DNA of 64,000 nt from Syntrophorhabdaceae bacterium (GTDB lineage: Bacteria > Desulfobacterota > Syntrophorhabdia > Syntrophorhabdales > Syntrophorhabdaceae): the NCBI GenBank assembly GCA_963666485.2, contig CAXXUO010000001.1, positions 896,001 through 960,000 of the forward strand, given 5' to 3'. Below the pieces are notes generated by a model. The model was not told the origin of the DNA and made no database searches. It was given only the letters and a program-made list of their open reading frames with translations. The translations under genes were made by a program, and so were the position numbers. This document shows, piece after piece, positions 1-64,000 of this stretch (within the stretch, counting starts at the first letter, position 1; each line of letters opens with the position of its first letter).

Positions 1-1
1 A

Positions 2-874
2 ACTGTCCCCGTGGAAAACCTTCTCCTGGCACGCGAGGGATTCTGCCCTGATCTTTGCCAGGCGCTCACCTTCTTCGGGAATCCTGAAATTCTCATGATA
101 ATAATAAACCTGGCCGAAACCCGTCTCGGAAATCGACGATGATCCACTGACATTGAGGGAAGGACGTAAGTCGTTGTATTCCTTGACAAAAACCTTCCCG
201 GGAGAAAGCCTCTGCCGGCAGGCGAAATTACAGATCACCTCGTCGCTGTGGCTTTCAGCAAGGCCCGAGACGGGATGATACTGCAATGTTTTTCCTAGCG
301 GATGATCCGTATGGGCAATGGCGGTATTGGTAAATATGACCTTTTCCCTGTCTTCGCCCTGTTCGAAAAAATAGTAGATCCCCTCCCGCTCGAGCCAGCG
401 GGACAGAAAATCGAGGTGCGTTTCTGCATACTGGCAAATGTATTGCCGGGGATAATACTTGCCCTGCAGCCGGAACTCGAAATCAAGGGAAGACAGCCCT
501 CCGTCGTTCAATATGTCGGTCAGGAAACCGATGAGCGGCTTGTCCATGATCACCTGGTTATTCCGGATAAGCGACAGGCGCCATAGCCGGGGAACTAGCC
601 GGACCCGGTAGAAACCGACATTGTTCACGGCATGGAGCTGCTCGAATTCGACAGGCAGTCCATGGAACACGGCGTTCTTCCCCTCGTGGCGGTGGATCGT
701 CAGGTGTGCCGTCTCCCTGATGACGCTCTCCAGTGAAATATCGAGAACATCGGAAACAACAAGGATATCGAAGTCGTAGAGCCGTGATAGGCCCTCTGTG
801 CCCGTAAACCCGACAACCTCGAATGTCCCGGGCGGCAGTGCATCGGACGTGAAACTGAACAATCTCTCGCGCAT
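2..874 (-). CDS. vgrG: Type VI secretion spike protein VgrG/TssI, N-terminal part (runs off the left edge)
   Basis: Not in the ORF track. Manual translation from the ATG at 874 (RBS GGAGGAG) gives MRERLFSFTSDALPPGTFEVVGFTGTEGLSRLYDFDI...YRVRLVPRLWRLSL...YICQYAETHLDFLSRWLEREGIYYFFE, the typical VgrG N-terminal motifs (F.G.E.LS..Y, C.QY.E...F..R..E.EGI.Y.F). Confidence 0.93.
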   Translation of the reverse strand, partial: MRERLFSFTSDALPPGTFEVVGFTGTEGLSRLYDFDILVVSDVLDISLESVIRETAHLTIHRHEGKNAVFHGLPVEFEQLHAVNNVGFYRVRLVPRLWRLSLIRNNQVIMDKPLIGFLTDILNDGGLSSLDFEFRLQGKYYPRQYICQYAETHLDFLSRWLEREGIYYFFEQGEDREKVIFTNTAIAHTDHPLGKTLQYHPVSGLAESHSDEVICNFACRQRLSPGKVFVKEYNDLRPSLNVSGSSSISETGFGQVYYYHENFRIPEEGERLAKIRAESLACQEKVFHGDS

Positions 875-893
875 CTCCTCCACGTTATCCCCC

Positions 894-1538
894 CTATCCG
901 ATATCGATCCGTTCGCCGTCGATCGCCACCCTTTCTTTGGCATCGATCTTCACGCTGCGGCCCTTCAACGACAGGGCGTCGCGGACAAGGCACCGAAGCC
1001 GCCCGTAGCGCTCGTCTGCAAATTCTTCGATGCGGCTGTAACGGCGGCGAATGTTCTCCATGACGCGCCCCACGGATGAGTCGAGGGAACCGAGGACCGT
1101 GCGCACCCGTTCCACCTCGACACGGGCGGCCTTCCCCAGGAGCGACAGGGTGCCCGCTTCGATGTTTCCTTCGCCGGTTTTGAGAGAAAAGGACGGCGAT
1201 GAGATCCACGCCTTTTCGTCCGCCTCGACGGCAACATCTTTTCCCCCGACACTGGTCCGGCCGGACGACCTGACCGTCATGTCCCCGGCCACATCGAGGA
1301 TAGCCGCGCAATTACCCGCCCGCTCGAGAACGCTCAGTATGTACGCGCCGCCCGAATCTCCCTGGGCCACGAGCACGAGATCACCCTCCTCGGGCCGCAA
1401 GATACAGCCCGCAGCGCGCTGTGCCCCGATAAGACCGGCCGGCGTGACAACAGTAAAAATTCCTTGGTCCTCTTTCCCTGCTTTACCCGTGATGATCGTG
1501 CAAAGATCGCTCGTTAACGCTCTCGCCGCGGATTTCAT
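894..1538 (-). CDS. DUF3540-like T6SS accessory protein (TagC-like)
   Basis: 214 aa. Contains AQRAAGCILRPEEGDLVLV...AYILSVLER and the C-terminal KIDAKERVAIDGERIDIG. Lies between a pentapeptide gene and vgrG, the usual context for this family. Confidence 0.8.
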   Translation of the reverse strand: MKSAARALTSDLCTIITGKAGKEDQGIFTVVTPAGLIGAQRAAGCILRPEEGDLVLVAQGDSGGAYILSVLERAGNCAAILDVAGDMTVRSSGRTSVGGKDVAVEADEKAWISSPSFSLKTGEGNIEAGTLSLLGKAARVEVERVRTVLGSLDSSVGRVMENIRRRYSRIEEFADERYGRLRCLVRDALSLKGRSVKIDAKERVAIDGERIDIG

Positions 1539-1581
1539 CGATCTTCCTCCTTGTCGGTGTCCTGCCGCTTACATTGCACAA

Positions 1582-2637
1582 CTATACCGGCGGCCGCCAA
1601 TCCTCGGCCGCGGCAAGGTCGATATCGGTGCCCTTTGCGTCCCTGCGGTTTGCCCCGTTCCATTGGGTATTTGTCTCCCTGATCCTGTGCAGGTTCGCAT
1701 CCGTGAGTTTCGTATTGCTCATATCCGTTCCGTCAAGATTGGCATGGGACAGGTCGGCATATGTCAGGTTGGCAGACGCCAACGTCCCTTGAGAAAGGTC
1801 GGACCGCTCCATCATGGCGCGCCCAAGGTCCGAGAAGCGGAAATCGCACTGCACAAGCACAGCATCCGAGAAAGCGGCCATGGGGAATGAACTGTACCGG
1901 AAATTTGCCCCTTGAGCGCTCGCGCCGTTGAAGCGGGCCGCCTGGCCCTTTGCCCTTTCAAAGACTGCCCTGTCGAGCCGGGCAAAAGAAAGGTCGGCCT
2001 GAGGCAGATCGCAGCCCGCGAGATTGGCGCCTGTCAGGTCCGCCTTTTCCAGGTTGGTGAGGAAAAGGCTGCAATCCTGGAAAACCGCCTGTTTCAGGCT
2101 CGCCTCGCCGAGATACGCTCTTTCCATCTTTACTTTGTCGAAAATTGTTTTATCAAGCTGCGCACGAGGCATGTTTGCCCGGGTCAGGTCTGCTTCCGGC
2201 CACTTCACGCCGGTAAGCCTTGTCTGCTCGAGGGATGCCTTGAAAAGGACGGCCCCACTGAGGTCCGCGCCTGACAGATCGGCACGCGCAAGGTCCGCAC
2301 CTGACAGATCGGCCCTGGCAAGGGTCGCTTCGCGCAGATCTGCTCCGCGCAGGGCGCAATCCCTGAGGACCGCCTTTGCTGCATGCGCCTTGCCCAGAAC
2401 GGCGCCATCAAGCTGTGCTTCCACGAACCGCGCCGCTTCGAGGTCCGCCTCGGTGAAGTCGGCGCTATAAAAGACGCAGCGGGACAGGTCGGTATTTTTC
2501 AGGATGGCAGATACGAAAACGCATTTCTCGAAGATCATGCCGGAAAGGTCGAGGCCGGAAAGGTCCTTCCCGGAAAGGTCGAGGTTCTCGAGGATGCCTT
2601 TGTCATTACGGCTTAACAGGATCTCATCTCTGGTCAT
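1582..2637 (-). CDS. Pentapeptide repeat protein (T6SS-associated, TagB-like)
   Basis: 351 aa made almost entirely of A[DN]L[ST]x repeats (ADLSG ADLAR ADLSG...). Confidence 0.92.
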   Translation of the reverse strand: MTRDEILLSRNDKGILENLDLSGKDLSGLDLSGMIFEKCVFVSAILKNTDLSRCVFYSADFTEADLEAARFVEAQLDGAVLGKAHAAKAVLRDCALRGADLREATLARADLSGADLARADLSGADLSGAVLFKASLEQTRLTGVKWPEADLTRANMPRAQLDKTIFDKVKMERAYLGEASLKQAVFQDCSLFLTNLEKADLTGANLAGCDLPQADLSFARLDRAVFERAKGQAARFNGASAQGANFRYSSFPMAAFSDAVLVQCDFRFSDLGRAMMERSDLSQGTLASANLTYADLSHANLDGTDMSNTKLTDANLHRIRETNTQWNGANRRDAKGTDIDLAAAEDWRPPV

Positions 2638-2910
2638 GTTCCGTTATCCCCGGACCCTGAATGTGCCTCGCCCCAACATGTGCAGCGCGGCGTATCGTAA
2701 GGCTCTATTTTAATATCTGTGCGTCCGATTGCGGTAAAAGACCGGCTTGCAAAATGAGTGTAGCAAACGGCAGAAGATTTATCAAGGCGGTGCGGCGAGT
2801 TGCGGAAGATGCCTGCATCGATCCTCGATCCCGGCACCAAAGCAACCGGGACGGCGTGCGGGAGGCCTGTCTTCGAGGCAGCCCGTCAACGCGCTGCGGA
2901 CCCCGGCCGG

Positions 2911-3138
2911 TTACCGGATATACCCGCTGCCTTTCGGTTTCTTCGGCTGGCTGACCGGCGTCTCCTTCGGTACGGTTTCGCCCGGTTTCAGCGTGCTGTC
3001 GTCAGGACGGGGCTTTGACGGGGACGTCAGGGCGCGCTTGTCGCTATCCGTCAATTTCTGCTGATCGGCCTGTCCTGATACGGGAACACCTGCAAGAAAT
3101 ACAACCATTACGAGCACTGCACACCATGTGATCTTCAT
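2911..3138 (-). CDS. Small exported Pro/Lys-rich hypothetical protein (75 aa)
   Basis: Start MKITWCAVLVMVVFLAG has GGAG upstream; hydrophobic signal peptide followed by a low-complexity tail. Confidence 0.6.
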   Translation of the reverse strand: MKITWCAVLVMVVFLAGVPVSGQADQQKLTDSDKRALTSPSKPRPDDSTLKPGETVPKETPVSQPKKPKGSGYIR

Positions 3139-3236
3139 CTGCTCATCTCCTGTGCCTTTCATGTTAAACATAACGGGTAATAAAAGACCATGCCCCACTC
3201 TGTATAACGAGGATGAGGCATGGCCGATCGAGATCC

Positions 3237-3512
3237 TTACTTCTGGCCGTCTTTGTAGCCTTTCTTGTAGGCCTCGCGCTGGGTATCGTCCATATCTTTA
3301 TACCCGTCATCGCTGGGCTTGCCGCCCTTTCCCTTCTGGTAGCCCTGGGAGCGGGCCTTGCCCTTCTGATAGGCCTCATCCTGCTGCTTCTTTGTCTCCG
3401 ACCTGATCTCGGCGCCGGCCTGTGAGGATTTGCTCCCCAGCAATGCGTCGAGGCCCGGTGCGATTAAAGACAATGCAAATACACAGACTGCTATCACCAT
3501 GATCTTCTTCAT
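3237..3512 (-). CDS. Small exported protein with [AG]YxxG repeats (91 aa)
   Basis: Strong RBS AAGGAGGTG before MKKIMVIAVCVFALSLIA; repeats AYQKG, GYQKG, GYKD, AYKKG, GYKDG. Confidence 0.7.
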   Translation of the reverse strand: MKKIMVIAVCVFALSLIAPGLDALLGSKSSQAGAEIRSETKKQQDEAYQKGKARSQGYQKGKGGKPSDDGYKDMDDTQREAYKKGYKDGQK

Positions 3513-3586
3513 ACTGTCACCTCCTTTCCTAAATTTTCCTGCGGCCTGGCCGCAATGGTCAGCCATTGTATCACAAAAATCTATGC

Positions 3587-3622
3587 AAAAAAAGGGTGGA
3601 ATATTTTTCAATTCCACCCTTT
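3587..3622 (-). terminator. Rho-independent terminator after the thaumatin-like gene
   Basis: Minus strand reads AAAGGGTGGAAT-loop-ATTCCACCCTTTTTTT. Confidence 0.8.
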
Positions 3623-3643
3623 CTAATTACCGTTATCGTATGC

Positions 3644-4324
3644 TTACGGCTGGGGTGTGCATTTTTCCGTCTGCGGGACGATCATTATTGTTACATTGCC
3701 GTCCTTCTGGTTGGCGCCAAAGTTGATCTGGCACAACGGCTTCGGTCCAGCCGCGTGGCACTGGTCCGTCGGGTACGGCCCGCACTGCCTGACGCCGACC
3801 ATTCTCCAGCAATCGCTGCATCCATTCGGGAAAACGCCGAGGACCTTCTGGTTGCCCTTCAGCCCGCATGGCGGTCCGATTTTGAAGGAGGCGCTCTTGT
3901 TGCCGGTGTTGTCGTACTGGATAGCGATCTTTTCGTTGAATCCGTCGACGACGCTGATATCTACAGCTTCAGCCCCGGGGCCCGACTTGTTCAGGAAGAC
4001 CTCTCCAAGGGTCACACCGCAACCGGGTGCCTTGTTGAAGCCAACGCTCAATCCGATGATCTGGCCTTTCTGGCCTATCTGTTTCTGCTGGCCGGCGGGA
4101 AGATCGAAACCGCAGTTCAGGCCCCTCGGTTCTTCATTGAAGAATGTGCAGGGAAAACCTATGTTCTTCATGTTGACCTGCGAGTCTGCACCGAAAGCTA
4201 TATACACCTTTGCGGATGCGGTGGTCGTGTTCTTAATAAAAAGCGTTTTCTCGGCCGATGCCGGCAGTGCAACCAGCATTACCAGTGCAAGTACGAACAG
4301 TGCTGCAATAAACCCCTTCTTCAT
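3644..4324 (-). CDS. Exported Cys-rich thaumatin-like (PR-5/GH64-TLP superfamily) protein
   Basis: Signal peptide ending PASA. VTLGEVFL...AVDISVVDGFN resembles the thaumatin signature ATLAEFTL...YDVSLVDG[FY]N. Many cysteines. Confidence 0.6.
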   Translation of the reverse strand: MKKGFIAALFVLALVMLVALPASAEKTLFIKNTTTASAKVYIAFGADSQVNMKNIGFPCTFFNEEPRGLNCGFDLPAGQQKQIGQKGQIIGLSVGFNKAPGCGVTLGEVFLNKSGPGAEAVDISVVDGFNEKIAIQYDNTGNKSASFKIGPPCGLKGNQKVLGVFPNGCSDCWRMVGVRQCGPYPTDQCHAAGPKPLCQINFGANQKDGNVTIMIVPQTEKCTPQP

Positions 4325-4491
4325 TCCAGCCTCCTTTTGGATTTTTAATGTAGTACCAATCTAACAAATGGGTGATGTTTCTACAAGTGGTTTTTACAAC
4401 AAATAACATTGGATTACAAAATTAGTCCTTATTCAGTATGTATTTCAATCAAATAAATGACTTTCCCCTAATAGTAATGATGGGTGCTCTA

Positions 4492-6156
4492 TTAGAGCCT
4501 TTTCGACCGCATTATCCCTATAATGAGCCATACACCGAGGATGCTGGCGAGGAGGAAACCGACAAGACCGATGATGGGGTAATCGAAGAAAGTGGGGCCG
4601 ACCCGCGTCTGGAATATGAGGGATGAACCGACGATAAGCGCCGCAATGACCACGGCGAAACTGATACGGTTGCTTGACCTGTCGAGCTCGTCGACGAGAA
4701 GCTCAAGCCCCCGGTGCTCGAACAACATCGTAAATTTCCCCTTGCGGATTATGGCGAAGATCTCCTTGAGGTCCATCGGCAGGCCCTTGAGGAAATCGAG
4801 GGCCTCCGCCCCCGTCTTCCTCATTTCGTTCAACTGGCGCAGGGGATCATACCTCTTCCAGAGCAGGCGGCGGGCGTACGGCCGTGCGATCTCCAGTATG
4901 TTGAGATCGGGGTAAAGCGTCCTGCCGACGCCTTCGGTGATCATCAGGGCTTTGCCTATCATGGCAAAATTGCGGGGAAGGCGGAGCCTGTACCTTTGAA
5001 CAATGCCCATAAGCTCCCTGATCACGTCCCCGATCTCGATCTTGTTGAGCGGCAACCCGTAATAGCGCTCGATAATGTCACGCACGTCGATCTTGAAGCT
5101 CCGGACATCTTCGACATCTTCCGCCACGCCAAGCGTGCGCAGGTTCTTTACAAGACCGTCTACGTCCTTCTGCAGCAGCGAGAGAAATATGCCGCTCATC
5201 CGGTCAGCGACGTCTTCCTCGATCGTTCCGGTCATCCCGAAATCGACGGGTGCTATCACGTTGTTCTCGCACACGAAGATGTTGCCGGGATGGGGGTCTG
5301 CATGAAAGAAGCGGAGCTCGAACACCTCTTTCAGCGTAATATTTGCCCCGTTTACGGCAATGGCTTTTCTGTCGAGGCCCGCCGCGTCGAGGCGGGCGAC
5401 ATCCGTTATCTTGATGCCGTCGATGTATTCGATCGTCAAAACCTTCGGCGTTGTGAGTTCCCAGTATACTTTCGGAATGTATACGATGGGAGTGCCGGAA
5501 AAAAACTTCCGGAAACGGTCGATATTCTGTCCTTCCCTGACAAAATCGAGCTCGTGCCGTATTGTCCGGGCAAATTCATCTACGAGCCCTGAGGGCTCAT
5601 AAAGCCTGCTCTCCGGGATCCGCCGCTCCACGAGACTCGCAAATTCGCGAAGTATATGGATGTCGTTTTCAATGACCTTGTCGACCCCTATGCGCTGGAC
5701 CTTGACGGCCACATCCTCGCCCGACGGCAGCTTCGCCCTGTGCACCTGGGCAAGAGACGCCGCGGCACGGGGTTTTTCGTCAAGGGAGAGGAAAATGTCC
5801 GACACCGGACGCTTGAGTTGCGACTCGATCAATTTTTTGGCGTCCTCAAAGGGGAATTCCGGGACGTCATCCTGCAGTTTGGATAATTCCTGGATATATT
5901 CGGGCGGTATGATATCAGGGCGGCTGCTCAGGACCTGCCCGAACTTAATGAACGTCGGGCCCAGTTCCTCGAAGACGAGGCGCAGCCTCTCCGGGGCCGA
6001 CAAAACCCCCCGGGCCCGGGTTTCCCTGGCGAACCTGCGGCGGGGCACGCCGTGGTATCGTGCCTTGAGCCGATCGAGAAATTCGTGGAAACCATGGCGG
6101 GCAAGGACAGACGCTATGTGGCTGTATCGCCTGAGGTCCCGTTTTTTGAAAGGCAC
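4492..6156 (-). CDS. AarF/UbiB/ABC1 family atypical kinase
   Basis: LGPTFIKFGQ, AAASLAQVH, VAVKVQR, FFHADPHPGN and DFGM motifs; two C-terminal TM helices. Confidence 0.95.
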   Translation of the reverse strand: MPFKKRDLRRYSHIASVLARHGFHEFLDRLKARYHGVPRRRFARETRARGVLSAPERLRLVFEELGPTFIKFGQVLSSRPDIIPPEYIQELSKLQDDVPEFPFEDAKKLIESQLKRPVSDIFLSLDEKPRAAASLAQVHRAKLPSGEDVAVKVQRIGVDKVIENDIHILREFASLVERRIPESRLYEPSGLVDEFARTIRHELDFVREGQNIDRFRKFFSGTPIVYIPKVYWELTTPKVLTIEYIDGIKITDVARLDAAGLDRKAIAVNGANITLKEVFELRFFHADPHPGNIFVCENNVIAPVDFGMTGTIEEDVADRMSGIFLSLLQKDVDGLVKNLRTLGVAEDVEDVRSFKIDVRDIIERYYGLPLNKIEIGDVIRELMGIVQRYRLRLPRNFAMIGKALMITEGVGRTLYPDLNILEIARPYARRLLWKRYDPLRQLNEMRKTGAEALDFLKGLPMDLKEIFAIIRKGKFTMLFEHRGLELLVDELDRSSNRISFAVVIAALIVGSSLIFQTRVGPTFFDYPIIGLVGFLLASILGVWLIIGIMRSKRL

Positions 6157-6159
6157 GTT

Positions 6160-6477
6160 CTATGCGCCTGTTCCCGTCTTTTCCGTCGCGGCAAGGCGCG
6201 CCTCGATCCTTTTCAGCGTCTCACTCATGTCATCCCAGTCGCTTTTCGTCGGCAGGCCCATGCCCGCAATGGTCTTCCGGACGGTCTCGTTCACCCTGTC
6301 CTGAAATTCTTTCTGCTGCCTGTCCGCTTCCTTGAGCAATTTATCGACGGCCTTGTATCGCTCCGTGCTGGCAACCTCGCCCTTTTTGATAAGTTCGTCG
6401 ACAAGCGCCTCGGCCTTTTCCTGTGTCATGACGATAGCACCCAGGCCCAGGAAGATGGCCTTTTTCACGATGTCCAT
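6160..6477 (-). CDS. Phasin-family / PhaF-like small helical protein
   Basis: KKAIFLGLGA...T.EKAE..VDEL.KKGE...GLPTK.D...L..RIE pattern; commonly paired with AarF kinases. Confidence 0.8.
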   Translation of the reverse strand: MDIVKKAIFLGLGAIVMTQEKAEALVDELIKKGEVASTERYKAVDKLLKEADRQQKEFQDRVNETVRKTIAGMGLPTKSDWDDMSETLKRIEARLAATEKTGTGA

Positions 6478-6669
6478 GTTTCCCTCCTTTGTCGTTTCCT
6501 TGAAAAGCCTGAAAAACGCCGCAAGGATACCGTTCTCAGCCTAAGAGATATATAGGTCTGTGGTCCCATATTTTCAAGGCGCATAAATGAGGTCTTACGC
6601 TGGGAAACGGGAGGAATGTCGCTATGACAGAAGGTGTCCGAGGCCCGCCTGCCTCTATAACATCACGGG

Positions 6670-7839
6670 TTATTCCTGCATCTCTTTTTTTTCTGCAGCG
6701 GTCAGGATCTCTTCGATCTCTTTCGTGAGGTCCATCATCAGGATCTGGCTTTCACGGGTATATTCCGTGGTCCGGATCTCGCTGACCTTTTTCAGCGCCT
6801 CGATGATCCCCTCGGTCTTTGCCGCCTGCTTCCTGATCGTGTCGAGCGCGGCCTTCCTGTCCTCCTCGGACCCGGCCCGCTGGCTGCGCCGTGCCATCCC
6901 GCCGATCACCGTATTCGCGTTGAGAAGATAATGAGACAGGGTGACCATGAGCTGGCGCAGCGTTGTCAGCGCGATGGTCTTCCTTTCGTTCTCAAGTTCG
7001 ACGAGCCTCAGCCGGTGCTTTTCGAGCTCTATTCTTTCCGTGACATCCCTGCAGATGCCGGCGGTCGCCGGCGTGCCCTCGTATATGATGGACTTCACCT
7101 TGTTCTCGGAATACAGTTTCGATCCGTCCTTGCAGAGCCTCATGTAAACATACTGGTCCGGGGCATGCCCGGTCATCCGCTCTTCGTAGATCTTCGCCAG
7201 GTCCGGCCGGGACTCGGAGGCCACGAAATCCATGTACGGGCGGCCCATAACCTCCTCGACCGTGTACCCGTGCATGTCGCAGAACGCCTTGTTTGCGAAG
7301 ATCACCCGGCCCTTGCGGCTGACGAAGTACCCGTCGTTGATGTCCTCGATGAGCGTCCGGTACTTTGCCTCCGATTCGGCCAGTTCGCACGTCCTCTTCT
7401 CGACCGTTTCTTCGAGTTCCCGCGCATGGTCCCTGATCATTTTTTCATGGAGCGCCTCAAAATGCTCGCTGAACTTGCTGATCGAGTATGACAGGCACTC
7501 GTTCAGTTTTTCAAGCGACTCCCGGACCAAAGGAGGATCGAGCTCCTTGAGCAGGATGGGGACGGTAACGGTCCTGTAGAGTTCCCATGCGGCCTGTACC
7601 TCTGACAGGGTAAAGCCGACGTCAAGGCGCATTGCGGTGAACCTTTCGATAAAAATGTCCATATTGGACCGGTCATTTTCAATGACAAAAGAAAAGGTTG
7701 CATCGGTTGCCTGCGTTACATTGCCCCGCAACTCCTCAACGGGGCGCTGCGAATATCTTTCGCTCAGCGTGGGGATCCTGGCCACCCAGGCTTCGATTAT
7801 TGCATCGCGATGTTTCCTGAGAAGATGCTCGAGATCCAT
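6670..7839 (-). CDS. RsbRD-N-like + PAS + HisKA-like protein with no ATPase domain
   Basis: Likely start MDLEHLL (7839). N-terminal 'IIEAWV...' globin-like RsbRD-N region, PAS domain (FANKAFCDMHGY...RDVTER) and an H-box-like TLSHYLLNANTVIGG; ends with no N/G1/G2 boxes. Confidence 0.75.
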   Translation of the reverse strand: MDLEHLLRKHRDAIIEAWVARIPTLSERYSQRPVEELRGNVTQATDATFSFVIENDRSNMDIFIERFTAMRLDVGFTLSEVQAAWELYRTVTVPILLKELDPPLVRESLEKLNECLSYSISKFSEHFEALHEKMIRDHARELEETVEKRTCELAESEAKYRTLIEDINDGYFVSRKGRVIFANKAFCDMHGYTVEEVMGRPYMDFVASESRPDLAKIYEERMTGHAPDQYVYMRLCKDGSKLYSENKVKSIIYEGTPATAGICRDVTERIELEKHRLRLVELENERKTIALTTLRQLMVTLSHYLLNANTVIGGMARRSQRAGSEEDRKAALDTIRKQAAKTEGIIEALKKVSEIRTTEYTRESQILMMDLTKEIEEILTAAEKKEMQE

Positions 7840-8038
7840 TACTGCAAGCCTATATCCGAATCGGTGATCCGTCAAGAATATCCCGGTCTTCTGCTTGCAG
7901 CACTCACATCGTTTCTTCTGTGAGGGCATCGCAGGACACCTGTCTAAACCGGGTCAAATTATGCTAAGATATTGTGTCCGGCTGACAGGGCCCGCCGGTA
8001 TTACGGCAATGTTAGAGGGTTTGCGAGGAGATATCTCT

Positions 8039-8986
8039 ATGCATAAAAATCAGACGCCATGCGGCAAAGCCGCTTTAAGCATATTCCTGCGGTATGCCGG
8101 TTTTGTGCTGGCGTTATTTGGCATATTATCCTGTCTTTTCTGCACATCGGCCCGGGCAACCGATGAAGTTGAAAATCTGCGCCAGAAATTTACCATACTC
8201 AAGCCGCATCTCGAGAATAATCAGTTCAACCGCCAGCTGTACCTCAATTCCGTTGAGCTTGACTATTCGATCAGGGGGGACGTATATGCGGTCCTCGACT
8301 ATCCCGTTTCGGATGCAAGCAAGGCCCTGAGCGACCCCGAGAAGGGGCCGGCCAGCCTGTGCCAGATAATGATGCTCCATCCCAACACAAAATACTGCCG
8401 GGCAACCAACGGCAAGACCGGTAAAACGCTTCTCACCAAGATCGGGAAGAAAAATGAGCAGCCGCTGGAGGATGCCTGGGACATGGAGTTCACCTACCGG
8501 AACGAGACCACGCCCGGTACCGGGTATATGCGCATAGAGCTTAAGTCCGACGCCGGGCCCCTCAGTACAAGAGATTATCTCATCATGGTCAGAATGGTGG
8601 GCCTTGACGAAAATCGCAGCTTCCTTCACCTGTCGTATTCGCTCGGCTATGGCCTCGCGGCCCGTACGGCGATGAAGGTCTACCTTGCCACCATAGGGAG
8701 GGACAAGGTGGGTTTCACCCGGCTCGACAATCCCCCCGCCGCCGATCCCCGCTATATTCGTGGCTTACGGGGAGTCGTCGAGCGCAATACGATGCGTTAC
8801 TACCTGGCGATCGAGGCCTTTTTGAACTCCACGTACCTCCCCGCTGACCAGCAGCTCAACCGCAGGCTCACCCGGTGGTTCGACGCCACGGAAAAATACA
8901 CGCGGCAGCTGCACGAGGTTGAACGGCAGGACTACCTGAAGATGAAACGCGACGAGCACCAACGGCTTCAAAATCCCCAAAACTGA
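8039..8986 (+). CDS. Exported hypothetical protein (possible START/SRPBCC-like fold)
   Basis: RBS GAGGAG before MHKNQ; hydrophobic segment ending SARA. The fold assignment is a weak impression only. Confidence 0.65.
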   Translation: MHKNQTPCGKAALSIFLRYAGFVLALFGILSCLFCTSARATDEVENLRQKFTILKPHLENNQFNRQLYLNSVELDYSIRGDVYAVLDYPVSDASKALSDPEKGPASLCQIMMLHPNTKYCRATNGKTGKTLLTKIGKKNEQPLEDAWDMEFTYRNETTPGTGYMRIELKSDAGPLSTRDYLIMVRMVGLDENRSFLHLSYSLGYGLAARTAMKVYLATIGRDKVGFTRLDNPPAADPRYIRGLRGVVERNTMRYYLAIEAFLNSTYLPADQQLNRRLTRWFDATEKYTRQLHEVERQDYLKMKRDEHQRLQNPQN

Positions 8987-9108
8987 TGTTTTTTGAGAGA
9001 ATGGCGAAAAATAGCGATGGAATACCGGCAATTATTGAACAATTGCCTTTTCGTGTGATATATAAAAAAACAGGGAATCAAATATAATAACGAGGGGAGA
9101 GACGGCTC

Positions 9109-9705
9109 ATGGACGAACGAGAAATAACCGAACGGATCTGTAAGCTTTTCGAAGACACGGTACCTGTATTGCACGATATATATAAAGGTTTTATGGGCCA
9201 GAAGCTGAATCTCCTGAAAGAGAGCAGGACAAAGTTCCGTGACTCTCTCATAGCGACCCTGCCGGGCGTGGAAAAAATAATCGAGGACAAGGAAAAGAAC
9301 GCGGCCGAGCAGATGTTCATCGCCGCACTTCCCCATTTCCAGCGCATCGCCCTTGCCCTTGACAATCTTGTCGACAAAATGGAAATAAAAGTCGAATCCA
9401 ATATCCTCTTTACCGACAAGGCCCTCGACGAGATCAGGCAGCTCATGGTCGCCGTCGCCGCCGAATTTGTCGATGTGAAGGATTACTGTGCGACACGAAA
9501 CCCCGTTCTCAGGAAACAGATCGACGCCAACCTCGACAAGGTCACAAACCTTATCAACGAATTTGATTCTATCCATCAGAACCGTCTTATCAGCGGCGTA
9601 TGCATGCCCCAGGCATCCTACCTTTACATCGACATGACCGACTCTCTCAAGAGAATGTCCCGCGAGCTTTCATCATTCGCCTCACTTCTCACACCGCGCG
9701 CCTAA
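9109..9705 (+). CDS. Stand-alone PhoU-like domain protein (like the Na/Pi cotransporter C-terminus)
   Basis: 198 aa, helical; ILFTDKALDEI and IHQNRLISGVCMPQASYLYIDMTDSLKRM motifs. Confidence 0.8.
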   Translation: MDEREITERICKLFEDTVPVLHDIYKGFMGQKLNLLKESRTKFRDSLIATLPGVEKIIEDKEKNAAEQMFIAALPHFQRIALALDNLVDKMEIKVESNILFTDKALDEIRQLMVAVAAEFVDVKDYCATRNPVLRKQIDANLDKVTNLINEFDSIHQNRLISGVCMPQASYLYIDMTDSLKRMSRELSSFASLLTPRA

Positions 9706-9718
9706 GATACCGTACATC

Positions 9719-9749
9719 GAAAAAGGCCCTGTCCCCAGGGCCTTTTTTT
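9719..9749 (+). terminator. Rho-independent terminator
   Basis: AAAAAGGCCCTG-TCCC-CAGGGCCTTTTTTT. Confidence 0.85.
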
Positions 9750-9872
9750 CGTAAGGCGTAAGAGCGTAAGGCGTAAGGCGTCAAAAATTGGATAAGAATC
9801 GCTGATTTCGCATCTCGAGACCGAAAGACAGAAGTCGTGGAGTTTTTTGCTTTTACCCCTTACCCCTTACGG
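9750..9872. repeat. Dispersed ~120-bp element with CGTAAGG/CCTTACG heptamer ends, copy 1
   Basis: Near-identical core (gataagaat.gctga.ttcgcatctcgagaccgaaag...gaagtcgtggagtttttt) to 47756-47871. Confidence 0.85.
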
Positions 9873-10072
9873 TTTTCCGAATAGCTTCCTCAGCGGCACC
9901 TCCGTCCGCTCTACCTGCCCCGGTACTTTAAGCCATATCGTTTTGGTTGTCACCCAATGATATCCTGCAGGCCTCCCGCGGCGCAGCACGGTTGCGGCGC
10001 AGTTGGAGCGGGCCAAGAATAGTGTTGAAGGTTTTAACGATTTAATGGGAAAATTCAGCAGGAGGAGACAGC

Positions 10073-12145
10073 GTGAAGGTTTGCGACATCCTGAAAAAGC
10101 AGGGCTGCATAGAAGAGGAACATATCGAGAAGGCGCTGAAGATACAGGCCGGCAGTGCTAAACCTATCGGCACGATCCTTGTCGAGATGGGGGCGGTGAA
10201 AGACGGCGAGCTTGAAGAGGCCCTCACTCTTCAATCCGACCTCGATTCCGAGGGCTTTTCCGACAAGGCCGCTTTCCTCGAGACGATCGACCCCTTTTGT
10301 GGGCTTGACCCGGGCGAACTGGCCGGGATAAGCGAAACCATGGAATGGAAAAGGTTCGACCCGGGCGAAATGATACAGAAGGAAGGGACCACGGACCAGC
10401 GTTTTTATATCGTCAAGAACGGGTTGGCAAAGATCTTCATGGAGAAAGACCGCGAGGAGAAGATCATTGGCTTCTTAGGCGAAGGCGATTTTTGCGGGGT
10501 GACGGCACTTCTGTCCGACGGGGCGAACCCGTCGACGGTGACCGCGGTCGAGCAGACCCTCTGCCTTGTTCAGGACAAGGGCCCCTTCGCCGGGATGGTT
10601 GGGTCGCACCCGGATTTCGTCACGTATTTCAACGGCCTGATCATTCGCCAGTCGAAGAGGGTTTTTACGAAGCTTCTTGCAACGGGCACCGGGACTATGA
10701 CCCAAACCGAGCCGTTCCTCTACACGAAGCGGGTGAAAGACCTCCTCTCTCCGGGGCAATTCTTCCTGTCCCCCGGAAACACGCTGGAAGAGGCAGCCGG
10801 ACGGCTGACCGGAAGCGGGTCCCGCACCGCGGTGGTCCTTGATGCGGATGGCGGCGTTCTCGGGACCTTAGGCCTCGAAGAGCTCGTCGAGGCATCAATC
10901 CTCCGGGGCGAGGCACGTACGCACACGGTCGGCCCCATCGTGAGGAGGGACCCGGCAGTCATCGACGGCGAACATTATTTCTTCGACGCCCTGCACCAGA
11001 TGATGAAGCAGGGCAGGGAAAGCCTCGTCGTGGTGGAGTCGGGCAAGGCCCTGGGTGTGTTGACAAGCCTCGACCTGTTGAAATTCAGGGGACGGGAGGC
11101 GCTGTCGCTCATACGGAGCATCGAAGAGGCGCAGTCCCCCGGCGATCTCAACCTGTTGAGACAGGATGTCGAGAACGTCCTGAGGGTCCTTGTATCGGAT
11201 GGCGCGCTCCCCTCGCATGCCTGCAAGATCGTGAGTGAGCTGAACGACCGGATTGTAAAAAGGACGATCCGGCTGTCCGAAGAGATGCTCGGCGCGCCGC
11301 CTGTACCGTATGCATGGCTGGGCCTCGGCAGCGAAGGCAGGAAGGAACAGACACTTCTTACGGACCAGGATAATGCCCTCGTTTTCGATCCCGCAGCCTC
11401 AGGTCAAGATCCGGCCCGGATACAAAAATATTTTGAGTCCCTGGCGGACACTGTCGTCAATAATCTGAACCAGTGCGGGTTTCCGCTGTGCAAGGGGAAT
11501 ATCATGGCCACGAACCCCCGCTATTTCGGGGACCTCACGTCCTGGATGGCCAAAACGAAACACTGGATAAAGACGGGCACCGAAAAAGGAGAGGACCTGA
11601 TAGACATATACACCTTCCTCGATTTCCGGGCAGTCTACGGGAGCGAATTGCTCGACAGCACGCTCAGGAGGCACGTCGCGGATGAGTTCGGGCGCAACCC
11701 GGCCGCCTTGCGCCTGCTCGCGCAACCCATCATCGACATCCCGGTGCCCCTTGGTTTTTTCAAGAACTTCGTCGTCGAAAAGAACGGGAAATACAAGAAC
11801 ACTGTCAACATAAAGGTAAACGGGCTCCTTCCGCTGACGACCTGCGTGAAACTGCTCGCCTATCACGCCGGGGTGACCGAGGCAAACACCCTTGAACGGT
11901 TGAACGGGCTGAGAGAAAAGGGGATACTGCCTCCGGACCGCTGCGAGTTCATCATCCAGGCCTTCGAGACGTTCCTCGGGCTCAAGATCCAGAACAACCT
12001 GCTGAACCTCGACGAAGGGCGGGACTTCAGCAACAACGTCAACCCTTCGGACATGAACACCCGGCAGAAGCAATTATTGAAAGATTCTTTTCTCGCCGTT
12101 ACGGAGATACAGAAGATAACGAAAGACGTCCTGAAAATGATGTGA
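10073..12145 (+). CDS. MshEN-like + cNMP-binding + CBS pair + DUF294 nucleotidyltransferase-like protein
   Basis: N-terminal 24+5+24 MshEN-like tandem, cNMP domain (FYIVKNGLAKI...GEGDFCG), CBS pair, NT motif GLGSEGRKEQTLLTDQDNAL, CKGNIMATNP and DFR.VYG. Confidence 0.88.
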   Translation: MKVCDILKKQGCIEEEHIEKALKIQAGSAKPIGTILVEMGAVKDGELEEALTLQSDLDSEGFSDKAAFLETIDPFCGLDPGELAGISETMEWKRFDPGEMIQKEGTTDQRFYIVKNGLAKIFMEKDREEKIIGFLGEGDFCGVTALLSDGANPSTVTAVEQTLCLVQDKGPFAGMVGSHPDFVTYFNGLIIRQSKRVFTKLLATGTGTMTQTEPFLYTKRVKDLLSPGQFFLSPGNTLEEAAGRLTGSGSRTAVVLDADGGVLGTLGLEELVEASILRGEARTHTVGPIVRRDPAVIDGEHYFFDALHQMMKQGRESLVVVESGKALGVLTSLDLLKFRGREALSLIRSIEEAQSPGDLNLLRQDVENVLRVLVSDGALPSHACKIVSELNDRIVKRTIRLSEEMLGAPPVPYAWLGLGSEGRKEQTLLTDQDNALVFDPAASGQDPARIQKYFESLADTVVNNLNQCGFPLCKGNIMATNPRYFGDLTSWMAKTKHWIKTGTEKGEDLIDIYTFLDFRAVYGSELLDSTLRRHVADEFGRNPAALRLLAQPIIDIPVPLGFFKNFVVEKNGKYKNTVNIKVNGLLPLTTCVKLLAYHAGVTEANTLERLNGLREKGILPPDRCEFIIQAFETFLGLKIQNNLLNLDEGRDFSNNVNPSDMNTRQKQLLKDSFLAVTEIQKITKDVLKMM

Positions 12146-12247
12146 GTCAGCCCGGCAGTTCGCTGTGGATTTCGGCCCGCCTCATAGTTTAATATTAGTG
12201 CACGTATTGACGTTCCGGGAGCACCGGGATCAAAAAAGACCGGAGGC

Positions 12248-13417
12248 ATGACAGATATGGGTTCATTGACACGGAAAGCGGCTATTGTGGGGGTCGGGCT
12301 GTCCGACCTGGGGCATACCCCTGATAAAACATTTCTCCAGCTCATAACTCAGGCGACCCAGCGCGCGCTCGACGACGCGGGCCTGAAGAAAAGCGATATA
12401 GACGGACTTTTCTCGGCAGGATGGATCACGATGGAGTCGATCATGGTCGCCGAGTACCTCGGCATTCAGCCGGTTTACTCGGACAACACACTGCCCGGCG
12501 GCTCGGCGTTCGAGTTCCACGTCGAGCACGCAGTCGCGGCAATATCGGCAGGTCTGTGCGAAACGGCCCTGATATGTTATGCCGAAACACCGCTTTCCGA
12601 TCGCAAGAGACGCATAAACAGGAGCTTCACGACCGGCAACCCCCACGAAACGGAGGAACAGTTCGAGGTCCCGTACGGCCAGTGGGTGCCCATCCCCACG
12701 TATGCCCTTGCTGCGCAGCGGCACATGTACCAGTACGGGACGACGAGCGAACAGCTCGCCGAGATAGCCGTCGCGGCGCGCAAATGGGCGGCCCTGAACC
12801 CCCTCGCGTCGATGCGCGACCCGCTCACCGTCGAGGACGTTCTCGCGTCCCCCATGCTGTCGACGCCCCTGCGCCTTCTGGATTGCTGCCTTGTCAGCGA
12901 CGGGGGCGGGGCCGTCATTATAACGTCGGCGGAACGCGCGAAGAACCTCAGAAAGAAACCCGTGTGGGTCCTCGGCACCGGCGAGGCGCACACCCATAGA
13001 AGCATCAGCGGGATGCCTGACCTTACCGTCTCGCCGGCAAAGATCTCGGGCGCCAGGGCCCTCTCCATGGCGGGCGTCTCCCCGTCGGATATCGACGTGC
13101 TGCAGTTGTACGATTCATTTACGATCACGGTCCTTTTGCAGCTTGAAGACCTCGGGTTCTGCGCAAAGGGTGAAGGAGGCCCGTTCGTCGCGTCAGGGCG
13201 GCTCGCACCGGGAGGGGCCACGCCGGCCAATACCGGAGGAGGCGGCCTGTCATGTCTTCACACGGGGATGTTCGGCATCTTCCTCCTCATAGAAGGTGCA
13301 TCCCAGCTTCGCGGGGAATGCGGCGAACGGCAGGTTGCCAATGCGAAGCTTGCGCTCTGCAACGGCGTGGGCGGCAACCTCGCATCGAGCGGTACCGTCA
13401 TCCTGGGGGTGGAATAA
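12248..13417 (+). CDS. Thiolase family protein (SCP-x / acetyl-CoA acetyltransferase-like)
   Basis: AAIVGVG, DCCLVSDGGGAV, QLYDSFT, EDLGFCAKGEGG and NTGGGGLS motifs. Confidence 0.92.
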   Translation: MTDMGSLTRKAAIVGVGLSDLGHTPDKTFLQLITQATQRALDDAGLKKSDIDGLFSAGWITMESIMVAEYLGIQPVYSDNTLPGGSAFEFHVEHAVAAISAGLCETALICYAETPLSDRKRRINRSFTTGNPHETEEQFEVPYGQWVPIPTYALAAQRHMYQYGTTSEQLAEIAVAARKWAALNPLASMRDPLTVEDVLASPMLSTPLRLLDCCLVSDGGGAVIITSAERAKNLRKKPVWVLGTGEAHTHRSISGMPDLTVSPAKISGARALSMAGVSPSDIDVLQLYDSFTITVLLQLEDLGFCAKGEGGPFVASGRLAPGGATPANTGGGGLSCLHTGMFGIFLLIEGASQLRGECGERQVANAKLALCNGVGGNLASSGTVILGVE

Positions 13418-13420
13418 GCC

Positions 13421-13831
13421 ATGACGACTGAATATAAAAAACCATTGCCATTCATAAACAACGAGACGAAGCCCTACTGGGAGGCCGCGAGGTCGCACGA
13501 ACTGCTCCTCCGCACATGCCGTGCATGCGGGCAACACTACTTTTATCCCCGCGATTTCTGCCCTTCATGTTTCTCTTTCGATGTCGAGTGGGTGAAGGCG
13601 AGCGGCCGAGGCACCGTCTATTCGTTCACGATCTGCCTTCTCCCCGCAGCGGGCTTCAAGGATGTCGTCCCGTACAACCTCGCGCTCGTGGAACTCGAAG
13701 AGGGCCCCCGGATGATGACCAACATAGTCGACTGCCCGAACGACGACATAAAGATCGGCATGCCGGTAGAGGTCACCTTCGACGACGTCACCCCGGACGT
13801 GACCCTGCCCAAATTCCGCCCGTTAAAATGA
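13421..13831 (+). CDS. Zn-ribbon/OB-fold DUF35 (ChsH2-like) thiolase partner
   Basis: CRACG...PRDFCPSC, ASGRGTVYSFT, VELEEGPRMMTNIV. Confidence 0.93.
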   Translation: MTTEYKKPLPFINNETKPYWEAARSHELLLRTCRACGQHYFYPRDFCPSCFSFDVEWVKASGRGTVYSFTICLLPAAGFKDVVPYNLALVELEEGPRMMTNIVDCPNDDIKIGMPVEVTFDDVTPDVTLPKFRPLK

Positions 13832-13845
13832 CACCCGGTTTTTCA

Positions 13846-13900
13846 CCTTGAACTTTGAACCTTGAACTTTGAATCAAAGCCGTGCCTAGCACGGCTTTGA
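13846..13900. repeat. Heptamer tandem C[CT]TTGAA x4 followed by a perfect hairpin
   Basis: ccttgaa ctttgaa ccttgaa ctttgaa, then tcaaagccgtgc-cta-gcacggctttga, between convergent genes. Confidence 0.75.
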
Positions 13901-14047
13901 ACTTGTATCCGTGACAATGCTCGCATCTTCGAGCTTTTTCTTCTCCGATTTCGCGCATTCCGGGCACTCGGGCGGTTCTTCCTCTCCCGGTATCGCGCTG
14001 TACGTGACACCGCACACCCTGCAGATAAACTCTCTTTTTTCAGCCAT
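13886..14047 (-). CDS. Small zinc-ribbon protein (FmdB-like), 53 aa
   Basis: MAEKREFICRVCG...PPECPEC with two CxxC pairs; GAGGGG RBS. Confidence 0.7.
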   Translation of the reverse strand: MAEKREFICRVCGVTYSAIPGEEEPPECPECAKSEKKKLEDASIVTDTSSKPC

Positions 14048-14138
14048 GCAACACCCCTCGTTCTTATTTCCTTCACATTCAATAAGAACGCCTGCTATCG
14101 CTGTCAAGTCACCAATTCTTGGATGACACCGCATGAAG

Positions 14139-14160
14139 CGTGGAACGTGGAACGTGGAAC
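14139..14160. repeat. Heptamer tandem CGTGGAA x3
   Basis: cgtggaacgtggaacgtggaac. Confidence 0.7.
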
Positions 14161-14174
14161 CTTTTTTTCTTTTT

Positions 14175-15503
14175 TCAGCTCGGTTCGATGAGTGCGATGT
14201 AGAGGTCCATGACATTCGTTCCCGTCGGCCCTGTCATGACGAGGCCGCCGGCTTTTTTGAAGAAATTATAGGAGTCGTTCCGGCCGAGGTATTCTTCCGG
14301 ATCGAGGCCGTGCGCCCGGGCTTCCGGTATCGTGTTCCCGTCGACGAGTGCGCCCGCCGCGTCGGTCGGGCCGTCGGTCCCGTCGGTCCCGCCTGACAGG
14401 AACGTTATCCCGTCGGTCCCGGTGATCTCCTGTGCAAACGCGAGGGCCATTTCCGTGTTCCGTCCGCCTACCCCGTCGCCTTTGACGGTGACCGTCGTTT
14501 CGCCCCCGTAGATAAAGCACATGCCCTGCCTGCCGGGGACCTGAAGCCGCTTCAGCGTCGAAATTGCAGCCGAGGCGAAGCGCCCGGCGATCACACGCGC
14601 CTCGCCCGCGATATTGTTTGCCGGGGCAACAGGAATGAAACCGAGTTCCAGCGCCTTTTGCTGCGCGGCTGCCGTCGCCTTTTGGTTGTTCGCGATTATT
14701 ATGTTCTCCACATGAGCGAAAACAGGGTCATCTTTCTTCGGCGTTTCGGGTATCGTCCCCGAGGCACCGGCATTGAGGCGTGTGAGAACGCCGGCAGGCA
14801 CCTTTTCCATAAGGCCGTATTTCTTGAGGACACCGATCGCGCCTTCATACGTTGCCGGGTCGGGCGCGGTCGGCCCGGATGCTATCACATCGAGGCGGTC
14901 CCCAATGACATCGGAGAGTATCAGGGATATGACGCGGGCCGGATATGCGGCTTGAGCGAGCTGACCACCCTTTACACCGGAGATGTGCTTGCGCACGGTA
15001 TTGAGCTCATCGATCGTGGCGCCTGCCTTGAGAAGGAGGCCCGTCACGGCCTGTTTCTCTGCGAGCGATATGCCGTCCGCCGGCAGTGCAAGCAGGGCCG
15101 ACCCCCCTCCTGATATCAGGGTCAGAACGAGAGATCCCTCACCGGCTTCACGGAAAAGCTGAACGATCTCGCGGGCCGCATCGACGCCCGCCGCATCCGG
15201 AACGGGATGGCCTGCCTCGAACACCCTGATAGACGGCGGAAACACCTCGCTCTTCACGTGCCCGTACTTTGTAAGGACGATCCCCCTGACCGGTATTTCG
15301 CGGGATATCTCTTCGACCGCGGTTTTCGCCATCGGGACGGCCGCTTTGCCGAAACTTGCCAGGATGACTTCCTTCAAACCGCTTTCACGGCAGATACTCA
15401 CGATATGGGGCATGAACCCGCGTACCGACCCGCCGGGCTCGACCGCGCGGATGCCGGCCTCGAAAATGTCACGTATCGCCTGTTTTCGTTCAGCGGGCGT
15501 CAT
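14175..15503 (-). CDS. Glycerate kinase type 2 (DUF4147 + MOFRL)
   Basis: GKAA, EAGHPVPD, LISGGGSAL, SDVIGD..DVIASGPT, GGETTV, GTDGTDGPT and TGPTGTNVMD motifs. Confidence 0.95.
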   Translation of the reverse strand: MTPAERKQAIRDIFEAGIRAVEPGGSVRGFMPHIVSICRESGLKEVILASFGKAAVPMAKTAVEEISREIPVRGIVLTKYGHVKSEVFPPSIRVFEAGHPVPDAAGVDAAREIVQLFREAGEGSLVLTLISGGGSALLALPADGISLAEKQAVTGLLLKAGATIDELNTVRKHISGVKGGQLAQAAYPARVISLILSDVIGDRLDVIASGPTAPDPATYEGAIGVLKKYGLMEKVPAGVLTRLNAGASGTIPETPKKDDPVFAHVENIIIANNQKATAAAQQKALELGFIPVAPANNIAGEARVIAGRFASAAISTLKRLQVPGRQGMCFIYGGETTVTVKGDGVGGRNTEMALAFAQEITGTDGITFLSGGTDGTDGPTDAAGALVDGNTIPEARAHGLDPEEYLGRNDSYNFFKKAGGLVMTGPTGTNVMDLYIALIEPS

Positions 15504-15665
15504 GCTTTGTCCCGATGCATATATGTTTTCGCAGGAAAGAGGACGCTTTTGACCCGGCATGGAGCGAGATGAGGGCCCCGGCGGCCGCGGATTGGGGGTT
15601 TCCGGGACCGCGCGGGGAATTGGGGGTGTGAAGATGGATGTGGGTGGGGGAAGGGCATTGCACTG

Positions 15666-16499
15666 TCACACCTCAACGGGTTTGAAGATAAGGACAATGC
15701 CCATAACGACAAAGACCATGGTCTCCGCGGCGGGTCCCCAGTACCTGCCCGTTATTGCCATGACGAGGCCGAGGACAAAAGCGGAGACGAAAGTGCCCTT
15801 GATGTTGCCGAGGCCCCCGACGAGGACCACGGCGAAGCTGATGAGGAGCACCATCATTCCCATATAGGGATGGACGGATGTAATAGGCGCATACAGCACG
15901 CCGCCAAGGGCGGCGAGGCAGCTGCCTATGACGAAAACGATCGAAAAATACTTGTCAACATTGATGCCGAGGCTCTTCACGGCATCCTTGTCCTCGAGAG
16001 AAGCGGTGACGATCTTCCCGATCACCGTCTTCTTGAAAAAAACGGTGAGCGCGCCAAAGATCACGAGTGCCAGGACAATGATAAGAACGCGGTACATCGG
16101 CAGGGTCACCGAAAAGATGTCTATGTCCTTGCCGATCGGGTCGGAAAGGGGAATGGGGGACGCGCCCCAGATCCACTTGATGATGTCGACGCCGATGAGG
16201 ACAACGGCATACGTGGCGATAATGGCATAGTCGATGGAGACCCCGTACAGCTTGCGGATGACGAAGCGCTCGATAACGTAGCTGATGGGGATGACCGCCG
16301 CCACCGCGATCACGGCACCGAGGAAGAAGTTGTTCCTGACAAAGGGCAGTGACGTGACGAGGAGGTATGCGCCGATCGTGTACACGAACCCGTGCGCGAA
16401 GTTGACTATCCGCATCGTCCCGAATGTGAGCGACAGCCCTATGCTGATAATGTAAAGGATGGCCCCGATGGTCAATCCGTATGCGATCGTGTTTATCAT
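15666..16499 (-). CDS. livH: Branched-chain amino acid-type ABC permease (LivH-like)
   Basis: GLSLTFGTMRIVNFAHG; multiple TM segments. Confidence 0.9.
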   Translation of the reverse strand: MINTIAYGLTIGAILYIISIGLSLTFGTMRIVNFAHGFVYTIGAYLLVTSLPFVRNNFFLGAVIAVAAVIPISYVIERFVIRKLYGVSIDYAIIATYAVVLIGVDIIKWIWGASPIPLSDPIGKDIDIFSVTLPMYRVLIIVLALVIFGALTVFFKKTVIGKIVTASLEDKDAVKSLGINVDKYFSIVFVIGSCLAALGGVLYAPITSVHPYMGMMVLLISFAVVLVGGLGNIKGTFVSAFVLGLVMAITGRYWGPAAETMVFVVMGIVLIFKPVEV

Positions 16500-16504
16500 T
16501 GTCC

Positions 16505-17473
16505 TTACCTCGCCAGCGCGTCGCGCCTCTTACTTACGAGCCCGACAAGAAATCCCCACACGCCCGCCCGGAACCTGAAAACGACGACAAGGAGGGCGAA
16601 CCCGAGGAACATCTCCCATCTGGGTATGTAAGAGGCAAGATAGTTGCTGATGGCCATGTAAACGACCCCTCCCACGATGGAGCCGTACAGGCTCCCGGAG
16701 CCGCCGATCAGTGCCGCAAAGATGACCTCCACTGCCCGGCCGGGATCGATAAAGCTCGGCGTCACGTAGCCGTAATTGATGATCGACAGGGCACCCGCAA
16801 AGGCCGAGATCGCCGTCGAAAGTATAAAAGTCACCCATTTATAGAGAAAGGTGTTATAGCCGAGAAATTTCACCCGGGTTTCGTTCTCCTTGATGGATCG
16901 TATCAGGACCCCGTACGGTGACATGGTGAACTTCTTCAAAAAGAAGTAGACAAGGAGCAGGCAGAAGAGAACGAACCCGAAAACGACCCCTTTGCTGCCA
17001 AAATTGGGAAAAGAGAGCTTCGCAAAGTACGCCGACATGCCGTCCTCGCCGCCCGTTACCTTCGAAAAAGCGACGAGCACGAGGAAGTAGCCCACCTGGC
17101 AGAAAGCGAGGTTGATGAGGGCAAAACAGGCTCCCGTCGTCCTGACAATGATGGGCCCTAAGATGACCCCGACGAGGGCCCCCGCCGCTATGGCCGCAAG
17201 GATCGCGAGAAGCGGGTTGTGGGCGATGTGTTCCGAAAAGAGGGTCACGGCGTATGCGCCGGTACCCAGAAAGAGCGGGTGGCCGAAAGAGAGCCGGCCC
17301 ATGAACCCGTAAAGGAGATTGAAGCCCAGGACGTAGATGCAGAAGATGGCAAAATCGGTCGTCCTGTTTATGCCGAGAAGCGGCAGTATGACGAGGAACC
17401 CGGCGGCTATGAGAGGGATATCCAGGCGCTGCCAGATATTCCCTTTTTTGAATGCAGCATCAACTGTTTGCAT
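16505..17473 (-). CDS. livM: Branched-chain amino acid-type ABC permease (LivM-like)
   Basis: GFNLLYGFMGRLSFGH, TGGEDG and SIKENETR motifs. Confidence 0.9.
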   Translation of the reverse strand: MQTVDAAFKKGNIWQRLDIPLIAAGFLVILPLLGINRTTDFAIFCIYVLGFNLLYGFMGRLSFGHPLFLGTGAYAVTLFSEHIAHNPLLAILAAIAAGALVGVILGPIIVRTTGACFALINLAFCQVGYFLVLVAFSKVTGGEDGMSAYFAKLSFPNFGSKGVVFGFVLFCLLLVYFFLKKFTMSPYGVLIRSIKENETRVKFLGYNTFLYKWVTFILSTAISAFAGALSIINYGYVTPSFIDPGRAVEVIFAALIGGSGSLYGSIVGGVVYMAISNYLASYIPRWEMFLGFALLVVVFRFRAGVWGFLVGLVSKRRDALAR

Positions 17474-17548
17474 GGCCTTTAAGCCTCTCTTTTAAGCGCC
17501 CCCTTACCGTGTCTCGCAAGCGGCAAGGGGGCGGTGTTATCGGATCGA

Positions 17549-18220
17549 TCAAACGAGACTCTTGAGAAATTCCTTGTAGCCCATGACATGACCGATCTTG
17601 GGGAAGATCCATTTTTCAGCGTATTTCTGTTCCTCGTCGGTATCGGTACCTGTGCAGTCGCCGATGACGATGACCCGGTAGCCGTGATCGTAGGCGGAGC
17701 GGGCCGTCGATTCCACGCACCAGTTGGTGTGGAACCCCACGATCGCCACGTGCTCGATCATGTTGACGCGGAGCGTGTAATCGAGGGCGGTCGACCAGAA
17801 GGCGTCGAGGGTCTTCTTGCCGCGGATTATGATATCGCCCTTCTGCGGGGTGAGCTCGGGGATGATCTCCGGGCCGGGTGTTCCCGCTACCCAGGCGCCC
17901 GCCACTTTCTTCCCGTGGAGCTTCCAGCCTGTCGGCATGTCGATCTCGAGCCCTCTCAAGCCGCCCATGCCGGGGCCCTTCTTGTCGATCTCGGGGAAAC
18001 CGGGTTCAAAGGCCTCGAAAGGTATATACATGATCTTCTTGATCTTCGGCCGCGCCTTGTTGACGAGTTCCACGAGGTTCCCGATGACGTTGCGCTTCTC
18101 GAGCTGGTCCGCGATGAACTGGTACATCGAACCGCCGGGCTTCAGGAAGTCATACTGCGGTTCGATAAGGACGATTGCCGTCTTCTTGGCGTCGATCTTT
18201 ATACTTTTTTTTGCTGCCAT
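17549..18220 (-). CDS. Cysteine hydrolase, isochorismatase-like family
   Basis: IEPQYDF (Glu at the usual Asp position), GKKTLDAF and HTNWCVESTARSAYDHGY motifs. Confidence 0.9.
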   Translation of the reverse strand: MAAKKSIKIDAKKTAIVLIEPQYDFLKPGGSMYQFIADQLEKRNVIGNLVELVNKARPKIKKIMYIPFEAFEPGFPEIDKKGPGMGGLRGLEIDMPTGWKLHGKKVAGAWVAGTPGPEIIPELTPQKGDIIIRGKKTLDAFWSTALDYTLRVNMIEHVAIVGFHTNWCVESTARSAYDHGYRVIVIGDCTGTDTDEEQKYAEKWIFPKIGHVMGYKEFLKSLV

Positions 18221-18297
18221 GGTCTTGCCTCCTGTTTTTATATTCGTTTCTGCATCACATCCGGGAGCCAAAACGCCCCCCGCAGGGAATTCAAAAA

Positions 18298-18987
18298 TTA
18301 CAGGTACTCCTCCAGTTTCGTCTTGTCCCCGATATCCGCCTTGTCCGTAAATTCCTGCACGATCTTGCCTTCCCGCATGATATGGACCCTGTCCGCCAGC
18401 ATCCCGACAACGGAGAGGTTCTGCTCCACGATGATCAGGGAGATCTTGCCCTTCATCATCGAAAGGACGTTCATTATATCGTTGATGGTGCCTGCGGCAA
18501 GCCCTTCCGTCGGTTCGTCGATAAGGAGCAGTTTCGGGTCGCCGACAAGCGCCCGGCCGATGAGCAGTATCTGCCTCTGGCCGCCGCTCAAGGACCCGGC
18601 CCTGAGGTTTAAGAATTTCTCCATTTTCGGGTAAATGCTCATGATCTTCTCGACGGCCGTGGAAACCTTTTCCTTGACCGGGTACGCCGCCAGCTCGAGG
18701 TTTTCCTTGACGGTGAGGTGCGAGAAGACCCTTTTGTCCTGGAAAACGTAACGTATTCCCTGCAGGGCCACCTTTTCCGGGGGAAGGTCTTTCAGGTCCC
18801 GTCCCAGGAAGCTGATGCTCCCCCTCACGGGTTTCATAAAGCCTGCTATGGACTTGAGGAACGTGGTCTTGCCCGCCCCGTTGCGTCCCGCTATAAAATC
18901 CATACTGCCCGCCTGGAGCTCAAGGGAGATGTCGTGAAGAACGAGGGCGTGACCGTAAGCGACATCGATATTTTTCACACTGAGCAT
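18298..18987 (-). CDS. livF: ABC ATPase (LivF-like)
   Basis: GRNGAGKTT, LSGGQRQ, LLIDEP, IVEQN. Confidence 0.92.
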   Translation of the reverse strand: MLSVKNIDVAYGHALVLHDISLELQAGSMDFIAGRNGAGKTTFLKSIAGFMKPVRGSISFLGRDLKDLPPEKVALQGIRYVFQDKRVFSHLTVKENLELAAYPVKEKVSTAVEKIMSIYPKMEKFLNLRAGSLSGGQRQILLIGRALVGDPKLLLIDEPTEGLAAGTINDIMNVLSMMKGKISLIIVEQNLSVVGMLADRVHIMREGKIVQEFTDKADIGDKTKLEEYL

Positions 18988-19754
18988 GTCAGCCCCTCCT
19001 CCTTGCCCCAGTAAACCTCCCTGACTGCGGGGTCGCCCAGCACGCAGCCCGGTTCGCCGTCTGCGATAAGCCGGCCTTCGGCCAGGACGCACAGCCGCCC
19101 CACCATGTCGACGATCCGCGATATCTTGTGCTCGATTATAACGAGGGAAATTTTCTCCTTCACCTTTTTGATTATGGTCGAGACCTCCGTTATCTCGTGG
19201 TCGGACAGGCCCGCGAACGGTTCGTCGAGAAGGAGTATCTTCGGATCGAGCGACAGAGCGACGGCTATCTCGAGTTTGCGCTTGTCACCATAGGAAAGCT
19301 CCGAGGTCATAAGCGGAGCCTTGTCCGCGATCCCCATGATCTCGAGCTTCTCGCGGCAGCCCGCCATGATGCGGTCCTTGCGGATATCCGTGAAGAAGAA
19401 TTTCCACTTGGACGCGTGATACTCGCCGAACCTGATCGTCGACAACACCAGGTTGTCTATGACGGGAAGGGAATCGAATACGGAGACCAGCTGAAAGGTC
19501 CGTATAATGCCCATCGTCACCCGCTTGTGCGGCGGGACGCTGGTTATATCGCGGCCGTGGAAGAATATCCTGCCTTCGGTCGGCTGATAGAGCCCTGTCA
19601 GCAGGTTGAAGAAGGTCGTCTTCCCGGCTCCGTTCGGGCCTATCACGCCGACGGCCTCTCCCTCCTGCATGTGGAAATCGACGCCGTCCACCGCCGTAAG
19701 ACTGTTGAACCGTATTGTCGCTTTTTTCGTCTCTATTATTGGGTTCGTTGACAT
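18975..19754 (-). CDS. livG: ABC ATPase (LivG-like)
   Basis: GPNGAGKTT, RTFQ, LSYGDKRKLE, LLLDEP, IIEH. Confidence 0.92.
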   Translation of the reverse strand: MSTNPIIETKKATIRFNSLTAVDGVDFHMQEGEAVGVIGPNGAGKTTFFNLLTGLYQPTEGRIFFHGRDITSVPPHKRVTMGIIRTFQLVSVFDSLPVIDNLVLSTIRFGEYHASKWKFFFTDIRKDRIMAGCREKLEIMGIADKAPLMTSELSYGDKRKLEIAVALSLDPKILLLDEPFAGLSDHEITEVSTIIKKVKEKISLVIIEHKISRIVDMVGRLCVLAEGRLIADGEPGCVLGDPAVREVYWGKEEGLTCSV

Positions 19755-19780
19755 CCCGGACTCCCGCAAAACATCGTATC

Positions 19781-19817
19781 GAGGGAAGGGGCGGTCACTG
19801 CGACGGCCCCTTCCCTC
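19781..19817. other. Intergenic stem-loop after the substrate-binding protein gene (probable mRNA stabiliser/attenuator)
   Basis: GAGGGAAGGGGC...GCCCCTTCCCTC inverted repeat. Confidence 0.6.
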
Positions 19818-19828
19818 ACCATGCACAT

Positions 19829-21088
19829 CTAATATCCGAGCGACTTCAGGTTGGGGAGATAATCCTCGCCCGTGTAAGCGCCGATGATCTTCACAAGGTC
19901 CCACTTGGGATTCTTGCGTTCTTTGGCGCCTTTACCGAGCGTCACGTAAGCGCCGTATTTGAAAAGGGGCTCGTGGTCGGCCCGCCAGGTCCCCTTGCCC
20001 TTCATTGAATCGAAGGTCGGGTTGGCCATGAGGGCCTTCGAAATTGCCTTGCCGTCGAGCGATTTGGCAAGCTCCATGCCGCGGACCGCTTCCATCACCC
20101 CTTCGTACGCCATTGCAGAGTACGGGTCCGGGGGATACTTGTATTCCGCCTGAAACTTCTTCGTAAAGGCATCTGACGCCTTCACGATCGCCGCATCCTG
20201 GAAGCCTTTCATGTCATAATACCAGGACATGAGCGAGTAGACGCCTTCCAGGGCTTCCGGCGGCACGCCGCTGCCGAATGCGTTCGTCATCCAGTTGAAC
20301 CATATCTTCGAATTCTTCTTGAGGCCGACTTCATACGTCTGTTTCAGAACGTTGATCGCGTCGACACCCCAGTGCGCGAGCATGACGATGTCCGGTTTCT
20401 TCTCCTTGATCTTGAGCAGGTACGATGTGTAATCGCTCGTGCCGACAGGCGATTCGAAGTATTCGACCTGCACCTTTCTCGCGTCGAAGGCATCCTTCGC
20501 CCCAGCCCACTGGTCACGGCCAAAGGCGTACGCGGGACCGAAGAAAACGATCTTCTTGAGTTTCAGTTTGTCCACTATGTAGGAAGCGCCGGCGTAGCCG
20601 ATCGAATAGGCGCTGCCGTGAATGGCAAATGTCGTTTCCGCCATTTCCTTCTTATCGAACATGGTGACCGCAACGACATTGACAGGGAAGTAGGCTATGC
20701 TTGTCTTCTTCACTTCCTTGTTGAGCGCAGCCGAAATGGGCGCGAAGGTCTGGCCGACAACGGCGTTGACCTTGTTCTCGTCGATGAGCTCCCGGAAGCG
20801 CCGTATGGCAACATCGGGTTTCGACTCGTCATCCTTCACGAAAAATTCGATGGGGACCTTCTTCGCGCCGAGGTTTACACCGCCTTTCGCATTTATCTCC
20901 TTTATGGCCAGCTTTGCGCCGTCAAGCTGTACAGGGCCGATGGGGGAAGCGGCGCCGGTGAGGCCGAAAATGAGGCCGATCCTGACCTTGTCCTGCGCGT
21001 ACGCGCCGGTCGTCGAAAGGCCGACGAAACCAGTCATGAAAAAGCCGACGAGAAAAATAATTGAAAATACCTTCATGTTCCTGGACAT
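19829..21088 (-). CDS. ABC substrate-binding protein (LivJ/K-like, type I periplasmic)
   Basis: Signal peptide ending AYA; VRIGLIFGLTG...GAKLAIKEINAKGG...DDESKP. Confidence 0.92.
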   Translation of the reverse strand: MSRNMKVFSIIFLVGFFMTGFVGLSTTGAYAQDKVRIGLIFGLTGAASPIGPVQLDGAKLAIKEINAKGGVNLGAKKVPIEFFVKDDESKPDVAIRRFRELIDENKVNAVVGQTFAPISAALNKEVKKTSIAYFPVNVVAVTMFDKKEMAETTFAIHGSAYSIGYAGASYIVDKLKLKKIVFFGPAYAFGRDQWAGAKDAFDARKVQVEYFESPVGTSDYTSYLLKIKEKKPDIVMLAHWGVDAINVLKQTYEVGLKKNSKIWFNWMTNAFGSGVPPEALEGVYSLMSWYYDMKGFQDAAIVKASDAFTKKFQAEYKYPPDPYSAMAYEGVMEAVRGMELAKSLDGKAISKALMANPTFDSMKGKGTWRADHEPLFKYGAYVTLGKGAKERKNPKWDLVKIIGAYTGEDYLPNLKSLGY

Positions 21089-21119
21089 CACAGTTCCTCC
21101 TTTCAAAGTGTTGATATGC

Positions 21120-21818
21120 CTAACCCTTTCTCTTGTCCTTGCCTTTATCTTCACCGACCTCCTTCCACGCGTCCGATCCGACGCTCTTTTCAATGAGCTC
21201 GATCATGCGGGAGTTGTGCCGGTTGAAAGCGGCCTCGGTCCGGTGCGGCTCGCGGTCCTTGAGGGCCTCGTATATGTCGACGTGGTCGCTGTAGAGATCG
21301 GCGAGGGCGGGGCTTATATGCAGTGCTATGGGCCGCATCTTGTTCTTGACCGCATGAAGCATCTCCTGGAGTGTCTTGTTGCGGCTGGCCTCGTAGACGA
21401 GCGCGTGAAATTCGTAGTCAAGCTGCGAGTAACTGACAAGATCTTCGTTCTGAACGGCCTTTTCCTGCTCTTCGATAGATTTCTTCATCTTCTTCAGTAT
21501 CTTTGCATCGATGCTTGCGGCGGCAAGCCGCGCGGCAAGGCCCTCCAGGGCGTCCCTCACCTCGTAGAGCTCTATGGCCTTCTCGGGTTTCAGGGTGACC
21601 ATGAAGACGCCCCGGTTCGGGATATTTTCGAGGAGCCCTTCCTGGATCAACCGGTGGACAGCTTCCCACACGGGCGTCCGCGAAGCGCCCACTTCCTTGG
21701 CGATCTGTTCGACATTGATCCTGGCACCGGGGTTGAAACGGTAATCGGCGATCATGTCTTTCAGGATATCGTAGATCTGGTTGCTGAGCCTTTGCCTGCT
21801 GAGTATCTGGGTCGTCAT
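21120..21818 (-). CDS. GntR family (FCD) transcriptional regulator
   Basis: HTH IAKEVGASRTPVWEA...EGL; FCD motifs YEVRDALE and DYEFH. Confidence 0.93.
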   Translation of the reverse strand: MTTQILSRQRLSNQIYDILKDMIADYRFNPGARINVEQIAKEVGASRTPVWEAVHRLIQEGLLENIPNRGVFMVTLKPEKAIELYEVRDALEGLAARLAAASIDAKILKKMKKSIEEQEKAVQNEDLVSYSQLDYEFHALVYEASRNKTLQEMLHAVKNKMRPIALHISPALADLYSDHVDIYEALKDREPHRTEAAFNRHNSRMIELIEKSVGSDAWKEVGEDKGKDKRKG

Positions 21819-21855
21819 GCGAATAATTGTAAATTCCAGCCGATTCCATGTCAAG

Positions 21856-21888
21856 ATATTTCGTGAAATATTTTTCATATTTCATGAA
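21856..21888. promoter_or_regulatory. Candidate GntR operator(s)
   Basis: Palindrome ATATTTC-GT-GAAATAT (21856-21871) plus a second ATATTTCATGAA, just upstream of gntR. Confidence 0.6.
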
Positions 21889-22027
21889 CTTTTACACACT
21901 ATGATCCGTTTCTTATCAAGGAGTTGCCCATGGGACAACTTTCATTTTTAAGTTTTATTATTGATGTGTGAGTTTGAGGAGTTACGGACTGCAGGCGACG
22001 GGGATTTTCCTCATGCCTATTTGGTAA

Positions 22028-22500
22028 GTGCCAGGACATCGTGGACTAAAAATGTGTCAGGACATCGTGGACTAAAATTATACCACCACACCACACCAGC
22101 CGTCATTCCGGCTTGCCGGAATCCAGCGTCTTTGTTTTTCCGTCATTCACGTTCATAGAGTTAATACTTCCGTGTATAGGGCCGCCGGCGTCTGATCTAT
22201 CAGTACAAGTTATGTGCAGGTTTCCAAAGAGAGTTACCGCAAGAAAAACCAACTGAAAAGACGCTGGATTCCGGCAAGCCGGAATGACGGTTAGAGGGAA
22301 AAGACGCTGGATTCCGGCAAGGGAATGACGGTTAGAGGGAAAAGCCACTGGATTCCGGCAAGCCGGAATGACGGATGGAGGGAAAGGACACTGGATTCCG
22401 GCAAGCCGGAATGACGGATGGAGGGAAAGGACACTGGATTCCGGCAAGCCGGAATGACAATAGAATTGTCTGACACTCTCAGTCCAGGATGTCCTGGCAC
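22028..22500. mobile_element. Non-autonomous element (MITE/IS remnant) bounded by 20-bp inverted repeats and containing a REP-like array
   Basis: Left end GTGCCAGGACATCGTGGACT (repeated again at 22054); right end AGTCCAGGATGTCCTGGCAC (1 mismatch to the inverse). No transposase inside. Confidence 0.6.
22101..22458. repeat. REP-like palindromic repeats: one copy at 22101-22133 plus five inverted tandem ~43-bp copies at 22256-22458
   Basis: Core CTGGATTCCGGCAAGCCGGAATGAC; linkers nearly identical (ggttagagggaaaa / ggatggagggaaag). Confidence 0.9.
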
Positions 22501-22551
22501 AAAAAAGAGTCTACGACGTCGTGACACACAACAGCTATTACCTGTGGCCCA

Positions 22552-24327
22552 TTACCTATTACCTGTCACCGTACACTCCGGTATCTTCTGCTCCGGGAGC
22601 TTTATGACGTCCGACGGGCAGGTCGATGCGCACAGCCCGCACGCGACGCATGCATCCTGGTCTATGTGCGCCTTCGGGACGCCGGTGTTCATTATGGGGC
22701 CGAAGACCGAGACCTGGGTGTCGACGATCGTCATGTCTATTGCCTTCTGCGGGCAGGCGTCCTTGCAGGAGCCGCATCCGCTGCAGCGCTCCTCTTCCAG
22801 GGTCGGGTACAGCCGTTCCTCTTCCCGGTCGAGGATGATCTCGCCGACGGCGCCCAAGACCTCCCGCGCTTTCCAGCGTTTATCGCGCGGATGGCGCAGG
22901 AAGCCGACATGGTATTTCTTGCGGCTCCAGCGCGTGGGGTTCCAGCGCAGCTGGGGCTCGGAACGGTACACAGAAAGGAATTCACGGCCTGCGAAACTAT
23001 CCGTGTAATCGTTGAAATAAACGACGTGGTCCACATCGAAGGAAAGGTCTTTCCCCCCGCCCGTGATGGAAAAGTTTCCATTGCCGGCGGCAAAGGCCTG
23101 GCCCTCTTCGAGATTGATCACGATGATCCCTTCGCGCCGGGCTTTTTCCAGGGTCACCTCATCATACGACGGCATGACGATGTTCTTCGTGACGATGTAC
23201 ACCGTCTTTCCCGCCTGTTTCAACGCGCGGGCTGCCTCGACGAACCGTGCCGACATGTACTCGTAGAACATCGCGTCGCCGGGATCGTCAGTTCCGAGGT
23301 AGAACGCGCAGGATGCAAGGTCACGGTCCGGCATGTGTATCTCCGGAGGCTCTTCATCTTTGAGAAGTCCCCTATCCCGGGCTTCGGTAATGAGGGTTTC
23401 GGCATCCTTGACTGCAAGGACCCCCGCCCCGAAACCTGTCAGGATCGAATCCTTGATATTCATAGGCTCCAGTGCCCCGCCGCAGGCGAAAACACCCTCT
23501 GCGTCCGTGGCAAGCGGCGACCCTTCCGCGGCAAAGCCGTATTCGTTTACAGAGAAACCGAACAGTGCGGCAAGGTCCTTCATGCCCGGGTTCGGGCGCA
23601 GGGCTATCGCAAGAACGACGTAATTGAACCGCTCTTCTTTCAATTGCCCGTCGACGAAGTAGCGGACGGTCACGCCCGTTTCATCCTCTTCGAAATAACG
23701 GGAATTGGCCCGGACGAACCGGACGCCGGAATCCTGAAAGATCTTCTGGAGGTAAAATTCCTGCCCGAACAGTCGTAAGTCGTTGTAAAAGACGGCTATC
23801 TCGGGTTTCGCGCGCTGGAGCGTCCACTTGACCTCGCGTATCGTGTACGAGCAGCAGACGGACGAACAGAGAGGGTACTCCTTCGAGCGCGACCCGACGC
23901 AGAGGAAAAATCCGACCTTGTCGAAATCTTCCGGCAATTCACCGTTGCGCTGGTCGATCTTCTGGTCGTACTCGAGGCTCGTCATGACCCTCTTCCCCTT
24001 GTATTCAACCGGATCGTAGGGTGAAAGGCCGGCGGCCACGATGACCCTGTCTATGTTCAATGACTCGCCGTTTGTCAGCGTTACGGCAAACTCAGCTCCA
24101 CTCTTTTTCACATCTGTTATCGAGGTGTCCCTGATGACACGAAGCCGCGGATCGTCTTTTATCTCGTCGTAAAATGTCTTGAAACCTATCCTGCAATTGG
24201 CGATGCGCGCCATTGTCCCGCCGAGCTCCGGCGTGTTCTCAAGCACAACCGCGTTGTGGCCTTCCTTGAGCACGACCTTTGCCGCCGAGATGCCGCTTAT
24301 GCCGCCGCCTATGATCAGAACGTTCAT
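22552..24327 (-). CDS. HdrA-like FAD/Fe-S oxidoreductase with C-terminal ferredoxin domain
   Basis: GGGISG, CVGSR...CSSVCC, and two C-terminal CxxCxxCxxxCP motifs. Confidence 0.85.
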   Translation of the reverse strand: MNVLIIGGGISGISAAKVVLKEGHNAVVLENTPELGGTMARIANCRIGFKTFYDEIKDDPRLRVIRDTSITDVKKSGAEFAVTLTNGESLNIDRVIVAAGLSPYDPVEYKGKRVMTSLEYDQKIDQRNGELPEDFDKVGFFLCVGSRSKEYPLCSSVCCSYTIREVKWTLQRAKPEIAVFYNDLRLFGQEFYLQKIFQDSGVRFVRANSRYFEEDETGVTVRYFVDGQLKEERFNYVVLAIALRPNPGMKDLAALFGFSVNEYGFAAEGSPLATDAEGVFACGGALEPMNIKDSILTGFGAGVLAVKDAETLITEARDRGLLKDEEPPEIHMPDRDLASCAFYLGTDDPGDAMFYEYMSARFVEAARALKQAGKTVYIVTKNIVMPSYDEVTLEKARREGIIVINLEEGQAFAAGNGNFSITGGGKDLSFDVDHVVYFNDYTDSFAGREFLSVYRSEPQLRWNPTRWSRKKYHVGFLRHPRDKRWKAREVLGAVGEIILDREEERLYPTLEEERCSGCGSCKDACPQKAIDMTIVDTQVSVFGPIMNTGVPKAHIDQDACVACGLCASTCPSDVIKLPEQKIPECTVTGNR

Positions 24328-25004
24328 AATGCGCTCTTCTCTCCCATGATGTGCAGAAGGAGGTCAGTAAAGTATATGACCTTCCGCTCCCCCGAAAAGG
24401 TTTTCAGCGCCATGTGGCACAGGGGGCAGAACACGACAAGTGTCCCTGCCGACTTTTCGAGTATGATGCGGGAAAGCTTTTCGGTGACCGATTTATCGAT
24501 AAATATCTGGTTCCCGCCGCAGCAGCGGTCCTTCGCCGCCTCGCCCGCGACCTCGCCGCCGAACCGGGCGATCGTCTCTTCCATGATGGTCTTGTTGCGG
24601 ATCGCGGTCTCTTTCGGGCGCAACAGGATGCACCCGTAATAGGGGGTGAAGACCTGGCCTTTCAAGTCCCTTGCCTGCTTCATCCAGGCGAAAAAAGACT
24701 CGTCAAAGATATCGAGCGGGTGAACGACGCCGAACTCGTACGCTTCATCTGCTTCTTTGAGGTTCTTGTAGCATGCCGGGCATGGCGCAACGATGTCGTG
24801 ACAATGCCCCCGTGCCTTGTCGAGATTTTTCTTCGAGAAACTGAGCAGTTCCTTTCGGTCGCCGTACTCGAATGCGCCGCAGCAATTCCAATCCGGGATC
24901 TCTTTCATGGTGTGCCCCGCCCTGGCGAATATAAGTTTAATGCCCTTATCGAGCCTGTGTGCCGATCCGGTAAGCGAACAGCCGGGATAATATCCGTATT
25001 CCAT
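24324..25004 (-). CDS. hdrB: HdrB-like CCG-domain protein
   Basis: YYPGCSL, DWNCCG, PCPAC, PYYGC, CCGG, CPLCH. Confidence 0.88.
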   Translation of the reverse strand: MEYGYYPGCSLTGSAHRLDKGIKLIFARAGHTMKEIPDWNCCGAFEYGDRKELLSFSKKNLDKARGHCHDIVAPCPACYKNLKEADEAYEFGVVHPLDIFDESFFAWMKQARDLKGQVFTPYYGCILLRPKETAIRNKTIMEETIARFGGEVAGEAAKDRCCGGNQIFIDKSVTEKLSRIILEKSAGTLVVFCPLCHMALKTFSGERKVIYFTDLLLHIMGEKSAL

Positions 25005-25005
25005 C

Positions 25006-25464
25006 TCAGGTCCTTTTTACCTTGTGCGGCAGGTGGAATCCCATGTACTCCATCCACCGCGTCATATGCTGAATATATCCGCCCTTCAAGAGGAACGGGA
25101 CGGCCTTCAGGAGGACGTACGGCTCGTACACCCTGCCGAAGAGCGAGACCGACCCCTTGAACGCCTTCTCGAACGGCGATTCCATCTTCAATTCGTGGCG
25201 GATCGCCCGGATGACGTCCGGTATCCGGATCTCCCACGGGCACGCCCCCGTGCACCGGTAGCATCCCGTGCAGGATTTTACCAGCGGTTCGTCGGCCGAT
25301 ATGTCCTTGCCGAGAAATATCCTCTGGAGCATCTCCTGCGGATTTGTGTCGCCCGCTATATCGTTGACCGAGCAGACCGACGCGCAGATCTTGCATCCCA
25401 GGCACACGGAAAAATCCTGCCTCTTGTAATCGGTCAATTCTATGGCATGATCAGTCTTCGGCAT
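25006..25464 (-). CDS. hdrC: HdrC-like 2x[4Fe-4S] protein
   Basis: CLGCKICASVC and CTGCYRCTGACP; GRVYE. Confidence 0.85.
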   Translation of the reverse strand: MPKTDHAIELTDYKRQDFSVCLGCKICASVCSVNDIAGDTNPQEMLQRIFLGKDISADEPLVKSCTGCYRCTGACPWEIRIPDVIRAIRHELKMESPFEKAFKGSVSLFGRVYEPYVLLKAVPFLLKGGYIQHMTRWMEYMGFHLPHKVKRT

Positions 25465-26452
25465 CTTTCAATTCATCCTCGTTGAATGTAACGAATGGCA
25501 GCGGTTCTTCGGCGCTGCGACCGGACATGTACGAGAATACCCCCTGCAGCCTTTCCGATATCCCCTTGAAGTATTTCGTGAGCGGGATGCCCTGCGGACA
25601 TGCCTCTTCGCAGGCGCCGCACCCGACGCATGTCTGGGACACGTGGTACATCCGGATCAAATGAAACAGCTCCTTGCCGCGCGGCATCTCCGTCGAGCCG
25701 GAGCGGAATATCTTATTGAAGAGTGCATCGCCTTTCGGCAGATAGTCGTCCCCGTTGAAGACGCAATCCACGCAATAGCAGACCGGGCACATGTCCCGGC
25801 AGTTCATGCACATGATGCACTTGGAAAAATCCTTCTGGAACTCGGCCATATCGACCTCAAAGATCCGTTTGTCTGCCGCAGGTGCGATGGCCATCTGCGC
25901 CGGCACGTCCTCTTCGGCGCCCTCGATGAGGGAAAGAAATGTCCCGCCTTTTTCCGTGTACGGCATGGCCCAGAATTGCCCGCTTGCATCGCGCCGCAAA
26001 CCCGCATCGCCGACAACCCCTCTTCGCTCGCGGCAATTCGTGCAGGCGAAGCGCGCCCTGCCGGCATCCTGTCCGAGGACGTCGATATCGCCGTCAACCG
26101 GCACATCGTTTTCCTTCGATGAGATCGTCCCCAGGCAGTCGACGGAAACGGCTATGATATTTTCCGATTCGACCTGGGTCAATTTCACGAGCTCGACATA
26201 GGAACGGATCTCGCATGGCCGCAGCACGAGGACTATTTTTGCCCCTTTCGAAAAAAGCCTTCTCAAGTAAAGCCCGCCATTCAAGGCAAAGATATGGTTC
26301 GTGACCGACATGTTCTCGAGCTTGTCCTTGAAAACCCGGTGGCGTATCGTCTCCCCGTCCTTTTCGAAACCCATGACGAGGTAGTCGCCACCGCTCAATA
26401 GCTTGTTCAGGGCACCTTCGATCTGACCGTTCGTGATCTTCTTACCGACCAT
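25451..26452 (-). CDS. FdhB/FrhB-like [4Fe-4S] dicluster protein
   Basis: RPCEIRS.VEL.K..Q, CIMCMNCRDMCPVCYCVDC, and H....CVGCGACEEACP. Confidence 0.85.
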   Translation of the reverse strand: MVGKKITNGQIEGALNKLLSGGDYLVMGFEKDGETIRHRVFKDKLENMSVTNHIFALNGGLYLRRLFSKGAKIVLVLRPCEIRSYVELVKLTQVESENIIAVSVDCLGTISSKENDVPVDGDIDVLGQDAGRARFACTNCRERRGVVGDAGLRRDASGQFWAMPYTEKGGTFLSLIEGAEEDVPAQMAIAPAADKRIFEVDMAEFQKDFSKCIMCMNCRDMCPVCYCVDCVFNGDDYLPKGDALFNKIFRSGSTEMPRGKELFHLIRMYHVSQTCVGCGACEEACPQGIPLTKYFKGISERLQGVFSYMSGRSAEEPLPFVTFNEDELKDAED

Positions 26453-26852
26453 TTTTCTTTTCCTTTATGTCGTTGTACATTTCCGTGACCTTCTCGACGA
26501 AGCGCCGGGCCTCGGCAGCGCTCACCCAGAAGAGGCGGAGCTTGTCCTTCATGCCGAACGCCGCGAGCTCCTCTTTGAGCGCCGCTATCTTCCTGCGGGT
26601 GAAATAGTTCCCCTTTATGAAATGGCAGTCTCCCGGGTGGCACCCGGCAACGAAAACCCCGTCGGCTCCTTCGAATATGGCCTTGAGCACAAAGGCCGGG
26701 TCGACCCTGCTCGAACAGGGGACCTGGACGAGCTTGACGCCGTCGGGGTATTTCATCCTCAGGCTTCCCGCCATCTCGGACGCCTTGAACGTGCAGAACG
26801 AACAGGCGAAGCCGACGATCTCAGGGTTCTTTTCGATATTCTGTTCCATCAT
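26442..26852 (-). CDS. mvhD: MvhD-like [2Fe-2S] hydrogenase delta subunit
   Basis: FACSFC, VPCSSRVDP, GADGVFVAGCHPGDCHF, WVSAAE. Confidence 0.93.
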   Translation of the reverse strand: MMEQNIEKNPEIVGFACSFCTFKASEMAGSLRMKYPDGVKLVQVPCSSRVDPAFVLKAIFEGADGVFVAGCHPGDCHFIKGNYFTRRKIAALKEELAAFGMKDKLRLFWVSAAEARRFVEKVTEMYNDIKEKKNGR

Positions 26853-26871
26853 TGTACCTCTGCCGGTTTAT

Positions 26872-28545
26872 TCACATCGCCTCCAGGAGGGCGCTTATCT
26901 CGTCCCCGATGATCGTGTCCACGTAACCCTTGAGACTGACCGCGGACGACGGGCACGTCGCGTTGCACAGCCCGCAGCCCATGCATGCCGCTTCTTCGAC
27001 GTGGACGACATGTTTTTCCTCGTCGTACTTTATTGCCTTCGCCACGCAGGCCTGCTCGCACATCCGGCACCCGCTGCAGCGCTTCGGATCGACGATCGAG
27101 ATGAACGGGTCGACGAACGCGTAGCCCAGGTTCAAGAAACCGTAAAGCTTGAGGGCGGATGCCCTGCCGTGGTTTATCGATTCCTCGACGTCCTTCGGCC
27201 CCGAGCACGACCCCGCGATGAAGATGCCTTTCACGGCCGTATCGAAGGGACGCAGCTTGATGTGCGCCTCGAGGAAGAACTTGTCCTTGTCCAGGGAGAT
27301 CTTGAGAAGGCTCGCGATGTCCCGCGACGTCTGCGGGAACGACATGCCGATAGACAGGACGACGAGGTCGAACTCACGCTCGAACACCTCGCCGAGAAGG
27401 GTGTCTTCCCCGCGGAGCACGATGCCCTGCTCCTCCGGGATGATCTCCGCTATGTTGGCACGTGTGAAGAGGACGCCTTTTTCCTGCGTGTCCTCGAAAA
27501 ACTCCTCGCCGCCCCGCGGATGGGCGCGCATATCCATGTAAAAAGATTCCACGTATGAATCTTTAAATTTTTCCTTGACGCCTTCCGCCGCCCGGAGCGC
27601 ATTGATGCAGCAGATGCGCGAACAGTAGGGCCTGCCGATCTGCTCGTCGCGCGAGCCCACGCAATGCAGGATCGCTACCCGGGGATTGTCGGGAAGTTGC
27701 AGACTGTCGCCCGTCTTCTCGAGATCGAGCGTCGTCACGATGCGCGGGTCCCTGCCGTAGCCGAGCTCCGGCTTTATGTTGGGATCGAAGGGAGTAAAGC
27801 CGATCGCAACGACGACGCCCCCCGCCATGATCTTCTTCTCGCCGTTCGGCGTATCGATCGTCGCCTGGTAGTTGCCGAAGAAGCCTTCGAAATTTGTCAG
27901 CTTCGAGGAAGTGAATATCGCAACATTATCCCGGCCCCTGAGCTCCTTTTCCATACCGGCAATTATGTCCGCTCCATTCTTCCGGGATGGCCAGACGCTT
28001 TTGAGCTCCCGGACGTGGCCGCCGAGCTCGGCTGCCTCCTCGACAAGGTAGACATCCATGCCCATCTTCGAGAGAAAGAGTGCGGCGCTTAAGCCCGATA
28101 CCCCGCCTCCGAGAACGAGCGCGGACTTATTGACCTCGACCTGCTTTTCTTCGAGGGGTATGTAGTGCGCGGCGCCGTAGAGGCCCGACAGGATGAGGCG
28201 CTTCGCCTTCTCGGTGTTCTCCTCCATGTCGTCGCCGACCCAGCTGCAGTGTTCCCGGATGCTGACGCGGCGCAGGAGGAACGGGTTCACATCCTTCTTC
28301 CTCAGGAGGTCCTTGAAGAGCTCGCCGTGGAGCGACGGGGCGCACGACGCGACAATGACCCGGTCGAGGCCGTTCTTTTCGATGCTGTCCGTGATCATGT
28401 TCTGCCCGGGCTCGGAGCACAGGAACGGGTAGTCCTCCGAAACGGTGACCTGCGGGTATTTTTTGAAATACTCGCTCAACCCGGCAACGTCGACCGTGTG
28501 CTTGATGTTGTGCCCGCAATGGCAGATAAATATCCCTGTTTTCAT
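26872..28545 (-). CDS. hdrA: Heterodisulfide reductase subunit A-like protein
   Basis: N-terminal ICHCG.NI...CS..GQ...ASC.P..H...IREHCSW, GGGVSG, CVGSRD...CSRICC, and C-terminal ferredoxin motifs; start overlaps the upstream stop (ATGA). Confidence 0.92.
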   Translation of the reverse strand: MKTGIFICHCGHNIKHTVDVAGLSEYFKKYPQVTVSEDYPFLCSEPGQNMITDSIEKNGLDRVIVASCAPSLHGELFKDLLRKKDVNPFLLRRVSIREHCSWVGDDMEENTEKAKRLILSGLYGAAHYIPLEEKQVEVNKSALVLGGGVSGLSAALFLSKMGMDVYLVEEAAELGGHVRELKSVWPSRKNGADIIAGMEKELRGRDNVAIFTSSKLTNFEGFFGNYQATIDTPNGEKKIMAGGVVVAIGFTPFDPNIKPELGYGRDPRIVTTLDLEKTGDSLQLPDNPRVAILHCVGSRDEQIGRPYCSRICCINALRAAEGVKEKFKDSYVESFYMDMRAHPRGGEEFFEDTQEKGVLFTRANIAEIIPEEQGIVLRGEDTLLGEVFEREFDLVVLSIGMSFPQTSRDIASLLKISLDKDKFFLEAHIKLRPFDTAVKGIFIAGSCSGPKDVEESINHGRASALKLYGFLNLGYAFVDPFISIVDPKRCSGCRMCEQACVAKAIKYDEEKHVVHVEEAACMGCGLCNATCPSSAVSLKGYVDTIIGDEISALLEAM

Positions 28546-29846
28546 GAACCGGTCCCTTCGACAATGTATTCCATGCACCGCGACGCGGCTTCGCCTCCCG
28601 AGGCCACGGTGTCGGGGACGTCCTTCGGGCCCGAACCCATGCCGCACACGAAGATGCCCTCGACATTCGTCTCGGACGGCGTCACGGCATCGACCTTGAT
28701 AAACCCGTATTCGTCGCGCTCGACCGCTAACAGGTCGCACAATTCGATAGTCGATTTGCGCGGCCGCACGCCTGTCGCAAGGATGACCATGTCGGTCTCG
28801 ACCTCGCGCATCTCGCCCGTCAGCATATCCTCGACGCGAACCAAAAGGCAGTCGTCACCCTGGGTAACCTCTCCGGGGATGCCCCGGATATAGAGGGCCC
28901 CGTTCTCCTGGGTCGTCTTGTAGAACTCGTCGTAGCCCTTTCCATATGCCCGGACATCGATATAGGACACGTAGACCTCGGCGTCCTTTATCCGGTCCTT
29001 CACGATGGAGGCATGCTTCGCCGTGTACATGCAGCAGACCCGGGAGCAGTATCGCGCTCCGCTTAGGCGGTCGCGTGAGCCGACGCACTGGATGAAATAA
29101 AACCGCTTCGGCTGTTTCCCGTTAAGAAGTATATCGCCCCCCGTCGGCCCTGTCACCGAGCAGATCCTCTCGAATTCGAGGCCTGTCACGACGCCGGGGA
29201 GCGTCCCGTAGCCGAGCTCCTGTTTTTCGGTCGGATCGTAGACATCGAAGCCGGGGGCCAGGACAATGCTGTCAAAGTACATCTCCAGTTCTTCGCCCTT
29301 ATCGTCGAAATTGATGGCTCCCGTGTCGCACGCCTCGACGCAGGCCTTCTTGCACTTGCCCCGGGACACGAAGAGGCACCTCTCCGGGTCGACGAGGTAT
29401 TTCTGGGGGATGGCCTGGGGAAAGGGCATGTAAATGGCTGCCCGCTTCCCGAGGAGCATATTGAACTCGTGCGGTATCCTGCCTTTCATGACGCAGGCCT
29501 CGGAACAGCTGCCGCACGCCGTGCATTTCTTTGCCTCGACATAGCGGGGGTTCTTCTTAATGCCGACCAGGAACCCCGGCCCCTTGCGTGTCATGTGTGT
29601 TATATGGGACACGCTCATGAGGTCGATCTTGTGATTGAGGGAAACCTCGACCATTTTCGGCGAGAGGGTGCATGTCGAGCAGTCGAGCGTCGGGAAGGTC
29701 TTGTCGAGCTGGATCATCCTGCCGCCGATCGACGGGCCCGACTCCACCATCGTCACATTGATGCCGCATGAGGCGAGCTCGAGGGCGGCGGTTATCCCGC
29801 CTATCCCTCCGCCCACAACAAGCACGTTTTTATCGCTGTTGTCCAT
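28542..29846 (-). CDS. hdrA: HdrA-like protein (short form lacking the N-terminal Fe-S domain)
   Basis: GGGIGG, IGGRMIQLDKTFPTLDCSTC, inserted ferredoxin domain, CVGSRD...CSRVCC, GPKDVPDTV. Confidence 0.92.
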   Translation of the reverse strand: MDNSDKNVLVVGGGIGGITAALELASCGINVTMVESGPSIGGRMIQLDKTFPTLDCSTCTLSPKMVEVSLNHKIDLMSVSHITHMTRKGPGFLVGIKKNPRYVEAKKCTACGSCSEACVMKGRIPHEFNMLLGKRAAIYMPFPQAIPQKYLVDPERCLFVSRGKCKKACVEACDTGAINFDDKGEELEMYFDSIVLAPGFDVYDPTEKQELGYGTLPGVVTGLEFERICSVTGPTGGDILLNGKQPKRFYFIQCVGSRDRLSGARYCSRVCCMYTAKHASIVKDRIKDAEVYVSYIDVRAYGKGYDEFYKTTQENGALYIRGIPGEVTQGDDCLLVRVEDMLTGEMREVETDMVILATGVRPRKSTIELCDLLAVERDEYGFIKVDAVTPSETNVEGIFVCGMGSGPKDVPDTVASGGEAASRCMEYIVEGTGS

Positions 29847-30769
29847 TAACCTACGATCTCTTTCAGTTTGTCCCGGACCTTATGGATATCCGCTATGATC
29901 CCGAAATGCGCGTACTGGAAGATCGGGGCCTCCGTATCCTTGTTGACCGCTATGATGCACTCGGAGTCCTTCATTCCGGCAATGTGCTGGAACGCACCGG
30001 ATATGCCCATCGCGAGATAGACCTTCGGCTTGACCGTCTTTCCCGACGTCCCGACCTGCCTGGGCTTCGGGAGCCACATCTTGTCGATGACCGGGCGCGA
30101 TCCCGAAAGCACGGCTTTGAGCTTGCCGGCGAGGTCCTCGTACGCGGGGATCTCGTCCTTGTTGCCGATGCCCCTGCCGACGGAGAGGAGGAAATCCGCC
30201 TTCGTGATATCGATGTCCCCTTTCTCTTCTTCGACGTACTCGACGAAGACCCTGTTGTCGACGGGGGCTGTGCCCTCCATCTCCTCGGCCTTCGCCGCCT
30301 TGTCCGCGGCGAATTCCTTGAAGCTCCCGCTGCGGACGCTTATGACGACGGGCCCGCCGTTCGCCTTGAACTCGCCGAAGATCTTGTCGGAGTAGTAGCT
30401 TTTCAGGAAAACTCCCGTTTCCTTATTGTATCCGCTGACATCGGTCACGACCGGGAACCCGAAGGCGCCCGCCGTATATGCCGCAGACTCCATCCCAAAG
30501 GAGGAGTGGGTGAATATGATGAGGTCCGGGTTGCCGCGGGCGGCAAAGACCTGGCCCAGTATATTTTTCAGGTTAAGCGGGTTCAGGAACACCTCTTCGG
30601 CGACCTTGACCTTCACGACGGTATCCGCTATGTTCCCGGCCTGGTACGCCCCGTCGGGGAGCAGCATGACCGACTCCTTCCCGAGAAGGGCAGCAATGCC
30701 CGCCGAATCGAGGTTCCTCTCTTCAAACACTCCGCGCCGCACTTCAGCTATTATCAATGCGTAACTCAC
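29846..30769 (-). CDS. etfA: Electron transfer flavoprotein alpha subunit
   Basis: [38 protein letters not shown] start overlaps the etfB stop. Confidence 0.95.
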
Positions 30770-31545
30770 TGGAACACCCCCTTCTCCTTGAGTATGCCGA
30801 GGAGCTGGCCGCACACGGAATCGAGCTCGCCGGTGAGCATCGTCGCACCGCCCTTCTTCTCCGGGTAGGTCCACCGCACGACCTCGATCCCTGCGGCTGC
30901 GTCAGGCGCGTAGCCCGAGGCCGGGAAAACCTTCCTCTCGACCTTGCTCGCCTTGCGGATACCCATGATGGAGACGTACCGCGGCTCGTTGATGCCGCTC
31001 TGTATCGAGAGCACGCACGGGACCGCTATCTTTACCCGTTCCTGCAGGCCGCCTTCGAGCTCCCGCCGGATGACCATGTGGTCCTTCTCGACCGCGTCTA
31101 TGCCGATGACCATCGAGGAATACGGCAGGCCGAGGACCGCCCCCAAGATCCCGCCGACGCAGCCGAACTGGTCGTCTTCCGACTGGACGCCGGTGAAGAT
31201 GACATCGAAAGGTATGTTTTCCTTCTGGATAAAATTCTGGATGAGCCTGCTTCTGACGCCGGGATCGTGAAAAATGGTCTCCGAATTGACCAGGAAACCG
31301 TCTTTCGCGCCCATCGCGATGGCCCGCCTCAAGACCTCGTCCGACTCGGCGTCGCCTATCGCTATCGCGGTCACTGTCCCGCCCGTCTTCTCGACGATCC
31401 GCACCGCCTCCTCGATCGAATAATTATCCCAGTCGTTGATCTTGAACGGCACCTTGGAGAGATCGACGGCGGCGCCCTCATCCTTGATCCTCAGTTCCTC
31501 TTCCTGGGTTGCAGCAACCCTTTTCGTAAACACAAGGATATTCAT
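30766..31545 (-). CDS. etfB: Electron transfer flavoprotein beta subunit
   Basis: INDWDNYSIEEA, LRRAIAMGA, G.QS.D, RELEGG, INEPRY. Confidence 0.95.
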   Translation of the reverse strand: MNILVFTKRVAATQEEELRIKDEGAAVDLSKVPFKINDWDNYSIEEAVRIVEKTGGTVTAIAIGDAESDEVLRRAIAMGAKDGFLVNSETIFHDPGVRSRLIQNFIQKENIPFDVIFTGVQSEDDQFGCVGGILGAVLGLPYSSMVIGIDAVEKDHMVIRRELEGGLQERVKIAVPCVLSIQSGINEPRYVSIMGIRKASKVERKVFPASGYAPDAAAGIEVVRWTYPEKKGGATMLTGELDSVCGQLLGILKEKGVFQ

Positions 31546-31546
31546 C

Positions 31547-32641
31547 TTATATGACCTCCATCAAGATTTCTGACAGCTCTTTTACAACGAGTCCTTTCTC
31601 CGTGGCCGGGTCCTCGAGCGTCATGACGCAGAAGGGGCACGCGGCGGCTATGATCTCCGCCCCCCGCTTCCCCGCGTCGATCACCCGGACCTCTGCGTTG
31701 CGCTGATAGACGCTTTCGACCTCGAAGAACATCCTGCCGCCACCGCCTTCACAGCACAGCGACGTCTCGCGCGAACGGGAAAATTCGAGAAGTTCCAGGC
31801 CCGGCACCGCCTTCAGTATGGCCCGCGGCTCATCGAAGATGCCGTTCTGCTTGCCGAGAAAACACGGGTCGTGATAGATAACCTTTTTCTCAAAAGACCC
31901 GGGGAATTTCAGCGTCCCCTCTTCGACCATCTTCGCAAGCACCTCGGTGTAATGGACGACCTTTATGCCCGTATCGCCGTATTCCTTCTTCAGCGCGTTC
32001 ATACAGTGAGGCGACAGGGCCACGATCTCCCGCACACCGTATTCCTTGAACGTTCCGAGGTTTTCTTCCTGGAGTTCTTCGAAAAGCCCGGACTCTCCGA
32101 TCCTGCGTATCTCGTTCCCGCAGCAGGCCTCCTCCTCGCCCAGTATGCCGAACTCCATCCCGCCGGCCTTCAACAGCCGCGCGACGTTAACGGGGATCAC
32201 CATGCACCGGGGATCGTAGGCCTGGATACAGCAGACGAAAAGGAGCCTTTTGCTTTCGGTTTCGCTTACATGCGGAACCTCGAAATCGAGCTTTTCGAGC
32301 CACTCTCCGCGTTTGTTGCGCGAGCGGCCCCACGGGTTCTTCTGAACGAAGGTGTTTTCGAGCGCCTTCTGCAACGCCAGCGGTATATCGCCGTCCTCGA
32401 CGAATTTTGACCGGAGCTCTATGACGACCTCGGAGGGTTTCACGTCCCGGGGACACCTGAGTGTACATGCCCCGCACGATGTACAGTACCAGGGAATCGA
32501 CTCTTCGACATCCGATTTGAACTGGGTCTTTCGTACGAGCATCCTGACATTGAAAGGCGTCTTCCCGGATTCGGGGCATCCTCCCGTGCATTTGCCGCAC
32601 TGGATGCACGTTAAAGCCCGTGTAGCAGTCTGTTCAGGCAT
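31547..32641 (-). CDS. Soluble HdrD/GlpC-like (Fe-S)-binding protein (2x[4Fe-4S] + 2 CCG domains)
   Basis: CIQCGKCTGGCP, CTSCGACTLRCP, EACCG, YHDPCFLG, CCEGGGG, ACPFC; no TM segment seen. Confidence 0.9.
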   Translation of the reverse strand: MPEQTATRALTCIQCGKCTGGCPESGKTPFNVRMLVRKTQFKSDVEESIPWYCTSCGACTLRCPRDVKPSEVVIELRSKFVEDGDIPLALQKALENTFVQKNPWGRSRNKRGEWLEKLDFEVPHVSETESKRLLFVCCIQAYDPRCMVIPVNVARLLKAGGMEFGILGEEEACCGNEIRRIGESGLFEELQEENLGTFKEYGVREIVALSPHCMNALKKEYGDTGIKVVHYTEVLAKMVEEGTLKFPGSFEKKVIYHDPCFLGKQNGIFDEPRAILKAVPGLELLEFSRSRETSLCCEGGGGRMFFEVESVYQRNAEVRVIDAGKRGAEIIAAACPFCVMTLEDPATEKGLVVKELSEILMEVI

Positions 32642-32699
32642 TATTTCCGACCCCCGCTTCTTTGCTATATTTTGCTGGATTCATGGCTTCCCTGTAATA

Positions 32700-32715
32700 T
32701 GCAATGAGGATACCA
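32700..32715 (-). promoter_or_regulatory. Sigma54 -24/-12 promoter of the hdr/etf operon
   Basis: Minus strand TGGTAT-CCTCA-TTGCA. Confidence 0.8.
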
Positions 32716-32791
32716 CAGGATCGCTTCCCTGAATGCCAAATTATTACCAGATGTTACCATAGTCATCCGGAAATTATTACCCTATATTATA

Positions 32792-32827
32792 TGTCTATTT
32801 TGGTGACAAGTGTATCCTTTTGATACG
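32792..32827. promoter_or_regulatory. Candidate tandem enhancer (UAS) for a sigma54 activator
   Basis: TGT-N11-ACA (32792-32808) and TGT-N11-ACG (32811-32827), about 80-110 bp upstream of the -24 box. Confidence 0.55.
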
Positions 32828-32832
32828 ATATA

Positions 32833-34755
32833 GTGGTATACTCTTGCGAAATGCCATCAAAACGTGCCAGCGTCAAGCCCGGGCCCGGTAAAGGGCAGGA
32901 AATCCATCATCTTTTCAGGGACCTCGCCGAAAAATCGCTTGTTGGTATTTACCTGATCCAGGATAAGCTGTTCCGGTATACCAATGAAAGGTTGGGCCAG
33001 ATCTTCGGTTATTCGGTCGATGAGATAATCGACCGGATGGGCCCTGAACACCTGGTCTATTCGGAAGACTGGCCTATCGTCGACGCGAACATCAATCGAA
33101 GGATAGCCGGCAAACTCACATCGATCCACTACGAGTTCAGGGGCGCCAGGAAGGACGGGGGTATCATCGATATAGAGGCGTACGGATATGCCACCGTCTA
33201 CAAGGGCAGGTCCGCAGTCATAGGGACGCTTCTCGATATAACCAGGAAAAAGCAGGCCGACCGCATGTTGAAAGAGGCCGAGCAGCTCTACCGCGGCATT
33301 TTTGAGAATGCCATAGAAGGGATCTTTCAGACGACGGTGGACGGAAAGATGATCGCGTCGAACCCTGCGCTCGCGACAATGCTCGGCTACAGGTCGCCCG
33401 AGGAATATATCGCATCCATTTCCGACCTGAAAAACCAGCACTATGTCAACCCGGACCATCGCCAGATCTTCATCGACACCATAGAGCGTGAAGGGATCGC
33501 GAGGGGTTTCGAGTGCCAGCTCTACAAGAAGAACGGCGACATACTGTGGGTCGTCATGAATGCCCGCGCAGTGCGGGAACCCGACGGATCCACGAGATAT
33601 TACGAAGGGACGATAGAAGATATAACCGAGCAGAAAAAAGCTGCCGACAAATTACGGACCCTCAATGAATTCAACCAGGCCATCATAGAACATGCGCCCG
33701 TTGCCATCTTCACGCTCGACAAAAAGGGCCGGTTCACGAGCGTCAATCCCGCGCTTGCGGAACTCTCAGGCCTCGGGGAGAAAGCGGAAAAGAAACTTCT
33801 CGGTTTCAACTGGCTCACCAACGCTTTTACGATAAAATCGGGGCTTGCGAAACATATCAGGAAAGGCCTCAAGGGAGAACCTTTCCAGCTCTGGGATTTT
33901 CCTTTTATGACGTACAGGGGCGACCGGAGCATCTACATGGATTTCAAGGGCGTACCGCTGAGAAGCCGCACCGGCGCTATCGACGGCCTCTTGTGCATCA
34001 TCGAGGAAACAACGGACCGGGTGAAGACGCGCGCAAAGCTCATGCAGGACACAAAGATATCCGCCATCGGAAGGCTCGCCGCAGGGGCCGCCCACGAGCT
34101 CAACAACCCGCTGGCGACGCTCGTCGCCTTCGCCGAGATAGCGACGGACATGGTACAGACGTGGAGGAACGCGTGCGATTCTCCCCTCGATGCGGGACAG
34201 CTTGCCTACTGCCTCGACATCATCCAGCAGCAGGCGTTCCGGTGCAAGAATGTCATCAATGACCTTTTGAGCCTTTCGCGCAAGGACGGCCTCGAGATGA
34301 CCGACGTCGACGTCAACAACCTCATCGCCATCATCCTCGATTCGGTCAATTTCGATGCGCGGGGGATCGTCGTCATGAGCGAGCTCATGCCCTCCCTGCC
34401 GATGGCCCGGGCGGACTTGAGCGCCCTGCGCCAGGTCGTCGTCAACCTGGTACACAATGCGATGGATGCGGTAGAAGGAAGGATGGACGCAACGGTATGG
34501 GTCAGAACGTACCTTGAGAACGGTGCGCTCAACATCGAGGTGGCCGACAACGGGATCGGGATACCGCCCACCATCCTCGAAAAGATATTCGAGCCGTTCT
34601 TCACGACAAAAGAGACCGAGAAAGGGATAGGGCTCGGGCTGTCCCTGTCGTTCGAATTCTTGAAGAGCATGAACGGGAGCATCAGCGTAAAAAGCGAGCC
34701 GGGGTCGGGCACGACGTTCAACGTGAGGCTGCCCGTAAGCGGCGGCGGGAGATAG
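32833..34755 (+). CDS. Cytoplasmic multi-PAS histidine kinase
   Basis: Three PAS domains; AHELNNPL, NLVHNAMDA, DNGIGI, FEPFFTTK, GIGLGLS. Start uncertain (GTG 32833 or ATG 32851). Confidence 0.93.
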   Translation: MVYSCEMPSKRASVKPGPGKGQEIHHLFRDLAEKSLVGIYLIQDKLFRYTNERLGQIFGYSVDEIIDRMGPEHLVYSEDWPIVDANINRRIAGKLTSIHYEFRGARKDGGIIDIEAYGYATVYKGRSAVIGTLLDITRKKQADRMLKEAEQLYRGIFENAIEGIFQTTVDGKMIASNPALATMLGYRSPEEYIASISDLKNQHYVNPDHRQIFIDTIEREGIARGFECQLYKKNGDILWVVMNARAVREPDGSTRYYEGTIEDITEQKKAADKLRTLNEFNQAIIEHAPVAIFTLDKKGRFTSVNPALAELSGLGEKAEKKLLGFNWLTNAFTIKSGLAKHIRKGLKGEPFQLWDFPFMTYRGDRSIYMDFKGVPLRSRTGAIDGLLCIIEETTDRVKTRAKLMQDTKISAIGRLAAGAAHELNNPLATLVAFAEIATDMVQTWRNACDSPLDAGQLAYCLDIIQQQAFRCKNVINDLLSLSRKDGLEMTDVDVNNLIAIILDSVNFDARGIVVMSELMPSLPMARADLSALRQVVVNLVHNAMDAVEGRMDATVWVRTYLENGALNIEVADNGIGIPPTILEKIFEPFFTTKETEKGIGLGLSLSFEFLKSMNGSISVKSEPGSGTTFNVRLPVSGGGR

Positions 34756-34759
34756 ACGT

Positions 34760-36109
34760 ATGATCAGTGTATTGATCGTCGACGATGAGTCGAAACTTGT
34801 CGAGGCTTTCATCATGCAGCTCACGAAGGAAGGAATGAAGGTGTCCGGCGTGTTCAACGCCGCGGATGCCCTCGCAGCGCTCAAGAAAGAATCATTCGAT
34901 GTCGCAGTCGTTGATATAAGGCTGCCTGATCTCGATGGCGTGAACCTCCTTTTAAAAATGAAGCAGGCCGAGCCGGCGCTCGAGATCATTATGCTGACCG
35001 GTTTTGCATCGGTCGACACGGCCATCCGCTCTATGAAGCTCGGTGCGTACGATTACCTGACAAAGCCCTGCAAAATATCCGAGCTCGCGGCGATCATAGC
35101 GAAGGCTGCAGAAAAAAAGGCCCTCGCCGAGAACAACCTCGTCCTGAAGGAACACCTCATGCGGGTCGCGGTCCACGACAACTTCGTCGGCGAAAGCAAG
35201 GCAATGAAGAAGGTCAAGGAATTGATATCGATCGTCGCCCCCTCGAACACCCCGGTCCTGATCCAGGGCGAGACCGGGACAGGAAAGGAGGTCGCCGCGC
35301 GCGCCATTCACGACCAGAGCCCGCGCGCTTCGAACCCCTTTGTCGCCATCAATTCGAGCGCGCTGCAGGAGACGATCCTCGAAAGCGAGCTTTTCGGCTA
35401 CAAGAAAGGGGCATTCACCGGGGCACAGTCGGACAAGCTGGGCCTTCTCGATATTGCCAATAACGGGACCCTGTTCATCGACGAGATAGGGGACATGGGG
35501 CTCGCGATACAGGCGAAGCTCTTACGCGTCCTCGAGACGGGATCGTTCATGAAGCTCGGCGACACGAAGGAAACGAAGGTGGATGTCCGGTTCATTTTTG
35601 CCACGAACAAAGACCTCAAGGAGGAGATCGAGGAGAAGAAATTCCGGAACGATCTCTTCTTCAGGATAAACACGTTCATCATCACCCTGCCGGCCCTGCG
35701 CGACAAGAAAGAGGACATCCCGCTCCTTGTCAGTTACTTTCTCGAAAAGTTCAGCACACCGGGTGAAAGGAAACGTCTCGCTTCCCGGGCCTTCGATGTC
35801 TTCATGGCATACGGCTGGCCGGGAAATGTACGGGAACTCGTCAACGTCATCGAAAGGTCCGTTTTGATCAGCGGGAAACGTGCGGAGATAATTTCGGATG
35901 ATTTCCCGGAAAACCTGGTCAAGGATATCCCGTCCGGGTCTTTGCCTTTCAACCTTCCCGCGCCTTCGACCGCGGTTGACCTCACGAGCATGGAGGACGA
36001 GCACATCCGTAACGTCCTTGCATCTGTCAGCGGCAACAAATCGGAGGCGGCCCGCCTCCTTGGCATCAGCAGGAAAAAACTGTACAGCAGGATAAAGAAA
36101 GACGGGTAG
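34760..36109 (+). CDS. Sigma54-dependent response regulator (NtrC family)
   Basis: Receiver domain, GETGTGKE, ELFGYKKGAFTGA, WPGNVREL, Fis-type HTH. Confidence 0.96.
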   Translation: MISVLIVDDESKLVEAFIMQLTKEGMKVSGVFNAADALAALKKESFDVAVVDIRLPDLDGVNLLLKMKQAEPALEIIMLTGFASVDTAIRSMKLGAYDYLTKPCKISELAAIIAKAAEKKALAENNLVLKEHLMRVAVHDNFVGESKAMKKVKELISIVAPSNTPVLIQGETGTGKEVAARAIHDQSPRASNPFVAINSSALQETILESELFGYKKGAFTGAQSDKLGLLDIANNGTLFIDEIGDMGLAIQAKLLRVLETGSFMKLGDTKETKVDVRFIFATNKDLKEEIEEKKFRNDLFFRINTFIITLPALRDKKEDIPLLVSYFLEKFSTPGERKRLASRAFDVFMAYGWPGNVRELVNVIERSVLISGKRAEIISDDFPENLVKDIPSGSLPFNLPAPSTAVDLTSMEDEHIRNVLASVSGNKSEAARLLGISRKKLYSRIKKDG

Positions 36110-36112
36110 GGA

Positions 36113-37975
36113 TCACTTTTTGCCCTTCATCCTGCGCACGGCAAGCCCCGGGGTCAGGGCTGTGGCCAGGGACAGGTGCAACCGTTTTTCGCGGTACATG
36201 AGCTTCTCGGCGACAAGCCATTCCAGGATCTCTGCGGCCGGCGGCACCGAAGCCGGGAATCGCTCCGCGATCCGGTCTTGTGTACGTATTTCCATGCAAA
36301 AGAGGTAGACTGCCCGCCACGGTCCCGGCAGCATTATGGTCCGGCACCCGTCGCGCCTGTCGACAATCTCGAGAAAATTCCCGCCATCGTGGTAATACAG
36401 GGGATGCGGCACAGGAAACCGGTCGTCCTTCCTCAACGTCTCGTGGAGCTCCCGCCAGTCGGAACAGGCCTGTTCTACAGGACTCCAATCCACCGGGTTC
36501 GGGGCATCCCAGCTTCTATCCGGCAGAATGAGTTCGTCCGCCGCTTGGGGCGGCAGGCCGCACCGGTAGTCTTCAAGATTACGGACGTTCTTGATCCCGT
36601 ATTTTTCCCGGAAGATGTCCACCGCACATCCGGGGGAAAGTTGAAAGGAAACAGTGCGTGGGGGAGGATAATAGGCACAGGCATAATCGCGAATAGCGGC
36701 TGCCGTTTCTTCCACTTCGTCCGCCGTCGCCCCGGGGAAATTTATGATCAGGTTCGTGTTGTTCCATATACCGAGTTCATGACAGGTCCTTAAGACCTGC
36801 AGGTTGCGTATGACCGTGGTGCCCTTGTTAAGACGCGACAGGTAGCTGTTCGACAAGCCTTCAATGCCGCACTCACACCGCACCATTCCTGCTTCATAGA
36901 GACCCAAAACATCCCGCGCCGTGGTATTGGCCCTCAAGCTTGTAAATATCGAGAATTCGCCGCGGCGCCGTTTCAAGGCCGCCGCCAGTTCCCGGATGCC
37001 CCGGGGCCGAACTGCATTCTCACAAAATACGATGCGGACATTCCGGTAGCGGCGGGCCAGGGCCCCAACCTCGCGGGCGATCCGCGCAGGCGACTTGTCC
37101 CGGTAGGCGCGCCCTCCGAAATTGCAGAAATAGCAGCGGTCAAGGGGGTTGCCCGTCCGCGCTGTCCTATCCCACCAACACCCGCGCGACCCCTCGACCG
37201 GGATGTTCCAGATAATGCTCAGGCTGTCGGCCTTTTTGGCATATTCGTCATAATCGGGGATGGGCAGGGAATCGAGGTCGGGAACCTCCGGGCAGGTAAC
37301 GGCCGGAATGCCCGTGTTCTCCCGGGTCATTATCCCGGGCACTCCCGGATCCGGGTCATGTTCTTCGCTTAAGGCAGTAAGAAGATGTTCGAAGGGGATC
37401 TCTCCTTCGCCCTCGACAATATAATCGACATAATCGAAGTTTTTCAGCACCGCGCGGCCGCGGTCCCCGCTCACCGCAGAGCCGCCGAGCACAATTCGGA
37501 CGCCCGGGGACACCTCCTTTATACGCCGGGCAACGGAGAGACTGGAAAATTCCTGATACAGGCTCGTCGTGAGTCCCACGACACTCTCCCCGGCGAGGGC
37601 CGCGGCCAGCGCATCCCGGTGCTCCACCAGTTCTTCGCGAACCCTGTCAAAGAATTCGTTCCAGGATTGGCCGAACTTCGGCGCGGGCGGCTCTTTGCCT
37701 TCCTCGGCAACGGCCCGCTCAATAAATGCCCGTTTTACCGCTTCACGGTGTTCCGGGAAAAGCGTCGACAGGTATATGCTTTCGCCGAGGACACTGTTGT
37801 TCCGAAAGACCATATAGATGTCGGCACCGACCCGCCTGAATATCTCGAGATGTTCCGAATGACAGGTGAGCTCTATGCGGGGTATCCGGGTGCGGATATA
37901 AGCGGACAGGGCACCGAGCGCGGAAGACGGCATGCCGAAATCGCACCACGGCATCGAAACGAGGGAAACCTTCAT
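36113..37975 (-). CDS. B12-binding radical SAM RiPP-maturation C-methyltransferase (TIGR03975/PoyC-like)
   Basis: N-terminal VSLVSMPW...PSSALGALSA, cobalamin-domain IVLGGS...YIVEGEGE, LPIPDYDEY, EGSRGCWW-X12-CYFC, GIEGLS...NKG and NLIINFPG. Confidence 0.88.
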   Translation of the reverse strand: MKVSLVSMPWCDFGMPSSALGALSAYIRTRIPRIELTCHSEHLEIFRRVGADIYMVFRNNSVLGESIYLSTLFPEHREAVKRAFIERAVAEEGKEPPAPKFGQSWNEFFDRVREELVEHRDALAAALAGESVVGLTTSLYQEFSSLSVARRIKEVSPGVRIVLGGSAVSGDRGRAVLKNFDYVDYIVEGEGEIPFEHLLTALSEEHDPDPGVPGIMTRENTGIPAVTCPEVPDLDSLPIPDYDEYAKKADSLSIIWNIPVEGSRGCWWDRTARTGNPLDRCYFCNFGGRAYRDKSPARIAREVGALARRYRNVRIVFCENAVRPRGIRELAAALKRRRGEFSIFTSLRANTTARDVLGLYEAGMVRCECGIEGLSNSYLSRLNKGTTVIRNLQVLRTCHELGIWNNTNLIINFPGATADEVEETAAAIRDYACAYYPPPRTVSFQLSPGCAVDIFREKYGIKNVRNLEDYRCGLPPQAADELILPDRSWDAPNPVDWSPVEQACSDWRELHETLRKDDRFPVPHPLYYHDGGNFLEIVDRRDGCRTIMLPGPWRAVYLFCMEIRTQDRIAERFPASVPPAAEILEWLVAEKLMYREKRLHLSLATALTPGLAVRRMKGKK

Positions 37976-38021
37976 AGGAATTTATTATTCGAACGCAAAT
38001 GACGCCCTGTGTCTCGGGCCC

Positions 38022-38444
38022 CTAAACGCCCGCGCCCCCCGTTGCCGCCCGCAGCTTAAATTTAGGGTCCAACACTGTTCTCGGTGGAATAACCACAGCA
38101 GCCTCGGTTGCGACACTGGCGCCCGGCGTCGACCCCTGTTTTACCCGGGGAGCGGTCCGGCTGTCGAGAGTCTCCTTTGCCGGCGCGGACGGGGTGGCCC
38201 CTGTCTTGACTTTCACGCCGGATGCCGATGAACCGGAAACAGTCCCTCCCGGTGTGGCGCCTGCCTTAACATTGGCAGCAGCACCTTTCTTCACCGTGGG
38301 CTGCGTTGCCGCGTCCGCGGTCTTCACATTTTTCCCGCCGGCTATCTGGCCTTGCACCCCTTCCACGGGTGCCGCCCCGGCTGAACCGACTGCAAGAACC
38401 GCTCCCGTCACGGCGAGAATGACACCGCTTATTTTTCTGCCCAT
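38022..38444 (-). CDS. Putative repetitive RiPP-like substrate protein A (signal-peptide-like N-terminus, VKxG[AS]TP repeats)
   Basis: RBS CAGGAGGAG; 140 aa; repeats TVKKGAA, NVKAGATP, KVKTGATP, RVKQGSTP; ends 46 bp upstream of the rSAM start. Confidence 0.75.
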   Translation of the reverse strand: MGRKISGVILAVTGAVLAVGSAGAAPVEGVQGQIAGGKNVKTADAATQPTVKKGAAANVKAGATPGGTVSGSSASGVKVKTGATPSAPAKETLDSRTAPRVKQGSTPGASVATEAAVVIPPRTVLDPKFKLRAATGGAGV

Positions 38445-38494
38445 AGCTCCTCCTGCACCGTATCTGAATTAGTCCTGATATTTTATGCAGCCGG

Positions 38495-38926
38495 TTATCG
38501 CTTTATGACTTCCTGCGCCGCGGCGCCACCCGACTCAGCGCCTGATTTTACCTTGGGGTTTGCTCCCTGCGTCGCCTTCCCGGCGAGGGCCGTGCCTGCC
38601 TGGCCGCCCGGCGTTGACCCCTGTTTTACCGAGGGATTGACCTTGCTTCCAAGCTCAGACTTCGTCGGTGTGGACGGGGTGGCGCCTTTCTTTACTTTTA
38701 CGTCGGTTGCCGATGCGGCTCCTCGGGAAGCGTCGTTAATCCTGACGTTGGTCCCGGCAGCGCCCTGTTTCACCTTCGGCTGAGACGTCGCGTCCGCGGT
38801 CATGACGTTCCTGCCGGCCGCTGCCTGCTCAACGCCGGTCTGCGCAGCGGGTACGGCACCGGCTGTGCCGACCGCGAGAACGATACCTGTTACGCCAAGA
38901 ACGACACCCGTTATCTTCTTGCCCAT
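38495..38926 (-). CDS. Putative repetitive RiPP-like substrate protein B, paralog of A
   Basis: RBS CAGGAGGAA; 143 aa from MGKKITGV; repeats KVKQGAA, KVKKGATP, SVKQGSTP, KATQGANP, KVKSGAES. Confidence 0.75.
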   Translation of the reverse strand: MGKKITGVVLGVTGIVLAVGTAGAVPAAQTGVEQAAAGRNVMTADATSQPKVKQGAAGTNVRINDASRGAASATDVKVKKGATPSTPTKSELGSKVNPSVKQGSTPGGQAGTALAGKATQGANPKVKSGAESGGAAAQEVIKR

Positions 38927-38996
38927 AGTTCCTCCTGTGCCTGTTATCGTTGAAAGCATTTTCCAATAATTTCCCGAAACTAGTCAAGGTTAATCA

Positions 38997-39026
38997 TTGA
39001 CCGCTCTTCAGGCCATATTCTATACT
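38997..39026 (+). promoter_or_regulatory. Possible sigma70 promoter of the serine hydrolase
   Basis: TTGACC-N18-TATACT. Confidence 0.45.
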
Positions 39027-39080
39027 CGAGCATAAACCTTGAAGATCCTGATACTTAAGAAAATTAAGGGGGATGAGAAG

Positions 39081-41162
39081 ATGCCGGTAGCACGCAAAAG
39101 ATTGTCGGGACCCTGTCTTATTCTTTTCTGCGCGATGGCCTGCATTGCCGGGCCCTTGCTTTGCCCAACCCCCGCAGCTTCCTTACCGCCAGATTACGGC
39201 GAGACGATCTCGGACGCGCGTTCCGCCGCCGAAGAAACGATAGAGAAGACCGGGGCATCGTCGATCTCTCTCGCCCTCATTGAAGACGACAGGCTGGTCT
39301 GGGCCGGGCAATTCGGCCTCGCCGATAAAACGGCCAAGGCCGCACCGACCAAGGAGACGTTGTATGCGATAGGCTCGACCAGCAAAATGATCGCGGCCAT
39401 TGCCGTCATGAAACTCGTCGACCAGGGGAAGGTCCGCCTCGATGAGCCGGTAGTCACATACATCAGATCTTTCCGTATGGTCTCCCCGGAATATAAAAAG
39501 ATCACCGTCAGGATGCTCCTCAACCATTCGTCGGGCTTTCCCGGAACCGACTGGCGCAACGGGTTCACGACATCTCCCCTCAAACATAAGTATTCCTCAC
39601 AGGTGCTGGAAACGCTTGCGTACGAGCGGCTCAAGCACCCGCCCGGCTACCTCAGCGTCTACTGCAATGACGGGTACACGGTCGCTGAGCAGCTCGTCGA
39701 GGCCGTGACCGGCAAAGACTACGCCCGGTTCGTTGAGGACGAGATCCTGGCACCTCTTCAGATGCATAACAGCCGGTATGCGCTCGACCGCGTCCCCGAC
39801 GGCAGCTTCGCCAGGCGTTATGACAAGGACGGCAAGGAACTGCCGTTCCTTTTCATAAATGTGCTTGGCTCCGGGGGGCTCTATTCGACACCCTCCGATA
39901 TGGCGAGACTCGCCGGGATGTTCATCGGGAGAGGAAAGCTCGGCAGCGTGCGGGTCCTCTCGGAAAATTCCGTTGCGAATATGGCGGAAGACCAGACCCT
40001 CAAAAGTTTCAACCCCGTGAAATCCGACATGGTCAGCTACGGGCTTGGCTGGGACACGGTGCACCAGCCGGGGCTTGGCGCGGTGGGCGTCACGGCATGG
40101 CAGAAGGGGGGCGCCATCCCCTATACAAAATCCATACTGACCATCGCGCCCGATGAAAAACTGGCAGTGTTCGTGGTCGGCGCCTCGGGCAATTTCGGCT
40201 CTGATCATGCGGTGGTGCTCGCTGAAAGGGTCATGCTCAACGCGCTCAAGGAAAAGGGAAGGATCGCGTCCCTGCCCGCGAAGCTCAGCGCAAAGGTACT
40301 CCCCGTTAAACCTGTTTCCGTCGTGCAGCTGAAGCATTTCAGCGGTTACTATGCCAATAGCGGGGGATTGATGCGCGTTCGCAGGGGCCCCGGCCACACC
40401 CTGGATGTCTCACAGTACGACGCCGGGACCCGAACATGGAAAACCTGGCAGGCCGGGCTGAGGATGCGTGCGGGAGATCGATTTTCGCGCGCGGAGGAGC
40501 CTTTACGGTCTTTCTCGTTCATCTCCGGCGACGGCCGGCACTATCTCGTGTCCCGGTCCGTTGCGGGATACGGCCATTACCAGGACAACGAGATCATAGC
40601 CCAGAAGGTGTCTGAATCGCGGCCCGTGCCGACCGTATGGAAGGGGCGGCTTGACCGCGAATGGCTCCTCGCGAACGACAATCCCTCATCCGAGGGGTGG
40701 CTCGAACCCTCGACAGGTCTTTTACACATCGCCAATTTGCTTTTGTACGGCGGCGCCCAGGCTGTTGACCCGTTCCTCTCCGGTACGCGCGCCGGGATGA
40801 GGCTCGTCATTCCCCAGATCAAGGGAAGGGATTTGAACGACGTCGTTATCGAGAAACGCGGCGGCCAGGAATGGCTGCGTATCGGCAGCTTTCTTTTCCG
40901 TCCCCGTGACGGGGCAGGTAAACTCAAGGCGGGGAGGAACAGTATCATCGCGGCCCCGGACGGCACCGCAGAATGGCGCTTTGTCGATATGTCCGGCGGC
41001 CCGAAGCTCATCGGCATCAACCCCGATACGCCCGATGGGACTTGGAGGATCTACGACGGCAGCCTGAAACATATAGAAACCGGGAAAGGGAAAAAGGATG
41101 TCACACTTCCCGGCGGGAAATATTACCTCCTTTTCCATCACAATGCACTCGTGACGTACTGA
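39081..41162 (+). CDS. Exported serine hydrolase, beta-lactamase class C / peptidase S12-like, with long C-terminal extension
   Basis: Signal peptide; SxxK (GSTSKM), LLNHSSG, YCN, GGLYST and KGG motifs. Confidence 0.9.
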   Translation: MPVARKRLSGPCLILFCAMACIAGPLLCPTPAASLPPDYGETISDARSAAEETIEKTGASSISLALIEDDRLVWAGQFGLADKTAKAAPTKETLYAIGSTSKMIAAIAVMKLVDQGKVRLDEPVVTYIRSFRMVSPEYKKITVRMLLNHSSGFPGTDWRNGFTTSPLKHKYSSQVLETLAYERLKHPPGYLSVYCNDGYTVAEQLVEAVTGKDYARFVEDEILAPLQMHNSRYALDRVPDGSFARRYDKDGKELPFLFINVLGSGGLYSTPSDMARLAGMFIGRGKLGSVRVLSENSVANMAEDQTLKSFNPVKSDMVSYGLGWDTVHQPGLGAVGVTAWQKGGAIPYTKSILTIAPDEKLAVFVVGASGNFGSDHAVVLAERVMLNALKEKGRIASLPAKLSAKVLPVKPVSVVQLKHFSGYYANSGGLMRVRRGPGHTLDVSQYDAGTRTWKTWQAGLRMRAGDRFSRAEEPLRSFSFISGDGRHYLVSRSVAGYGHYQDNEIIAQKVSESRPVPTVWKGRLDREWLLANDNPSSEGWLEPSTGLLHIANLLLYGGAQAVDPFLSGTRAGMRLVIPQIKGRDLNDVVIEKRGGQEWLRIGSFLFRPRDGAGKLKAGRNSIIAAPDGTAEWRFVDMSGGPKLIGINPDTPDGTWRIYDGSLKHIETGKGKKDVTLPGGKYYLLFHHNALVTY

Positions 41163-41171
41163 CAAAAAAAT

Positions 41172-41203
41172 ACCCTCAACCCGGACATGCGCCCGGGTTG
41201 AGG
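41172..41203. terminator. Hairpin between convergent genes (probable terminator)
   Basis: ACCCTCAACCCGG...CCGGGTTGAGGGT with an A-tract on the left. Confidence 0.75.
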
Positions 41204-41250
41204 GTTATGTATGATCGGCCAGGTTTCCGGGATGTGAGAACCTGACCTGC

Positions 41251-42393
41251 CTACGCGCGCTTGAGAAGTTCCGAGCCGATTATCGCTTTTTCGACCTCTT
41301 TCGACCCTTCGTATATCTCGACGATCTTGGCGTCCCGGTAAAACCGCTGAATGTCATATTCCGCTATGTAGCCGTAGCCTCCGTGAAGCTGAAGGGCCTT
41401 GTTGACGACCTCGACCGCCGTATCGCCGGCGTTCCATTTCGCCATCGAGATAAGCGCGGGGTCCGGGCGGCCGTTGTCGACCGTGTATGCCGCGCGCCAG
41501 TAAAGCCCGCGGGCCGCTTCGATCCGCGTCGCCATTTCCGCTATCACGAACTGAATGCCCTGGAGACGGGCCAGTGTCCCGCCGAAGGCCTTGCGTTTCT
41601 TTACATGATTGATGGCGAGCTCCATCGCCCCCTGTGCGACGCCGACGCCCTGTGCCGCAACGTGGTTCCTCGTCTTGTTGAAAAAATCCATGAGCTGTTT
41701 AAAGCCGTTGCCCGGCTCGCCGACCAGGTTTTCAACGGGCGCTTCCACGTCGACGAGGCTGATCTCCGCTGTATTCGAGGCCCGGATGCCCATCTTCCCG
41801 TGTATCTTCGTGGCCTGGAATCCCGGCTGTTTTGCGTCGACAAGTATGGCGCTGTGCCTCTTGTGGACGTTCGGGTTGTCCGGGTCCGTCAGGCACAGCA
41901 CGAGAAGATAGTCGGCAAGACAGCCGTTCGTGATGAACATCTTCGACCCGTTGATGACCCAGCTGCCATTTTTGCGTTCCGCTTTGGTCTTTATGCCGGC
42001 GGCATCGCTCCCCGCATCCGGTTCGGTGATCCCGAAACCCATGATCGCATTCCCGCTGACGAGCGGGGGCAGATATTTTTTCTTCAGCTCTTCAGAACCG
42101 AATGCCTGTATCATCTCGGAACCAAACGTGGTCGAAAGGACGGCCTGACCGCAACCCGGGTCAACACGCCAGAATTCCTCGGCGATCAGGGAATGGTCAA
42201 AGAAGCCGAGACCGTGCCCGCCGTATTCCTCCTTGATGAAGGTGCCGACAAACCCGTTTTCGCATGCCTTTTTCCATATCGAAAGATCGAATTCTTCCTT
42301 TTCGTCGAATTCCTTCGCCCTTTCCTTGAATTCCCCTTCGGCAAATTCCCGCGCAGCCTGTTTAATATCCTTTTGTTCCGAGGTCAGTTCCAT
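41251..42393 (-). CDS. Acyl-CoA dehydrogenase (copy 2)
   Basis: ITEPDAGSD, INGSKMFITNG, KMGIRAS.T, QLHGGYGY, IYEGS. Confidence 0.96.
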   Translation of the reverse strand: MELTSEQKDIKQAAREFAEGEFKERAKEFDEKEEFDLSIWKKACENGFVGTFIKEEYGGHGLGFFDHSLIAEEFWRVDPGCGQAVLSTTFGSEMIQAFGSEELKKKYLPPLVSGNAIMGFGITEPDAGSDAAGIKTKAERKNGSWVINGSKMFITNGCLADYLLVLCLTDPDNPNVHKRHSAILVDAKQPGFQATKIHGKMGIRASNTAEISLVDVEAPVENLVGEPGNGFKQLMDFFNKTRNHVAAQGVGVAQGAMELAINHVKKRKAFGGTLARLQGIQFVIAEMATRIEAARGLYWRAAYTVDNGRPDPALISMAKWNAGDTAVEVVNKALQLHGGYGYIAEYDIQRFYRDAKIVEIYEGSKEVEKAIIGSELLKRA

Positions 42394-42436
42394 CGATATC
42401 TCTCCTTATTAAACTTTTAGTTTCCTATCGCCGGCA

Positions 42437-43066
42437 CTACCTGCTTGCCCCCGCAACCGAGGCTGCGGCCGGGGCCGGGGCCACCGCCATCTTGGGCACC
42501 GAAACCGGTTTACCCACAGGCACCTTGACTCCAACAAATTCACCCAGGGAATGAGCCAGCATCCACAACGCCCACAGCATGGCCATGAAACACGTCCACG
42601 CCGCCAGCGGTTTGAGGCCGTGGTAGCCGAGGTCTATGAAGCCGATCGTAAAAAGAATGACAACACCAAGCGGTGAGATGCAGAAGACAAATTTCGGGGC
42701 ACGCAGGAACCCGAGGCCCCATATGCCCATAAATGTCCCGAGCAGCATGAAAACGTATCCCAGGATGGGAACGGGTATGCCGAGCTTCAGGACCGTCATG
42801 AGAAAGGACAGTCCCGGGACAAGCATGAAGAGGCACCCCATCGCCGCAAGGAGATTGCCCCTCACGCCGATACCCCGGCGCAGTTCGATGATCCCCGCTA
42901 TGATCTGTGCAATGCCTCCCGAAAAACATATCGCAAACAGTATCGCCGTGTTCTCCTTGGGTATCAGCCCCAGGAAGTATAACCACAATATCATCGTTAT
43001 CATGGCAAATGCGCACATTCCCAGTGCATTTGCCCCCGCCCACTGCTGTTCCGACTGCTGCGCCAT
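42437..43066 (-). CDS. GPR1/FUN34/YaaH (SatP-like) small carboxylate channel
   Basis: About six TM helices; ANALGMCAFA (an NPAPLGL-like motif) and GGIAQIIAGIIE. Confidence 0.75.
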   Translation of the reverse strand: MAQQSEQQWAGANALGMCAFAMITMILWLYFLGLIPKENTAILFAICFSGGIAQIIAGIIELRRGIGVRGNLLAAMGCLFMLVPGLSFLMTVLKLGIPVPILGYVFMLLGTFMGIWGLGFLRAPKFVFCISPLGVVILFTIGFIDLGYHGLKPLAAWTCFMAMLWALWMLAHSLGEFVGVKVPVGKPVSVPKMAVAPAPAAASVAGASR

Positions 43067-43091
43067 AATAAGCCCCCTTATTATTTTGTTA

Positions 43092-44672
43092 TTATGCCTG
43101 CGCGCTGCCAAACTGTTCGCGCAGTTCCCTCTTCAGGATCTTCCCGGCCGCGTTTCTCGGCAGTTCGGGAACGAAATGGACCACCTTGGGCACCTTGTAC
43201 CCGGCGATCTTGCCCTTGCAATACTGCGTTATGTCCGCCGGTTCGATCTCGGCGCCGCTGTTGAGGACGACGATGGCCGCAACCGCCTCGCCCCAGGTCG
43301 GGTGCGGGACACCGATGACACACGACTCCTTCACGTTGTCATTCGTATGAAGGACCTTTTCCACCTCGGCCGGGTAGACGTTCTCGCCGCCCGTTATGAT
43401 CATGTCCTTCAGGCGGTCGATGACCCGTATGAAGCCAAATTCGTCGATCGAGCAGACGTCTTCCGTGTGGAACCACTCGCCCTTGAACGCCTTCTCCGTC
43501 GCCTCTTTCTTGTGCCAGTAGCCAAGCGACATCCCGGGCCCGCGTATGATCATCTCGCCGACGCCGCCGGGGCCGACCTGATTGCCCGCCTCGTCGACAA
43601 CCAGGATCTCCATGTCGTAGCTTGCGCGGCCGCATGATTCGAGGACCTTCTTATCGCCCCTCTCGTAAGCCTCCTTGATGTCGCGAACGGACAGGTTCGT
43701 CGTGACGCCGGTCGATTCCGTCGTCCCGTGATGTTCGCCGAGGATATTGCCGAATTTTTCGATGAATTTCCCGTACACGGCCGGGATGATGCCCGCACCC
43801 GCGAACCACAGGGTCCTCCAGCTCGACACATCCCATTTATCGATATTGGGTGAATCCAGCATCATCATAACCATAGGGGTCGCGAACATGCCCGCCGTCA
43901 GCTTGAATTTTTCGGTCATCGAAAGGAACAGGTCGACATCCCAGCGCGCGAAGATATAGGCCGGGGCTGCCGTGTATATGCTTCCAAAGAACGTGTAATG
44001 TGCGGTGATATGGTACATGGGGCAGACGATGAAAACGCGGTCGTCCATGGTCAGGTCGTTGTTCTTCGAACACACGCGGCCCGCATGGTAAAAATTGCCA
44101 TGGGTCTGCATGACCCCTTTCGGGAGCCCGGTCGTTCCGCTCGTGTACATGAGCATGGCGATGTCGTCCTCGAAAACATCGACCGCAACATCCGCGGAAG
44201 AAGAATGCTCGATGAGCTCTTCATAATCGAACCATCCTTCGGGCCTGTTGGCCGGTGTGCCGAAGTAGATCACCTTCTGCACCGACGGGATATTGGGCAG
44301 GATGCCCTGTGCGATCTTCGCAAACCCTTCCTGGACGATCAGGATCGAGGGTTCGGCATCCGAGAGCACCGCGGCGATCTCGGGCGGTGCGAGCCTGAAA
44401 TTGCAGACGACATATATCAGTCCTGCATTCGGGACGCTCAAGGCGGTTTCGATGTATTCAAAGCTGTTCTGGCTGAGGATGGCCACCCGGTCGCCCTTGC
44501 GTGCGCCCAACGCGTGGAGGGCGTTGCCCATACGGTTGACCCTTTCCTTCAAGTTCTTATACGTATATTCGCCGTGGCCCTCGACCTCTTTCATGGCGAC
44601 CCTATCCGGCCAAAGCATGGCATTCCTGTCGATCAGGGTCCGTATCGTTTCAAACCTTTTTTCTCCTCCCAT
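43092..44672 (-). CDS. Acyl-CoA ligase, AMP-binding family (copy 2)
   Basis: YTSGTTGLPKG, HGTTE, DRLKDMIITGGENVYP, YKVPK, GKILK. Confidence 0.95.
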   Translation of the reverse strand: MGGEKRFETIRTLIDRNAMLWPDRVAMKEVEGHGEYTYKNLKERVNRMGNALHALGARKGDRVAILSQNSFEYIETALSVPNAGLIYVVCNFRLAPPEIAAVLSDAEPSILIVQEGFAKIAQGILPNIPSVQKVIYFGTPANRPEGWFDYEELIEHSSSADVAVDVFEDDIAMLMYTSGTTGLPKGVMQTHGNFYHAGRVCSKNNDLTMDDRVFIVCPMYHITAHYTFFGSIYTAAPAYIFARWDVDLFLSMTEKFKLTAGMFATPMVMMMLDSPNIDKWDVSSWRTLWFAGAGIIPAVYGKFIEKFGNILGEHHGTTESTGVTTNLSVRDIKEAYERGDKKVLESCGRASYDMEILVVDEAGNQVGPGGVGEMIIRGPGMSLGYWHKKEATEKAFKGEWFHTEDVCSIDEFGFIRVIDRLKDMIITGGENVYPAEVEKVLHTNDNVKESCVIGVPHPTWGEAVAAIVVLNSGAEIEPADITQYCKGKIAGYKVPKVVHFVPELPRNAAGKILKRELREQFGSAQA

Positions 44673-44710
44673 AATACCCTCCTTCAAAAGGTGAATTGCG
44701 GGAAACGTAG

Positions 44711-44726
44711 GGCAATTTTGATGCCA
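44711..44726 (-). promoter_or_regulatory. Sigma54 -24/-12 promoter of the ligase-satP-ACAD unit
   Basis: Minus strand TGGCAT-CAAAA-TTGCC. Confidence 0.8.
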
Positions 44727-44883
44727 TATTCTATTATTGAATGATTTCAGGATGTTAAACATATGCCTCCGGGAACGGGACAACTGCGCATTTTCCGGGA
44801 ACAGTGTGTGTGTCGGCGCGTTTCGATCGCGGAATGGCGGTTTTACTTGTTTTCCGGGGGGCTGGGACCTTACGGTCAAAAGT

Positions 44884-44916
44884 GTATCCCCAGGAAACAA
44901 TGTCTCCTGGGGATAC
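44884..44916 (-). terminator. Stem-loop downstream of acyl-CoA dehydrogenase copy 1
   Basis: GTATCCCCAGGAAACA-A-TGTCTCCTGGGGATAC inverted repeat. Confidence 0.6.
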
Positions 44917-44957
44917 GATGGGGATATTCCCGGATATCCGGGATATTCTTCAATTTT

Positions 44958-46103
44958 TCAAAAGGTTCTTCTGAGAAGCTCGCTTGCGATGACCGCCTTT
45001 TCGACCTCTTTCGACCCTTCATAGATCTCGATGATCTTGGCGTCACGGTAGAATCTCTGGATGTCGTACTCGGCGATGTAGCCGTATCCGCCATGGAGCT
45101 GGAGTGATTCGTTGGCGACATAGACCGCGGTCTCGCCGGCAAACCATTTTGCCATGGAGACAAGGGCCGGGTCGAGCCTGCCGTTATCGAGCAGGTACGC
45201 GGCGCGCCAGTACAGGGCCCTTGCCGCCTCGATGCGCGTCGCCATCTCGGCTATCTTGAACTGGACCCCCTGGAGCTTCGATAGGGTCCCGCCGAACGCC
45301 TTCCTTTTCTTAACATGCGATATTGCCATCTCGAGGGCGCCCTGCGCGACGCCGACGCCCTGCGCCGCAACGTGATTGCGCGTCATGTTGAAGAAATCCA
45401 TGAGCTGATAGAACCCGCGGCCTTCCTGTCCGATAAGGTTTTCGACAGGGACTTCGACATCGGCAAACGAGATCTCCGCAGTGTTCGACGCCCGTATGCC
45501 CATCTTGCCATGTATCTTCGTGGCGGCGAACCCGGCCGTCGCCGTGTCGAGAAGGATGATGCTGCACCGTTTATGGATATCCTTGACCTCGGGGTTTGTG
45601 ACGGCATAGACGAGGAGGTACTTCGCGGTGCACCCGTTGGTGATAAACATCTTGGAACCGTTGATCACGTAGCGGTCCCCCTTCTTCTCGGCACGGGTCT
45701 TCACGAGCGTCACGTCGCTGCCCGCGTCGGGCTCGGTTATCGCCGTCCCGATCAGTGCTTCGCCGGAGATTATCTTCGGCAGGTAGAGATTCTTCTGTTC
45801 CTCGGTGCCGAATGCCTGTATCATCTCGGTGCCGAAACTGGCGGAGCAGATGTTCTGGCCGCAGCCGGGATCGACCCTCCACATTTGCTCGGTAATAAGC
45901 GAGTGTTCGAGGAAACCAAGGCCGGCGCCGCCATATTCTTCTTTAATGAAGACACCGATGAAGCCGTTCTCGGCGGCCCTTTTTACAATGGACGGGTCGA
46001 ATTCCTCTTTCTCGTCAAATTCCTTCGCCCTGTCCGTGAACTCTTTCTCGGCAAATTCGCGTGCGGCATTTACAATATCCCTCTGTTCCGCTGTCAATTC
46101 CAT
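44958..46103 (-). CDS. Acyl-CoA dehydrogenase (copy 1)
   Basis: Same motifs as 41251-42393; clearly paralogous. Confidence 0.96.
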   Translation of the reverse strand: MELTAEQRDIVNAAREFAEKEFTDRAKEFDEKEEFDPSIVKRAAENGFIGVFIKEEYGGAGLGFLEHSLITEQMWRVDPGCGQNICSASFGTEMIQAFGTEEQKNLYLPKIISGEALIGTAITEPDAGSDVTLVKTRAEKKGDRYVINGSKMFITNGCTAKYLLVYAVTNPEVKDIHKRCSIILLDTATAGFAATKIHGKMGIRASNTAEISFADVEVPVENLIGQEGRGFYQLMDFFNMTRNHVAAQGVGVAQGALEMAISHVKKRKAFGGTLSKLQGVQFKIAEMATRIEAARALYWRAAYLLDNGRLDPALVSMAKWFAGETAVYVANESLQLHGGYGYIAEYDIQRFYRDAKIIEIYEGSKEVEKAVIASELLRRTF

Positions 46104-46148
46104 GCTGGCATCCCTCCAGGCTGTATTTGGACTGAATCTTCCTTCGGG

Positions 46149-47729
46149 TCACGCCGACCCGAACTGTTTTCTGAGCTCCGGTTTCGATATCTTGCCGGCC
46201 GGGTTCCGGGGCATCTCGGCGATGAAATGGACGATCTTCGGCACCTTGTACCCGGCTATCTTGCCCTTGCAATACTGGATGAGGCCTGCGGCGTCGAGTT
46301 CGGCCCCGTCATTCAGCACAACTATAGCGGCGATCGCCTCGCCCCACACGGGATGCGGGACACCTATCGCCGACGACTCGCGCACGGCCGGGTGCTCGTT
46401 CACGACCTTTTCGATCTCCGCGGGATAGACGTTCTCGCCGCCCGTGATGATCATGTCCTTCTTGCGGTCGATAATATAGACGAACCCCTTCGCATCGATA
46501 TGGCAGATATCTTCGGTGTAGAACCACCCGTTCCGGAAAGACTTCCGTGTCTGCTCCTCTTTGCGCCAGTAGCCGGCGGATGTGCCGAGCCCCCGCACCT
46601 TCATCTCGCCTTCACCGGGGGGCGTGACGGGGTTGTCATTGTCGTCGACGATCCGGACCTCGCAGTCATATGCGTCCCTGCCGCACGACTCGAGTACCCT
46701 GAGGTTGTCATCGGTCAGTTCCCGTGCGATGTCTGCCGCCGAGAGGTTGGCCGTCACCCCGGTCGTTTCCGTCGTGCCGTGGTGCTCGCCGAGGATGCAC
46801 CCGAACGTGTCGATGAACTGCTTGTAGACGGTCGGGATGATCCCCGCCCCCGCGAACCAGAGCTTGTTCATGCTCGACACGTCGTACCGGTCTTTCAGTG
46901 ACGGCCATACATCGAGCAGCATGCGCACCATAGGCGTCGCAAGCATTCCCGCAACGATCCTGTCCTCATGCGCCGCCTTGAACAGGCCCTCAGGGTCGAA
47001 CTTCTGGAAGAGCACGCTCGATGCCCCCCTGTAGAAGGGACCAAAAAATGACGTCGATGCCGTGACGTGATACATCGGGCATATGGTGAAGCCGATATCG
47101 TCCGTTTCGACACGGTTATTGAATGCGCAGGTACGGCCGCAGTGGTACATATTGAGATGGGTCTGCATCACGCCTTTCGGTGCGCCGGTCGTCCCGCTCG
47201 TGTACATGAGCTGCGCAAGGTTATCATCAAAAACCGGCTCTTTCCAGCCATCCGGCCCGGCACCCCGTATCAATTCCTCGTACGCGTGCCAGCCTTCCGG
47301 TTTTTTCGACGCGGGCCCGATATGGACCCATTCCCGGACAGAGGGTATGTCACCTTTTATCTCCTGTGCGGTAGCGACGTACTGGTCGTCGACGAACAGA
47401 ACGCAGGGCTCCGCATCGGACAGGACCCCTGCCATTTCCCTGCCTGCCAGGCGGAAATTAACAGGAACAAATATAAATCCCGCCGCGCTTACGGCCAATG
47501 TCAGCTCGATGTACTCGAAGCTGTTCTGGCTCATAATGCCGACCCTGTCGCCCTTTCTCGCACCGAGCGCGAAAAGCGCGCTGCCGATCTTGACGGCCCG
47601 CTCCTTGAGTTCGGCAAACGTGCAGTTCCTGCCCGTCTCAAATTCTTTCATCGCCATCTTTGCCGGATACAGCGCCGCATTGCGCTCGATAAGCGTCCTC
47701 ACCGTCTGGAATTCATTGTTCGATCCCAT
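46149..47729 (-). CDS. Acyl-CoA ligase, AMP-binding family (copy 1)
   Basis: YTSGTTGAPKG, HGTTE, DRKKDMIITGGENVYP. Confidence 0.95.
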   Translation of the reverse strand: MGSNNEFQTVRTLIERNAALYPAKMAMKEFETGRNCTFAELKERAVKIGSALFALGARKGDRVGIMSQNSFEYIELTLAVSAAGFIFVPVNFRLAGREMAGVLSDAEPCVLFVDDQYVATAQEIKGDIPSVREWVHIGPASKKPEGWHAYEELIRGAGPDGWKEPVFDDNLAQLMYTSGTTGAPKGVMQTHLNMYHCGRTCAFNNRVETDDIGFTICPMYHVTASTSFFGPFYRGASSVLFQKFDPEGLFKAAHEDRIVAGMLATPMVRMLLDVWPSLKDRYDVSSMNKLWFAGAGIIPTVYKQFIDTFGCILGEHHGTTETTGVTANLSAADIARELTDDNLRVLESCGRDAYDCEVRIVDDNDNPVTPPGEGEMKVRGLGTSAGYWRKEEQTRKSFRNGWFYTEDICHIDAKGFVYIIDRKKDMIITGGENVYPAEIEKVVNEHPAVRESSAIGVPHPVWGEAIAAIVVLNDGAELDAAGLIQYCKGKIAGYKVPKIVHFIAEMPRNPAGKISKPELRKQFGSA

Positions 47730-47755
47730 TGTAAAAGTTCCTCCTTGATAAAAAA

Positions 47756-47871
47756 CGTAAGGCGTAAGGCGTTAAAAATTAGATAAGAATTGCTGAGTTC
47801 GCATCTCGAGACCGAAAGCCGGAAGTCGTGGAGTTTTTTTGCTTTTACCCCTTACGCCTCACGCCTTACGG
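47756..47871. repeat. Dispersed ~120-bp heptamer-ended element, copy 2
   Basis: Matches 9750-9872; lies between dctM and the ligase RBS. Confidence 0.85.
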
Positions 47872-47878
47872 TCTTTTC

Positions 47879-49180
47879 TCATTTCATGAATACCCCCGGC
47901 AGATACAGCGTCAGCTGGGGGAAGATGAACAGAAGAATGACGCACAGTATGAGCGATATGAGAAACGGATAGACGCCCTGGTAGATGATGTTCATCGGGA
48001 CCTTCGTGATGTTCTTTACGACGAACACGCACATCGCGACCGGCGGGATGACGGAGCCCACGCAGACCGTGAGCGCTATCATGATGCATGCCCAGATCGG
48101 GTCGTACCCCATGCCGACTATTGCCGGATAGAATATCGGCGTCGCCAGGATCATGAAGGCGAGGTCGTCGATGAAAGAGCCGCCGATCAGGTAGATGATG
48201 AATATCAGGGACATGATGATGTGGCGGTTGAGCGGCAGGTTTATAACCCACTGTGCGACCTCGTTCGGAATGTTCGTGACCGCGATGAAGTGGCCGAGAA
48301 CGGTCGACGAGGCCACGATCACAAGGACCATGCACGAGGTCCTCAGCGCTTCCGTAATTGACTTGCGAATGCCGCTGAACCCGATGTCGCGCTTCACGAT
48401 GCACAGAACGAGTACGGCAAAGGTACCGATCGACCCGGCCTCGGTCGGGGTGAAGAAGCCTTTCATCAGCCCCCCGATGATGATGAGGAAGATGATGAGC
48501 GGCCACATCACGTCGGGAAGGGTCTTGATACGGACGGGCCACGTGTACTTCTCGCTCTTCGGCCCGATCGTCGGGTTTATCCGTGCCCAGCCGAATATGA
48601 CAAGGGCAAAGAAGAACGATATCATGAGGCCCGGGATCAGTCCCGCCATGAAAAGCTTCCCGATCGACTGCTGCGTGATGAGCCCGAGAAGGATAAGGGT
48701 GACGCTTGGCGGGATAAGAACGCCCAGCGTGCCCACCGTCGCCACGATCCCGGTCGAAAGTTTCTTGCTGTAATTGTACCTGTCCATCTCGGGGACGGCA
48801 ACGCTTGCGAACGTCGCGCTCGTCGCGACGATGGAACCGCACAGGGCCTTGAACACCGTTGCCCCGGCGACGGTCGCCATGGCGAGGCCCCCGGGGATAT
48901 GGCCCAGGAATTTGTGCGCGCTGTCGTAGAGGCGCTTTGCGATGCCTGCGTTGAAGGCTATCTGCCCCATCAGCACGAAGAGCGGAACGACCGTGAGACC
49001 ATACGACTCCAGTGAATCGTAAAAGTCGTTCGCGAGCATGGCAAGCGCCTGCCCGGGCCCGACCACGTAAGCATAACCGGCGACGCCCATAATTGCCATG
49101 GCAAAGGCAAGCTCGAGCCCGGTAAGGAAAAGCCCCATAAGAATGATGACCGCTACGATCCCGACAGTTATTTCATCCAT
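47879..49180 (-). CDS. dctM: TRAP transporter large permease
   Basis: VPLFVLMG, PGGLAMAT, GTLGVLIPPS, FTPTEAG, IPPV. Confidence 0.94.
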   Translation of the reverse strand: MDEITVGIVAVIILMGLFLTGLELAFAMAIMGVAGYAYVVGPGQALAMLANDFYDSLESYGLTVVPLFVLMGQIAFNAGIAKRLYDSAHKFLGHIPGGLAMATVAGATVFKALCGSIVATSATFASVAVPEMDRYNYSKKLSTGIVATVGTLGVLIPPSVTLILLGLITQQSIGKLFMAGLIPGLMISFFFALVIFGWARINPTIGPKSEKYTWPVRIKTLPDVMWPLIIFLIIIGGLMKGFFTPTEAGSIGTFAVLVLCIVKRDIGFSGIRKSITEALRTSCMVLVIVASSTVLGHFIAVTNIPNEVAQWVINLPLNRHIIMSLIFIIYLIGGSFIDDLAFMILATPIFYPAIVGMGYDPIWACIMIALTVCVGSVIPPVAMCVFVVKNITKVPMNIIYQGVYPFLISLILCVILLFIFPQLTLYLPGVFMK

Positions 49181-49661
49181 TGTTGTCACCACTCTTGAAT
49201 AAGATAGCGATATTGAGCAGAAGCACCAGCGCCTGCACGAACGCGCAGAATGCCAACCCGTACGCTACGGGGTAATACGGCATCTGGAGCGTCAGGGACA
49301 CGTCCCCGCTCCTGTAAAGGTGGTTCGCCTTCATGAACAGGTACCAGCCGAGCAGAACGAACAGGATTATACCCATGAGCCGATTGAAGCACCCGAAGGC
49401 TATCTTTACCGCGCGCGACCTGTTCTCGATCAGGAAATCGACAAATATATGGGCGTTGTCCCACGATGTCTGCGGGATGGCAAACCCGATGACCACGGCC
49501 CCGGCCATGGCGACAAGCTCATACGTCCCGGTGATGGGTTTCCAGAATATCCTCAGGCCCACGTCAACCACGGTGAGCATCATCATGAGGAACAATACGA
49601 TGCCCGCGAGCCCATTCATCCAGCCTGAGAATTTCTTGATCCCCCCGATAATGCCGTCCAT
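49173..49661 (-). CDS. dctQ: TRAP transporter small permease
   Basis: Four TM helices; DVGLR..KPI.G.YEL and HIFVD. Confidence 0.92.
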   Translation of the reverse strand: MDGIIGGIKKFSGWMNGLAGIVLFLMMMLTVVDVGLRIFWKPITGTYELVAMAGAVVIGFAIPQTSWDNAHIFVDFLIENRSRAVKIAFGCFNRLMGIILFVLLGWYLFMKANHLYRSGDVSLTLQMPYYPVAYGLAFCAFVQALVLLLNIAILFKSGDNNG

Positions 49662-49680
49662 GTGACCCTCCTTTGGGAGC

Positions 49681-49713
49681 CGCTGCCGGGGAACAGGAAG
49701 AACCCCGGCAGCG
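49681..49713. other. Intergenic stem-loop after dctP
   Basis: CGCTGCCGGGG...CCCCGGCAGCG. Confidence 0.6.
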
Positions 49714-49726
49714 TATTATATGGGGG

Positions 49727-50740
49727 CTATTTCGTGTTCTTTTTGATGTAGTCCCGGACGAATTTCAGGGCCTTGTCGCCGGGGAGGTTCTTCTCTTTGG
49801 CTTTCTTGACGTATTCACTGAACAGGGGCTCGATCTTCGCCACCCATTTCGCGTTCTCTTCCGCGGAAAGCTTGATCACCTGGTTTCCCCTCTTTACGGA
49901 GAACTCTTTGCCGTCCTGGTCCATCTTGTCCCAGAGCTTGCCCTGTTTTTCGATGAATTCCTGGTTGATCTCTTCGATTATCTTCTGGGCATCGGGAGGG
50001 ATGCTGTTCCATTTTGCCTTGTTCATTGCGATAACGAACGTGGCTGTATAAGCCGTCCCGTAGTTCTCGGTCGTGGACTTGATGACCTCTCCCAGCTTCC
50101 AGCCCTTCAATGCTTCATATCCGCAAAGGAGGCCGTCAGCCACGCCTTTCGACAGGGCATCGTACGCATCGCCCATCGGCATGGCCACAGGTGCGGCGCC
50201 GAGTATCGACATCATCTTCGCGTTTGAACCGAACGTCCTTATCTTCATGCCTTTCAGGTCTTCGAGGTTCTTGACCGGCTTTCTCGTGTGGAGGATGCCC
50301 GGGCCCTGAGCGTGAAAGAACATGACCTTGACATCGTCGAATTCTTTCGGCTTGAACTGTTTGTAAAATTCGTTCGCGAGCCTCGTCGCCACGATCCCGC
50401 TCGGATAGCCGAGAGGGTAGTCGAGTATCTCGGAAAGCGGGAACTTGCCCATCGTGTACCCGAGCACGCAGTTGCCGACATCGACAACACCCGAGAGTAT
50501 GCTGTCATACGTCTGCTGCGGCGAGGTCAGTGTCGCACCGGGGAAGTGCTGGACCTTTACCTTGCCGTGCGTCCTCTTTTCAACTTCCTTGCACCAATCC
50601 GCCGTGAGCTGGGCGTTGGGATGACTGACGGGGAAGAACGTCGAGAAGCGAAGTTTTACCTGCGCATTTGCGGGAACCGACACGAGGCAAAATGCTGCGA
50701 CCAGACAGATTACAAGCACACCGACCAGAAACCGTTTCAT
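49727..50740 (-). CDS. dctP: TRAP substrate-binding protein
   Basis: Signal peptide ending ANA; EDLKGMKIR and LGAAPVAMPMGDAYDAL.KGV.DG. Confidence 0.94.
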   Translation of the reverse strand: MKRFLVGVLVICLVAAFCLVSVPANAQVKLRFSTFFPVSHPNAQLTADWCKEVEKRTHGKVKVQHFPGATLTSPQQTYDSILSGVVDVGNCVLGYTMGKFPLSEILDYPLGYPSGIVATRLANEFYKQFKPKEFDDVKVMFFHAQGPGILHTRKPVKNLEDLKGMKIRTFGSNAKMMSILGAAPVAMPMGDAYDALSKGVADGLLCGYEALKGWKLGEVIKSTTENYGTAYTATFVIAMNKAKWNSIPPDAQKIIEEINQEFIEKQGKLWDKMDQDGKEFSVKRGNQVIKLSAEENAKWVAKIEPLFSEYVKKAKEKNLPGDKALKFVRDYIKKNTK

Positions 50741-50777
50741 GCAAACCCCCTTGAATATTTTTTATGTGAACCAAAAA

Positions 50778-50793
50778 AGCAATTTTAATGCCA
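50778..50793 (-). promoter_or_regulatory. Sigma54 -24/-12 promoter of dctPQM-ligase-ACAD
   Basis: Minus strand TGGCAT-TAAAA-TTGCT. Confidence 0.85.
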
Positions 50794-50855
50794 TTTGCGT
50801 TCAGCTATATAATGCCCTCTAATTCAAGGTGCTATCCGGCATTCACTGTACGGGT

Positions 50856-50893
50856 TGTGCATAAATGATACACGGGTGTGCAAAAAAAGACCA
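50856..50893. promoter_or_regulatory. Candidate tandem enhancer (UAS)
   Basis: TGTGCATAAATGATACA (TGT-N11-ACA) and TGTGCAAAAAAAGACCA, 21 bp apart. Confidence 0.55.
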
Positions 50894-50913
50894 ATCAAAA
50901 AAACTACCACCCC

Positions 50914-51063
50914 CGTCATCCCGGTGCTTGACACCGGGATCCAGTGTCTTTGTCTTTGCTTTTCCATCTCAGGTTTGTGCAACCCCTGTTTCTGCACCAT
51001 TTAGATCAGACAATCAAGGAAGAAAAAAAACCTTGGATCCCGGTGTCAAGCACCGGGATGACG
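50914..51063. repeat. Inverted pair of 30-bp REP-like palindromes
   Basis: CGTCATCCCGGTGCTTGACACCGGGATCCA (50914-50943) and its exact reverse complement (51034-51063). Confidence 0.9.
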
Positions 51064-51161
51064 CATTGGCACAGTTTGCGATATGGTTGCTTATTTACAT
51101 GAACCGGTAAAACTGCACAGACATTTTTCAGATGGGTCTCGGATGTGGTTGGCCGTACTGT

Positions 51162-52520
51162 TTATTCTTTATTGCTGTTCCCTGTCGTTTTGAGATAGAG
51201 TTTGCGCCGCGAGATCCCGAGCATTCTGGCCGCCTTGCTTTTATTGCCCTTTGCAAGGGTGAGGACCCGCTCGATATGCTCCTGTTCTATGCGCTGCAAG
51301 GTGAGTTCATCGGCCGAAAGGCTGAGCCCGTCGAGGTCCCTCTCCGGCATCCTGTCCTCCATCATGCCCCGGGGCATGTCTTCCGACAGGATCGTATCGC
51401 GGGCCGCGGACAAAAGGACCGCGCGCTCCATGACGTTCGCAAGCTCGCGGACGTTGCCGGGCCAGCGATAGCTTTTCAGGACATCCATGACCTCCCGGGA
51501 CAGGAGCTTTTTTGCGGCCCCCCGCGAGAATTTTCCGAGAAAATAATCGGCCAGAAGCGGGATGTCATCCCTGCGCTCCCGAAGCGGGGGGAGGGTTATA
51601 ATAAAAGTGTTGAGGCGAAAGAAAAGGTCCTTGCGGAATCTCTTCTCCTTCACCTCGTTTTCGAGCGATTTGTTCGTTGCAAATATGAACCTGACGTCAA
51701 CCTTCGATTCGCGGGTATCACCTAAGCGCCGGAATATGCCCGTCTCGAGCGTCCGCAAGAATTTTGCCTGTATCGCCATGCCCATGTCACCGATCTCGTC
51801 GATGAAGAATGTCCCTTTGTCCGCCAGCTCGAGAAGGCCGATCTTGTCGGATTGCGCCCCGGTGAAGGCCCCCTTCTTATAGCCGAAGAGCTCGCTTTCG
51901 AGAAGTGATTCCTGGAGTGCGCTCGAATTGACCGCAACGAACTGATTCGCCGAGCGGGGGCTCATGGCGTGGATCGCCCGGGCGACAAGCTCCTTGCCCG
52001 TCCCCGTCTCCCCCAGGACGAGGACCGGCACGTCCGACGGCGCAACGAGCCGGATAAGCCTTCTGACCTCGTCCACCGGTTCACTGGAACCGACAAAGGA
52101 ATCGTGCGTCTCGACCCTCTGGAGCTGCTGCTCGAGAACGATGGTGCGTTCCTTGAGGGATTTCTTCTCATACGCTTTTTGGATAACGTTGGAAAGTTCC
52201 GTCAATTTACAGGGCTTGCTGAGGTAATCGTAGGCGCCGAGCTTCATCGACTGGATCGCCGTATCCACGGAGGCATGGCCTGTGAGCATGATGATCTCGA
52301 GGTTGGGCTCGTTCTTTTTTATGGATTTCAGGAGCTCTACGCCGTCCATATCCGGGAGCCTTATATCGAGGACGCATACGTCGAATGTATGCTTCTTCAT
52401 GATGGTCAATGCTTCCCGGGCTGTAAACGCGGACGTCACAGAGAGCCCGTCGCGCGAGAGCTTTTTCCTGAAAGCCTCGACGAGCTGTTCCTCGTCATCA
52501 ATGATCAGGACGCGGACCAC
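51162..52520 (-). CDS. Sigma54-dependent response regulator, paralog of 34760-36109
   Basis: Receiver domain, GETGTGKE, GAFTGA, WPGNVREL, HTH. Confidence 0.96.
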   Translation of the reverse strand: MVRVLIIDDEEQLVEAFRKKLSRDGLSVTSAFTAREALTIMKKHTFDVCVLDIRLPDMDGVELLKSIKKNEPNLEIIMLTGHASVDTAIQSMKLGAYDYLSKPCKLTELSNVIQKAYEKKSLKERTIVLEQQLQRVETHDSFVGSSEPVDEVRRLIRLVAPSDVPVLVLGETGTGKELVARAIHAMSPRSANQFVAVNSSALQESLLESELFGYKKGAFTGAQSDKIGLLELADKGTFFIDEIGDMGMAIQAKFLRTLETGIFRRLGDTRESKVDVRFIFATNKSLENEVKEKRFRKDLFFRLNTFIITLPPLRERRDDIPLLADYFLGKFSRGAAKKLLSREVMDVLKSYRWPGNVRELANVMERAVLLSAARDTILSEDMPRGMMEDRMPERDLDGLSLSADELTLQRIEQEHIERVLTLAKGNKSKAARMLGISRRKLYLKTTGNSNKE

Positions 52521-54035
52521 TTATGCTCCTTTCACCTGCCTGGTATAACGGGGCAGCACGACCTTGAACGTACACCCTCCGCCGAAGCGCGGGCCGACCT
52601 CGATCGAGCCTCCCATCCTCTGAAGGAAATCATAGCACAGCGTCAAGCCCAGGCCGGTACCTTTTTTTATTCCCTTGGTCGTAAAAAAAGGCTCGAAGAT
52701 AAGGCTGCGGATATTTTCAGGGATCCCCGGGCCGTTGTCCTCGATCGTGACCTCCAGGGCATTGCCGGATGCCTCCCGTGCCTTGATCCAGACCGAAGCA
52801 TCGGCTGTCCCTTCCACCGCGTCCACGGCATTCATGACGATATTCAGGAAGACCTGGCGCATCGCATCGAAATCGCCCCTGACCTTGGGCAGGTGTACCG
52901 GGACGTCCTCTATAAAACGGACGGGGAGCTTCTGAAAGTTTATGTGATCCAGTATCTCGTCAAGGAGCTCATTCACATCGATGCTCGTCTTCCCGAGCTC
53001 CTTTTTCCGCGTAACATCGAGAAGGGCCTTGATCGTTCGCGTGCAGCGGAAGGCCTGTTCCTCGATGGTCCTGAGGTGCTCTTTGAACTCCTCGATGTCC
53101 CGCTTCGTGAGCTCTGCTCCCTCCAGGTTTTCAAGGGAATCGAGGGCAAGCTCCGCATTGGCTGTTATCGTCGCCAGCGGATTGTTGAGCTCGTGTGCTA
53201 TCCCCGTCGTCAATCGCCCCACAATGGACATCTTGGCTTCCTGCATAAGCTGTTCGTTTGCTTTTACGCGGTCCGTGGTCTCCTCGATGATGCACAGGAG
53301 CCTTTCCACCTTGCCGTCCTTGTCCTTGATAGGAACGCCTTTGAAATAGATATATTGCGGGACGCCCCAGTAATTGATGAACGGGAAGTCCCACAGCTGG
53401 AACGGCCTGCCCTTGAGCCCGTCCTTTATATGCTGCGCCATGCCGCACTTCTTGGTAAACGGGTTCTTTATCCAGTTGAAACCGATCAGCTTCTCCTTTG
53501 CCCTGGCCACGGTATCGAACCCGGCAAGGGTCGCGAGCGCCGGATTGACGCTCGAGAATTCGCCCTTCTTATTAATGGTAAAGATGGCGACCGGCGCGTT
53601 CTCGATGATCTCGTAATTGAATTCACCAAGTTCCTTCAGGTCCTCCTCGGTCCTGCGGAAGGCTGTCACATCCCGTATCACCTCGATGACCCCTTCGGAG
53701 CTGCGCCCGCCGGGTTCGCGTACGGGTGACGCCGTGAGCATATAGTATTCTGCGTCGAAACGGTCATTGCCCACCTTGATCTCGAGCTGCTCCGTCTTCC
53801 CCGTTGCATACGCGCGCACGACGGGGCAATTCGGGCAGGGCCTGCGCCTTCTCATAATGGCCGCATAGCAGTGCTTGCCCCTTAAGTCTTCCGCCTCCCT
53901 GCCTCCTGACCAGCGGCGGCTGACGGAGCCTACCCATTCGATCGTGAGGTCGCGGCCTATCATGAACGAGCCTCCGCACAAAAGGCGCATGACCGACGTA
54001 AGTGTACGCGAGCTCTTATCCTGGTCTATGGTCAT
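52521..54035 (-). CDS. PAS histidine kinase, paralog of 32833-34755 (start uncertain)
   Basis: GKHCY...PCPNCPV PAS, a second PAS with the shared GFNW...PFQLWDFPF segment, AHELNNPL, DNGPGI, GTGLGL. Confidence 0.9.
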   Translation of the reverse strand: MTIDQDKSSRTLTSVMRLLCGGSFMIGRDLTIEWVGSVSRRWSGGREAEDLRGKHCYAAIMRRRRPCPNCPVVRAYATGKTEQLEIKVGNDRFDAEYYMLTASPVREPGGRSSEGVIEVIRDVTAFRRTEEDLKELGEFNYEIIENAPVAIFTINKKGEFSSVNPALATLAGFDTVARAKEKLIGFNWIKNPFTKKCGMAQHIKDGLKGRPFQLWDFPFINYWGVPQYIYFKGVPIKDKDGKVERLLCIIEETTDRVKANEQLMQEAKMSIVGRLTTGIAHELNNPLATITANAELALDSLENLEGAELTKRDIEEFKEHLRTIEEQAFRCTRTIKALLDVTRKKELGKTSIDVNELLDEILDHINFQKLPVRFIEDVPVHLPKVRGDFDAMRQVFLNIVMNAVDAVEGTADASVWIKAREASGNALEVTIEDNGPGIPENIRSLIFEPFFTTKGIKKGTGLGLTLCYDFLQRMGGSIEVGPRFGGGCTFKVVLPRYTRQVKGA

Positions 54036-54048
54036 GACAAAATAGGAT

Positions 54049-54064
54049 AGCAAATATAGTGCCA
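54049..54064 (-). promoter_or_regulatory. Sigma54 -24/-12 promoter of the kinase/regulator pair
   Basis: Minus strand TGGCAC-TATAT-TTGCT, a perfect consensus match. Confidence 0.8.
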
Positions 54065-54279
54065 CGAGAAAAGGTGCGGCACTTTGACGATATTTCTGTC
54101 GTGAAATACGGAAGTTTGCCGGGGAGGCGTTGCGAATCGTCTTTCCGCTTGACTTTATATGAACATCCAAATATTATCTAAACAAAAATGTCTGTTTTGT
54201 TTCATATGTTACTGTAAACAGGCAAATGATCGGTTTTTATCAGGTAGTTTATCGGGTGGGTTTATGGGGTAGACTCCGG

Positions 54280-54993
54280 ATGAATGCTCATGATACTTCG
54301 GGTGCAAACCATGTGCGCGGCAGGCTTCAGAAAGCTGTTTTTCTGCGGCCCGCCTTTCTTGCGCTTTCCATCATCCTCGCGGCATTCATCGCCTCCTCTT
54401 TATCCTGCTCCTCCAGCAACAAGGCACAGTCGGGGAGCCAGGACGCGGGCTCACAGCCGGCACCCCAGCCTGCCCCGATAGCAAAAAGCGGGCCTCAGCC
54501 GGAGCAGAATGAAAAACTTGCGAACCTCGGGATCAACCCTTCCCGGCCTTATGCGGCAAAGGCGATCCAGATCCAGTACCGCGCAGACGAAAATCTCAAC
54601 CGGTACGAGGACAAGCCTCACACCCTCATGCTCGTTGTCTACCAGGTAACCGATATGAAATGGTTCAACAGTAATATAAAGGATGCCGCAGGCCTTGCCA
54701 CCCTGCTTGCCGCAGAAAAACCGGACCAGAGCGTGCTCTCCGTCGACCGGTTCTTTATCGAGCCGGGCGAGGTGAACCAGGTCGAGCTTGACCGCTATGA
54801 GAACGCAAAATGGGTGAGCATCGTCGCCGGGTATTACGATCTCACGCCCGGCCAGGTGACCCGCAGCTGGGAGCTGCCGGTCCTTATAGAAACGAAAGGG
54901 ACTTTTTTCAAGACAAACCAGGCCAGGATGGGACTTCTCGGTATGAACCTTTATTTTGGCCCGAGCAGCATACAGGAGGTGCCGAGCCCATGA
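54280..54993 (+). CDS. tssJ: T6SS lipoprotein TssJ
   Basis: Lipobox-like LSC; ADENLNRY...HTL.LVVYQ...IVAGYY; start uncertain. Confidence 0.88.
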   Translation: MNAHDTSGANHVRGRLQKAVFLRPAFLALSIILAAFIASSLSCSSSNKAQSGSQDAGSQPAPQPAPIAKSGPQPEQNEKLANLGINPSRPYAAKAIQIQYRADENLNRYEDKPHTLMLVVYQVTDMKWFNSNIKDAAGLATLLAAEKPDQSVLSVDRFFIEPGEVNQVELDRYENAKWVSIVAGYYDLTPGQVTRSWELPVLIETKGTFFKTNQARMGLLGMNLYFGPSSIQEVPSP

Positions 54994-56363
54994 GTCAGCC
55001 GACAAGACCCGTATTCTGGTACCAGGGATTATTCCTTCAATCTCAGCATTTCCAGCAGACCGACCTCTACCACCAGTCGTCCCTCGCGCCCTTAAGGGAA
55101 TATCTCCAACCCTTTTTTTACGGGTCCTGCGGGCACACGGTCGACGAAGGGGCGCTGCGCGAGATGGTCTTTACGATCTCGGACGGTCAATTCCTGTTCC
55201 AGGACGGTACCTGGGTCAAAACCGCCGAGAATGCAGTCATCAAGGGTCGCTCGTTCAAGGACGCCTGGACCAATATGGAACGGCCGTTCAAGGTATACAT
55301 CGGCCTGCGCCGGTGGGACCGGGGCGGGAAAAATGTCCTCGATGAGTCAGCACCCGACGGGCGGGCCCGCTTCGGCGCGGAGGGGGACACCGTGAAAGAC
55401 CTTTACCAGGGCGACGCGACCGCAGACGTCAAATTCCTTCACTACCTCCTGAGGTTCTTCTGGGAAAGCGAGATACCCGACGCCGCCGATTATCACCTTA
55501 TGCCGCTCGCAATACTCACGTTCAATGGCCAGGACGTGGTGCTGTCACGCGATTTCGTCGCGCCGTCGTTGACCATTTCTTCGGCAGATGCGCTTCTCAA
55601 GGTCATGCGCAATATTAAAGAGCTTGTACTGTCACGCTGCCGCATTCTCGAAGAGTACAAAAACCCCCGGGGTTTTCAGACCGCAGACCTGCAGGCAGCA
55701 TACCTCAATTTCTTCCTTGCCCTGAACACGCTGAACCGGTACGTCCCGCTCTTCGAACATTTTACCGAGGTTTCCACCATTCATCCCTGGACCGGGTATG
55801 GCCTCTTGCGGCAATTTGCCGGGGAACTGTCGTCGTTCACCGACCGCGTCGATGCTTTAGGAAGGCTCACGAACGGCACGGAGCTCGTCCCCCGGTATGA
55901 TCACGAGAACCTGAATTATTGCTATTCCCAGGTCGAGCTCCTTATCGAGGAGATCATAGCGTCGATGATCCTGGGAATGGAGAACATTATCCACTTCACG
56001 AGACAGGAGAATTATTTCCGGGGCCGCATACCCGGGGAGCTCCTCGACAGCCGGAACGTTTTTTACTTCATTATCAAATCTGCCGGTGATCAGCAGCAAA
56101 TAATCGATATGGTGCACCATATAGTAAAGGCGGGCTCCGAGGAGGATGTCCCCACCCTGATCACGCGTGCGTTGCCGGGAATCCCGCTTATACTGCGGCT
56201 GGATACGCCCCCCGGCCTGCCAAAAAAACCGGACATGCTCTGCTTCGAAATAGACCGGACGAACCGTTACTGGCACGACATTCTCAAGAACGGCATGATG
56301 GCCGTGTACTGGCCGGATGCCCCCGAGGACACGGCGATAGAACTCGCCATCCTCAAACCATGA
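54990..56363 (+). CDS. tssK: T6SS baseplate TssK
   Basis: VFWYQGLFLQSQHFQQ, HPW.GY..LRQ, YDHENL, RALPGI.L. Confidence 0.95.
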   Translation: MSQPTRPVFWYQGLFLQSQHFQQTDLYHQSSLAPLREYLQPFFYGSCGHTVDEGALREMVFTISDGQFLFQDGTWVKTAENAVIKGRSFKDAWTNMERPFKVYIGLRRWDRGGKNVLDESAPDGRARFGAEGDTVKDLYQGDATADVKFLHYLLRFFWESEIPDAADYHLMPLAILTFNGQDVVLSRDFVAPSLTISSADALLKVMRNIKELVLSRCRILEEYKNPRGFQTADLQAAYLNFFLALNTLNRYVPLFEHFTEVSTIHPWTGYGLLRQFAGELSSFTDRVDALGRLTNGTELVPRYDHENLNYCYSQVELLIEEIIASMILGMENIIHFTRQENYFRGRIPGELLDSRNVFYFIIKSAGDQQQIIDMVHHIVKAGSEEDVPTLITRALPGIPLILRLDTPPGLPKKPDMLCFEIDRTNRYWHDILKNGMMAVYWPDAPEDTAIELAILKP

Positions 56364-56373
56364 TGCGGGGAAT

Positions 56374-57027
56374 ATGAAACTCATCGACTGCTTCTCGGAA
56401 CTTTTGGCCTATACCGTATATATCGCCGGTAAGGGTTCAACGGCCGACCACACCTATGATGAGGCAAACGCCCGCTATGAGGACCTCTTGGGCCGCGCAG
56501 GCAGTTTGAGGTCGAGGCTCGAAGTGCCCGACAGGGATTGGGACGAAGCGAAGTTCGCCGTTTCGGCTTATATAGACGAGATGATCCTGTGCAGTGCGTG
56601 GGCCGGGAAAGATGCATGGCAGGTCAACCAGCTGCAGCATCGTTTCTTTAATACCACGAATGCGGGGGCCGAGTTCTTCGAGCACCTGGCCGGTCTCGAC
56701 CCCGGCAGGGAAGACGTTCGCGAGGTTTACGACTGGTGCCTCGCAATGGGCTTCAAAGGGACATACTTCAGGACCGAGGATTCAACGGACCTCGAAGAGA
56801 TCACGAAACAGAACCAGTCTCTGATGAGACAGCGCGCCAACGGACGGGACGACCTCTTCATGTTCCCGGAAGCGTACGGGGCGGACCGCAAGGAGGGGCG
56901 AAAAGGCATCTCCGGGTTGTTCCTGTACGTGGCAATAACCGGGCTTATACCGCTCATCATATTTTTTGGCCTCTATTATTTTTACAGCAACATACTCAAT
57001 GGCATCCTCGCCATGTATTTCCAGTAG
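56374..57027 (+). CDS. tssL: T6SS TssL (DotU)
   Basis: FAVSAYIDE, LQHRFF.TTNAGAEFFE, CLAMGFKG.Y, C-terminal TM helix. Confidence 0.94.
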   Translation: MKLIDCFSELLAYTVYIAGKGSTADHTYDEANARYEDLLGRAGSLRSRLEVPDRDWDEAKFAVSAYIDEMILCSAWAGKDAWQVNQLQHRFFNTTNAGAEFFEHLAGLDPGREDVREVYDWCLAMGFKGTYFRTEDSTDLEEITKQNQSLMRQRANGRDDLFMFPEAYGADRKEGRKGISGLFLYVAITGLIPLIIFFGLYYFYSNILNGILAMYFQ

Positions 57028-57057
57028 CGGGGGCCATAGGGACTTGAGTTAAAGATC

Positions 57058-60000
57058 ATGCTGAAGAAGATACTGAAAATACTGCTTGTTGTTCTCATCC
57101 TCGCGGCCCTGGCCGCCGCCGACATCTGGTTCGTTCTCAGGAACGATTACCCGCTCTGGGTCGCCGGGGCGATATTTGCCGGCATAATCGGCATTCTTGT
57201 CGGTATCCTTTTCTTGCGGAAATATCTCCTGCGCCGCAGGGAAAAGAAGTTTGTCGAGCGCGTTGTCCAGCTCGACGAAAGCGTGATCAAGGGTGCCCCG
57301 CTTCACGAGCGGCGGGAACTGCAGGACCTCCAGGACAACTGGAAGGAGTCGATCGGACTTCTCAAGAGATCGACGCTCAAGAAGCGCGGAAATCCCCTGT
57401 ACGCCCTGCCGTGGTTCCTCGTTATCGGGGAATCGGGCTCGGGCAAGACCACCGCGATCAGGAATTCCCGGCTTGAATCCCCTGTCGCGTATCCCGACAA
57501 GGCCGCCACCATATCGGCGACCCTCAATGTTGACTGGTGGTTTTTCGAAAACTCAATAGTCCTCGACACCGCCGGGCGCTACACGATACCCCTCGACGAG
57601 GTCCCCGACAAAGAGGAATGGGAACGCTTCCTCTCCCTGCTGTCGAAGTACCGGCGCCGGGAACCGATCAACGGCGTCATAGCCACGATATCGGCGGACA
57701 AGCTCCTCGCAACCGACCGGAACGCCCTCAGGGAAGACGGCCAGAACATGCGCAAGAGGATAGACCAGCTCATGCGTGTCGTCGGGGCCCGCTTTCCCGT
57801 CTATATTCTCGTTACAAAGATGGACAAGGTCTACGGGTTCAACGAGATATTTGGTGAATTAAGCCCCGAGGACACGACCCAGGCCATGGGCTACCTGAAC
57901 AGGAACACCAGGGCCCACTGGGACATGTTTCTTGACGATGCCTTCGAAAGCGTGTCGGAACGCATAGGAGAGATGGTCTTAAAGATTGTAAGGGGCCGGC
58001 AGGTCTTGAAGCCGGGCATGATCGTTTTCCGCGAAGAATTCTTGAGGCTCAAATCGGGCCTTGTCGATCTCATGCGGTCGGTCTTCGGGGACAACCCGTA
58101 CCAGGAGACACCCCTTCTGCGCGGCGTGTTCTTCTCGAGCGGCAAGCAGGAGGGCGCGCCGTTATCGGAATTTCTCGAGCATGCCGGGTTCGCCCCGGAG
58201 GCTGCGGCAGCGGTGGCTGTCGAAAAAGGCATGTTCCTCAGGGACATTTTTTCCCGGGTCCTTCCCGGCGACAGGTCCCTGTATACCCATACCCACGATT
58301 TCTTGCGGTGGCGCCGCGTCACGCGCAGCCTCGGTTTTACATCGTGGCTTCTTCTTTGTGCGGCCCTGATCGGGCTCCTCACGTTCTCGTTCGCCCACAA
58401 CCTGCACACCCTGCGGGATTTTACCGATGTTTTCCGGAGGCTGCCGTCGCTGCCCGGCGAGACGTCCACAAACCTGCTCACGATCGAAAAGTACCGGCTG
58501 GAGATCGAAGAACTGGAAAGGAACAACTCCCGCTGGTTCTTCCCCGGCTTCGCCCTTAACCAGTCACGTATTGCTGAAAAAAGGGCGAAGGAATATTTCT
58601 CCACATTCGTCAACAAGGGGTTTCTCTGGAATTTTGATAAAGGTCTGTCGGCCAACCTCGACAAGGTCGATCCGGATACGGACCCGGACAAGATCGCCGT
58701 GTACGCAGACTATATCGTTTTGCGGCTCAGCCTCGTCAGCGGCCTTGTCGACAAGGGTAAACTGCCCGACGTAAAGGATTTCGGCAAGGCCTCCGCCGAG
58801 GCCATTGACCTCTACTACCACACCCTCCCGTTCGAGGCGGCTCAGCTATTCGGGAACATTTACAGGGACTATCTCAGGTGGCACACGAACAAAGCCGAGC
58901 TTCAGCGCAGCAGGGAATTGCTCGAGGCGGCGCTCATCACCCTGGTCATGCGCCACAAATCCCTCGACTGGCTTGTCCGCAAGTCGATACCCGATGCCCC
59001 TGACGTGAAGCTGGCCGAGTTCTGGGGAACCGCAGAGGTGGGCGAGCATGACGATGCGGTCATGGTCCCGGGATGCTACACGAAGACGGGCCAGAAACAT
59101 GTATCCGATTTTCTCAGCAATCTCCTCAAAAACGCCAGGCTTGCGAAATCCCTCGAAACACTGGTGCCTTCGTTCTGGGCATGGTACCAGGACGAATACT
59201 ACAAGGCGTGGTTCGACTTTGCCGCCAACTTTCATAAAGGGGCCGATGCATTCCAGACGGAGACCGCGCGCCGGAACATGGCATCGCTGATGGCGACCGA
59301 CCACAACCCGTACTGGAAGCTTATCCTCCGCTTAAGTACCGAGACCGTACAGTCTGACCCGAAGGCGCAGCCCCCGAAATGGACAGGGCTTCCGGCTGAG
59401 CTTGTCAATATAGAAAGATTGTCAGATGCAGGGGATGTCAAGGATAAAAAGAGCGAGACCGTAAGGAGCAGAATAACGCGGGAGATCAAAAAGGTCGAGA
59501 CCAAAGGGCAGCAGCAGATCCAGAAGGCCGATCCGCGCACAAGGAAGATCTCGGAGCAGCGCCCGTCCCGCGCGAAGGTATATACCGAGTACATGAAAGA
59601 CTTAACGCAGCTTGCCCCTATCGCATCATCGGGTGATACCGCGTTTCGCATGGTGTCCGACCTTTTTTCCGGCCAGGCCGCCCTCGCGGAGGACAAATCG
59701 CCGTTCAACCTGGCCTACACCCAGTATCTCGCCCTCGAGAACATGATGAAGGAAGATGATTACGGCAACGCCGAGATCATATGGTCTTTGGTCGGCGGCC
59801 CGCTCAACTATCTCATCGATTACGGTGTCGGGAAAACATCATGCTCGCTGCAAGACAGGTGGGAAGGCGACGTCGTCAATAAAATGGACGGCGTGCCCAA
59901 AGAAAAGACGTTGAAGGCCCTGTTCGACAAGACCGACGGGGTCGTTATCAAGTACCGGGAAACAACGGCAAAACCTTTCCTTTCCGAGGCAAAGCTCGGA

Positions 60001-60555
60001 TACGCCCCGCGGGTCGCATACCAGAATACGATCTTCGCGCGTTCGGTCCCGTTCAAACCGGATTTCCTGAAATTCATCAATGCTATCCCGACAGCGCCGG
60101 TCGAGTTCCAGTCGGACCATCTCGTTTCAATGTCGACCATTCCGATCGAGGTCAACGCGGACGCAACGGTGAGGCCGACGGGCAATACACTGTCTTTGCA
60201 ATGCTCGGACGGGACGGCAATGTTAAGGAACTACAACTATCCCGATTCAAAGTCCTTCCTGTGGTCGCCGGAAAAGTGCGGGGACACGGTGCTCAAGATC
60301 ACTTTCCCCGAATTTACCCTGACAAAGATATACAAAGGCAAGACTGCCTTCGCCACGTTCTTGACCGAATTCTCCTCGGGCGCAAAAACATTCAAGGCGG
60401 CGGATTTCCCGGACAAGAAGGAAGGGCTCTCGAAGGCAGGCATCAAGTGGATCAAGGTGCGGTATAAGATCGACAACGCACAGCCCGTGATAACGGGCTT
60501 GAGCAAGAGCTCCAAAAAGGCGCCGTCCGTTGTCACGGAATGCACGTTCAAATAG
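57058..60555 (+). CDS. tssM: T6SS membrane subunit TssM (IcmF)
   Basis: LYALPWFLVIGESGSGKTT, DWWFF, LDTAGRY, PINGV, FPVY..VTK.D, LRGVFFSS. Confidence 0.95.
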   Translation: MLKKILKILLVVLILAALAAADIWFVLRNDYPLWVAGAIFAGIIGILVGILFLRKYLLRRREKKFVERVVQLDESVIKGAPLHERRELQDLQDNWKESIGLLKRSTLKKRGNPLYALPWFLVIGESGSGKTTAIRNSRLESPVAYPDKAATISATLNVDWWFFENSIVLDTAGRYTIPLDEVPDKEEWERFLSLLSKYRRREPINGVIATISADKLLATDRNALREDGQNMRKRIDQLMRVVGARFPVYILVTKMDKVYGFNEIFGELSPEDTTQAMGYLNRNTRAHWDMFLDDAFESVSERIGEMVLKIVRGRQVLKPGMIVFREEFLRLKSGLVDLMRSVFGDNPYQETPLLRGVFFSSGKQEGAPLSEFLEHAGFAPEAAAAVAVEKGMFLRDIFSRVLPGDRSLYTHTHDFLRWRRVTRSLGFTSWLLLCAALIGLLTFSFAHNLHTLRDFTDVFRRLPSLPGETSTNLLTIEKYRLEIEELERNNSRWFFPGFALNQSRIAEKRAKEYFSTFVNKGFLWNFDKGLSANLDKVDPDTDPDKIAVYADYIVLRLSLVSGLVDKGKLPDVKDFGKASAEAIDLYYHTLPFEAAQLFGNIYRDYLRWHTNKAELQRSRELLEAALITLVMRHKSLDWLVRKSIPDAPDVKLAEFWGTAEVGEHDDAVMVPGCYTKTGQKHVSDFLSNLLKNARLAKSLETLVPSFWAWYQDEYYKAWFDFAANFHKGADAFQTETARRNMASLMATDHNPYWKLILRLSTETVQSDPKAQPPKWTGLPAELVNIERLSDAGDVKDKKSETVRSRITREIKKVETKGQQQIQKADPRTRKISEQRPSRAKVYTEYMKDLTQLAPIASSGDTAFRMVSDLFSGQAALAEDKSPFNLAYTQYLALENMMKEDDYGNAEIIWSLVGGPLNYLIDYGVGKTSCSLQDRWEGDVVNKMDGVPKEKTLKALFDKTDGVVIKYRETTAKPFLSEAKLGYAPRVAYQNTIFARSVPFKPDFLKFINAIPTAPVEFQSDHLVSMSTIPIEVNADATVRPTGNTLSLQCSDGTAMLRNYNYPDSKSFLWSPEKCGDTVLKITFPEFTLTKIYKGKTAFATFLTEFSSGAKTFKAADFPDKKEGLSKAGIKWIKVRYKIDNAQPVITGLSKSSKKAPSVVTECTFK

Positions 60556-60577
60556 GCGGCCCCGAAAAGGTTAAAGG

Positions 60578-62143
60578 ATGGACATCACTCAATTAGGAGC
60601 GGCCCCGATACCCGGAAGCAAACCCGCGGGCACGGATATACGCTCTGAGGAGCAGTTCGAAAAACTATCCGCCGAGATAGACAGGATGTCATCGCCCTCC
60701 GCATCGGGGGGCATCGATTGGAAAAAGGTCCTCGATCTCTCGGCGGATATACTCGCCAATTATTCAAAAGACCTGCTCGTCGCAAGCTATCTTTCCATCG
60801 CCCTCATCAAGAACAACGGGCTGAAGGGGTTCGCGTCCGGGGTCCACGTCTGGCGCGACATGCTCACGACATACTGGGAAGATCTTTTTCCCACAAAAAA
60901 GCGCATGCGCGGACGCCTGAACGCAATAGACTGGTGGATCCAGAAGACATCCGAGCAGATCCGCGAACTCAAGCCCGAGCAATGGAAACAGGAAGATATA
61001 GACGGGCTCTATGGAGACCTCGACGCTATCGATCGGTTCTTCAGTGAGAACGTCGACGAGGCCCCCGCCGTCGGACCGCTCATGTCGATCGTGGGCTCGG
61101 CCCTTATCCCGATCGAAGAAAAAGCTGCGGCACCTGAGGCCCCCGCGGCACCCGCACCTGTGCCGCCTGCAGATGCTAAACCGGCACCCGCTGCACCACA
61201 GGCGGCACCGGCGGCTCAGAGGCCTGCGCCCCCCGTTCAGCTTGTCCCGTCCGGTGACGACCCTGAGCCGCTCATAAAACATGCCCTCGACACGTTGAGG
61301 TCGGTCTCGGACCTTCTTATGCAGAAGGACCCGCCCGATGCACTCTATTTTCGCATAAACAGGACCATATCGTGGACGACGATAGCGGGGCCGCCTCCCA
61401 GCCATGGCGGCAGGACTATGATGGAACCTCCGGAAGAGGAGATACGCGACCTGCTCAAGAATATGCACGAGGCGGCCAGCTGGAAAGACCTCCTCGCCGC
61501 GTGCGAGTCGCGCATAACCCAGTACCTCTTCTGGATCGACCTGTCACGCTATATATGCGAGGCGCTCGGACATTTGGGGCACAAGGCCATAGCCAGGGAG
61601 ATCGAAGGGCTCACGAGCGTCTATGTCGATCGGCTCTCCGGGATCGAGAAGCTCACCTTCGCCGACGGGACCCCGCTGGCGGACCAGGCGACGCGGCAGT
61701 GGCTCGCCGACATCCGCAAAGAGCAGGGGGACTCTTCTGCACAGGCCGGGGACGCGATCGTGGCCCGGATAGAGGCCGACATGGCTGCCGCAAAATCGCT
61801 CGCCGATTCGGGGAACATTGCGGGCGCAGTGGGGCAGCTTCGCGATGCCCTGACGCGGGCGCCGTCGGTGCGCGAAAGATTTATACGGCAGGTGAGGTTT
61901 TGCCGGTTCCTCCGGGAAAACAACCAGAACAAGCTTGCCTGGCCGTATTTTCGTGAGATAGTCGCGATCATAGACACGTATCACCTGAATGACTGGGAAC
62001 CGGCGCTTGCAGCCGAGGCATATGACATTATTCTTGCCGGGCTGACATCGGCCGACGGCAACGGCGAGTTCAAAGACTTAGGCCACGATATATTCCGGCG
62101 CTTGAGCCTCCTTGACCCGGTCAAAGCGATGGAGTACGCGTAG
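60578..62143 (+). CDS. tssA: T6SS TssA (ImpA-N + VasJ-type)
   Basis: PIPG..PAG.D, SKDLLVASY, W..LFP...R, Pro/Ala linker, FWIDL, LTFADGTPLAD..T..WL. Confidence 0.93.
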   Translation: MDITQLGAAPIPGSKPAGTDIRSEEQFEKLSAEIDRMSSPSASGGIDWKKVLDLSADILANYSKDLLVASYLSIALIKNNGLKGFASGVHVWRDMLTTYWEDLFPTKKRMRGRLNAIDWWIQKTSEQIRELKPEQWKQEDIDGLYGDLDAIDRFFSENVDEAPAVGPLMSIVGSALIPIEEKAAAPEAPAAPAPVPPADAKPAPAAPQAAPAAQRPAPPVQLVPSGDDPEPLIKHALDTLRSVSDLLMQKDPPDALYFRINRTISWTTIAGPPPSHGGRTMMEPPEEEIRDLLKNMHEAASWKDLLAACESRITQYLFWIDLSRYICEALGHLGHKAIAREIEGLTSVYVDRLSGIEKLTFADGTPLADQATRQWLADIRKEQGDSSAQAGDAIVARIEADMAAAKSLADSGNIAGAVGQLRDALTRAPSVRERFIRQVRFCRFLRENNQNKLAWPYFREIVAIIDTYHLNDWEPALAAEAYDIILAGLTSADGNGEFKDLGHDIFRRLSLLDPVKAMEYA

Positions 62144-62275
62144 CTATAAAATTTTTGCCGGTTTGTGTTACTTTTGTTTTTATTTGCAGTGATTTGACAT
62201 ATAATTGTCGAATCGGGGTGTGTGGATCCCAATTTATTGTGTAAAAATTCTGATCCTGGCAAAGGAGGGTGAAAT

Positions 62276-62761
62276 ATGGCAAAGGAAGGTTCCGTTGCAC
62301 CAAAAGAACGCGTCAATATCATTTACCGGCCGGCAACAGGCGATGCGAAAGAAGAGATCGAGCTTCCACTGAAGGTCCTCGTTATGGGCGATTTCACACT
62401 CCAGCAGGATTCTCGGAGCGTTGAGGACCGCCAGCCTGTCAATATCGACAAGGACAACTTCAACGATGTCCTCTCGGCCCACAACGTGCGCCTCGAGACG
62501 GTCGTCGAGAACAAGCTGTCCGACGAGCCCGATGCACAGATGAGCCTCAATCTCGATTTCAAGAAGATGAAGGACTTCGAGCCGGACACGATAATCCAGA
62601 AGGTGCCGGAGCTCAAAAAGCTCATGGAGCTCAGGGACGCACTCAAGGCCCTCAAGGGACCACTCGGGAATATCCCTGAATTCAGAAAGAAGATACAGGA
62701 CATCGTCAAAGACGAAGAGGTCAAGGCGCGCCTTTTAAAAGAACTCGGGATAGAAGGATAG
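62276..62761 (+). CDS. tssB: T6SS sheath small subunit TssB
   Basis: SVAPKERVNI.Y, ELPLKVLVMGDF, DF.P..I...VPEL. Confidence 0.97.
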   Translation: MAKEGSVAPKERVNIIYRPATGDAKEEIELPLKVLVMGDFTLQQDSRSVEDRQPVNIDKDNFNDVLSAHNVRLETVVENKLSDEPDAQMSLNLDFKKMKDFEPDTIIQKVPELKKLMELRDALKALKGPLGNIPEFRKKIQDIVKDEEVKARLLKELGIEG

Positions 62762-62771
62762 GGGGTGGAAA

Positions 62772-64000
62772 TTGGCTGAAGAACAGAAAGAAAAAAAGGT
62801 GCAGCAGGCCGAGGGGCAAACCTCGCTTCTCGACGAGATCGTTGCCGCAACCCGCCTGAAACCAACTGAAGAGGCGTATTCGATCACGAAGCAGGGGCTT
62901 CAGGCATTCATCGACGAAATGCTCAAGCCCGGAAAAGAGGTCCGTGTAACCGCATCCGCGGTCGATGAGATGATCGCCAACCTTGACCAGAAATTGTCAA
63001 GCCAGGTGGACGTGATCCTCCATAACAAGGAATTCCAGCAGCTGGAATCCGCCTGGACATCCCTGAAATTTCTTGTCGACCGGACGGATTTCCGGGAAAA
63101 TATCAAGGTCGAGGTCATGAACGTCAACAAGACGGACCTTCTCGATGATTTCGAGGACGCGCCGGAGATAACGAAGAGCGGCCTTTATAAACTCGCGTAT
63201 ACCCAGGAATACGGCCAGTTTGGCGGCAAACCGTACGGGTTGATGGTCGGCAATTACGAGTTCGGCCCGTCCGCCCCCGATATCAAGCTCCTCCAGAACC
63301 TTGCGAGCGTCGCCACGATGTCGCACGCACCGTTCGTGGCCGCTGCGGGGGCGCAGTTCTTCGGGATAGACAGCTTCACGGGCCTTCCGAACCTGAAAGA
63401 CCTCAAGTCCATCTTCGAGATGCCCCAGTACATCAAGTGGCAGTCGTTCCGGGAATCCGAGGACTCACGTAATGTCGCCCTTGCACTGCCCCATTTTCTC
63501 CTCAGGATACCGTACGGCCCCGACACAAAACCTGTGAAAAGCTTCAATTACAAAGAAGAAACGTCCGGCGGCGACGGCAGTTTCCTCTGGGGCAATGCCG
63601 CATTCGCATTCGCATCGAGGATAACCGACAGCTTTGCAAAGTACAGGTGGTGTGCGAATATAATCGGCCCGCAAGGCGGCGGAGCGGTCGAAGACCTTCC
63701 CGTCTACCAGTATGAGGCCATGGGAGAGCTCCAGACAAAGATCCCGACGGAAGTGCTCATCTCCGAGCGCAGGGAATTCGAGCTGGCCGAAGAAGGCTTC
63801 ATGGCCCTCACCATGAGAAAGGGAAGCGACAACGCGGCATTTTTCTCCGCGAACTCGACCCAGAAGCCGAAGGTGTTCGCCAATACCCCGGAGGGCAAAC
63901 AGGCAGAGCTCAACTACAAGCTCGGCACGCAGCTGCCGTACACGTTCATCGTCAGCCGCCTCGCCCATTACATCAAGGTCATTCAGCGTGAGAACATCGG
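62772..64000 (+). CDS. tssC: T6SS sheath large subunit TssC (runs off the right edge)
   Basis: Not in the ORF track. From TTG 62772: MAEEQKEKK...LSSQVDVILHNKEFQQLESAWTSLKFLVDRTDFRENIK...EYGQFGGKPYG...LWGNAAF...TQLPYTFIVSRLAHYIKV. Confidence 0.96.
   Translation, partial: MAEEQKEKKVQQAEGQTSLLDEIVAATRLKPTEEAYSITKQGLQAFIDEMLKPGKEVRVTASAVDEMIANLDQKLSSQVDVILHNKEFQQLESAWTSLKFLVDRTDFRENIKVEVMNVNKTDLLDDFEDAPEITKSGLYKLAYTQEYGQFGGKPYGLMVGNYEFGPSAPDIKLLQNLASVATMSHAPFVAAAGAQFFGIDSFTGLPNLKDLKSIFEMPQYIKWQSFRESEDSRNVALALPHFLLRIPYGPDTKPVKSFNYKEETSGGDGSFLWGNAAFAFASRITDSFAKYRWCANIIGPQGGGAVEDLPVYQYEAMGELQTKIPTEVLISERREFELAEEGFMALTMRKGSDNAAFFSANSTQKPKVFANTPEGKQAELNYKLGTQLPYTFIVSRLAHYIKVIQRENI

What the first reader, a model, noticed from the sequence alone, without database searches (positions are those of the whole stretch)
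36113..38926. Candidate new RiPP/protein-modification system: B12-radical SAM methyltransferase with two signal-peptide-bearing multi-repeat substrates
Seen: three tightly spaced co-oriented genes (gaps of 50 and 46 bp). Two are paralogous ~140-aa A/G/V/K/T/P-rich proteins with no Cys, Trp, Tyr or His, each carrying about 4-5 copies of a VKxG[AS]TP-type motif plus weaker variants. The third is a cobalamin-binding radical SAM enzyme. Established: this enzyme family (TIGR03975; PoyB/PoyC and AerC in proteusin pathways) C-methylates unactivated residues of ribosomal peptides, e.g. Val to tert-Leu, and its characterised precursors carry nitrile-hydratase-like leaders. Inference: no such leader is visible here. 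The substrates look Sec-exported with a repeated recognition motif, suggesting iterative methylation (Val, Lys, Thr or Gln in the repeat) of secreted proteins or multi-core precursors. No epimerase, YcaO, lanthionine synthetase or C39 transporter is adjacent, so this would be a minimal and unusual architecture.
Basis: partly seen in the sequence, partly recalled or inferred. Interest (0 to 1): 0.9.

Follow-up and report, generated by a model that had tools for sequence, protein, structure and literature searches.

The report
B12 enzyme with exported repeat protein
A vitamin-B12-dependent radical enzyme travels between anaerobic bacteria together with a small, lysine-rich repeat protein that carries an export signal and is probably its target, a pairing that recombines known parts in a way I did not find described.

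Summary
The enzyme passes the TIGR03975 cut-off, has a Cx14Cx2C cluster motif and a predicted RRE-like C-terminal domain. The two small genes are real (dN/dS 0.17-0.30, AGGAGG sites). Each has a Sec-type N-terminus and four VKxG[AS] repeats; the strict VKxG[AS]TP occurs only 3 and 2 times. A relative of the small gene lies directly upstream of the enzyme in 7 of 7 distinct loci of one enzyme clade (44-100% identity, two phyla, at least four insertion contexts). None was found in 118 loci of more distant enzymes or in the 65 of 69 family genomes lacking the close enzyme. So this is a two-gene cassette, with the substrate gene duplicated here. Best reading: cytoplasmic C-methylation of the repeats, probably Val/Ile beta-carbons, then Sec export of a cationic polypeptide. 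No methylation, export or expression is shown. The nearest outside relatives often lie beside NRPS genes, so the family label alone proves nothing. Signal-peptide repeat substrates are known for MNIO enzymes (oxazolin, bufferin) and non-B12 radical SAM enzymes (HXS). This scan noted similar B12-enzyme/exported-repeat pairs before on other DNA, in different protein families. Verdict: new variant of a known kind.

The parts
38495..38926 (-). Small gene A1, 143 aa: Sec-type N-terminus, four VKxG[AS] repeats, C-terminal ...EVIKR tail; putative substrate
   Evidence: relatives start MGKK at the same place; AGGAGG before this ATG
38022..38444 (-). Small gene A2, 140 aa: tandem paralog of A1 (52% identity), four VKxG[AS] repeats, diverged C-terminus without the xLIKR tail; putative substrate
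36113..37975 (-). B12-binding radical SAM enzyme, 620 aa, TIGR03975 member, Cx14Cx2C subclade
   Evidence: model pLDDT 92 matches OxsB, TokK, TsrM and CysS folds
38855..38926 (-). Predicted signal peptide of A1 (residues 1-24, basic n-region, hydrophobic core, A-G-A|V-P)
   Evidence: judged by features; SignalP was not available
38373..38444 (-). Predicted signal peptide of A2 (residues 1-24, A-G-A|A-P)
   Evidence: judged by features
38531..38773 (-). Span of the four A1 repeats (Val at residues 52, 78, 100, 126)
38124..38294 (-). Span of the four A2 repeats (Val at residues 51, 59, 79, 101)
37124..37180 (-). Cx14Cx2C iron-sulfur motif (Cys266, Cys281, Cys284)
   Evidence: same spacing in 120 of 120 full motif-bearing sequences (query and listed homologs; one fragment lacked the region); all three Cys invariant in 23 of 23 close homologs
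37382..37615 (-). B12-binding Pfam match (residues 121-198)
   Evidence: 31.4 bits, cut-off 32.1
36188..36406 (-). C-terminal three-strand/three-helix domain, RRE-like (residues about 524-596)
   Evidence: model pLDDT 90.7; best matches TbiB1 Z 7.0 (rmsd 2.6, 72 aligned), lasso B1 Z 6.7 (2.7, 71), TigE Z 6.7 (2.8, 73), tied with other winged-helix domains
38958..38987 (-). Sigma70-like promoter candidate upstream of A1 (weak)
   Evidence: 9 of 12 consensus matches; 3 sites found against 1.3 expected in the region

Best explanation
This is a mobile two-gene protein-modification cassette (substrate gene, then enzyme), with the substrate gene duplicated in this genome. Shown: the genes, their linkage across two phyla, and the enzyme's family and fold. 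Inferred: (1) the enzyme binds the unexported precursor in the cytoplasm, plausibly through its RRE-like C-terminal domain and the conserved N-terminal segment; (2) a 5'-deoxyadenosyl radical abstracts a hydrogen and methylcobalamin donates a methyl group, once or more per repeat, most likely at the beta-carbon of the Val/Ile in the (V/I)K of each repeat, possibly also at Pro and Thr; (3) Sec exports the product and signal peptidase I removes residues 1-24, leaving a disordered, cationic (net +7 to +11) periplasmic or secreted polypeptide with several methylated repeats that acts in the envelope. My odds: substrate relation about 0.7; C-methylation given that, about 0.8; Val/Ile as main site about 0.5; final role open.
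For: Linkage: a small-gene relative lies directly upstream and co-oriented in 7 of 7 distinct loci of the clade with upstream DNA (G000, G020, G022, G025, G1139, L088, L091), at enzyme identities from 44% up. Flanking genes differ between G000/G020/G022/L091, G025, G1139 and L088. In 69 family genomes the small protein was found in the same 4 that have the close enzyme and in none of the other 65. No hit in 118 loci of more distant enzymes or in 4 of 4 genomes with distant Cx14 enzymes. Four more small-protein/enzyme record pairs share a longest-contig length (36179, 3885, 3981, 699142). Precursor-linked enzymes form one clade (SH-aLRT 99 for the core, 82 with G025). No rival precursor: no NHLP or Nif11 leader in 4 of 4 cassette genomes tested. 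CobS is present in 4 of 4. The mature regions are rich in Val, Thr and Pro, nearly without aromatics, like MpcB substrates, which are beta-methylated at Pro, Val, Ile and Thr (PMC10849626). The N-terminus is more conserved than the rest (dN/dS lower in 8 of 10 pairs; identity higher in 20 of 21 pairs).
Against: No biochemical, export or expression data. The enzyme is only 28.5% identical to MpcB, and no member of the Cx14 clade is characterised in the papers I saw. The nearest outside relatives (38-44%) have no such small gene; 4 of 8 Myxococcaceae loci lie beside NRPS or AMP-binding genes by Pfam. Sister enzymes stand alone among housekeeping genes yet keep the same C-terminal domain, so that domain does not prove peptide binding; its RRE match is tied with ordinary winged helices. 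MpcB needs a DUF5825 partner, and none was found in this genome. The B12-binding score is just under the Pfam cut-off. The 7 loci are not independent: 4 are close kin at one site. The N-terminal conservation count is partly circular, because P0160-P0166 came from a profile that weights that segment. In bufferins the signal peptide proved dispensable for modification (PMC11626156). The G025 enzyme is frameshifted near residue 100 while its small gene is intact. Upstream DNA of the intermediate branch (P0024, P0026, P0028-P0030) could not be seen.
Confidence: 0.62

Rival explanations
1. Multi-core precursor: after methylation and export, host proteases cut the chain into short amphipathic cationic peptides, clavusporin-like surfactants or antimicrobials.
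For: Repeats alternate Val and Lys and are 20-29 residues apart in most cases. Clavusporin is a cationic, beta-methylated surfactant made by a TIGR03975 enzyme. Many members end in xL(I/T)(K/R)R. An exported serine hydrolase gene lies divergently next door in G000 and L091.
Against: No conserved cleavage motif between repeats is visible. The hydrolase was not found in 4 of 4 other cassette genomes tested. No transporter or protease is conserved beside the cassette. Linker sequences and lengths vary.
Confidence: 0.18
2. The small protein is the substrate, but the chemistry is not beta-methylation of Val/Ile: for example methylation at a Lys side-chain carbon or at the turn residues, as Mmp10 and QCMT do on Arg and Gln of a protein, or a non-methylating radical reaction.
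For: Lys is as constant in the repeat as Val/Ile, and the A(K/T)(P/A)G turn is kept across phyla. The Cx14 loop differs from the Cx7 loop of PoyC and MpcB. B12 radical SAM enzymes also do other chemistry.
Against: The characterised relatives I read about (MpcB, PoyB, PoyC) methylate carbons of mainly beta-branched residues or Pro. The apparent invariance of Lys is built into the search pattern.
Confidence: 0.15
3. The enzyme acts on a small molecule or a housekeeping target, like its NRPS-linked and stand-alone relatives. The small exported protein is a co-travelling partner or passenger, not a substrate.
For: NRPS neighbours of the nearest outside relatives. Stand-alone sister enzymes over the TIGR03975 cut-off. 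One study dropped TIGR03975-rule clusters as likely false positives (10.1101/2022.04.01.486688). Four loci sit among acyl-CoA dehydrogenase and ligase genes.
Against: The small gene is the only neighbour kept in 7 of 7 loci; the acyl-CoA genes are absent from the G025, G1139 and L088 contexts. A cytoplasmic Fe-S enzyme and an exported disordered protein have no obvious link other than modification before export.
Confidence: 0.15
4. The N-terminal segment is a hydrophobic leader or membrane anchor rather than a cleaved Sec signal, so the product stays in the cytoplasm or on the membrane.
For: The segment is more conserved than the rest, which is unusual for a plain signal peptide (general knowledge). 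The G025-type proteins have about 15 extra polar residues in front.
Against: All 17 aligned rows have a basic n-region and a hydrophobic 12-mer (mean hydropathy 2.2-2.9); 15 of 17 have A-x-A|x-P right after it. No dedicated leader peptidase is linked.
Confidence: 0.1

Closest known systems
Clavusporin (mpc) system, MpcA/MpcB/MpcC (PMC10849626; parts 1-2 of 6 of the text read)
   Same: TIGR03975 enzyme (MpcB 623.9 bits; 28.5% identical to ours); precursor gene directly upstream; Val/Thr/Pro-rich, cationic target sequence.
   Different: MpcB has Cx7Cx2C and needs DUF5825 MpcC. MpcA is 39 aa with an acidic leader, and the cluster has its own peptidase and MFS transporter. Here: Cx14Cx2C, no DUF5825 found, precursors of 95-146 aa with a Sec-type start and repeats.
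Proteusins, PoyB/PoyC of polytheonamide (PMC11285071, passages)
   Same: Class B radical SAM C-methyltransferases acting many times on one long precursor.
   Different: NHLP leader, Cx7Cx2C, and epimerase and other enzymes (cluster content recalled). None here. Membership of PoyB, PoyC and AerC in TIGR03975 was not tested; AerC is recalled only.
HXS antiphage system, HxsA-D (PMC13128918; part 1 of 9 and passages read)
   Same: Radical SAM enzymes mature, in the cytoplasm, a signal-peptide-bearing protein with positively charged repeats that then acts in the periplasm.
   Different: Two non-B12 radical SAM enzymes plus HxsD; His-x-Ser repeats, a peptidoglycan-binding domain and a +8 Da change. 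Our proteins have no His in the repeats and no folded domain; no PADLOC match.
Oxazolins/Buf_EGKCG, bufferins and DAG-RiPPs (PMC12452194, PMC11626156, PMC13056109; passages)
   Same: RiPP precursors with Sec or lipoprotein signal peptides; oxazolins carry repeated motifs; no dedicated exporter.
   Different: MNIO enzymes acting mostly on Cys, with DUF2063 partners and metal binding. Our mature regions have no Cys and the enzyme is a B12 radical SAM.
Mmp10 and QCMT/MgmA (PMC8828468, PMC13469106; search listing and abstract start only)
   Same: B12-dependent radical SAM C-methylation of a protein.
   Different: One site in a cytoplasmic enzyme subunit; different families (TIGR04014 only 36.7 bits against a cut-off of 360).

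Membership tests
TIGR03975 RiPP maturation radical SAM C-methyltransferase | HMM score above the curated cut-off | tested here: met
   301.5 against 281.85 bits, full-length; L088 and G1139 enzymes 308.0 and 311.8
Class B (cobalamin-dependent) radical SAM | N-terminal B12-binding domain followed by a radical SAM domain with three cluster Cys | tested here: met
   PF02310 31.4 bits (cut-off 32.1; E 1.9e-7) and PF04055; fold matches OxsB, TokK, TsrM, CysS at E 1e-11 to 1e-15; three Cys invariant
Class B (cobalamin-dependent) radical SAM | Binds cobalamin and transfers methyl groups | not testable with these tools
   needs purified enzyme; hosts encode CobS
PoyC/MpcB type | Cx7Cx2C motif | tested here: not met
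   Cx14Cx2C; Cx7 in MpcB and PoyC
Proteusins | NHLP-leader precursor | tested here: not met
   TIGR03793 not found in 4 of 4 cassette genomes; 3 hits over the cut-off in control G002
Clavusporin (mpc) clusters | DUF5825 partner, S9 peptidase and MFS transporter around the enzyme | tested here: not met
   PF19142 not found in G000 (no control genome passed the cut-off); flanks of G020, G022, G025 and G1139 show no such gene set by ORF listing
HXS system | His-x-Ser repeats, two radical SAM genes and HxsD | tested here: not met
   no His in A1 or A2; one enzyme; no PADLOC or NCBIfam match for the small proteins
Oxazolin/bufferin RiPPs | Cys motifs and an MNIO enzyme | tested here: not met
   no Cys in 17 of 17 mature regions; no MNIO gene seen in the cassette
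Sec/SPase I substrate | Basic n-region, hydrophobic h-region, A-x-A cleavage site | tested here: met
   by features only: 17 of 17 rows for n and h, 15 of 17 for A-x-A|x-P
Sec/SPase I substrate | Actual export and cleavage | not testable with these tools
   no SignalP and no proteomics
RRE-containing RiPP enzyme | Three-strand/three-helix RRE fold | tested here: inconclusive
   topology fits; best match TbiB1 Z 7.0, rmsd 2.6, 72 aligned, tied with unrelated winged helices
RiPP (general) | Gene-encoded precursor modified by the linked enzyme | not testable with these tools
   only genetic linkage shown

The most novel reading that the evidence does not exclude
The cassette is a minimal B12 counterpart of HXS. 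One Cx14Cx2C radical SAM enzyme, whose nearest relatives tailor NRPS products, reads a Sec signal peptide as its leader and places tert-leucine-type methyl groups on every repeat of a cationic disordered protein. The protease-hardened product then acts in the periplasm as a DNA-binding or envelope-sealing effector, for example against phage DNA entry. Its patchy spread (4 of 69 family genomes), varied insertion sites and, in G025, position beside a WYL regulator and DUF2779 fit this but do not show it.
Probability: 0.12. Interest if true: 0.85.

Novelty: new variant of a known kind. Interest (0 to 1): 0.58.

Why it matters
Known B12 radical SAM peptide methylases use dedicated leaders, peptidases and exporters. 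A two-gene unit that C-methylates a Sec substrate would extend this chemistry to ordinary exported proteins. It would raise the question of how an oxygen-sensitive enzyme catches its substrate before Sec does, and it would give the first substrate for the large Cx14Cx2C branch of TIGR03975. It is directly testable with the published E. coli co-expression set-up for such enzymes, and a short portable repeat would be a useful tag for placing unnatural branched residues in proteins. The family is small and rare, which limits its general weight.

Tried and rejected
Complex prediction of the enzyme with A1 residues 1-62 gave no answer (score 0.00, controls not run); it is no evidence either way. 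No RNA holder was listed for the stretch; raw-read run X14 laid 0 reads. The ESM Atlas gave no hit at 0.9 or above for A1 or P0162. No family names the small proteins: 0 NCBIfam matches below E 0.019 for 17 members, and no Pfam match over cut-off for A1, A2, P0162 or P0166. More loci were sought and not found: 0 of 401 genomes in the order of G073, 0 of 281 in the class of G986, only G070 itself among 301 of its class, only G000 and G025 of the close clade among 401 phylum genomes, 0 of 5 handles with P0162, and 0 matches for a motif pattern in viral contigs. The four large searches scored only 3-4 candidates per genome. Plasmids held only Streptomyces Cx7-type matches. Foldseek gave no match at E 0.001 for the C-terminal domain; its comparison with MpcC was weak (probability 13.6%). 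The NHase_alpha search had no ringing control and was replaced by TIGR03793. Rejected: the plus-strand shadow ORFs over the small genes, since the ribosome sites and codon-position pattern favour the minus strand; the upstream ATG at 38959, since relatives start at MGKK; the serine hydrolase as a core part; a foreign-GC island; and identity with ApyD or CysS (77.9 bits against 750; 14% identity). No look-alike note was found in this scan by sequence or place or by a lysine-repeat word search.
Full report
1. Observation. The window holds three minus-strand genes: A1 (38495-38926), A2 (38022-38444) and a 620-aa enzyme (36113-37975), 50 and 46 bp apart. A1 and A2 are 52% identical and lack Cys, Trp, Tyr and His. 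Each has four VKxG[AS] repeats; the strict VKxG[AS]TP occurs 2 times in A1 and 3 times in A2, and 0 of 20,000 shuffles reached these counts. The genes are real: dN/dS is 0.17-0.30 over 10 pairs among 5 homologous genes (dS 0.6-1.3, so approximate), and AGGAGG lies before both starts. A separate metagenome holds all three genes at about 95% identity.

2. Enzyme. It passes the TIGR03975 cut-off (301.5 against 281.85 bits). It has a radical SAM domain and a B12-binding match just under the Pfam cut-off. Its model (pLDDT 92) matches OxsB, TokK, TsrM and CysS. The cluster motif is Cx14Cx2C in 120 of 120 motif-bearing sequences, whereas MpcB and PoyC have Cx7Cx2C. The last 100 residues fold as three strands and three helices. 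The best structural match is the leader-binding RRE TbiB1 (Z 7.0, rmsd 2.6, 72 aligned), with lasso B1 and TigE at Z 6.7, but unrelated winged helices tie with them. The same domain is present in relatives without a precursor.

3. Small-protein family. A profile search of 1.84 billion representatives gave 8 hits, and a second search gave 18; all are 95-146 aa. They share an N-terminus like MRKTxKGIxGxVSGVxLAxGTAxAAP and, by a regular-expression count, one to five copies of a repeat best written (P/V)K(V/I)Kx(G/N/D)(A/S)(T/K)(P/A)G. All 17 rows of alignment A4 have a basic n-region and a hydrophobic core; 15 of 17 have A-x-A|x-P; the mature parts carry a net charge of +7 to +11 and no Cys. This was judged by features, without SignalP. 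The N-terminus is the best-kept part (identity higher in 20 of 21 pairs; dN/dS lower in 8 of 10 pairs). The first count is partly circular, because several members were found by that segment. No curated family names these proteins.

4. Linkage. Among 69 family genomes, 5 have an enzyme match; 4 of them are close (45-100%) and G002 has distant Cx12 copies. The small-protein profile found the same 4 and none of the other 65. The profile contains rows from those 4, so the 65 blanks are the informative part. A close enzyme in 1 of 301 genomes of the class that holds a Thermodesulfovibrionia record has P0162 directly upstream. The window's own phylum holds Desulfobacteraceae and Thermodesulfobacteriaceae, judged from identical segments between named and unnamed loci (L017/L114, L021/L117), so the cassette spans two phyla. 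With metagenome loci L088 and L091 this makes 7 of 7 distinct loci with upstream DNA. L090 was dropped because its contig starts inside the enzyme; L087 and L089 duplicate G020. Across all 140 loci held, the profiles hit 20, all from these 7 sources. Of the other 120, two are clade loci without enough upstream DNA and 118 hold more distant enzymes; some of the 118 have short flanks and many are kin. Four more record pairs share a longest-contig length, which suggests but does not show adjacency. On a 71-row tree the linked enzymes form one clade (SH-aLRT 99 for the core, 82 with G025; quick mode, midpoint root). Only G000 has two small genes.

5. Results against. The Cx14 clade is wider than the cassette. 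Eight of 121 Myxococcaceae genomes have 40-44% relatives without the small gene, and four of the eight lie beside NRPS or AMP-binding genes. A sister clade stands alone among housekeeping genes. Members of both pass the TIGR03975 cut-off, so the label does not imply a peptide substrate. MpcB needs a DUF5825 partner, which was not found here. The G025 enzyme is frameshifted. The context of the branch next to the cassette clade could not be seen. The cassette is rare.

6. Mechanism. Established for class B enzymes: SAM cleavage, hydrogen abstraction, and methyl transfer from methylcobalamin (PMC11285071, passages). Inferred here: the enzyme holds the precursor before export, methylates the repeats, and Sec with signal peptidase I delivers a cationic, disordered chain. 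I favour the beta-carbon of Val/Ile in (V/I)K, because MpcB methylates beta-carbons of Pro, Val, Ile and Thr and Val/Ile fills that position in 63 of 75 pattern-matched repeats (84%; the pattern allows only V, I, T or A there). No NHLP or Nif11 precursor competes in 4 of 4 genomes tested, and CobS is present in 4 of 4. Whether the signal doubles as leader is open: one bufferin paper reports preliminary support (PMC12452194), and another found the signal dispensable (PMC11626156). The role of the product is unknown; an envelope function is my best guess, with short surfactant-like peptides and an HXS-like defence role as alternatives.

7. Comparison. It is a member of TIGR03975. It is not a proteusin, clavusporin, oxazolin or HXS system by their defining features. 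It works like a cross between clavusporin chemistry and the HXS/oxazolin layout (PMC13128918; PMC12452194; PMC13056109). Ten paper searches showed no B12 radical SAM enzyme with a Sec-signal repeat substrate and no Cx14Cx2C cobalamin enzyme of this kind. The library lacks most subscription journals, and I read no supplements; the homolog tables of the clavusporin and MNIO papers could bear on this. What I saw of each paper: PMC10849626, parts 1-2 of 6; PMC13128918, part 1 of 9 and passages; PMC12452194, PMC11626156, PMC13056109, PMC11285071, PMC11002830, PMC12931638, 10.1101/2023.10.30.564719 and 10.1101/2022.04.01.486688, passages; PMC8828468 and PMC13469106, listing and abstract start. Earlier notes of this scan describe B12 enzymes beside or fused to exported repeat proteins of other families. 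I did not test them, apart from reading the DAG-RiPP paper they named, and they are not support.

8. Verdict. This is a real, conserved, undescribed two-gene cassette with a probable enzyme-substrate relation (about 0.6-0.7). Its parts have precedent, the combination was not found in print, and nothing is shown biochemically.

Noticed in passing
window 39039-41162 (+); L091 1-1614: Exported-looking serine hydrolase of the beta-lactamase (PF00144) family, divergent from the cassette in G000 and L091; not found in G020, G022, G025 or G1139.
   Followed up: partly
G002:C37 (L005, L143) and G002:C21 (L007): Two sister enzymes with Cx12Cx2C lie behind radical SAM-SPASM genes; an NHLP-leader gene precedes the C37 pair, and two more lie on C6. 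This looks like a separate proteusin-like locus.
   Followed up: partly
L009, L122, L124, L126, L127: Myxococcaceae Cx14Cx2C enzymes annotated as RiPP methyltransferases sit beside NRPS or AMP-binding genes; they are candidates for NRPS tailoring.
   Followed up: partly
L011-L023, L041, L092-L119: A widespread sister clade (spacing mostly Cx4 or Cx13) passes the TIGR03975 cut-off where tested (2 of 2) but stands among housekeeping genes with no evident precursor; substrate unknown.
   Followed up: no
L003 / L136 (G025): The enzyme is frameshifted near residue 100, and a database protein (P0043) starts at the matching inner Met. The small gene is of a subtype with a YWDWN motif. A WYL regulator and a DUF2779 gene follow.
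   Followed up: partly
L138 (G022): The enzyme is in three pieces, but neighbouring housekeeping genes are broken too, which points to assembly errors.
   Followed up: partly
G000:C1:887758-889593 (-), about 6 kb before the window: A second, distant B12 radical SAM-like ORF (611 aa, 28% over 293 residues), near a Rhs/VgrG-looking ORF pair (label recalled, not tested).
   Followed up: no
L031: Three tandem Cx7Cx2C enzymes in a Veillonellaceae genome.
   Followed up: no
L135 8517-8756 (-): A 79-aa Trp-rich ORF with internal repeats lies directly behind the G1139 enzyme; no Pfam match.
   Followed up: no
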